A DNA stretch of 20,000 bases, taken from IMG/VR virus record IMGVR_UViG_2541047494_000006. The stretch is one strand, 5' to 3'. Numbering within the stretch: the stretch's first letter is position 1; every line of letters begins with the position of its first letter. Both the position numbers and the translations under genes were made by a program. The notes beneath the pieces are model-generated. The model searched no databases. It was not told the DNA's origin and saw only the letters and a list, made by a program, of their open reading frames with translations. Below are positions 1 to 20,000 of the stretch, one piece after another. The DNA comes from an uncultured virus (IMG/VR IMGVR_UViG_2541047494_000006). Taxonomy: Duplodnaviria; Heunggongvirae; Uroviricota; Caudoviricetes.

Positions 1-316
1 CTAATTCTATACTATTTTTTCTTTTTATTGCTTCTAAAACTGTATAATTTTTATTACTAATTTGAACATTTGTTATAGCATTAGAGATATTAATTGCTTT
101 ATCTAATGCGTTATAATTATATATTAAATCTTCTATTTGTTGGTATTTACTTGAAACTTCTACATTAAAATCTTCTACACTTGTTTTTGTTTCATATACA
201 TTTTTATCAGAGCCTTTTTTAGTACCTACAATTTTAAAATTACTAATGCATCTATCTATCTTATCTTCTAATAACTTCTTTTCTGCTAAAGCTTTATGAA
301 CATTATATTTAACCAT
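1..316 (-). CDS. Hypothetical coiled-coil phage protein (3' end beyond window edge), possibly DIP1984/DUF6847-like
   Basis: Own translation from ATG at 316 (RBS AAGGGAG upstream): MVKYNVHKALAEKKLLEDKIDRCISNF...NALDKAINISNAITNVQISNKNYTVLEAIKRK. The frame stays open to position 1. Family call is from memory only. Confidence 0.8.
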   Translation of the reverse strand, partial: MVKYNVHKALAEKKLLEDKIDRCISNFKIVGTKKGSDKNVYETKTSVEDFNVEVSSKYQQIEDLIYNYNALDKAINISNAITNVQISNKNYTVLEAIKRKNSIEL

Positions 317-371
317 AAAAACATCTCCCTTTTAATTAAGATATTATTTAAAAATAACAAACTTTTTTTAT

Positions 372-462
372 TGGAAGAGAGGAAGGGATTTGAACCCTCG
401 TATCAAATTAATTGACCTAATAGTTTAGCAAACTATCCTCTTTACCACTTGAGTACCTCTCC
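372..462 (-). tRNA. tRNA-Ser (anticodon GCT), long variable arm, encoded CCA
   Basis: Reverse complement gives acceptor GGAGAGG/CCTCTCT, D-loop AAGTGGTAAA, anticodon arm ATAGT-TTGCTAA-ACTAT, a long variable arm, T-arm GAGGG-TTCAAAT-CCCTT and 3' TCCA. Confidence 0.95.
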
Positions 463-474
463 ATATTTCTATAA

Positions 475-1077
475 ATTACAAACAGCAAGTCGAGTATCCC
501 TACCCTCGACCATGGTCAAGTGCTGTATTTTAAAACTCCGACAGCTCGGATAGCGTGGCTGTTTTTTCACACTAAAGAATCTTTTTTAATTGTCCACTAT
601 TTGGTAGAACATCACCACTTTTTTATAAATAAATCTACATAAAAATTACTTAGTTCAAAAGACTATTTGATTTATTCACAATTTCTTCAGTTTTTTATTA
701 GCCAGGTTCTTCTGACAAACACCTCGACTTGTTTTTGGTTTTTTATTAGCCAGGCACACCAACAAACTCCTCTAATTTTAAAAAGCAGAAGTAGAATCTG
801 TTACCTCAAATTCTACTTCTTTATTCTTACACCTTTAAGGCATACTAGGGCATTCACCGTATCTATTTCAAGTTATATGTTGCTCGTCAACCTCGTGTAT
901 ATTTGCCACGCTATATTCATTTTAGCAGCATCATCATCTTATATTTGTAAAATACCTATTACCAGCCACTAGAGCTTCTCAAAATGAGCTATCTCTGCTA
1001 ATTGTATTAATTTTTAGCATATTCTAGGTTTGCTACCATATGTCACCATATGAAAGGGCTTTTAACCCATACGCTCT
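475..1077 (-). ncRNA. Candidate large structured ncRNA (about 600 nt) between HU and the tRNA
   Basis: No credible ORF and GC-richer than the flanks. Long-range 10-bp inverted repeat (550-559/905-914), GNRA hairpin CATATG-GTGA-CATATG (1037-1052), hairpin at 787-820, nested stems at 482-526, and a 17-nt repeat at 690-706/738-754. Confidence 0.55.
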
Positions 1078-1356
1078 CTATATAATTGCATCTTTTAAAG
1101 ATTTAGCTATTTTTAATTTTGGAACTCTTTTTTCCTCAGTTTTCCAAGGTTTTTTAGTTCCATCTTTAAGAGTTATTTCTCCTTCTTTACCTTTTTGTAT
1201 TTTAGTTAGGTATTTAACTCCCATCAACGTCAATTCTTCACCATCTTGTAGTACTTCGTTTCTTTTTTTTTCTATCACATCAAGTATCTCTCTTACTCTT
1301 ATCTGTGATACACCTAATTCTTCTGCTACTTCTTTTAAAAAATCTACTTTTTTCAT
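1078..1356 (-). CDS. hup: HU/IHF-family DNA-binding protein
   Basis: 92 aa basic protein: MKKVDFLKEVAEELGVSQ..., GEELTLMG, and C-terminal KRVPKLKIAKSLKDAI, matching the HU pattern. RBS AAGGGAG. Confidence 0.85.
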   Translation of the reverse strand: MKKVDFLKEVAEELGVSQIRVREILDVIEKKRNEVLQDGEELTLMGVKYLTKIQKGKEGEITLKDGTKKPWKTEEKRVPKLKIAKSLKDAII

Positions 1357-1489
1357 ATCTTCTTAATCTCCCTTTTCTTATATAATTTTCATTTGATAAT
1401 AGTAAGGAATAATTTTATTATTTTTATTAACCCCTTACATAAGTAATATGTTTTAAGCGACCCTTTTTTAAACCACTTTTCCCCACCAG

Positions 1490-2932
1490 CTAATTACAGT
1501 TTTTACAATTTGAGCGATATCCCTTTTTACCATTTTTATCAAACCTAGATAGCAACTTAATTTTTCCACATCTGCTACATTTTTTATATTTTCCTTTACA
1601 AACAGATATATAATAATAATTTTCTTCATAGTTTTTCTCATATGCATCTATTATTTTGTTCACTATTTTATTTATTTGATTATTTATTGCTTGAGGAGTT
1701 ATATTCATTAAATTTGAAATAAACTCTAATGATTTATCTTTTCTATATAAATTTAAAATATCTTTTTGTACTGTGGTAAATTCAATTTTAGATATAATAT
1801 TATTTAAATCCATAACTATACATGTTAAATCATCTTGCAAATCATTACCCTTTTGAATCCTTAAAAGCTCTTTAACATGTGATTTATCAAACATATCTAA
1901 ATAGTCCCATTCTGGGCTTCCTGCATCTGCTAATGGTGCTTTCCATATAATTGGTCTCTCTATAGAATTTTTAACATCAGTCATATCATTTTTTAATGCA
2001 TTTAAATTTTTCCTAACCATTCTCTTAAGTTTTAACTCTTCTTTACTTAATTGTTTATGTCCTAATTCTTTATATTTAGCTTTATACCATTCATAAGTAT
2101 CTGAGTATGTTTTTATAATTGGATATTTTTTAATATCTTTAGGTTTAACTTTTATATCTTTTATTTTTTTATAGTTTTTAGGTAATTGAAAAAATGCAAA
2201 GGAATTGTCTTCTAGGAATCCATCTTTATTAGAAGTGTTTGAATTTATATTTCCACCATTTGCAGGTGCTATTTTATTTAGAAGTGCTTCTTCCTGACAT
2301 GCTCTATTAAATAACTCTTTTGAATTGTATATTCTTATTTTAGTTTCCTTAGGTTTATCATCTACTGAGAGTATATAGCTCCCCATTATTTCTAATGTTT
2401 TTGCTATATTAGAAGTAGAATATATACTGTCATCTTTATTTAATATCAACTTAATTTTCGATGTATTATGATGTGTGTACTCCCATGTACCATTACTATT
2501 ACTAAAAGGATTTTTAACATTTATATATTCGATTGGATTAATTTGATTATAGCCACACCAAGTAATGAATCTATTATAATCCATAACTACTTCTTCTCCA
2601 TCAATAGTAACATAATATACACCATCTTTATCTAAAGGACTATCTGATGTTTGCTCAAATATATTTTCCCAAAATTTATCATTGAATTGTTTTTTTTCTT
2701 GATATTTCACTCTAGTAATAATATTCTCATTTCTCTTTGTAAGAGTATTATAAAATGTATCTATATAATTTCTATTTGACTCTTCAAACCACGTGTGTTT
2801 TACCCCTAATCGTTCCTCTATGTATTTAATTCTATCTTTGCTATTGTCTATGCTATAATCTAAATTCTTTATGTAATCTTGTGCAGATTTGCCATCTATT
2901 TCTTCATAAAAATTGTTATTATTATATATCAA
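1490..2932 (-). CDS. Phage protein with C-terminal sigma70-region-4-like HTH and CxxC...CxxC zinc ribbon (putative transcription factor)
   Basis: FTTVQKDILNLYRKDKSLEFISNLMNITPQAINNQINKIVNKI is a sigma4/LuxR-like HTH, followed by CSRC...CKNC. TTG start with GGAGG upstream. Confidence 0.7.
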   Translation of the reverse strand: MIYNNNNFYEEIDGKSAQDYIKNLDYSIDNSKDRIKYIEERLGVKHTWFEESNRNYIDTFYNTLTKRNENIITRVKYQEKKQFNDKFWENIFEQTSDSPLDKDGVYYVTIDGEEVVMDYNRFITWCGYNQINPIEYINVKNPFSNSNGTWEYTHHNTSKIKLILNKDDSIYSTSNIAKTLEIMGSYILSVDDKPKETKIRIYNSKELFNRACQEEALLNKIAPANGGNINSNTSNKDGFLEDNSFAFFQLPKNYKKIKDIKVKPKDIKKYPIIKTYSDTYEWYKAKYKELGHKQLSKEELKLKRMVRKNLNALKNDMTDVKNSIERPIIWKAPLADAGSPEWDYLDMFDKSHVKELLRIQKGNDLQDDLTCIVMDLNNIISKIEFTTVQKDILNLYRKDKSLEFISNLMNITPQAINNQINKIVNKIIDAYEKNYEENYYYISVCKGKYKKCSRCGKIKLLSRFDKNGKKGYRSNCKNCN

Positions 2933-2934
2933 TA

Positions 2935-3183
2935 TTATACCTCCTTTCCTTGCAATCCATCATCATAATCTGTATCATCATAATCCCATAGTTCATCCTT
3001 AAAATCCTCCTTATGCCTTTCATTTACAATATCATATGAAGACCTTTTACTCATCTCTGTGTATGTATCTATCATTTGTTCATATTCCTCATTTAATATT
3101 TGATACCTATTTTTATGTACGCCTGTTTTCTCTGATTCATCTAAATCTTCTAAATATATTAATTCTATTTTTTTCTCTTTCAT
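2935..3183 (-). CDS. Acidic hypothetical protein
   Basis: 82 aa ORF with RBS AAGGAG, abutting the next gene. Confidence 0.75.
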   Translation of the reverse strand: MKEKKIELIYLEDLDESEKTGVHKNRYQILNEEYEQMIDTYTEMSKRSSYDIVNERHKEDFKDELWDYDDTDYDDGLQGKEV

Positions 3184-3224
3184 ACTTCTCCTTTTCTATA
3201 TTATAAGATTTTAAATTAATTTTC

Positions 3225-3275
3225 TTGGTCACATTTCTGTGCCGTTTTTTTGCCTTTTGGTCACATTTCTGTGCC
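3225..3275. repeat. Two 19-bp direct repeats TTGGTCACATTTCTGTGCC (iteron-like, candidate origin)
   Basis: Identical copies at 3225-3243 and 3257-3275 (32-bp period), directly downstream of the rep-like gene and flanked by AT-rich tracts. Confidence 0.7.
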
Positions 3276-3360
3276 ACCCCTAAATTTAATTTTTTAACTG
3301 TTTTTCCTATATTTTTGTTAATTTTTACAGTTCATTACCTCTTATTCTTAGACAGACTTT

Positions 3361-4302
3361 CTAAATACAATTAAAAAAGCATAAATCAATTGTTTTCTTT
3401 GCTAAATTTAAATTATTTCCCTTCCATATTACACAAGGATTTATAATGAAATAGTCTGTATTTTTGTTATTCCCTTCAACGATTACATATTTAAAAAAAT
3501 AATATTTATCATCTTCTACCTTTATATAAAATCTAAGTAATTCCTTTTTAAATTTGTTCATATCTTGTTTTATTGTACTAATATTTAATAATTGACAAAT
3601 TTTATATAAACTAATTTTTTTTATTTTTGAAATATCTGTTTCATGAGGGTTTAAACATAAGATATTACTCTCGAAATGTATATATGGTATGAGTTGATAT
3701 ATATAACTTAATTGTTTATGTTGTCTTGGTGTGCAATGTTCAAAAAGAAATCTACTAGTATTTATATATATTCTTGTATATTCTTTATTTTCAAAATTAG
3801 GAATTCCTTTAGTAAAATACTTTGGATTTATATAAAATTTATTATTAGATTCATATAATAATTCACATTTTTTTACGTCTGCTAAAAAATTTCTAAATGC
3901 CCTATCTTTAAGATTTAATATTTCTCTCATGTTTTTTCTATCTATAGGAATCATTTCTTTAAACTGAGAATATCTAACCAATAAATTTTCTTCTCCTGTA
4001 TTATAGTTTAGATATGTTGCGAGATATATTAATCTACTTATATTAGCTTTACTTATATTTACTTCATTAAATAATAATTCATTTTTAACATAAGTACAAA
4101 ATACAAAACCTCCTAATTTAAAATTATGGTATGGTAATTCTTTTTTATTATTGATAATAGCCCTTTGCTCTGGAGAAAAACTCTTTTTTCTCTTTCCAAT
4201 TTCAAGTACCTCACCTCTTTTCATCCCTTTATGCTCCAATATTTCTCCTGTTCTTTTGTCTGTTACAATAACATCTTTTATAAATTCATTACCTCTAACT
4301 AT
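3361..4302 (-). CDS. Probable plasmid/phage replication initiator (winged-helix, RepL-like)
   Basis: Motifs RLIYLATYLNYN...LNLKDRAFRNFL...FYINPKYF, with a second YFIINP repeat. Lies next to the par genes and iteron-like repeats. The ORF track starts at TTG 4239, but the frame is open through ATA 4302, which has a GAGGT RBS. Confidence 0.6.
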   Translation of the reverse strand: MVRGNEFIKDVIVTDKRTGEILEHKGMKRGEVLEIGKRKKSFSPEQRAIINNKKELPYHNFKLGGFVFCTYVKNELLFNEVNISKANISRLIYLATYLNYNTGEENLLVRYSQFKEMIPIDRKNMREILNLKDRAFRNFLADVKKCELLYESNNKFYINPKYFTKGIPNFENKEYTRIYINTSRFLFEHCTPRQHKQLSYIYQLIPYIHFESNILCLNPHETDISKIKKISLYKICQLLNISTIKQDMNKFKKELLRFYIKVEDDKYYFFKYVIVEGNNKNTDYFIINPCVIWKGNNLNLAKKTIDLCFFNCI

Positions 4303-4398
4303 AAATATCTACCTCTTTTCTTATAAATTTTATTTCAATTACAAGATAAAAATCATCTTGCAATTGTTCTTCGCAACATGTTGCTTCAGAAATTTCAT

Positions 4399-4448
4399 TA
4401 CCCTCTATGTTCTATTTCTATTATATCATATACCCTCTATGTTCTCAA
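4399..4448 (-). promoter_or_regulatory. SigmaA promoter of the rep-like gene with two 15-bp direct-repeat operators
   Basis: TTGAGA(4443-4448)-17-TATAAT(4420-4425) with an extended TG. TACCCTCTATGTTCT occurs at 4399-4413 and 4431-4445. Confidence 0.75.
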
Positions 4449-4458
4449 TATTTTTTTT

Positions 4459-4489
4459 AATATCTACCCAAAATTTCTTGAGTAGATAT
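4459..4489 (-). terminator. Stem-loop after the parR-like gene
   Basis: AATATCTACTCAAG...TTTGGGTAGATATT pairs, with G-U pairs on the minus strand. No U-tract on that strand. Confidence 0.5.
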
Positions 4490-4495
4490 TTTCTT

Positions 4496-4768
4496 TTAAT
4501 CTGGCATATTATTAAATATATTCTTAATAATAGGATTTTCTCTTTTTATATCTTTTTTTTCTTCAGTAACATTTGTCTTTTTATTTGTCCTATATACACC
4601 ATTGCCTAAACATTGTTTTAATAATTTATTTTCTTCTTGAAGATTTTTCCACTCTAATATTATTCTTTCCAAAGCTGTATTTCTACTGCTTATATTTTTA
4701 TCATTTTGATACTTTTCTATTTCACCAAATATATCTTCTTCTAAATAAAAGCTAGATGATTTTTTCAT
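4496..4768 (-). CDS. Ribbon-helix-helix partition adaptor (ParR-like)
   Basis: N-terminal SSSFYLEEDIFGEIEKY...SSRNTALERII fits an RHH pattern, followed by a coiled coil. Directly downstream of parM. Confidence 0.7.
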   Translation of the reverse strand: MKKSSSFYLEEDIFGEIEKYQNDKNISSRNTALERIILEWKNLQEENKLLKQCLGNGVYRTNKKTNVTEEKKDIKRENPIIKNIFNNMPD

Positions 4769-4780
4769 ATAATATCACTC

Positions 4781-5695
4781 CTAGAATTGTTCCATACCTA
4801 CTTCAAATAATCCTTTAGCTGTAGCCATTTGTGCATCTTTAGAAACTTTAAATCTATTATCGAATGTCATATGTAATGCTGTACCTCCACTTACATATAC
4901 ATCCATTTCATCTATGTTCTTCCATTTAGAAGATATTCTTTGAGCTGTGCTTTCAGAAGCCATAATGTAAGCAACTTTCTTAAGTTCATCATAATCATTA
5001 GAACTATCTATCTCATTAAGTTCTCTTATTATTCCTCTATCTTTTAGTTGCTTCTGAACCATTGTTAAAGCATCTTGATTTCCAGCTTCTAATGTGTCTG
5101 ATAGTTTATCATTAAATACAAAACCTTTTTCAAAGAAAGACATCTCAGTACTTCTAAAACCTATTGAAACCATGCCAACCGCTTTATCTTCATTTACTTT
5201 TCCTTCTAATGTATGAAATAATGCAGCATCTCCTTCTCTAAAAATTGATATATCAGATATTTTTATTTCTTTATGTCCACCTTTTATTTTATCTTTTACT
5301 TTAAATGTTTTACCTTTATATGTGTCTACAACTTCTTTTAATGTTGTTTTCCTAAATGATTTATATGGAACGCCCATCATCAATTTTACTTCATCAGCTA
5401 CAGCTATTTCATTAAGAGCAGCAGCAACTAATATTCTCATTGTAAAAGATACTTTAGAATCATCAGAATTTCTTATAGGTGTTATACTTTCTTTTTCTGC
5501 TAATGAACCAACAAAGTAACTTACACTTTCAAAATCTATGTATATTGGATTTTCATATTTCTCAAAATCTATGTTTCTTCCATCACCAAATACTGATTTG
5601 AATAAACATTCTTTAACCATTCCATTGTACTTACTATATCCTTTTACGTATCCTCTTCCTATATCTAAGCCTATAACTTGGTAATTTTCTTCCAT
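4781..5695 (-). CDS. parM: ParM/StbA-family actin-like partition ATPase
   Basis: Actin motifs IGLDIGRGYVK, EGDAA, SIGFRSTE and VSGGTA. Start placed at ATG 5695 behind AGGAGG. Confidence 0.9.
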   Translation of the reverse strand: MEENYQVIGLDIGRGYVKGYSKYNGMVKECLFKSVFGDGRNIDFEKYENPIYIDFESVSYFVGSLAEKESITPIRNSDDSKVSFTMRILVAAALNEIAVADEVKLMMGVPYKSFRKTTLKEVVDTYKGKTFKVKDKIKGGHKEIKISDISIFREGDAALFHTLEGKVNEDKAVGMVSIGFRSTEMSFFEKGFVFNDKLSDTLEAGNQDALTMVQKQLKDRGIIRELNEIDSSNDYDELKKVAYIMASESTAQRISSKWKNIDEMDVYVSGGTALHMTFDNRFKVSKDAQMATAKGLFEVGMEQF

Positions 5696-6421
5696 TTTCA
5701 TTCCTCCTAAGTAAATATTTGCTAAATATATTATACCATATAAAAACTTGATAATTACATTAAATTTGCACAAAAATTCAACTATAAAATGACATTTTTT
5801 AGTTATTAGTTAAAATTAGCACTAAATTAGAACTATATATAATTTAAATTTAAACCAATAATTTATTATTAAAAATTTTTAGTTAATATTTAAATTATAT
5901 ATCAACTATTTCCAAACCAATAAATCAATTTCTTTAACTATACTATTTATGTTTTTTTAGATGTCAATTTTAATTTTAAGTAAAATATTGAAACTTATTT
6001 TCTTACAGACGACATTTTCATTCTAATTTAATAAATCTTCCTATATTTCAAGTTATTTTTTGTATTTAATATTTTTATATATATTAGTTGTTTTTATGTA
6101 ATCAATACATACACTTTTATTTTATATTTTCCTTGTTAAGAATGTAATTTAAGAGTAAAAATCTAAGAAATATCTTTAGATAAATATTTGTTTTATGAGG
6201 AAAATACAGAGCTATTTCGTCTGTAAATCCGTCTGCAATTTTTTTGAAATGTGGAAATGAAAGGACTACACACAAAATCCTACTGACAAACAAGCCACTT
6301 TCCATAAAATACCCCCTACTTCATTTTTATTTATTTTAATATGTAAAACACTCTATTTACTTTATTTAATTAATAAAAGTATTACTTTTATCTTATTTTA
6401 AAAATCTATGTTTTTGTCAGC

Positions 6422-6459
6422 AAAAAATGGCATAAAATTAAGTATTTTATGCCATTTTT
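6422..6459. repeat. Long inverted repeat (hairpin) in the non-coding region
   Basis: AAAAATGGCATAAAAT ... ATTTTATGCCATTTTT. Confidence 0.7.
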
Positions 6460-6715
6460 CTAAAACCTAGTATTTTAAACACTTACAACACCTACACCTT
6501 CTATTTTGTCAGTAAAATGTCAGTCATTATAATTCTTAGACTACAAACCTGTTGTAATCACTGCATTTCAATTTTTAGTTATTGATATCTATATAAAATA
6601 TTATTTGCTATAGAATAAATTTTTTTGTTATGGATTATAAAGTCTTATATACATCATTTTAGCATTAATCTGACATCGTCGAATATCAACTCACAACCTC
6701 ATTGCCATATTTTTC

Positions 6716-6744
6716 TTGACAAATTTGTCATTATTGTATATAAT
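6716..6744 (+). promoter_or_regulatory. Consensus sigmaA promoter with a palindromic operator over the -35
   Basis: TTGACA(6716-6721)-17-TATAAT(6739-6744). Perfect palindrome TGACAAATTTGTCA at 6717-6730. Confidence 0.85.
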
Positions 6745-6800
6745 TTAATTAAGATAAGAATTAATCTTATCTATACAATTCAATATTAGGGGGTGACGTT

Positions 6801-6959
6801 ATGAGAATAACAAAAGGCAAAATAAAAGAGCTAATCGAGTTGTGCCACCAACTTGAAAAGCTCTTTGTACAAGTATTTAAATCACTTGAACATATTTTGA
6901 TTTCTTTATGTTCTTGTATCGGTTGGTTATTAATACTTATATACATAATTAAACATTAA
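6801..6959 (+). CDS. 52-aa small membrane protein (not in the ORF track)
   Basis: RBS AGGGGGTG. MRITKGKIKELIELCPQLEKLFVQVFKSLEHILISLCSCIGWLLILIYIIKH has a hydrophobic C-terminus. Confidence 0.7.
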   Translation: MRITKGKIKELIELCHQLEKLFVQVFKSLEHILISLCSCIGWLLILIYIIKH

Positions 6960-7043
6960 TAACCAATGCAATATACCTATAAAAATATATCTCTATAGGT
7001 ATATTGTAACACACCTAATATTGAAAGTAAACGAGGTGACGAC

Positions 7044-7145
7044 ATGAGTCAACATATTAAAAACACTTTAAAAATAATAAAGATACTAGGTTTATTATTC
7101 TTCTTATATTTTGCACTTAGAGCAATATATATTGTTTATCTTTAA
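7044..7145 (+). CDS. 33-aa small membrane peptide (not in the ORF track)
   Basis: RBS GAGGTG. MSQHIKNTLKIIKILGLLFFLYFALRAIYIVYL has a single TM-like segment. Confidence 0.65.
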   Translation: MSQHIKNTLKIIKILGLLFFLYFALRAIYIVYL

Positions 7146-7155
7146 TATCTTTATT

Positions 7156-7186
7156 GAGTTGCTTAATGTATAAGTAACTCTTTTTT
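7156..7186 (+). terminator. Rho-independent terminator
   Basis: GAGTTGCTTA-loop-TAAGTAACTC followed by TTTTTT. Confidence 0.75.
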
Positions 7187-7211
7187 GTTATAATATTAAT
7201 GAGGTGATAGC

Positions 7212-7403
7212 ATGAAATTAGAAAAATTAATTGATATAAGAAAAGAAAAAAAATATTCTCAAGAGGATATTGCTAGAATGTTAGACATATCTTTAAGAAA
7301 TTATCACAGAAAAGAAAAAGGAGAGAATCAATTTACAGTAAGTGAACTAGAAAAAATATGTAGCTATTTAGATATAGAATCAAAAGAACTACTTGACATA
7401 TAG
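7212..7403 (+). CDS. XRE/Cro-like HTH regulator
   Basis: 63 aa IRKEKKYSQEDIARMLDISLRNYHRKEKG. RBS GAGGTG and extended -10 TGTTATAAT at 7186-7194. Confidence 0.9.
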   Translation: MKLEKLIDIRKEKKYSQEDIARMLDISLRNYHRKEKGENQFTVSELEKICSYLDIESKELLDI

Positions 7404-7457
7404 TAATATAATCTACTCAAGGTAGTACTTAACATTAAATAAAATAATTTAATAATA

Positions 7458-7490
7458 TAAAATAGACTAGCTATAATCTAGTCTATTTTA
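7458..7490. terminator. Bidirectional terminator between convergent HTH genes
   Basis: TAAAATAGACTAG-7-CTAGTCTATTTTA. A second stem TAAGCTAGA/TCTAGCTTA lies at 7593-7619. Confidence 0.7.
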
Positions 7491-7616
7491 TTATAATAAC
7501 ATATTGTACAAGCCATTTAAATCCATTCTAAGCACATTTCAATGCATTCACCTTATGTTTATACCTTTAATCTTTAAAATTAAATATAAAAATAAGCTAG
7601 ACATATATACTCTAGC

Positions 7617-7928
7617 TTACAGTAATTTTTTTAATGTGTTGACTTGTTCTTGTACTATTGTTTTACTCTTAGTGTCTAACTCTCTATAATTATTTAATAG
7701 TTGTTTTTCTTCTTCTTCTAGTTGTATATTTTCTCTATTGTCTGTAAGACATAATATATAATCTATACTTACATTATATATATTAGATAATTTTATAAGC
7801 GTCTCATTGTCAATTTTTCTTCTGTTTGTTTCATAGTTTTGTATTGTTACATAATGTACGCCTAATAGTTCTCCCACTTGTTGAGTTGAATATCCTTTTT
7901 CTTTTCTTAGCTCTCTCAATCTATTCAT
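7617..7928 (-). CDS. XRE-family (CI-like) repressor
   Basis: MNRLRELRKEKGYSTQQVGELLGVHYVTIQNYETNRR...YNVSIDYILCLTD. RBS GAGGTG before ATG 7928. Confidence 0.9.
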   Translation of the reverse strand: MNRLRELRKEKGYSTQQVGELLGVHYVTIQNYETNRRKIDNETLIKLSNIYNVSIDYILCLTDNRENIQLEEEEKQLLNNYRELDTKSKTIVQEQVNTLKKLL

Positions 7929-7958
7929 TAAATCACCTCTTAATTCTAAATATAACAT

Positions 7959-8077
7959 ATTATAAATTTAATTACAATTGTATTCAAAACGGTATGTTTT
8001 ATATATGACATTATTTAAAACATTTTGTTTTGTTTTTTATATTTTATATTGACAATCAAAACATTTTGTTTTATAAT
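7959..8077. promoter_or_regulatory. Divergent promoter pair with three AAAAC-N5-GTTTT operators
   Basis: Minus: TTGAAT(7982-7987)-17-TATAAT(7959-7964). Plus: TTGACA(8049-8054)-17-TATAAT(8072-8077). Operators at 7986-8000, 8017-8031 and 8058-8072. Confidence 0.85.
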
Positions 8078-8083
8078 TAAATC

Positions 8084-8600
8084 ATAGCAAGGGAGAACAA
8101 GAAAACACAAAGCCACCTCTCAAATGAAGTAACAGGCAAAGAACCTTCTTAAAACTCTAGCTAATATCTTAAAGGGTTCTATTAAAAAATATTAAACTAC
8201 TATTAAAAAATTACTACCTTTAAGTTGACCTTTTAAATGGTGTGAATGGTGAAAGGCACACAACACAAATATTACACATAGTTTTTTCTTCATTTTTTAA
8301 CTACAAAAATGAATTAGTCATACCAGTTGGTGAGGTGTTCCCAACATTAAGTAATTAAATAAATAAAATTAATAAAGGTTTCCAATTAAAGCCTACAAAA
8401 AATTGAGGTATCAACTTAGTTGCTTCTATAATGGCACTCAATACAATTTAATATGACATAGCAGTTGTGAGGTACTGCGTTATAAAAAGTACTAAAGATT
8501 GAGCATTAAAATTATAGTTTGTACTGCTTGACACCTACATGGTTATAAACTATCTAATATTTACTAGTATAATTTAAACTATTTATTAGATTATTTTAGT
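8084..8600 (+). ncRNA. Candidate structured leader/ncRNA downstream of the repressor-controlled promoter
   Basis: About 570 nt without an ORF of 60 aa or more after a perfect promoter. Serial hairpins, three of which carry TGAGGT. Confidence 0.45.
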
Positions 8601-8659
8601 AAGTGTTAGAATACAACACTTAAATTATGATATAATAATAAAATAGGAGTGTGAACGGC

Positions 8660-8983
8660 ATGGATGAAAAAATATTAGAATTATTACAAAAAATGGATAC
8701 TAGTATTAATGATATACAAGGAGAAATAAAATGGATTAATACTAGACTAGATAGTATGGATGGTCGTTTTGATGGGATTGAAAACCAACTTAGTGATTTA
8801 AAAGAAGGACAAGAAGAAATTAAAAAGAAACTAGACTTAACTTATAATCAAGTTGCTAGAAATATGGAAGGCATAACAGAAGTTGGAGAAAAAATAGACA
8901 CTTTAAAAAATGACATGAACTTTGTAGAAATGGCTACATCTAAAAATTGGAATGAAATAGCAAAGTTAAAATCAATTAAATAG
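8660..8983 (+). CDS. Coiled-coil hypothetical protein
   Basis: Heptad pattern, RBS AGGAG. Start at ATG 8660 or GTG 8651. Confidence 0.8.
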   Translation: MDEKILELLQKMDTSINDIQGEIKWINTRLDSMDGRFDGIENQLSDLKEGQEEIKKKLDLTYNQVARNMEGITEVGEKIDTLKNDMNFVEMATSKNWNEIAKLKSIK

Positions 8984-8994
8984 GAGTAGATAAA

Positions 8995-9228
8995 ATGGAT
9001 GAGAAAACATTAGAATTGCTACGAGAAATACAGGAAAGTATTAAAATTTTAAATGACAAGCTTGACGAATTTGATTATACACAAGATAAAATAAAATCTA
9101 ATGTTGAGGGACTTTTAGAATGTTTTAGTCGTATTGATTTTAGAATTGAAGACCTAGAAAATGGTCAAACCTCATTGTATACTAAGCTTGATATAGTGCA
9201 AAATGAAACAGCAAAATCAATTAAATAG
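8995..9228 (+). CDS. Coiled-coil hypothetical protein, paralog of the upstream gene
   Basis: Shares the MDEKxLELL start and KSIK end. RBS AGGAG. Confidence 0.8.
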   Translation: MDEKTLELLREIQESIKILNDKLDEFDYTQDKIKSNVEGLLECFSRIDFRIEDLENGQTSLYTKLDIVQNETAKSIK

Positions 9229-9237
9229 CAGTACATA

Positions 9238-9267
9238 AAAAGACACTTGAATTATTGAGTGTCTTTT
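9238..9267 (+). terminator. Rho-independent terminator
   Basis: AAAAGACACTT...GAGTGTCTTTT. Confidence 0.75.
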
Positions 9268-9322
9268 CTACAAGCTCTTAGTATGGTATTATTAAACAAT
9301 AATATCATTGGAGGTATAACGA

Positions 9323-9511
9323 ATGTATGAGCAGAGAAAAGCAAAAGTAATATTCAATAAAGGAGCTGGTAATTCTAGGGGAGAATCATATACGAATAGG
9401 GTTACAATTCCAACTACATGGATAAAACATATGGACATAACTAAACTAGACAGGGAAGTTTTGTTGACTTTTGATGGTAATAAAATAGTAATAGAAAAAA
9501 TAGATGAGTAG
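9323..9511 (+). CDS. AbrB/MazE/SpoVT-like DNA-binding protein
   Basis: RVTIPTTWIKHMDI...REVLLTFDGNKIVIEK fits the swapped-hairpin pattern. RBS GGAGG. Confidence 0.8.
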   Translation: MYEQRKAKVIFNKGAGNSRGESYTNRVTIPTTWIKHMDITKLDREVLLTFDGNKIVIEKIDE

Positions 9512-9536
9512 ATAAAAAATCTACTCAAAAAAATAC

Positions 9537-9610
9537 TTGACAACTCGTGACGAGTCGATTGTAATTAAATCATAAAATAAAATTTTTTACAAAATGACTA
9601 GTAACGAGTC
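9537..9610 (+). promoter_or_regulatory. Promoter with two ACTCGT-N-ACGAGT operators
   Basis: TTGACA(9537-9542)-17-TGTAAT(9560-9565). Palindrome ACTCGTGACGAGT at 9543-9555 and variant GACTAGTAACGAGTC at 9596-9610. Confidence 0.75.
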
Positions 9611-9631
9611 GGTAAAAAGGGAGGATATAAA

Positions 9632-9673
9632 ATGCTAAATATATACATAACTAATTTAGGGAAATATGATTGA
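9632..9673 (+). pseudogene. Truncated duplicate of the ardA 5' end (13 codons)
   Basis: MLNIYITNLGKYD*. Bases 9629-9667 are identical to 10084-10122, with the same GGAGGATAT RBS. Confidence 0.8.
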
Positions 9674-9740
9674 GATGCCTTTTATATAGTTCTCTAATAT
9701 GGTATTATTATTCTATAATAATAATGTTGGAGGGGACAAA

Positions 9741-9935
9741 ATGAATTTAGAGAGACTAAAAGAGTTAAGGTTAGAAAGAGGATACAGTCAACAACAATTT
9801 GCAACTTATATTGGATTGTCTACTTCTACATATACAGATAAAGAAGCAGGGAAAACAAAATTCAAGGTTGAAGAATTAGAGAAAATATTAAAATTTCTAA
9901 ATCTTGACCCTTTGGAATTGCTTGACTTAGATTAA
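9741..9935 (+). CDS. XRE/Cro-like HTH regulator
   Basis: MNLERLKELRLERGYSQQQFATYIGLSTSTYTDKEAG. RBS GGAGG. Resembles the 7212-7403 protein. Confidence 0.9.
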   Translation: MNLERLKELRLERGYSQQQFATYIGLSTSTYTDKEAGKTKFKVEELEKILKFLNLDPLELLDLD

Positions 9936-9957
9936 AAAGTCAACTTTTCTAAATAAT

Positions 9958-10062
9958 AAAACCGAAAAATCGTTGACAATATCCGTTTTGAGATTTATAA
10001 TTAAAATATCAAATAAAAAATTTAAAAAACAAAACCGAAAAATCGTTTTAAAAAATCGTTTT
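9958..10062 (+). promoter_or_regulatory. Consensus ardA promoter with repeated AAAACCGAAAAATCGTT operators
   Basis: TTGACA(9973-9978)-17-TATAAT(9996-10001). Operator copies at 9958-9974 and 10031-10047, plus a half-site near 10051-10062. Confidence 0.8.
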
Positions 10063-10086
10063 ATAATAAAAAAGGAGGATATAAAA

Positions 10087-10800
10087 ATGCTAAATATATA
10101 CATAACTAATTTAGGGAAATATAACGAAGGTGAACTAATAGGGGAATGGGCTGAACTTCCAGTAAACGAGGAAGAATTACAAGAAATATTAGATAGAATA
10201 GGGATAAATGAAGAATATGAGGAGTATTTCATAACAGATTTTGAAACAGATATAGAAGGGTTAGAAATAAGTGAACATAGCAATATAGAGCAACTGAATG
10301 AATTAGCAATGAAACTTGAGAGGTTAGAAGAATATGAGATTGAAGAGTTAAAAGCTTTACTTGAACGTGGATACATTGATTTTTATGACATGCTTGAAGG
10401 GGATATTTGCAGATTATCAGGTAATTATACTTTTATACAACTTGATGACAGGTCACCATTGGATGATGAAAATTTAGGACGTAGTTACATAGAAGAAATA
10501 TGTTGTGGTGATTTATCTTGTATAGAAAATATTGCTTACTACTTTGACATAGAAGCATTTTCAAGAGATTTACGTTTTGATAGAGATATGATTATTGAAA
10601 ATTTATACGAAGAAGATATAGAATATTATGAAAATATGACAGATATTGAATTTGCAGAGAATTATATTGAACGATTAGGAGATATTGAAGAGTTAGGTCA
10701 AGAAACACTTGAAAGATACTTTAATTATGAGCTATATGGAACTGACTTACGTTATGAGAATATTTGTATAGCATCAAATTATTTAGCTATAGTTTCTTAA
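10087..10800 (+). CDS. ardA: ArdA antirestriction protein (DNA mimic)
   Basis: MLNIYITNLGKYNEGELIGEWAELP...EEYFITDFE...YFDIEAFSRDL. Extremely acidic. AGGAGG RBS before ATG 10087. Confidence 0.92.
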   Translation: MLNIYITNLGKYNEGELIGEWAELPVNEEELQEILDRIGINEEYEEYFITDFETDIEGLEISEHSNIEQLNELAMKLERLEEYEIEELKALLERGYIDFYDMLEGDICRLSGNYTFIQLDDRSPLDDENLGRSYIEEICCGDLSCIENIAYYFDIEAFSRDLRFDRDMIIENLYEEDIEYYENMTDIEFAENYIERLGDIEELGQETLERYFNYELYGTDLRYENICIASNYLAIVS

Positions 10801-10867
10801 ATAAAAAGTTTTAGGGCGTTCTTTAAAAACGCCACTTCCAATAAAAAAATTGAAAGGGGAATAAATC

Positions 10868-11008
10868 ATGAAAAAATTAATAATTAAGATAAAATCATTG
10901 TTTAAAAAGGATTTAGATAGTAGCTATTGGAGTACTACAGAAAGTATTATTTTAAAATGTGGAAACAGCAATCAATTAAAATTATTGAAACAATCTAATA
11001 AATTATAA
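10868..11008 (+). CDS. 46-aa hypothetical protein (not in the ORF track)
   Basis: RBS AAGGGG. MKKLIIKIKSLFKKDLDSSYWSTTESIILKCGNSNQLKLLKQSNKL. Confidence 0.55.
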   Translation: MKKLIIKIKSLFKKDLDSSYWSTTESIILKCGNSNQLKLLKQSNKL

Positions 11009-11024
11009 AGGGGGATTATTAAAA

Positions 11025-11246
11025 ATGAAAATAAATAGCAAAATATCAAATGTAGTATGGGACATAAAAACAAAAGAGTTAAATAAGCAGGATATACTTT
11101 TTATAGAAAATTTCAACCCAACAATATATCATAATGATGTTGATTGTTACCTGTGGTCACTTGATGAAAAACTACCAAGTGGTGTATGGTTGGAAAATAT
11201 AAAATTTAATAATGAAATAACAGAAGCTAAAGCTATTGTTTTATAA
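11025..11246 (+). CDS. Hypothetical protein
   Basis: 73 aa ORF with RBS AGGGGG. Confidence 0.75.
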   Translation: MKINSKISNVVWDIKTKELNKQDILFIENFNPTIYHNDVDCYLWSLDEKLPSGVWLENIKFNNEITEAKAIVL

Positions 11247-11290
11247 AATTCAATTCTTAAGATAGATGTAAAATATTAGGAGGGTTAAAA

Positions 11291-11527
11291 ATGATAAATT
11301 ATTCTAAATATATGACTGCAACAGATTTAATAAATATATGTGACATTTTAGAAGGTGAAACAATAGGAGAAGCAGGAACTTATAATTCCTTAAGTACTAG
11401 ACTAGGAAACTTAATCGGATTAGATTGGGCTTTAAAAGGAGAAGAATTGAGACAGCAATTAATACAAAATATTAATAATATGATGTATTTAGATAATGAA
11501 AATAAAATTCAATATAAAGAATTTTAA
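11291..11527 (+). CDS. Hypothetical protein
   Basis: 78 aa ORF with RBS AGGAGG. Confidence 0.8.
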   Translation: MINYSKYMTATDLINICDILEGETIGEAGTYNSLSTRLGNLIGLDWALKGEELRQQLIQNINNMMYLDNENKIQYKEF

Positions 11528-11561
11528 ATAAAAAATAATTAATTTATAGGAGGAAAATAAA

Positions 11562-12065
11562 ATGAATAAAATAATCGTATTTTATGATATAGAAGGGTAT
11601 CCAGTTTTCCAAATACTTGTAAGAAATGTAAAAAAATATACTAGACAAAATAGAATATTTAAATTGGTTGATAGTTTTATTAAAAAAAATATAAATAATA
11701 TTAATTTAAATGATGGGAAAATATATGATAGCTCTAGTTGGATAATTTTTACTATATCAAAAACAGGACATTATAAATTAAAACTTAATCTTGATATAGA
11801 CTATGATATATTAATTAAAAAGTTAGATATCAAAAAAAGTAAAAGAGAAAGTAATTCTAAAACAGAGAGAGAATTATTTTATATAGGAACAGGATGGTGT
11901 AAAAGAAAAGAAATATACAATTTACTAACTAGACAAAATCAAATTGGATACGAAGATTATGATACTTTAACAATAGATGGCGATGTTTATATAAGAACAT
12001 ATAATGAAAAATGTAGAACAATATTACTTCATAGTAATTATCAAAAAATATTAAAAGAGATATAA
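11562..12065 (+). CDS. Hypothetical protein
   Basis: 167 aa ORF with RBS AGGAGG. Confidence 0.8.
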   Translation: MNKIIVFYDIEGYPVFQILVRNVKKYTRQNRIFKLVDSFIKKNINNINLNDGKIYDSSSWIIFTISKTGHYKLKLNLDIDYDILIKKLDIKKSKRESNSKTERELFYIGTGWCKRKEIYNLLTRQNQIGYEDYDTLTIDGDVYIRTYNEKCRTILLHSNYQKILKEI

Positions 12066-12102
12066 ATAAAATTCAACTTTTAATATAAATGGAGGGTTTA
12101 AA

Positions 12103-12465
12103 ATGAATAAGTATTTAATTGGTTGCATAGGTAATTGCTTAAGAAGTATGAAAGCAATAAAAACTAGATTTTTTTTAATAGATAATAATAACATTGAGGA
12201 TGTCACACTAAAGTTGTGTAAAGGAGTAGAGCATATAGCACCATTTAGATATAAATATGGATTAGCAAATTATAGTTTTGGTTGTGGTTTATCTCATTAT
12301 TTAGATACATATAATTTAAACACTGTAAATGGATTAGATTTGAATAATACACATTTAATAATGCTTACTTTAAATGATTTAAAAAATATAGTAGGGTGTA
12401 AAACTGTCTTTGATATAGATGTAGAAGAAAAACTATTAAACTATATAAAGAGTTATTACAGATGA
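12103..12465 (+). CDS. Hypothetical protein
   Basis: 120 aa ORF with RBS GGAGG. Confidence 0.8.
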   Translation: MNKYLIGCIGNCLRSMKAIKTRFFLIDNNNIEDVTLKLCKGVEHIAPFRYKYGLANYSFGCGLSHYLDTYNLNTVNGLDLNNTHLIMLTLNDLKNIVGCKTVFDIDVEEKLLNYIKSYYR

Positions 12466-12515
12466 AAATACAAGTACTTAAAATATTAATTTTAATATAA
12501 TTGGAGGGGATTGAA

Positions 12516-12779
12516 ATGTTAATAAATAAGGCTAAAGGTATTAAAACATCACTTGAAACAAGCAGCTTAAGAGAACTAAAAGGATACATAAAAGATTTAA
12601 GAAAAGCACTATCAGGATATAAATATAAGAATAAAATAGATGAAATTACAGAATATCAAATAGATAAATTGTGTTACAAAATTGATAATACAGATATATT
12701 TGACTTGAAATATAAAGAAATAGAAAAGTATATAGATAACTTGATTTTGATAATTAATTTTATCTTTATGGAAATGTAA
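12516..12779 (+). CDS. Hypothetical protein
   Basis: Start reassigned to ATG 12516 (MLINKAKG...) behind GGAGGGG. Confidence 0.75.
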   Translation: MLINKAKGIKTSLETSSLRELKGYIKDLRKALSGYKYKNKIDEITEYQIDKLCYKIDNTDIFDLKYKEIEKYIDNLILIINFIFMEM

Positions 12780-12816
12780 TTAAAAGAATGATTTTAATAT
12801 AATTGGAGGTTTAAGC

Positions 12817-13401
12817 ATGAATGAGTATATTTTGATAAGTTATACAAAAGGTAAAGGAGCTTGTGACCACTGTGGAAGAACTATAAAAAATATAGCTACA
12901 ATAAAAAATAATGTTACAGGAGAAGTTTTTCATGTTGGATTAACATGTGTAGAAAAAATAATGAAATTGAATGTTACATTTTACAAAGCATTGTCGAGAG
13001 AGATAAAAAAACATTACAAATGTATGGAGTACTACAGTAAGGGTTTAGATATAGAGACAAATCTTAATAAAATAGTGAAGAATAATACTAAATACAAAGA
13101 AGGTTCTTATGCTTATAAATCTAATGAACAAATGTTAGAAGATGCAATTGCGGAAGTGGCTTGGTCTTTGGCTCGTATGATAGATAGTTGTATGAGAATG
13201 AATAAACTTAGTAAGTCTGGATTGATAGATATAGATATATTAAACAGTTTGTTTATCAAGTATAAGGAATATATGAGTAAATTTGATGAAAATTACAATA
13301 AAAACAAATATAAATATAAAAGTTGTTATACTATGAAACCTTTAAAAGTAATATTAGATGAAAATGAAGATTTAAAAGAACTATATAAAAGTATGCAATA
13401 A
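12817..13401 (+). CDS. Hypothetical protein with an N-terminal Zn-binding motif
   Basis: CDHCGRTI...TGEVFHVGLTC. RBS GGAGG. Confidence 0.8.
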   Translation: MNEYILISYTKGKGACDHCGRTIKNIATIKNNVTGEVFHVGLTCVEKIMKLNVTFYKALSREIKKHYKCMEYYSKGLDIETNLNKIVKNNTKYKEGSYAYKSNEQMLEDAIAEVAWSLARMIDSCMRMNKLSKSGLIDIDILNSLFIKYKEYMSKFDENYNKNKYKYKSCYTMKPLKVILDENEDLKELYKSMQ

Positions 13402-13714
13402 ATGTATGTAGGCGATGAATTAATGACAATGAATTTTATATAGATGAGGATTATATTTTATATAAAAGAGTGTCATATCTTTAATATAGGACATGAAGTA
13501 ATAAAAGAGTTTAAAATTATATTTTTAATAGGATATATGAGTTATCAAATCGCTATTATTATAGCTATATTATTATAATTCAAATGATAATGATAGTGAT
13601 TTGATAAAAGGATTTTAAAGATTATAAAAATCAAAAGAAATACATTAAGATAATTTTCAAACAGCTTATAGAGGCTTGTACGGGGTCATAATCATAAACT
13701 AGGAGGGTGTAAAA

Positions 13715-14212
13715 ATGAAATTCAAAAATATAGCTATGGGAATGTTATTAGGTTTAATTATTGTTGGAGTTGCAGGAGCAACAAAAGTTAAGGCTGCCGA
13801 ATTAGATAATTTTTATGTAGAAACTACCGACAGAGTTGTAGAAATATTAGAAGATGAAAGTGTAGTTTTATATGATACTAAAGAGCAAGTTTATAATTTC
13901 TATCCAGTTTGTCTAGGTGACTGGAACTATAGCTTTAAAAATAAAAAAGATTTAGATAGAGCAGTTGCAACTTACAAAGAGCTGTCAAACAATATAAGTC
14001 ACTCAAAGGATGTATATGTGATTAATAAGTTAAATAACAATGGAAACATTAAAGTATTTTTAAGTGATGGAAGTTCAATTGTATATATAAAAAATGATAA
14101 TAAATATTATTTTTATCCTTCTTGTATGGGTGATTGGTATTTAACATTAGATAGTAAAATTGATTTAAGTAATTGTGTTGGCACTTACTTTGATGTTGAG
14201 GTTGCAATATGA
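13715..14212 (+). CDS. Secreted/surface protein with two internal repeats
   Basis: Signal peptide MKFKNIAMGMLLGLIIVGVAGATKVKA. The YxFYPxCxGDW...DL...VxTY unit occurs twice. Confidence 0.8.
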   Translation: MKFKNIAMGMLLGLIIVGVAGATKVKAAELDNFYVETTDRVVEILEDESVVLYDTKEQVYNFYPVCLGDWNYSFKNKKDLDRAVATYKELSNNISHSKDVYVINKLNNNGNIKVFLSDGSSIVYIKNDNKYYFYPSCMGDWYLTLDSKIDLSNCVGTYFDVEVAI

Positions 14213-14367
14213 TACGATATATGAAAGATATAAATAATATAAGTTTAGAAGATGCTGATATGTTAGCAAAAGAGGGATTTTGTTTTATTATAAAAGATGG
14301 TAAATTAAGAGGTTTTAAAATTGAAAAAATAAAAATAGGGGGATATGAAAATGAAAAAAATAACTAA
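14209..14367 (+). CDS. 52-aa hypothetical protein (not in the ORF track)
   Basis: ATGA overlap with the upstream stop, RBS GAGGT. MIRYMKDINNISLEDADMLAKEGFCFIIKDGKLRGFKIEK... Confidence 0.6.
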   Translation: MIRYMKDINNISLEDADMLAKEGFCFIIKDGKLRGFKIEKIKIGGYENEKNN

Positions 14368-14956
14368 GAAAGAAATCAAAAAATATGTAAGAGAAGCTAT
14401 AAGTAATAATTTTAATTGGGAAATAGATAGATGCGGATTTTATATAAAAAATGATTCAATAAAGTTTTTTATTTCATATAAAGGACAGGGTGCAGACGAA
14501 AATATATACAACAATACTTACGAAGAAATAATTTACATTGATGATATTATAGAAGACTATAAAAGAAAAGAATATAATTTAAAAGATGTAGATTCAATAG
14601 TGCATGAAAATGTAAATAATATGATTATAGATTACAATGAGGAAATAGAAGAAAATGAAAGATGTATAAGGAGCTTTATAAAAGAACTAAAAAGTTCTGT
14701 AGGTGAAGAGTTTACAGTATTAGAATATGATAATTTTGTACAAGAAAAATATAATTATCTTGTTAATAAAACTGACTCATGGGATTTTTTTATGGAAGGT
14801 GAAGTATATAATTATTTAGATTGTGGAAGTTATACATATTCAGGATTAGGTAAAGATTATGATGTTGATATAAATATTGTCTTTGATGTAATAAAAATAA
14901 ATTCAGAAGAAGATTATAAATCTATAATAAAAATAAAAGACATTGAATTGTTATAA
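14351..14956 (+). CDS. Acidic hypothetical protein
   Basis: About 200 aa ORF with RBS AGGGGG. Start at 14345 or 14351. Confidence 0.8.
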   Translation: MKKITKKEIKKYVREAISNNFNWEIDRCGFYIKNDSIKFFISYKGQGADENIYNNTYEEIIYIDDIIEDYKRKEYNLKDVDSIVHENVNNMIIDYNEEIEENERCIRSFIKELKSSVGEEFTVLEYDNFVQEKYNYLVNKTDSWDFFMEGEVYNYLDCGSYTYSGLGKDYDVDINIVFDVIKINSEEDYKSIIKIKDIELL

Positions 14957-14998
14957 TTTACTATATATCTATAATATTTAAATATGAACTAATGATAT

Positions 14999-15044
14999 AA
15001 TTAAAATTAAAAGATATTAAATTTAATATCTTTTAATTTTAATT
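14999..15044. repeat. Perfect 46-bp palindrome
   Basis: AATTAAAATTAAAAGATATTAAA|TTTAATATCTTTTAATTTTAATT. Confidence 0.9.
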
Positions 15045-15062
15045 GATAAGCGAGGTTTTTTA

Positions 15063-16508
15063 ATGAAAGAAGAATTAAATATAGTACCATTTTTAGCTGA
15101 GTCTTTGTCGATAAATAAAAAATGCTATAAACTCATAGATAAATATTATAATGAAAATAAATTAAAATATTCAAGTTTGGCCAAAGATAATATTTTTTAT
15201 AATTCAAGGATAGCAAGTGAAGGAAGTATAATTCAAGAATATTATTTTAAAAAATCTTTAGGTATTCTATTAGAAAGAGATGAAAAGAAAATAACAAAAA
15301 TATTTAAGGTTGGTTATACAATTGCTTACAATTATATTATTTCTATCCAAACATTTAAAGCAAGTACCTTTTTAAGAAAACTTATGTTAAAAAATAAAAT
15401 TGAAAGTTTTTCAGAGGATGAATTAAATGGTAATATGTTAGTTGCAATTTCTTTATGTGGAGCTTTAGGGAAAGAAGTTGACGAATCAGATGAAATATAT
15501 ATAAAAGTAATTAGAAATTTGATTCTAAGAAATGAAAATTATAAACATGAAAAAGTTTTATCTATAGATAGACTAAGTAAAGATGAACAAAAACTCATTA
15601 GTAAGATAGAATTAAGATTAAAATCTACATATTTAAAAGAATATATTCCAAGCTCGTATACAATTGGAATTGATGGGAGTATAGGAACTTTTAATTTAGA
15701 TGCTTTAACAGATTTAGACAGAAACCTTTTAGGATTTGATTATATATATGACCTGGAAGAATTAAGTTTAATTTCAATTGTAGGAAGAGACATACTTAAA
15801 TCTAAACAAATACAAGAATTAATTTTATGTTACTGTAATTTACAAAAAAATATAGAAGATGAAAATAGCATTAATTATGAGGATTTATTTAAATTTATAA
15901 TTCCTGCTATAGACATAAGATATTTGGCAAGAGAATATAAAAAAGCTAAACAATTTTTCTTTAATAATTTTGATGAAGAATTAAAAGAATCTATAGAAGA
16001 AAAAGACCTTAAATTGGATAGTATTAAAAAAGAAAATTCATTATTGGAGGCAGAAAATGAAAAGTTAAAATCAGAACTAGAATTGTTGCAAAAAGATAAA
16101 CTTAGATTAGAAAATGAAATCAAAGCACAACTTACATCTAAAGAAGAATTGGTTCAATTAAGAAATTTTATGTTCAACCAGCAACAAGAGCAAGAAGAGA
16201 AAGTTTTAATTGATGAAAGTATAAATTTAAAAAATATAAAAGCAATAATATTTGGTGGACATCCAAATTGGATTTTAAAAATGAAAGAAAAATTAACTAA
16301 CTTTGAATTTATATCAGCAGATACAATTAATTTTAATGTAAACATATTGAATAGTTATGAGTATGTATTTATAAACACTAATTTTATAGGACATGCTATG
16401 TACTACAAAATTATAGAAAATTTGAACGAAGATAACAAACTTAGATATATAAATAATATAAATGTAGATAGAGCAATAGAAGCTATTAAAAATGCTATTA
16501 AAATTTAA
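15063..16508 (+). CDS. Coiled-coil protein with a C-terminal DUF2325-like domain
   Basis: Long heptad region, then IIFGGHPNW...VFINTNFIGHAMYYKI, a DUF2325-like pattern recalled from memory. Confidence 0.7.
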   Translation: MKEELNIVPFLAESLSINKKCYKLIDKYYNENKLKYSSLAKDNIFYNSRIASEGSIIQEYYFKKSLGILLERDEKKITKIFKVGYTIAYNYIISIQTFKASTFLRKLMLKNKIESFSEDELNGNMLVAISLCGALGKEVDESDEIYIKVIRNLILRNENYKHEKVLSIDRLSKDEQKLISKIELRLKSTYLKEYIPSSYTIGIDGSIGTFNLDALTDLDRNLLGFDYIYDLEELSLISIVGRDILKSKQIQELILCYCNLQKNIEDENSINYEDLFKFIIPAIDIRYLAREYKKAKQFFFNNFDEELKESIEEKDLKLDSIKKENSLLEAENEKLKSELELLQKDKLRLENEIKAQLTSKEELVQLRNFMFNQQQEQEEKVLIDESINLKNIKAIIFGGHPNWILKMKEKLTNFEFISADTINFNVNILNSYEYVFINTNFIGHAMYYKIIENLNEDNKLRYINNINVDRAIEAIKNAIKI

Positions 16509-16518
16509 GGAGCGTATT

Positions 16519-16887
16519 ATGATTGATATAGATATAAATAAAAGAATAAAAGAAATAAGGGAAGATATAAATTTATCACAACAAAAATTCGGAGAAAAGC
16601 TTGGTGTGAGTAGAGATGTTATAAGTAATATAGAAAATAATAGAGTAGAAGTTAAAACAGTATTTATTACTCATATGTGTGAGGTTTTTAGTGTTAATCA
16701 AGTGTGGTTAGAAACTGGTGAGGGGAGGAAGTTTATTGAACAAGAATGTGATATTGTTTTAGGAGAAGTTTTTGCTAATATAACTGTATCTAAAAATGAA
16801 AATTTAAATGAATTGATTATAAATATTTCTAAATTAAATGATACATATATAAATAATTTAAATGAGATTGTAAAAGGTCTAATTTAA
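16519..16887 (+). CDS. XRE-family regulator (1 of 3)
   Basis: RIKEIREDINLSQQKFGEKLGVSRDVISNIE...VNQVWLETGEG. AAGGAG RBS before ATG 16519. Confidence 0.9.
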   Translation: MIDIDINKRIKEIREDINLSQQKFGEKLGVSRDVISNIENNRVEVKTVFITHMCEVFSVNQVWLETGEGRKFIEQECDIVLGEVFANITVSKNENLNELIINISKLNDTYINNLNEIVKGLI

Positions 16888-16906
16888 ATAGTGGGAGGTA
16901 TTATAA

Positions 16907-17287
16907 TTGTCTGATGAAACTATAAGTAAGAGAATTAGAAAGATAAGAAAAAATGCTAATTTATCTCAGCCAGATTTCGGGGGAAAATTAGGTGTCAGCA
17001 AAGATGTTATAAGTAATATAGAGTATGATAGGGTTGAACCCAAACCTTTACTTATTAATCATTTATGTAGTGTATTTAATGTTAATAAGGAATGGCTTAT
17101 AAATGGTACAGGTGATATGTATGTTTCTGTAAAAGAAGATATTTCTTCGATTTTAGGAGAAGTGTTCTATAAGATAGCTAGTTCAAAGGATGAAAATTTA
17201 AAAGAACTAATAATTAACATTTCTAAATTAGATGCTACATATATAGCGTCTTTGAATGAGATTGTAAAAAGGTCAATACAGAGGTGA
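16907..17287 (+). CDS. XRE-family regulator (2 of 3)
   Basis: Close paralog of the previous gene along its full length. TTG start with GGAGG. Confidence 0.9.
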   Translation: MSDETISKRIRKIRKNANLSQPDFGGKLGVSKDVISNIEYDRVEPKPLLINHLCSVFNVNKEWLINGTGDMYVSVKEDISSILGEVFYKIASSKDENLKELIINISKLDATYIASLNEIVKRSIQR

Positions 17288-17292
17288 TATTA

Positions 17293-17640
17293 ATGTGTGA
17301 TATAGGCAAGAGAATTAAAATCTTAATAGAAAATGAAAAAATAAAACAAGTTGAGTTTGCAAACAAGATAAAAGTTGACCCATCTTATATATCTAAGTTT
17401 CTATCAGATAAATCTAAAGTAATACCTAGCGATAGATTAATAGATGATATTTGTAGTACATTCAATGTTAATAAAGAATGGCTTAAAAATGGAGATGGAG
17501 AAATGTACATAGAGAATAAGTGTAATAGGAATATTTCAGAAGCGACTGACTTATTAATGGAACTTTCAATTGAATTTCAAGAATGTGCAATTAATCAAAT
17601 TAAAGACTTAATAAAATTGCAACATTCATTAAAAAAGTAG
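17293..17640 (+). CDS. XRE-family regulator (3 of 3)
   Basis: IGKRIKILIENEKIKQVEFANKIKVDPSYISKF...FNVNKEWLKNGDGEMY. GAGGTG RBS. Confidence 0.88.
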   Translation: MCDIGKRIKILIENEKIKQVEFANKIKVDPSYISKFLSDKSKVIPSDRLIDDICSTFNVNKEWLKNGDGEMYIENKCNRNISEATDLLMELSIEFQECAINQIKDLIKLQHSLKK

Positions 17641-17649
17641 GAGAGATTA

Positions 17650-17712
17650 ATGTCTGAAAAAGATGAAATTATAAGATTAAATTTAATAGAATTAAGAAAG
17701 ATTTTAAAATAA
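17650..17712 (+). pseudogene. Possible truncated fourth XRE (20 codons)
   Basis: AGGAG RBS. MSEKDEIIRLNLIELRKILK* resembles XRE helix 1. Confidence 0.4.
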
Positions 17713-17717
17713 AAAGA

Positions 17718-18059
17718 GTGATTTATATGAAAAAGTATTTCAAAGAAGAATGGAACTATATTGCTGATGCAGGATATGAAATAGACAACATAGAAAGTAC
17801 TAAAATAATGGTAAATAATTTTGAAGTAAGCATAAAAATGAGTGAAGATTTTAAACATAAAGGTGACATAGAATATACTTTTAATATCCCATATGACCAT
17901 GAAATTTTTACAAAAGAGTACAACGAAGTTTTGAATTTAGAACAACCTTGCGATTGCGACCAATTTTGCGATGAACTATCAGACCTTAGAGCAAGGATTG
18001 AAGAAGGCATAGAGAAATATTTAAAAGACAATGACAAGTTAAAAGAAATAGAATATTAG
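17718..18059 (+). CDS. Acidic hypothetical protein
   Basis: 113 aa ORF, start uncertain (17718 or 17727), weak RBS. Confidence 0.7.
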   Translation: MIYMKKYFKEEWNYIADAGYEIDNIESTKIMVNNFEVSIKMSEDFKHKGDIEYTFNIPYDHEIFTKEYNEVLNLEQPCDCDQFCDELSDLRARIEEGIEKYLKDNDKLKEIEY

Positions 18060-18109
18060 ATGTAATTGAATTTATTTTAAAAAATTATAAAATTGAATAT
18101 AAAAATCAT

Positions 18110-18139
18110 AAAGCTGTATTGTTATAATACAGTTTTTTT
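18110..18139 (+). terminator. Rho-independent terminator
   Basis: AAAGCTGTATTG...TAATACAGTTTTTTT. Confidence 0.7.
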
Positions 18140-18194
18140 AATACAAAAATACAGATATATCTTGAATAATATTTTAAAATAGGAGGAAATTAAT

Positions 18195-18680
18195 ATGGGT
18201 AAAATGGATAAAAAAGAAGCTAAAAAATTTTTAAAGGTTGTAGATATGAATATAGATAAAATAAAGGAAGAAGCTACGAAAATTTATAAAGAATGCTACT
18301 TAATAGAAACAACTGATACTATAAGAATTTCTATAAATTTGAAAGGAGTTGTAAAAAGCACAATTTCAAGTTGGCAAGGCTATTCAGATGATATTTTTAA
18401 TATGAGAGAAATTATTGTCTATGAATTTAGTCAAGGAGAAGTTCAAATTGAAGATCTTTTAGGAGAACTTTGTTTTTTAAATGATTACGAAGAATTTGCT
18501 ACTTGGTGTGACACTGAAAGCGAAACTTTGAATTGGAATAGTTATGAAAAATTCAACAAAGAAAATTTTGACGAATTAGTCGAGAGAAATATAGAAGATA
18601 GTTTACCAGATTTTTTGGAAGAATTGAGCGAAAGTATAGAAAATTGTAAACAAGAATTAAAATCAATGATTGAAATTTAA
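18195..18680 (+). CDS. Acidic hypothetical protein (candidate anti-defence protein)
   Basis: 161 aa, strongly E/D-rich C-terminal half, AGGAGG RBS. Confidence 0.8.
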   Translation: MGKMDKKEAKKFLKVVDMNIDKIKEEATKIYKECYLIETTDTIRISINLKGVVKSTISSWQGYSDDIFNMREIIVYEFSQGEVQIEDLLGELCFLNDYEEFATWCDTESETLNWNSYEKFNKENFDELVERNIEDSLPDFLEELSESIENCKQELKSMIEI

Positions 18681-18713
18681 ATGAAAGAGTATTATTATTA
18701 ATGTATATAGTAT

Positions 18714-18944
18714 CTTTAAGATTAACTACGAGGGATTTAAAATATTTTTTAATTTATTTAGAAATGATATTATAATAAGAATTTTCAGATTAACTACAAG
18801 GGATTTAAATGTCAATTTAATTTATAGAGAAATGATATAATGGCAATTTTTTAGATTAACTATAAGGGATTTAAATATCAATTTAATCTATATCTATATG
18901 ATATAATATCACATTATTTTATATTAACTATGAGGAAATAAAAA
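18714..18944 (+). CRISPR. Degenerate type I-B CRISPR-like mini-array: 4 repeats, 3 mutually similar spacers, no leader, no cas operon in the window
   Basis: 29-nt repeats at 18714-18742, 18782-18810, 18848-18876 and 18916-18944 (core AGATTAACTAYRAGGGATTTAAAT). They resemble the C. difficile repeat GTTTTAKATTAACTA...GG.ATGTAAAT. Spacers are 39/37/39 nt. Confidence 0.8.
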
Positions 18945-18975
18945 CAGTGCATTCAGATAAATACACTGTTTTTTT
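18940..18975. terminator. Bidirectional terminator between the array and the convergent gene
   Basis: AAAAACAGTG...CACTGTTTTTTT. Confidence 0.75.
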
Positions 18976-18985
18976 AATGCTAAAA

Positions 18986-19285
18986 TTAGTCATTATGATA
19001 ACTTAATCCTTCGATTATAAATCCTATATTCGTCGTCATTTCTGCTTCATCACTTTGTAATATTCCTTCTGTAAATTCGCTATCGCTTGATAATGTTATT
19101 TTTTTCCTTGCCACCATTTCCAAAATTGTTTGAAATAGTTTAATTTTCATATTCTTATCAAGTCCAGCATATTGCAAATAGTTTGCTACTTCTTGCGAAA
19201 ATTTAGTTAACTCTGATTTAGTCATTTTTTTAGATAATTCTTTTCCAATGCTTAGATAAACTTTTTTAGATTGTTCAACATCCAT
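18986..19285 (-). CDS. 99-aa helical protein resembling the Cas8b C-terminal/Cas11 domain (AcrIB4-like candidate)
   Basis: ATG 19285 behind AAGGGG. The pattern IGKELSKK...LFQTIL...FTEGILQSDE...TNIGFIIEGL recalls Cas8b C-termini (by eye, unverified). Promoter TTGAAG(19340-19345)-17-TATAAT(19317-19322). Confidence 0.55.
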   Translation of the reverse strand: MDVEQSKKVYLSIGKELSKKMTKSELTKFSQEVANYLQYAGLDKNMKIKLFQTILEMVARKKITLSSDSEFTEGILQSDEAEMTTNIGFIIEGLSYHND

Positions 19286-19548
19286 TTTTTTCAACCCCTT
19301 TTTAGATTATAATTAAATTATATTTTAAAAATGCTAATACTTCAAATATAAATATTTTTGTTTAAGTATAAAACTGATTTCAATAATTCGGATTTTATAT
19401 TTAATAGATTGTGTTACTTAAAGTTAATAAATAAATTAGAAAGATGTATGGTACTAAAATCTAGTAATAAGTTAAAGTATAACAGCACTTTAGGGTTAAT
19501 TTTGTAGTAAGTATATAAAGTCAATATACTAAATTACAATAAAATTGC

Positions 19549-20000
19549 CAAAAAGCCCTCTCCTTTAGGTGTAGGGATGAAAGGTAAGGTCTTAATATAA
19601 AAAAAGTTAGAATAATGCTTGTAATCTAATACCACTACTGATACCCTATATTTAGGAGGTGTTAGTTTTTATGTATAAATCTAACGAAAATATAGTTTAT
19701 GATTGCAAATATCATATTGTATTTTGCCCTAAGTATCGTAAACCTGTTTTAGTTGGCGAAGTTGAAAAGATGTTAAAAGAAATACTACCATATAAAGCAG
19801 ATGAACTTGGAGCAGAAATAATAGAAATGGAAACTGATAAAGAACATGTGCACTTATTAATATCTTGTGACCCTCAATATGGAATTCATAAAGTAGTAAA
19901 AGGTTTAAAAGGCTTTAGTTCGAGAGTATTAAGAGAGAACTTTCCACATTTAAAGTCTAGTATGCCTAGCATGTGGACTAATAGTTATTTCGTAGGAACT
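19549..20000 (+). mobile_element. IS200/IS605-family element, left part
   Basis: Subterminal hairpin-like end AAGCCCTCTCCTTTAGGTGTAGGG followed by tnpA. The left boundary is approximate. Confidence 0.8.
19671..20000 (+). CDS. tnpA: IS200/IS605 HUH (Y1) transposase, partial
   Basis: Own translation: MYKSNENIVYDCKYHIVFCPKYRKPVL...DKEHVHLLI...LKGFSSRVLR...MWTNSYFVGT. HUH motif HVH, AGGAGG RBS. Confidence 0.95.
   Translation, partial: MYKSNENIVYDCKYHIVFCPKYRKPVLVGEVEKMLKEILPYKADELGAEIIEMETDKEHVHLLISCDPQYGIHKVVKGLKGFSSRVLRENFPHLKSSMPSMWTNSYFVGT

Follow-up and report, generated by a model that had tools for sequence, protein, structure and literature searches.

ROOL and GOLLD are large structured RNAs of Firmicute phages, found next to tRNA genes in long, ORF-free, G+C-enriched stretches; both are presumably represented as Rfam families. 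Bacteriophages also carry mobile group I introns of the IA type, which reside in nucleotide-metabolism genes, and canonical group I introns bind guanosine at a G-C pair in P7. In C. difficile, a group I ribozyme in a 5′ untranslated region (UTR), coupled to a c-di-GMP aptamer, is described as a regulator (PMC3984707). IStrons (CdISt1 and relatives) are group I introns fused to an IS200/IS605 or IS607 element, and ORF-less derivatives down to 482 nt in length, as well as occurrences in C. difficile and clostridial phages, are reported for them (PMC4227781). The C. difficile phages of the phiCD211 type, about 130 kb in size, are large extrachromosomal ("plasmidial") phages; the accessible part of the paper on them mentions tRNAs and does not contain the words "intergenic," "non-coding" or "origin of replication" (PMC5786514).

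By sequence identity, the 20,000-nucleotide stretch analyzed here (the window) belongs to a phiCD211-like C. difficile phage-plasmid: the 1,101 bases compared (positions 300-1400) share 100% identity with Clostridioides phage AR1086-1 and 94.8% with phiCD211/phiCDIF1296T. Every gene in the first 9 kb lies on the minus strand. Positions 463-1077 form an ORF-poor spacer between a tRNA-Ser and an HU-like gene, both on the minus strand (Table 1); the longest minus-strand ORF of the spacer has 33 aa, and the HU protein covers Pfam positions 1-89 of 90. G+C content ranges from 0.30 to 0.375 in 200-nt segments overlapping the spacer (starts 401-901), compared to 0.175-0.30 in coding segments. An ARAGORN scan with thresholds relaxed to 70% found no tRNA-like cloverleaf on the minus strand of the spacer, leaving tRNA-Ser as the sole tRNA, and the idea of a pseudo-tRNA or tRNA array was dropped. 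Sigma-70-type promoter sites were not enriched (6 found, 5.5 expected). The titles and abstract openings returned by literature searches on phiCD211/phiCDIF1296T, on structured RNAs of C. difficile prophages and on group I introns or their remnants do not describe the element.

We propose, with a probability of about 60%, that the spacer is a mosaic of two unrelated parts, a decaying, splicing-incompetent relic of a group I intron (hereafter the module) and a lineage-specific sequence with a terminator, and that both are probably transcribed on the minus strand together with the HU gene. The features discussed below are collected in Table 1.

Table 1. Features of the spacer and its flanking genes, in window coordinates
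Feature	Position	Strand	Basis
tRNA-Ser(GCU), intact	372-462	minus	ARAGORN; RF00005, 57 bits
tRNA-proximal leader with mutually exclusive small hairpins (482-526 is the "3′ domain" of the earlier note)	463-549	minus	folding z -0.58
10-bp GC-rich inverted repeat, 345 nt between arms	550-559 / 905-914		repeat search
AGAGGAG Shine-Dalgarno-like site, then 29-aa ORF	676-765	minus	ORF search; site read from the sequence
17-nt direct repeat, two copies, 48 nt apart	690-754		phiCD211-type phages keep one copy
Intrinsic-terminator-like hairpin, 14 bp, then GCUUUUU (11-bp stem of the earlier note)	787-820	minus	terminator scan
Module derived from group I introns, 152 nt, P1 to 3′ strand of P7, without P5 and with no visible P9	920-1071	minus	shared copies and covariance model R1
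P7-like helix, 971-965 with 929-923, enclosing P3 3′ strand and P8	923-971	minus	model alignment
P3 3′ strand, 958-954, pairing with 1029-1025	within 923-971	minus	our reading of the sequences
P8 hairpin, 954-948 with 941-935	within 923-971	minus	model alignment
P6-like helix GAG/CUC with inner hairpin	972-995	minus	model alignment and pair changes
P4-like helix UGCUAA/UUAGCA, 12-nt loop in the place of P5 (TGCTAA/TTAGCA of the earlier note)	996-1019	minus	model alignment
P2 hairpin with GUGA (GNRA) loop (hairpin 1037-1052 of the earlier note)	1036-1053	minus	RF00028 P2 label in locus L087
P1-like hairpin, GGGU (1068-1065) / GCCC (1059-1056)	1056-1068	minus	RF00028 P1 label of the equivalent in L087
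HU-family DNA-binding protein gene	1078-1356	minus	Pfam PF00216, E 4.8e-9; same annotation in phiCD211

An earlier note, made from the sequence alone, had read the spacer as one structured non-coding RNA of about 600 nt beside the phage tRNA, either ROOL/GOLLD-like or of a new class. The pairings it listed are present in the DNA. The GC-rich long-range pair, ATAGCGTGGC at 550-559 with GCCACGCTAT at 905-914, is complementary at 10 of 10 positions with 345 nt between its arms, and the palindrome at 1037-1052 has its GUGA loop on the minus strand only. The stem 787-800/807-820 contains 11 perfect pairs, or 14 with one mismatch, and TGCTAA pairs with TTAGCA at 996-1019. In the "3′ domain," ACAGCA (482-487) and TGCTGT (521-526) enclose GTCGAG (489-494) and CTCGAC (505-510), with the alternative partner of GTCGAG at 515-520.

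Perfect inverted repeats of at least 10 bp arose in 36 of 200 dinucleotide shuffles and repeats of at least 11 bp in 14 of 200. When weighted by G+C content, the score of the 10-bp long-range pair was reached by 3 of 200 shuffles and that of the 11-bp stem by 5 of 200. On either strand, the minimum-free-energy fold contains the 10-bp pair, and the part of the spacer specific to phages with the full spacer (window and phiCD211 forms) folds with a z score of -3.3. Together with the raised G+C content and the position next to a tRNA in a phage, these results are the points that speak for the whole 600-nt region being a single large structured RNA of a novel type, which the 10-bp helix would close. 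Folding energy, however, fails to single out the spacer. Measured against 20 shuffles, the z score of the whole spacer is -2.3 for the minus and -3.3 for the plus strand, and that of the module segment (920-1077, 158 nt) is -0.77, whereas the neighboring HU coding sequence, as a control, reaches -4.5 and is thus more extreme than the spacer.

We scanned all 4,227 models of Rfam 15 at gathering and permissive (E ≤ 10) thresholds. At the gathering score only the tRNA was found, and nothing related to the spacer appeared at E ≤ 10; scans of relatives likewise returned tRNAs alone. Because no Rfam family matches, we exclude ROOL and GOLLD, and the spacer also lacks the size, unity and conservation that such RNAs are expected to show. 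The suggestion of a new ornate class fares no better, as the element that we could trace derives from group I introns.

We followed the neighborhood through related phages with the help of phage and plasmid records and of 23 IMG/VR loci, which represent 21 distinct related contigs, two of them twice. The full spacer occurs in 7 of the 21 contigs, once in a form identical to the window and six times in the phiCD211 form, which lacks 48 nt. The module is more widespread: it is found in 15 of the 21 at 88-100% identity and in three different contexts. Six of these 15 contigs carry it about 130 nt upstream of an ORF of 276-295 aa, behind which come a tRNA-Ile or tRNA-Met and a tRNA-Ser, in that order; two others have the module in place of the tRNAs. 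In the E and F types, the module always lies upstream of a leader, a terminator-like hairpin and a ribosome binding site (RBS). The sister-phage sequence past the module is the leader of the next ORF, and the same leader also occurs without the module; in these phages the module is situated between non-coding elements. Each of the five phage records searched has one full module copy. GIY-YIG identity for a 187-aa ORF in sister phages was rejected, with no Pfam support and a PHROGs assignment of unknown function.

Losses are equally varied. Window positions 438-988 are deleted in 2 of the 21 contigs and positions 398-1053 in another 2; both deletions cut into and destroy the tRNA, and the second runs between the first hairpin of the module and a similar sequence in the tRNA T-arm. 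One contig keeps only a short derivative (P1′ plus P7/P8), and one has no module. A phiCD211-type contig from an RNA library (X5) carries 7 substitutions in 567 nt of spacer compared to 5 in 1,385 nt of flanks. From these losses and substitution counts, we conclude that the spacer is dispensable and evolves faster than its surroundings.

The idea of one unit of about 600 nt does not survive this comparison, as the two parts differ in distribution, phiCD211 lacks 48 nt, and some relatives have lost nearly all of the region. The 48 nt missing from phiCD211 belong to the central helices of the predicted fold, none of the seven substitutions between the window and phiCD211 is compensatory, and a terminator-like hairpin lies in the middle of the region. 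Combined with the absence of an Rfam match and the more extreme folding of the HU control, this makes a single large RNA very improbable. What does hold of the earlier reading is that a structured element lies beside the phage tRNA and includes two of the hairpins noted, although it covers only about one quarter of the region (1071-920).

The origin of this element became apparent from distant relatives. Searching phage records at permissive settings matched 50 nt of the module to nine Prevotella Lak megaphage records at 84% identity (E 3e-4). The Lak element starts exactly where an NRDD-matching ORF stops (Pfam profile position 541 of 562, E 1.4e-15), and the nrdD frame breaks just after the equivalent of GGGU; by our reading of the sequence it resumes about 275 nt later and extends the protein, and we therefore interpret the Lak element as an intron in nrdD. 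Using a degenerate 32-nt pattern from the P2-J2/3-P3 stretch of the module, we collected 42 IMG/VR loci, which comprise 30 distinct sequences and in many cases lie on unrelated phage contigs; bacterial genome contigs contributed another 6 loci. A Rfam scan of 12 pattern loci placed RF00028 (Intron_gpI) over the pattern in three, with 52.1 bits in L087 (cut-off 50), 45.0 in L107 and 43.7 in L089. A fourth locus contains a 71.4-bit RF00028 intron elsewhere, and in the remaining eight nothing reached E ≤ 0.01. For L087, the alignment to RF00028 labels the shared stretch P1, P2 and the 5′ strand of P3.

The similarity between the module and these introns extends beyond the 32-nt collection pattern. 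A covariance model of the module (R1), built from nine variants, aligns over its entire length with L096 (45.1 bits) and with the Lak locus L093 (36.3 bits). At E ≤ 1 it matches 16 of 17 searched loci that are not from C. difficile. Its alignment with L096 includes a GACUA-type P7 5′ strand, the P3 3′ strand, P8 and J8/7, and the last third of the module is placed by R1 on the P7 5′ strand, the P3 3′ strand, P8, J8/7 and the P7 3′ strand.

Covariation was assessed in a model-fitted alignment of 10 sequences, comprising the window, two sister variants and seven distant relatives. In this alignment, 95.1% of cells pair and both sides change at 28 of 41 pairs, figures that are favored by the fitting of the alignment to the structure; none of 500 shuffles reached any of the observed measures, and slid controls paired at 32-54%. 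Every helix contains covarying pairs. Across the family, P2 shows C-G, A-U and U-A at one, and G-C and A-U at the other, of its outer and loop-closing pairs; the P4-like helix (helix 3) has double changes at 4 of 6 pairs; and the P6-like helix and its inner hairpin (helices 4 and 5) are 100% paired, with double changes at 5 of 7 pairs. Among the nine full-length phage variants, 8 of 10 variable pairs are fully paired in every copy through one-sided changes, and covariation within this set alone is not significant (60 of 500 shuffles). When a LIBA2945-type deletion derivative is added, P7 shows double changes at 3 of 7 pairs, and the P7/P8 hairpin pairs in 96.9% of cells, a value reached by 1 of 500 shuffles. 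The long-range pair and the "3′ domain" are invariant and without comparative support, because no copy shows variation in them.

These comparisons indicate that the module descends from phage group I introns. It would represent a mobile phage group I intron core with P1 and its U·G pair, P2, P3, P4, P6, P7 and P8. The group I core order P3, P4, P6, P7, P8, with the P3/P7 pseudoknot, is present, R1 is collinear with L096 and Lak, and the full order P1-P2-P3-P4-P6-P7-P3′-P8-P7′ is the same as in the Lak nrdD intron and the RF00028-positive relatives. A U·G pair at the 5′ splice-site position (U1065·G1059 in the P1-like hairpin), a feature of group I introns, and a GNRA-looped P2 are also shared with phage mobile introns. 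The consensus folds to -30.3 kcal/mol on the minus strand compared to -20.3 kcal/mol on the plus strand, and the GUGA loop and the G·U pairs exist on the minus strand only.

Unlike phage introns, the module lacks P5, shows no P9, has a shifted P7, obtains no RF00028 score and lies in a spacer, its P1 U·G pair 13 nt after the HU stop codon. It is outside any gene and interrupts none. At about 150 nt it is also shorter than the Lak intron, which has about 275 nt by our count. The missing P5 arm of the P4-P6 domain is evident where relatives carry inserts of 14-50 nt or more and the P4 of the module closes on 12 nt. At the other end, the phage variants share no homology beyond the P7 3′ strand, and no P9 hairpin is seen. 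The P7 register is shifted relative to the relatives with GACUA/UAGUC, and what we take to be the guanosine-site pair maps, in this shifted register, to G·U in the window and A-U in the LIBA2945-type, not G-C. At the splice site, five variants have the U·G pair, three have U-A and one, that of phiCD211, has U-U. P2 is broken in two variants, and P1 is broken in two truncated copies, L055 and L060.

The absence of P5 and of a visible P9, the position outside a gene, the lack of an RF00028 match and the deletions and broken pairs in relatives lead us to read the module as a decaying intron relic. The intron core would have lost P5 and everything past P7, would now be splicing-incompetent and slowly decaying in an untranslated spacer, and would be passed on and rearranged by recombination between phiCD211-like phages. 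We note that one of these arguments is weak: RF00028 has no match at E ≤ 10 on window 300-1500, on 760-1100 or on the E-type copy L019 2560-2960, but the same model at the same threshold also misses the Lak nrdD intron, L096 and L123, so its silence on the window says little about decay.

This insensitivity of RF00028 to the subclass is one reason to consider that the module is a working RNA. It could be a minimal ribozyme of the group I type that splices or cleaves itself, or else an untranslated-region element domesticated for regulation in cis or for processing. Its target might be the HU 3′ end, the downstream ORF in sister phages or a tRNA precursor. Consistent with such a role, P7 and P8 covary in the phage group, the variable pairs of the nine variants are largely kept, the consensus folds better on the minus strand, the U·G pair is intact in the window, and a G 6 nt past the P7 3′ strand (position 917) could serve as terminal G. 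The constant placement of E/F-type modules before a leader, terminator-like hairpin and RBS also fits, and a group I ribozyme that acts as a regulator from a C. difficile 5′ UTR is a precedent (PMC3984707). That ribozyme shares with the module an untranslated position outside a coding frame; as described there, it is complete and has a riboswitch aptamer, whereas no aptamer was detected near the module with Rfam. Against a working RNA stand the missing P5, the lack of a visible P9, the mapped guanosine-site pair that is not G-C in the window, the loss of the splice-site pair in phiCD211 and of P1 or P2 in other copies, and the deletion of the module in several relatives and its absence in one. 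The E/F-type variants have no G near the module end, and no spliced joint was found in RNA-library contigs, though contigs drop rare forms. On balance, we consider this explanation unlikely.

RNA-library contig sets from two studies span the spacer contiguously with its flanks, in the phiCD211 form; such contigs do not establish transcription, its strand or the RNA ends, and may derive from DNA. The phage was absent from two raw-read runs chosen by species label.

One observation sits uneasily with a dead relic. The P7/P8 pairing is kept through three double substitutions in the absence of P2-P6, which suggests selection beyond what a dead relic needs, and the module may therefore have a residual or new function. 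We formulated a more specific version, which we think quite doubtful, in which the module is a naturally minimized group I-type RNA without P5 and P9, kept in untranslated regions for action in cis, with the P7/P8 unit under selection. Such action, just as doubtful, would be for example the cutting or remodeling of transcripts upstream of tRNAs or of the next gene. If true, this would be the smallest functional group I derivative known; more generally, a function of the conserved P7/P8 unit would provide an example of an intron core put to new use.

For the reading of the module as a relic, the wider point is that an ORF-free, G+C-enriched stretch beside a phage tRNA can consist of the remains of a mobile intron and not of a giant RNA. 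The comparison with Lak further shows that phages of Firmicutes (C. difficile) and of Bacteroidota (Prevotella Lak megaphages) have closely related intron cores in circulation between them. Rfam's group I model does not detect this subclass, among it the intron that interrupts nrdD, and gut-phage elements of this kind are therefore probably under-annotated.

IStrons were considered as a source, as their described layout, with non-intron sequence downstream of a 5′ intron core, resembles that of the spacer (PMC4227781). C. difficile CD160 contains 25 RF00028 matches, 22 above the cut-off, on many contigs, with six of the matches starting near contig position 60. With 150 of 1,090 candidates scored, R1 gave two matches at E ≤ 1 in this genome, both in the intron cluster of one phage contig, and matched none of the other RF00028 copies. 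The 5′ flank of the module, TATGGGT, is not among the T-rich pentanucleotides reported for group A IStrons (PMC4227781), and a PHROGs and Pfam search of translations found no transposase relic in the spacer. As no relation of the module to the IStron-like RF00028 copies of CD160 emerged among the candidates scored and transposase similarity was not found, we rejected IStron identity.

The other 456 nt of the spacer (919-463) occur only in phiCD211-type phages (the phiCD211/AR1086-1 lineage). At the sensitivities used, no nucleotide homologs outside phiCD211-type records were found in phage, plasmid, IMG/VR, metagenome or genome collections. An exact-pattern scan for this part returned 0 loci in genomes and 1 in metagenomes, a phiCD211-type contig, and a second motif was likewise confined to phiCD211-like contigs. 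A relic of the genes that sister phages carry at this position was rejected, as tblastx found nothing beyond the module and the tRNA. Stop-masked translations of 463-930 matched no PHROGs or Pfam family, a search in which Pfam failed also on the true exon 2 of Lak nrdD and so had no power; an initial impression of NrdD-like peptide remnants behind the module was dropped. The 29-aa ORF, which follows a strong Shine-Dalgarno-like site, is probably not a gene, because it spans the 48-nt indel and by our reading is reduced to about 12 aa in phiCD211.

Terminator-like sites on the minus strand number 2 compared to 0.4 ± 0.7 expected, the P1-like hairpin at 1056-1068 having been scored as a weak site. 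In the relic-plus-terminator reading, the hairpin 820-787 would end the HU transcript, and an AT-rich stretch and the hairpin-rich leader of tRNA-Ser would follow. In that leader, the phiCD211 substitutions at 499 and 505 are non-compensatory. The same reading does not explain the 10-bp inverted repeat, both arms of which are present and unchanged in every locus with the full spacer (window and phiCD211 forms) and absent elsewhere.

An alternative is that the spacer acts at the DNA level, as a recombination boundary through which modules are exchanged, a site for maintenance or replication of the phage-plasmid, or what is left of a small non-autonomous mobile element with the 10-bp repeats as its ends. 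The mosaic context around the module has sharp homology boundaries, inverted repeats flank 345 nt, and short homologies are found at the deletions, in one case those of the P1 hairpin and the tRNA T-arm that resembles it. The direct repeats give rise to the 48-nt indel: the phiCD211 form lacks one 17-nt repeat and the intervening sequence, with the skip between 707 and 756. The direct repeat, however, has only two copies, and one in phiCD211; the 10-mer pair has no second copy among 150 loci, no target-site duplication is visible, and no transposase relic was found. The covariation of the module, with its G·U pairs, fits RNA rather than DNA. A DNA-level role is thus barely plausible in our estimate, and the mosaic of intron relic and lineage-specific sequence remains our preferred reading.

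As a separate observation, a second ORF-poor region, in the nearest phage record, contains paralogs of three pieces of the 456-nt part, 30-42 nt in length.

A natural deletion carried by two related phage loci (L025/L026) fuses the first hairpin of the group-I-intron-derived module to the T-arm of tRNA-Ser, with loss of the entire spacer between tRNA-Ser and the HU-like gene together with two thirds of the tRNA itself. The junction is a 15-nt stretch that is near-identical in the module hairpin and the tRNA-Ser T-arm.

Additional group I introns were found at other sites in phiCD211-like phages. On contig C28, a phage contig of the C. difficile CD160 genome (G006), three tandem intron-like matches lie within 0.9 kb, two to the Rfam group I intron model RF00028 (90.2 and 48.8 bits) and one, weak, to R1, the covariance model built from module variants. 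Across the CD160 genome, RF00028 returned 25 matches on many contigs, 22 of them above the cut-off. Six begin near contig position 60, the pattern expected of a repeated IStron-like element, and with 150 of 1,090 candidates scored, the R1 model related none of the 25 to the module. We also note that the nrdD-like gene of the Prevotella Lak megaphage (L093/L050) is split by an intron of ~275 nt, inserted 21 Pfam profile positions short of the gene end. An RF00028 search of this intron gave no match even at E <= 10.

In sister phages, the module or the tRNAs are preceded by a 150-nt non-coding element that is conserved. Within it, complementary segments alternate in a pseudoknot-type order, and some of the differences between phages preserve pairing; no Rfam match was found in the element. 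The leader of an ORF of 276-295 aa in sister phages contains a pair of hairpins, of which one resembles a terminator and has a conserved loop. Because both hairpins stay paired through compensatory changes between phages, this leader may be an attenuator or riboswitch-like. Another ORF, of 187 aa (L019 1932-2495), adjoins the module in sister phages. A GIY-YIG identity, suggested by eye, was not supported by Pfam, which gave no family, and the PHROGs entry for this ORF is of unknown function.

Coordinates of the deletion junction, additional introns and sister-phage elements
Feature	Locus	Position	Matches
Deletion junction	L025/L026	3920-3934	
Group I intron elsewhere in phage	W01 (phiCD211)	28894-28998	
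Group I intron elsewhere in phage	G002	41068-41172	
Intron cluster	G006 contig C28	28533-29371	RF00028 + R1
150-nt non-coding element	L023	3560-3700	
150-nt non-coding element	L019	about 2500-2640	
150-nt non-coding element	L004	about 2830-3000	
Leader of 276-295-aa ORF	L049	4380-4470	
Leader of 276-295-aa ORF	L019	2810-2910	

A second ORF-poor region of ~900 nt (L067 867-1781) corresponds to about 35.9-36.8 kb of the nearest phage record (G001). It has three short pieces in common with the spacer, and in two of the three the differences leave small hairpins paired. At a relaxed threshold, ARAGORN reported a weak tRNA-Gln-like structure in this region.

In the window, positions 1490-2932 encode a 480-aa protein with a match (E 8e-139) to a PHROG whose annotation is sigma factor; its C-terminal part also gives weak hits to the HNH endonuclease, endonuclease VII and Lar-like zinc-ribbon families. 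The HU-like coding sequence (window 1078-1356) has folding z-scores of -4.5 on the minus strand and -3.9 on the plus strand, and none of 200 shuffles reached its low folding energy; folding of the spacer is less extreme.

Follow-up and report, generated by a model that had tools for sequence, protein, structure and literature searches.

A copy-number-variable mimic of the host type I-B CRISPR array beside acrIB2 in Clostridioides difficile phages: a candidate RNA anti-CRISPR

Introduction

What does a short array of CRISPR-like repeats do in a bacteriophage, directly downstream of an anti-CRISPR gene, when its "spacers" resemble one another? Clostridioides difficile relies on an active type I-B CRISPR system, all C. 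difficile phages known to us are temperate, and AcrIB2 is, to our knowledge, the single protein known so far through which a C. difficile phage escapes CRISPR. Such escape is relevant to phage therapy and to CRISPR-based antimicrobials against this organism.

The window analyzed here, a stretch of 20,000 nucleotides from an uncultured virus, is part of a C. difficile phage of the 131-kb phiCD211/phiCDIF1296T type. At positions 18714-18944, it contains four 29-nt repeats alternating with three "spacers" of 37-39 nt, and the phiCD211 record annotates this same stretch as CRISPR. We were interested in whether this array is a record of immunity, a source of guides, a set of promoters, a relic or DNA-level site, or a decoy for the CRISPR machinery of the host. 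Here, we report a comparative analysis of the locus within a survey that comprised the window together with 11 phage records and 61 IMG/VR loci (73 loci in all), with an emphasis on the kinship of the spacers, their potential targets, the genomic setting of the array and the conservation of its parts.

Results

A phage array in the register of the host repeat

The repeat and spacer boundaries proposed in a first-pass annotation of the window proved exact when all seven elements were read again from the sequence. All are given here on the plus strand. The first repeat, R1 (CTTTAAGATTAACTACGAGGGATTTAAAA; 18714-18742), is in the same register as the host repeat and identical to it at 21 of 29 positions, a value shared by R2 (18782-18810) and by the degenerate terminal repeat R4 (18916-18944), which ends in GGAAATAAAAA; R3 (18848-18876) matches the host repeat at 22 positions. 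Between these mimics lie three pseudo-spacers. S1 (18743-18781, 39 nt), the most conserved of the three, contains TGATATTAT as well as a TATAAT hexamer (18771-18776), and the motif TGATATAAT is present both in S2 (18811-18847, 37 nt), where it occupies 18833-18841, and in S3 (18877-18915, 39 nt), where it occupies 18899-18907. A repeat search of the window recovered the unit of 66-68 bp three to four times.

In the real CRISPR arrays of the C. difficile genomes examined, the host repeat reads GTTTTATATTAACTA[A/T]GTGGTATGTAAA[G/T]. The repeats of the window and the host arrays have in common their register, a period of 65-69 bp and the core ATTAACTA...GG. Across the phage arrays, the mimics are identical to real C. 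difficile repeats at 18-24 of 29 positions (62-83%), which leaves 5-11 differences. The internal repeats follow the consensus GGGATTTAAAT, from which the last repeat deviates; repeats of this terminal type, which also form the sole repeat of single-unit phages, have 4 of 8 positions in common with the presumed 5' handle (manual count). Host repeats and mimics alike fold weakly or not at all.

Only one other 29-mer of the window, at position 10058, reaches 21 of 29 identities with the host repeat; it was rejected as a mimic, being a ribosome-binding region that lacks the core. A metagenome scan with the internal repeat pattern, covering 80 loci with flanking DNA, yielded nothing new: apart from chance matches, it returned a single real array, unrelated to the present one, and two copies that do not differ from the window.

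Spacers related by descent

The spacers had been noticed to resemble each other, and pairwise alignment against shuffled sequences upholds this for two of the three pairs. S2 and S3 are, by this measure, clearly paralogues (alignment score 19, with a shuffle mean of 5.7 and none of 2000 shuffles as high), and S1 and S2 probably are (score reached by 3 of 2000 shuffles); the S1-S3 score was reached by 255 of 2000 shuffles and is not significant when taken alone. The leader was considered as a further paralogue and rejected, given that its alignment with each of the spacers is not significant (scores reached by 440-1565 of 2000 shuffles). Tandem duplication of a repeat-plus-spacer unit, of which similar spacers are the expected outcome, explains the likeness with no promoter role needed, and, with S2 and S3 being paralogues, any motif common to the two counts once rather than twice.

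Across the arrays, 22 distinct pseudo-spacers fall into just three families related by descent, and their G+C content is 15%, compared with 30% in 69 real host spacers. Chimeric S2/S3 spacers are found in JD033 and phiCD418. A conserved reading frame in the spacers is ruled out by their lengths of 36, 37, 39 and 40 nt.

One-spacer mini-arrays with perfect host repeats were seen in three C. difficile genome contigs (L018, L077 and L044). A likeness between S1 and the leader of the L018 mini-array, matched by 3 of 300 shuffles, was discarded as not significant after 44 comparisons.

Immunity record or guide

In C. difficile, the protospacer-adjacent motif (PAM) is 5'-CCW, and the AAT of the repeat itself is no PAM (PMC4556805). 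When the spacers were compared by BLAST with 50,697 phage records, all significant matches in C. difficile phages turned out to be orthologous arrays, in which the matching segment is preceded by the AAA or AAT of the repeat and not by CCW. These matches bear on the published reading of the phiCD211 locus as a genuine CRISPR array that targets known C. difficile phages, a statement made in the discussion of PMC10732046 with a citation of Garneau et al. 2018. The annotation in the phiCD211 record agrees with that reading, and the repeat and spacer lengths are compatible with a type I-B array; nevertheless, S1, S2 and S3 alike find their phage matches only in orthologous arrays next to AAA or AAT, the spacers are mutually paralogous, and the repeats depart from those of the host at 5-11 of 29 positions. 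We consider a genuine targeting array barely credible. The published targets in known phages are most simply explained, judging from these alignments, as orthologous arrays flanked by repeats and without a PAM. The earlier remark that the spacers are not ordinary immunity records is thus borne out both by their paralogy and by the nature of their phage matches.

The first-pass annotation had also suggested that the spacers are guides aimed at a family of promoters, with a PAM-flanked seed match expected especially upstream of cas6. Targets were sought at every CCW on both strands, and in G008, a cryptic-clade Clostridioides genome, at CCC, CCG and TCA as well, with reversed spacers as the control. 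In genome G002, the best seed was 8 for the 18 kb that surround the full cas operon (control 12), 8 for the 19 kb around a second array (control 9) and 9 for the region around a weak Cas3-like match there, which has no repeats (control 14). The sequences that precede the two cas6 genes of G008 gave seeds of 6-7, with controls of 7-12. The whole phiCD38-2 genome gave a best seed of 9, equal to its control, and the window itself gave 10, with a control maximum of 8, which was not taken as a target. A search of G002 for a partial cas operon with Cas6, Cas7, Cas5 and Cas3 models returned one operon only; the partial cas operon was covered in G008 alone.

Genome-wide counts in one host, made with the PAM plus 15 nt and up to 3 mismatches, were similar to the controls for the S2/S3 pattern (91+90 against 80+86) and, for the T-rich S1 pattern, somewhat above them (213+206 against 156+153), and the best PAM matches in that host do not extend. 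The suggestion of guides aimed at promoters is therefore not supported by the sequences covered, namely the G002 regions around the full operon, the second array and the Cas3-like match, the stretches upstream of cas6 in G008, this host genome and phiCD38-2.

The more specific form of that suggestion is that the array encodes regulatory guides of the Cracr/crlRNA type, the PAM-proximal parts of which steer Cascade to repress a host promoter, for instance that of a cas or toxin gene. Conservation along the spacers peaks in the PAM-proximal 16-29 nt on the 5' side and is lowest towards the 3' ends, as would be expected of a guide, and viral Cracrs are often found in arrays, I-B candidates included, according to bioRxiv 10.1101/2024.10.29.618823. 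We nevertheless judge this reading very unlikely: no CCW-flanked match exceeds the reversed-spacer controls in the three G002 regions or upstream of the G008 cas6 genes, the genome-wide S2/S3 counts equal those of the controls with best matches that fail to extend, and neither phiCD38-2 nor the window, at a best seed of 10 against 8, provides a target.

Genes and signals around the array

The gene at 18195-18680 (+) encodes a 161-aa homologue of phiCD38-2 gp27 (50% identity over 158 aa, E 3e-56) and also matches phrog_4337. As reported in PMC10732046, gp27 is AcrIB2, a validated type I-B anti-CRISPR; the acrIB2 locus of phiCD38-2-type phages treated there is the same locus as the one analyzed here, and the open reading frame at 18195-18680 is the phiCD211 homologue. 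R1 begins 33 nt downstream of this gene. Upstream of it, at 16492-17640 (+), three consecutive small helix-turn-helix genes (HTH_19/HTH_3) are candidates for anti-CRISPR-associated regulators; a 113-aa gene (phrog_10897) separates them from the acrIB2 homologue. Elsewhere in the window, a tRNA gene lies near the start (375-462, minus strand) and an IS200-type transposase gene (19659-20000, plus strand) runs past the end; an Rfam scan of the window returned nothing but a tRNA.

A predicted leader promoter, TTGAAA-17-TATTAT (18670-18698, plus strand; consensus score 10/12), overlaps with its -35 the last codons and the stop codon of acrIB2, and transcription would start about 8-11 nt upstream of R1, as predicted from the consensus match only. 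All 55 related loci (55 of 55) have the pattern TTGNAA-17-TATTAT, the end of which lies 15-18 nt upstream of R1. At the opposite end, the last repeat passes directly into a hairpin and T-run (18945-18975; inverted repeat I12), a terminator common to the array and the convergent gene. This hairpin is the only stable element in a fold of 18681-18985, and apart from it, the RNA folds no better than shuffles (z +0.62). The A-run of R4, as read from the sequence, doubles as the U-tract of the terminator of the convergent gene, and the segment 18935-18975, which joins the A-rich end of R4 to the hairpin and T-run, is a two-way terminator. This double role may account for the departure of the last repeat from the internal consensus.

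The convergent gene itself (18986-19294, minus strand; 102 aa, phrog_4021) is 73% identical to phiCD38-2 gp28 and is the usual neighbor of the array, which it accompanies in 54 of 55 loci, with G008 as the exception; a conserved downstream gene is likewise noted in PMC10732046. For its product, no match to a Pfam family had an E value below 0.01, and a comparison with the protein atlas was likewise empty. In two RNA libraries, the contig of this gene has a depth of 16,000-50,000, compared with about 700 for the flanking contig, and a third library contains a 303-nt contig that spans this gene alone. In lysogens, its expression may exceed that of every other gene in the region; alternatively, the depth may stem from DNA carry-over or amplification. 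Beyond it, a 49-aa open reading frame (19358-19507, plus strand) is annotated in phiCD211 as "CRISPR-associated endonuclease Cas3-HD". Relaxing the Pfam threshold to E 10 brought up no match, nor does the frame significantly resemble the host cas regions compared, and by this comparison the annotation looks unsupported.

Copy number, conservation and recombination

The segment 18600-19000 (401 bases) is 100% identical in three phages (four records), including phiCD211 and phiCDIF1296T, and has matches in 30 phage records, each of which derives from C. difficile or a close relative. Among the 73 loci, nineteen distinct arrays could be told apart, of which eight have four repeats, six have three, three have two and two have one; in phiCD481-1 and phiCD506, the minimal form consists of the promoter, one repeat and the terminator. 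An acrIB2 homologue is located upstream in 55 of 55 array-bearing loci. A search across the family turned up an AcrIB2 homologue in one of 112 genomes. The G008 locus (L223, G008:C23) carries a further, more divergent two-repeat array next to an acrIB2 that is about 57% identical, and it retains a TTGCAA-17-TATTAT promoter, an S1-like spacer (26 of the first 29 nt of S1 identical, manual count) and the terminator, with the usual downstream gene absent. Retention of acrIB2 and the array in the absence of that gene strengthens the link between the two.

When the window is compared with other phages, the leader is identical at 30-33 of 33 positions, R1 at up to 29 of 29 and S1 at 37-38 of 39 (in six other phages). 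The corresponding values are 68-78% over most of the length of the acrIB2 coding sequence and, in most phages, 80-83% for the downstream gene. Conservation of the leader and S1 above both flanking genes (91-100% compared with 68-83%), as far as such alignments go, argues against a decaying relic. We regard it as highly improbable that the array is a decayed CRISPR array, captured in the past and now without function, or that it acts at the DNA level, for instance as an operator or as the partition site of the neighboring parA module. The degenerate repeats, the copy number that varies through recombination, the presence of parA two genes away in phiCD38-2-type phages and an RNA without structure beyond chance would all fit such a site or relic. 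They are, however, set against the conservation just described, the upkeep of the promoter in all 55 loci, the persistence of the array with acrIB2 where parA or the downstream gene is missing (the window and G008), and the single-repeat forms, which would make a poor centromere.

Part of this conservation may be more apparent than real. Over 18195-19294, AR1086-1 (L004) is about 69% identical to the window within acrIB2, and the value jumps to 100% at S2 and beyond. Recombination breakpoints thus lie within the array of AR1086-1, and this switch, together with the chimeric S2/S3 spacers, indicates that recombination moves pieces of the array between phages. Such mosaic recombination may inflate the apparent conservation of the array.

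Promoter-like boxes in the spacers

All three spacers had been described as containing promoter-like motifs 5-8 nt before the next repeat, and the spacing is as described: the boxes end 5 nt (S1), 6 nt (S2) and 8 nt (S3) before the repeat that follows, with TGATATAAT starting at 18833 and 18899 in S2 and S3, respectively. The string TGNTATAAT occurs 10 times in the 40 kb of the window (both strands). A consensus scan that called for at least 4 of 6 matches in both hexamers listed none of the three spacers, and no -35 was found.

These boxes raise the possibility of self-promoted tandem units, in which each spacer would serve as an extended -10 promoter for an RNA that begins with the next repeat. 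This would refine the reading of the array as a source of decoys, with the last repeat transcribed from up to four promoters, and we hold it to be possible, though clearly short of probable. A hexamer with at least 5 of 6 matches to TATAAT, located 4-9 nt before a repeat, is present in 18 of 22 pseudo-spacers compared with 2 of 69 real host spacers (A at position 2 and T at position 6 being required in this count), and despite indels in the 3' ends of the spacers, the box stays at a distance of 5-9 nt to the repeat. Of the 11 distinct S2-type variants that begin with GTC or GGC, 10 retain TATAAT, and S3 variants have TATAAT, TACAAT or TATATT. Similar boxes precede repeats elsewhere, namely TATAGT 3-5 nt before R1 in the leader and, in G008, TATAAT and TATTAT at distances of 5 nt from R1 and 6 nt from R2, respectively. 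The reported dose dependence of Racr action (PMC10651486) would also suit a multiplication of promoters.

Several observations pull the other way. Spacers with 15% G+C are prone to contain such boxes, which appear in 1069 of 5000 composition-matched shuffles (21%), and the 22 spacers represent only three families by descent. Three of the four S1 variants read TGTAAT where the window has TATAAT, with the key A lost; the TG of the extended -10 is a G/A polymorphism, present in 9 of 18 S2/S3-type variants (manual count); the spacers are without a -35; and their 5' block is conserved equally to the -10. Moreover, the leader promoter is already able to transcribe the entire array. What stands of the proposal that each spacer is a promoter is the -10 kept in the S2 and S3 families and in S1 of the window, whereas the missing -35, the polymorphic TG and the frequency of similar boxes in shuffled sequences speak against it.

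Discussion

Relation to known systems

The closest parallels to this locus are the Racrs, exemplified by RacrIF1 and acrIC5-racrIC1. As described in PMC10651486, these elements too are mimics of a repeat of the host subtype, carried on phages without cas genes, with a predicted promoter immediately 5', a terminator 3', an adjoining acr gene and single-repeat forms. The array analyzed here differs in that it usually comprises 2-4 tandem units with conserved, paralogous and very AT-rich spacers. It is also mostly not solitary, with four repeats in the window and only 2 of 19 distinct arrays solitary. The subtype is I-B, whereas the Racrs reported as tested in PMC10651486 are I-F, I-C, I-E and V-A, and identity to the host repeat is 62-83%, compared with 96-100% for the I-B units among the table rows listed from that paper. 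The pseudo-repeat strings searched are absent, on either strand, from the solitary-repeat-unit table of PMC10651486, the pipeline of which, as described there, discards matches associated with other repeats.

Cracrs, as presented in bioRxiv 10.1101/2024.10.29.618823, resemble the array in being phage-encoded and CRISPR-like, with degenerate repeats and conserved spacers, and can act alongside Acrs; no target, however, was found for the array here in the G002 and G008 cas regions compared or, genome-wide, in one host. The CRISPR arrays borne by C. difficile prophages (PMC4173771, PMC4556805) likewise are carried by phages and have repeats of the type I-B family. However, those arrays lie in the structural module and hold 7-24 diverse spacers with protospacers in other phages, in contrast to at most three paralogous spacers, none with a target, in the present case. 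In the portions of PMC10732046 available, the repeats of phiCD38-2-type phages are not treated, and the phiCD211 copy is read as a targeting array. We found no paper that mentions both AcrIB2 and Racr, and, judged by title and abstract, the matches listed for C. difficile together with Racr include none on this locus. What appears to be new here, from sequence comparison, is a Racr-like element of subtype I-B that is tandem and variable in copy number, has conserved paralogous spacers and is paired with AcrIB2.

A decoy RNA alongside AcrIB2

On balance, and with confidence only a little better than even, we interpret the locus as a phage-borne mimic of the host type I-B array that serves as a tandem-amplified, Racr-like RNA anti-CRISPR in partnership with AcrIB2. 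The interpretation draws its support from the mimicry of the host repeat, the invariable link to acrIB2 (55 of 55 loci), the promoter and terminator that belong to the array, the solitary forms, the conservation, and spacers that are not those of an immunity system. The first-pass impression of an RNA anti-CRISPR is in keeping with the AcrIB2 homologue upstream, the single-repeat forms and the conserved promoter and terminator.

Transcription, processing, Cas binding and inhibition would, under this interpretation, proceed as follows. The array would be transcribed from its own conserved sigma-A-type promoter that overlaps the acrIB2 stop codon, with read-through from the acrIB2 operon, reported to be highly transcribed in lysogens (PMC10732046), probably adding to the output, and transcription would end in the hairpin to which the last repeat is fused. 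The resulting RNA would present one to four repeat mimics to the Cas6 and Cascade subunits of the host, giving rise to crRNA-like molecules or aberrant complexes with "guides" that match nothing, in competition with the real crRNAs of the host. The dose would have been increased by tandem duplication of the unit of repeat and spacer, such that a copy number of one to four may work as a dose dial. Precedents for the main steps, namely acr-racr loci, dose-dependent Racr action and inhibition by non-targeting crRNA, are reported in PMC10651486. A bolder version holds that spacer promoters fire the repeat decoys, that one to four units tune the dose alongside AcrIB2, and that the locus would be both the first type I-B and the first tandem RNA anti-CRISPR; we put this forward tentatively and consider it rather doubtful.

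Available RNA data were inspected for signs of an array transcript. A run search indicated that RNA libraries contain up to 0.98 of the sampled words of the stretch. In a single read mapping, the library contigs cover 19002-19350 only and leave the array uncovered, and the raw reads include 44 partial reads with less than 95% likeness, the differences of which point towards the host repeat. These 44 are taken to be host crRNA reads.

Some features weigh against the decoy interpretation or go beyond it. The identity of the mimics to the host repeat, only 18-24 of 29 positions, and the agreement of the terminal repeat with the presumed handle at just 4 of 8 positions count against it. The conservation of the spacers, exemplified by the 26 of 29 positions of S1 kept in G008, is not explained by a pure decoy. 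Cloned AcrIB2 alone inhibits interference, as reported in PMC10732046, an activity for which the array is therefore dispensable.

Implications for C. difficile and its phages

If the interpretation of the array as an RNA anti-CRISPR is correct, several lines of work would be affected. The published reading of the phiCD211 locus as an array that targets other phages would be corrected. Experiments on AcrIB2 in lysogens would call for additional controls because the lysogen also has the array, and part of the anti-CRISPR effect of the phiCD38-2 lysogen would be due to RNA if the tandem RNA anti-CRISPR is real. Racr biology would come to include subtype I-B as well as tandem forms of variable copy number, which current searches for solitary repeats pass over. 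For the phages themselves, an RNA partner at the acrIB2 locus would amount to a second layer of counter-defense against the type I-B system of C. difficile.

What the first reader, a model, noticed from the sequence alone, without database searches (positions are those of the whole stretch)
18986..19285. Stand-alone small helical protein resembling the Cas8b C-terminal (Cas11b) bundle
The size (99 aa), the all-helical look and the motif spacing (G-x-E-L near the N-terminus, F-x-x-x-I-L mid-protein, terminal G-F-I-I-E-G-L) match my recollection of Cas8b C-termini, which in type I-B are also translated internally as Cas11. A phage-borne copy would be an AcrIB4-like anti-CRISPR for C. difficile. 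The resemblance is by eye only.
Basis: inference. Interest (0 to 1): 0.75.

Follow-up and report, generated by a model that had tools for sequence, protein, structure and literature searches.

The report
Phage copy of host Cas11b subunit
A Clostridioides difficile phage gene that sits beside a known anti-CRISPR gene encodes a diverged copy of the small subunit (Cas11b) of the host's own CRISPR complex, most likely a decoy that sabotages that complex.

Summary
The ORF is real: 18986..19285 (-), 99 aa, in C. difficile megaphage phiCD211/phiCDIF1296T, annotated 'hypothetical'. A profile of the family finds one place in a whole C. difficile genome, the last ~90 residues of Cas8b of the 'partial' cas operon (E 5e-15). 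hhalign against that Cas8b family gives 98.6%, E 1e-15. The other ('full') operon's Cas8b is not matched.

Host cas8b carries an internal ribosome site and ATG for a 91-aa Cas11b that is co-linear with the phage protein. The AF2 model (pLDDT 93) is a five-helix bundle. Its three best PDB matches of 48,161 chains are small-subunit-sized chains of Cascade entries, the same three as for the host Cas11b model, at modest Z.

The family forms its own long-stemmed clade, is under purifying selection, and has replaced conserved basic residues. In 29 of 29 phage records it lies tail-to-tail with an acrIB2 homologue.

Most likely it is an AcrIB4-like Cas11 mimic. The homology is shown; the activity is inferred and untested.

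The parts
18986..19285 (-). Target gene: stand-alone 99-aa homologue of host Cas11b (the C-terminal domain of partial-operon Cas8b). phrog_4021; phiCD211 PHICD211_20147.
19295..19300 (-). Shine-Dalgarno-like AAGGGG, nine bases upstream of the ATG.
   Evidence: read from the sequence
19317..19345 (-). Promoter-like site TTGAAG-17-TATAAT upstream of the gene. It is a consensus match only, because such sites are not enriched in this AT-rich region.
   Evidence: 12 sites found against 13.7 expected
18940..18973 (.). Hairpin with a 15-bp stem between the convergent genes, followed by a U-run on the target's strand. Likely a two-way terminator.
   Evidence: -16.3 kcal/mol, z -5.2, 0 of 200 shuffles as good
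18714..18945 (+). Context: four CRISPR-repeat-like units with three spacer-like units. Annotated as a CRISPR array, but conserved as a whole in other phages and homologous to a mini-array upstream of the host partial cas operon.
18195..18680 (+). Context: acrIB2 homologue (161 aa), convergent with the target. About 50% identical to the validated phiCD38-2 gene.
   Evidence: PMC10732046 sections 5 and 8
19358..19507 (+). Context: 49-aa ORF whose last 39 residues are 67% identical to the C-terminus of host partial-operon Cas3. The DNA likeness runs on past the stop, so it is probably a remnant.

Best explanation
The gene encodes a phage-borne, diverged copy of Cas11b. Cas11b is the small subunit that the host makes by internal translation of the 3' end of cas8b in its 'partial' type I-B cas operon, the operon reported to carry out interference.

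Shown: the homology, the shared predicted fold, the separate and fast-evolved clade, purifying selection, and strict linkage to acrIB2.

Inferred: the protein is made from its own promoter and enters host Cascade in a Cas11b position, next to the Cas8b C-terminal domain and along the Cas7 backbone. It has replaced conserved basic residues and carries two small insertions. The poisoned complex therefore fails to hold the non-target strand, so it cannot complete or lock the R-loop and interference fails. This is the subunit-poisoning mechanism proposed for Listeria AcrIB4. It would act together with the neighbouring AcrIB2, reported to bind Cas3, and the repeat-like RNA units.
For: Homology:
- phmmer over 1.84e9 representatives gives 6 hits. 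One is the C. difficile protein P0067, matched at residues 400-481, E 6.7e-4. P0067 is full-length PADLOC Cas8b PDLC01144, E 7.8e-153.
- BLASTP: 36% identity over 89 residues, E 2e-12.
- Family profile A2 against the six frames of a 4.1-Mb C. difficile genome: one hit, E 5.3e-15, at the Cas8b C-terminus.
- hhalign A2 against the Cas8b family: 98.6%, E 1e-15, 84 columns.
- A2 hits the extreme C-terminus in 19 of 26 Cas8b relatives at domain E < 1e-3.

Operon:
- The locus is cas6-cas8b-cas7-cas5-cas3 without cas4/1/2.
- The full operon's Cas8b is not matched, probability 0.07%.

Internal Cas11b: GGAGAGGAGGAG plus ATG at codon 401 of host cas8b gives a 91-aa product co-linear with the target.

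Fold:
- AF2 pLDDT 93.1, five helices. The host Cas11b model has the same helix order, pLDDT 91.3.
- VIA-align over 48,161 chains ranks 8fcj_J (Z 7.8), 3wa8_B CasB (Z 7.7) and 5u07_B (Z 7.6) first. The host model gets the same three at Z 6.4-7.1.

Divergence:
- Own clade with support 97/94 on a long stem inside the Cas8b C-terminal tree.
- Fixed changes at conserved basic positions (K to E at target residue 32; the R-R/K-K stretch becomes E-L-N/T; H to E at residue 56) and two insertions.
- Net charge -2 against +2 for host Cas11b. 17 of 18 Cas8b C-termini have net charge >= 0.

Selection and linkage:
- dN/dS 0.14-0.26.
- 29 of 29 phage records with the gene (20 distinct phages, my count) also carry an acrIB2 homologue, convergent and 115-320 bp away (my arithmetic on the tables). 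29 of 31 acrIB2 records carry the gene.

Precedent: AcrIB4, and its predicted replacement of Cas11.

Weak hint of expression: one RNA-library contig of 303 nt covers only 19002-19291. Contigs do not prove transcription.
Against: - No functional test exists, and binding to Cascade could not be modelled here.
- AcrIB2 alone was enough in the published assays. The phiCD38-2 lysogen, which carries both genes, raised survival only about 10-fold (PMC10732046 section 8).
- In 3 of 6 phage loci inspected (phiCDHM13, JD032, phiCD111) the gene lies downstream of parA and a 110-aa gene on the same strand. It could therefore belong to a maintenance or lysogeny module.
- The structural Z scores (7.6-7.8) are in the range that helical bundles reach by chance. 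Foldseek found nothing at E < 0.9 in the PDB or BFVD.
- The target itself gave no PADLOC hit at E <= 1. Only its relative P0064 did, at 5e-4.
- The host locus seems to carry a CRISPR-guarded toxin-like module. Such a module would punish an inhibitor that stops Cascade from binding DNA.
- The charge shift is modest.
Confidence: 0.6

Rival explanations
1. Cascade re-tooling rather than plain inhibition. The Cas11 copy works with the adjacent viral repeat-like RNAs. It yields Cascade complexes that still bind DNA through a short seed and repress the host promoter next to the host mini-array (a toxin-like ORF and/or the cas operon), but that cannot form the full R-loop needed to recruit Cas3.
For: - The phage units are conserved, spacers included, in 6 of 6 phages aligned.
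- They resemble a two-repeat mini-array about 500 bp upstream of host cas6.
- The first phage spacer-like unit shares its first 15 bases with the host one.
- The host unit matches a CCA PAM plus 11 of 12 seed bases, with the mismatch at position 6, beside the -35 of a near-consensus promoter. That promoter drives a 56-aa hydrophobic ORF. Only 5 such sites occur in the 4.1-Mb genome, against 4 for the control pattern.
- CCW is the PAM (PMC4556805 passages).
- Viral crRNA-like RNAs that cooperate with Acr proteins are described in the abstract and outline of bioRxiv 10.1101/2024.10.29.618823.
Against: - There is no evidence that Cas11 is dispensable for seed-only binding in this system.
- AcrIB4, the closest precedent, abolished CRISPRi-type DNA binding.
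- Targets for the second and third phage spacer-like units were not found.
- Everything about the host module is inferred from sequence.
Confidence: 0.2
2. An exapted Cas11-derived fold with a role unrelated to CRISPR, for example an accessory of the parA partition or lysogeny-maintenance module of plasmid-like prophages.
For: Same-strand position downstream of parA and a 110-aa gene in phiCDHM13, JD032 and phiCD111. ParA is confirmed by NCBIfam. PMC10732046 calls the region downstream of acrIB2 a putative lysogenic conversion region.
Against: - phiCD211, phiCD418 and CD1801 keep the gene next to acrIB2 without parA.
- A 144-bp gap separates it from the upstream gene in phiCDHM13.
- Linkage is with acrIB2 in 29 of 29 records.
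- The specific likeness to the interference-active operon's Cas8b is unexplained by this reading.
Confidence: 0.1
3. A working Cas11 supplied by the phage to boost host Cascade for phage-borne CRISPR arrays in inter-phage warfare.
For: PMC10732046 (section 8) suggests the phiCD211 locus may serve inter-phage warfare. The fold and core residues of Cas11b are kept.
Against: - The 'array' is not adaptive: its spacer-like units are conserved among phages.
- Conserved basic residues are replaced.
- The long stem and separate clade speak for a changed function.
- The gene lies next to an anti-CRISPR gene.
Confidence: 0.05

Closest known systems
AcrIB4 (Listeria seeligeri mobile elements; bioRxiv 10.1101/2023.06.24.545427, passages seen)
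   Same: A small stand-alone protein on a mobile element. [quoted passage not shown]
   Different: The host and the parent Cas8b family differ (PADLOC PDLC01144 of the C. difficile partial operon). Of the 6 phmmer hits, the 3 whose source was looked up are from C. difficile, so this looks like an independent capture. Direct comparison with the AcrIB4 sequence was not possible because no sequence was at hand. Activity is untested here, whereas AcrIB4 was shown to block interference and DNA binding.
Cas11b, the small subunit translated from an internal start in cas8b (Synechocystis I-B Cascade, PMC11096372, passages seen)
   Same: A five-helix bundle of about 90-100 residues, co-linear with the Cas8b C-terminal domain. 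The host gene has the internal ribosome site.
   Different: The target is encoded on a phage as its own gene, outside any cas operon. Conserved basic residues are replaced and two insertions are present. It has no sequence likeness to solved Cas11/Cas8b chains.
AcrIB3 (Cas5 homologue) and AcrIF3 (mimic of the Cas8f helical bundle)
   Same: Inhibition by imitation of a Cascade part. AcrIB3 co-purifies with Cascade.
   Different: Different subunits are imitated. The AcrIF3 comparison is recalled from memory, not from a call; it binds Cas2/3 rather than entering Cascade.
AcrIB2 of phiCD38-2 (PMC10732046)
   Same: Same locus, same host system and same target operon. It is the convergent neighbour.
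   Different: An unrelated acidic protein proposed to bind Cas3 as a DNA mimic. [quoted passage not shown]

Membership tests
Cas11b / Cas8b C-terminal domain (PDLC01144-type Cas8b of the C. difficile partial operon) | Significant sequence similarity to the last ~90 residues of Cas8b | tested here: met
Cas11b / Cas8b C-terminal domain (PDLC01144-type Cas8b of the C. difficile partial operon) | Same predicted helix order as the host Cas11b model, with Cascade small-subunit chains as best solved matches | tested here: met
   The Z scores are modest (7.6-7.8 for the target, 6.4-7.1 for the host model). Only 3wa8, 4h79 and 2zca name the small subunit in their titles; the other chain identities are inferred from chain length.
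Cas11b / Cas8b C-terminal domain (PDLC01144-type Cas8b of the C. difficile partial operon) | Encoded inside a cas operon, within the 3' end of cas8b | tested here: not met
   Stand-alone gene on phages and plasmid-prophages.
Cas11b / Cas8b C-terminal domain (PDLC01144-type Cas8b of the C. difficile partial operon) | Conserved basic residues of the Cas8b C-terminal domain | tested here: not met
   (K to E, R-R/K-K to E-L-N/T, H to E). Whether these residues touch DNA in this system is not known.
Cas11b / Cas8b C-terminal domain (PDLC01144-type Cas8b of the C. difficile partial operon) | Assembles into Cascade | not testable with these tools
AcrIB4-like Cas8b-C-terminus mimics | Small mobile-element protein about 35-40% identical to the host Cas8b C-terminus, in a clade of its own | tested here: met
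AcrIB4-like Cas8b-C-terminus mimics | Sequence similarity to Listeria AcrIB4 itself | not tested
   No AcrIB4 sequence was available from a tool. Indirectly, of the 6 phmmer hits the 3 looked up are C. difficile proteins, and there is no likeness to the full-operon Cst1-type Cas8b.
AcrIB4-like Cas8b-C-terminus mimics | Inhibits type I-B interference | not testable with these tools
   Needs the bench assay.
Aca-type helix-turn-helix regulator of acr loci | A detectable HTH DNA-binding domain | tested here: not met
   No HTH family in Pfam at E <= 10 or in NCBIfam at E <= 1. The three HTH genes at 16492-17640 do hit.

The most novel reading that the evidence does not exclude
The phage carries a coordinated 'mimicry island' against one host system. 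It comprises a Cas3-binding AcrIB2, a Cas11b look-alike, and copies of the host's own cas-regulating crRNA-like RNA.

In this reading the Cas11b look-alike turns host Cascade into a complex that cannot recruit Cas3. The viral RNAs then steer that complex onto the host promoter which drives a CRISPR-guarding toxin-like gene and the cas operon. Interference is switched off without setting off the host's anti-anti-CRISPR alarm.
Probability: 0.15. Interest if true: 0.85.

Novelty: new member of a known kind. Interest (0 to 1): 0.62.

Why it matters
C. difficile has very active type I-B immunity, and only one anti-CRISPR, AcrIB2, has been validated for it. This gene is AcrIB2's constant neighbour in 29 of 29 phage records. 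The AcrIB2 paper left it as a conserved gene of unknown function.

Showing that it is a diverged copy of the Cas11b of the very operon that performs interference gives a concrete and cheap hypothesis to test. If it holds, it would be the second, independently evolved case of an anti-CRISPR that imitates the Cascade small subunit. It could also explain part of the protection seen in lysogens.

The locus further gives a natural setting to ask how protein mimics and crRNA-like RNAs cooperate.

No paper describing this homology was found in the searches. The supplements of the two bioRxiv preprints, which hold lists of viral cas genes and viral crRNA-like RNAs, could not be seen and may already list it.

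Tried and rejected
Searches on the target that gave nothing useful:
- Pfam, NCBIfam and PADLOC: nothing above noise.
- Word-indexed search for longer proteins with profile A2: none of 8000 candidates at E <= 0.01, probably through word crowding.
- Foldseek against the PDB (best E 0.95) and BFVD (best E 0.53): no significant match.
- Profile or sequence against PDB chains: nothing for A2 (best E 0.37) or for Cas8b P0068.
- ESM Atlas: best score 0.75, below noise.
- Earlier findings of the scan: none.

Steps that could not be run:
- No whole genome is held for the window.

Context of the divergent relatives P0064 (97 aa) and P0066 (four tandem copies):
- Neither was found in IMG/VR.
- P0066 was not found in plasmids. 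The P0064 query found only the main family, in 24 C. difficile plasmid records.

Expression and signals:
- The promoter scan is not above chance, 12 sites found against 13.7 expected. The terminator scan missed the hairpin, which has too few G-C pairs for its rule.
- RNA-library contigs: X1-X3 show no cover at 18100-19017 and very deep short contigs inside the ORF. Contigs cannot rank genes or prove transcription, and holes prove nothing.
- The CDHS-1 transcriptome paper gives no gene-level statement for the homologue in the sections read.

Adjacent repeat units:
- PAM plus seed of the second and third phage spacer-like units: one site in the host genome in a region without clear genes, and none in the nearest phage record, which is 48% complete.
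- Rfam: only a sub-threshold CRISPR-DR14 match, 28.6 bits against a cut-off of 45.

Readings rejected:
- An Aca-type regulator, because there is no HTH.
- An adaptive CRISPR array next door, because the spacer-like units are conserved.

Full report
**What is there.** The window matches the C. difficile megaphages phiCD211, phiCDIF1296T and LIBA2945 at 100% over 18600-19650. The finding's ORF is on the minus strand, 18986..19285, 99 aa from ATG. AAGGGG lies nine bases upstream of the ATG. A consensus-like TTGAAG-17-TATAAT sits at 19345-19317, although such sites are not enriched in this region. Twelve bases after the stop comes a hairpin with a 15-bp stem (-16.3 kcal/mol, z -5.2) followed by a U-run. 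phiCD211 annotates the gene as hypothetical, PHICD211_20147. PHROGs places it in phrog_4021, unknown function. Pfam, NCBIfam and PADLOC give nothing.

**Is it a real gene?** Yes. There are 62 relatives at E <= 1e-3, 71-97% identical, and every one with a source name is from C. difficile. The exact protein is seen on 878 contigs. Over 93 shared codons in five phages, dN/dS is 0.14-0.26 in 10 of 10 pairs.

**The Cas8b link.**
- phmmer against 1.84 billion representatives returned only six proteins. One, P0067 (485 aa, C. difficile), matches at residues 400-481 (E 6.7e-4). It is a full-length hit to PADLOC PDLC01144, 'Cas8b, new large subunit family' (E 7.8e-153).
- Pairwise BLASTP gives 35-36% identity over 89 residues, E 2e-12.
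- A 15-row family profile (A2) searched over the six frames of a whole 4.1-Mb C. difficile genome gave a single hit at E <= 10. That hit has E 5.3e-15, covers profile positions 5-94 of 99, and lies at the end of a 494-codon frame.
- hhalign of A2 against 22 Cas8b relatives gives 98.6%, E 1e-15, over 84 columns at the extreme C-terminus.
- In a local hmmsearch, A2 hit the C-terminus at domain E < 1e-3 in 19 of 26 Cas8b relatives, and more weakly or not at all in 7.

**Which operon.** The matched Cas8b lies in cas6-cas8b-cas7-cas5-cas3, and no cas4/1/2 homologue was found among the three ORFs downstream of cas3. This is the 'partial' operon of Boudry et al. (PMC4556805, passages). The same genome holds the full operon (Cas1; locus). 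Its 625-aa Cas8b shows no likeness to A2 (probability 0.07%). Muzyukina et al. [quoted passage not shown]

**Cas11b.** Inside host cas8b, GGAGAGGAGGAG is followed six bases later by an in-frame ATG at codon 401. This gives a 91-aa product that is co-linear with the whole phage protein. It fits the internal translation of Cas11b described for Synechocystis type I-B (PMC11096372, passages). Translation from this start in C. difficile is inferred, not shown.

**Fold.**
- AF2 with a 30-row alignment gives pLDDT 93.1, pTM 0.85 and five helices. The host 91-aa product modelled in the same way gives pLDDT 91.3 and the same helix order.
- Foldseek found no significant PDB or BFVD match. Its best-TM rows were type III-A (Csm) complex chains, TM 0.50-0.52.
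- VIA-align against 48,161 chains ranked first a 109-residue chain of the type I-B CAST Cascade (8fcj_J: Z 7.8, rmsd 2.8, 87 aligned). Next came M. ruber CasB (3wa8_B: Z 7.7) and a chain of the I-E Cascade entry 5u07 (Z 7.6). Further Cascade and Csm entries follow lower down.
- The host model gets the same three on top, at Z 6.4-7.1.
- These Z values alone would not prove a fold, since the tool warns about helical bundles. The phage protein does, however, resemble Cas11 as well as the genuine host domain does.

**How it differs from Cas11b.** The tree had 37 rows: 15 family members, 4 repeats of P0066 and 18 Cas8b C-termini. Left out were the truncated P0063, P0065 and P0073, and the 7 weak Cas8b hits. 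In this tree the phage family is one clade (97/94) on a long stem. It is nested beside the C. difficile Cas8b group and P0074 when rooted on the most distant Cas8b rows. Fixed differences include K to E at target residue 32, the R-R/K-K stretch becoming E-L-N/T, H to E at residue 56, a 5-residue insertion and a 2-residue insertion. Net charge is -2 (pI 5.4) against +2 (pI 9.1) for host Cas11b. Of 18 Cas8b C-termini, 17 have net charge >= 0. In Synechocystis the small subunits hold the non-target strand through positive charges. Whether these particular residues do so in C. difficile is inference.

**Neighbourhood.**
- The convergent upstream gene 18195..18680 is the acrIB2 homologue, about 50% identical to phiCD38-2. 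Its split forms are matched by two PHROGs.
- tblastn finds the target in 29 phage records, which are 20 distinct phages by my count. All 29 also carry the acrIB2 homologue, convergent and 115-320 bp away. Of 31 acrIB2 records, 29 carry the target.
- phiCD38-2, the phage used to validate AcrIB2, carries it too.
[quoted passage not shown] 'gp30', 'Cas8' and 'Cas11' do not occur in its text.
- In phiCDHM13, JD032 and phiCD111 the gene follows parA and a 110-aa gene on the same strand. In phiCD211, phiCD418 and CD1801 it does not.

**Comparison with what is known.** AcrIB4 of Listeria seeligeri is 38% identical to the last 90 residues of its host's Cas8b. It blocks type I-B interference and CRISPRi-type DNA binding without preventing Cascade assembly, and its homologues were limited to Listeria. 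A later preprint predicts that it replaces Cas11. A 2026 review calls its mechanism unclear. The present family has the same relation to a different Cas8b family in a different host, so I file it as a new member of that kind and not as a member of the AcrIB4 sequence family, which I could not test.

**Mechanism and odds.** I am near certain that the protein is a Cas11b homologue. I put about 0.6 on its acting as a Cascade-poisoning anti-CRISPR. About 0.2 goes to the variant in which it cooperates with the adjacent crRNA-like RNAs to keep Cascade as a Cas3-blind repressor. The remainder goes to an unrelated or pro-CRISPR role. Binding could not be modelled, and no expression data of adequate kind were at hand.

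Noticed in passing
window 18714-18945 (+); L007 7729-7826: The annotated 'CRISPR array' of phiCD211 is not an adaptive array. Its repeats and its spacer-like units are conserved in 6 of 6 phages aligned, which carry 3 or 4 units. The whole resembles a two-repeat mini-array about 500 bp upstream of cas6 of the host partial operon. The first phage unit shares its first 15 bases with the host unit. The published reading that its spacers target other phages may simply reflect the homologous units in those phages. It looks like a viral copy of a host cas-regulating crRNA-like RNA, the kind described in bioRxiv 10.1101/2024.10.29.618823.
   Followed up: partly
L007 7860-8155 (host chromosome, upstream of cas6): The host spacer-like unit matches a CCA PAM plus 11 of 12 seed bases, with the mismatch at position 6, right beside the -35 of a TTGACT-17-TATAAT promoter. 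That promoter drives a 56-aa hydrophobic ORF just ahead of the cas operon. Only 5 such sites occur in the genome, against 4 for the control pattern. This is a CreTA/CreR-like layout and appears undescribed for C. difficile in the papers I read.
   Followed up: partly
window 19358-19507 (+), likeness about 19388-19530: The tiny ORF annotated 'Cas3-HD' is really like the last 39 residues of partial-operon Cas3: 67% identity, and PADLOC Cas3b positions 695-733 of 734. The DNA likeness continues about 25 bases past the stop, so it is probably a remnant of captured host DNA rather than a gene. It is absent from the small phages, whose matches end before it.
   Followed up: partly
L007 10183-10204 and 10201-10476: Host cas8b of the partial operon has a strong internal Shine-Dalgarno sequence and an ATG for a 91-aa Cas11b. 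NCBI names these Cas8b proteins 'hypothetical protein'.
   Followed up: partly
protein P0066 (387 aa, C. difficile): This protein is made of four to five tandem copies of the same Cas11b-like domain (domain E down to 5e-11). It resembles a ready-made small-subunit filament. Its genomic context was not found.
   Followed up: partly
L007 about 14915-14945: A further solitary CRISPR-repeat-like unit lies about 170 bp downstream of the host cas3 stop (seen in the alignment).
   Followed up: no
window 16492-17640 (+): Three consecutive paralogous helix-turn-helix regulator genes of 131, 126 and 118 aa, all best to phrog_8.
   Followed up: no
window 9973-10800 (+) and 19659-20000 (+): An anti-restriction protein homologue (phrog_2059, E 4e-51) and the start of an IS200/IS605-type transposase (phrog_2577) flank the region.
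   Followed up: no
window 19002-19291: In one RNA library of a second study, a single 303-nt contig covers just the target gene, with an adapter at one end. Three libraries of another study hold very deep short contigs inside the ORF. This is suggestive of a separate abundant transcript, but contigs cannot prove it.
   Followed up: partly
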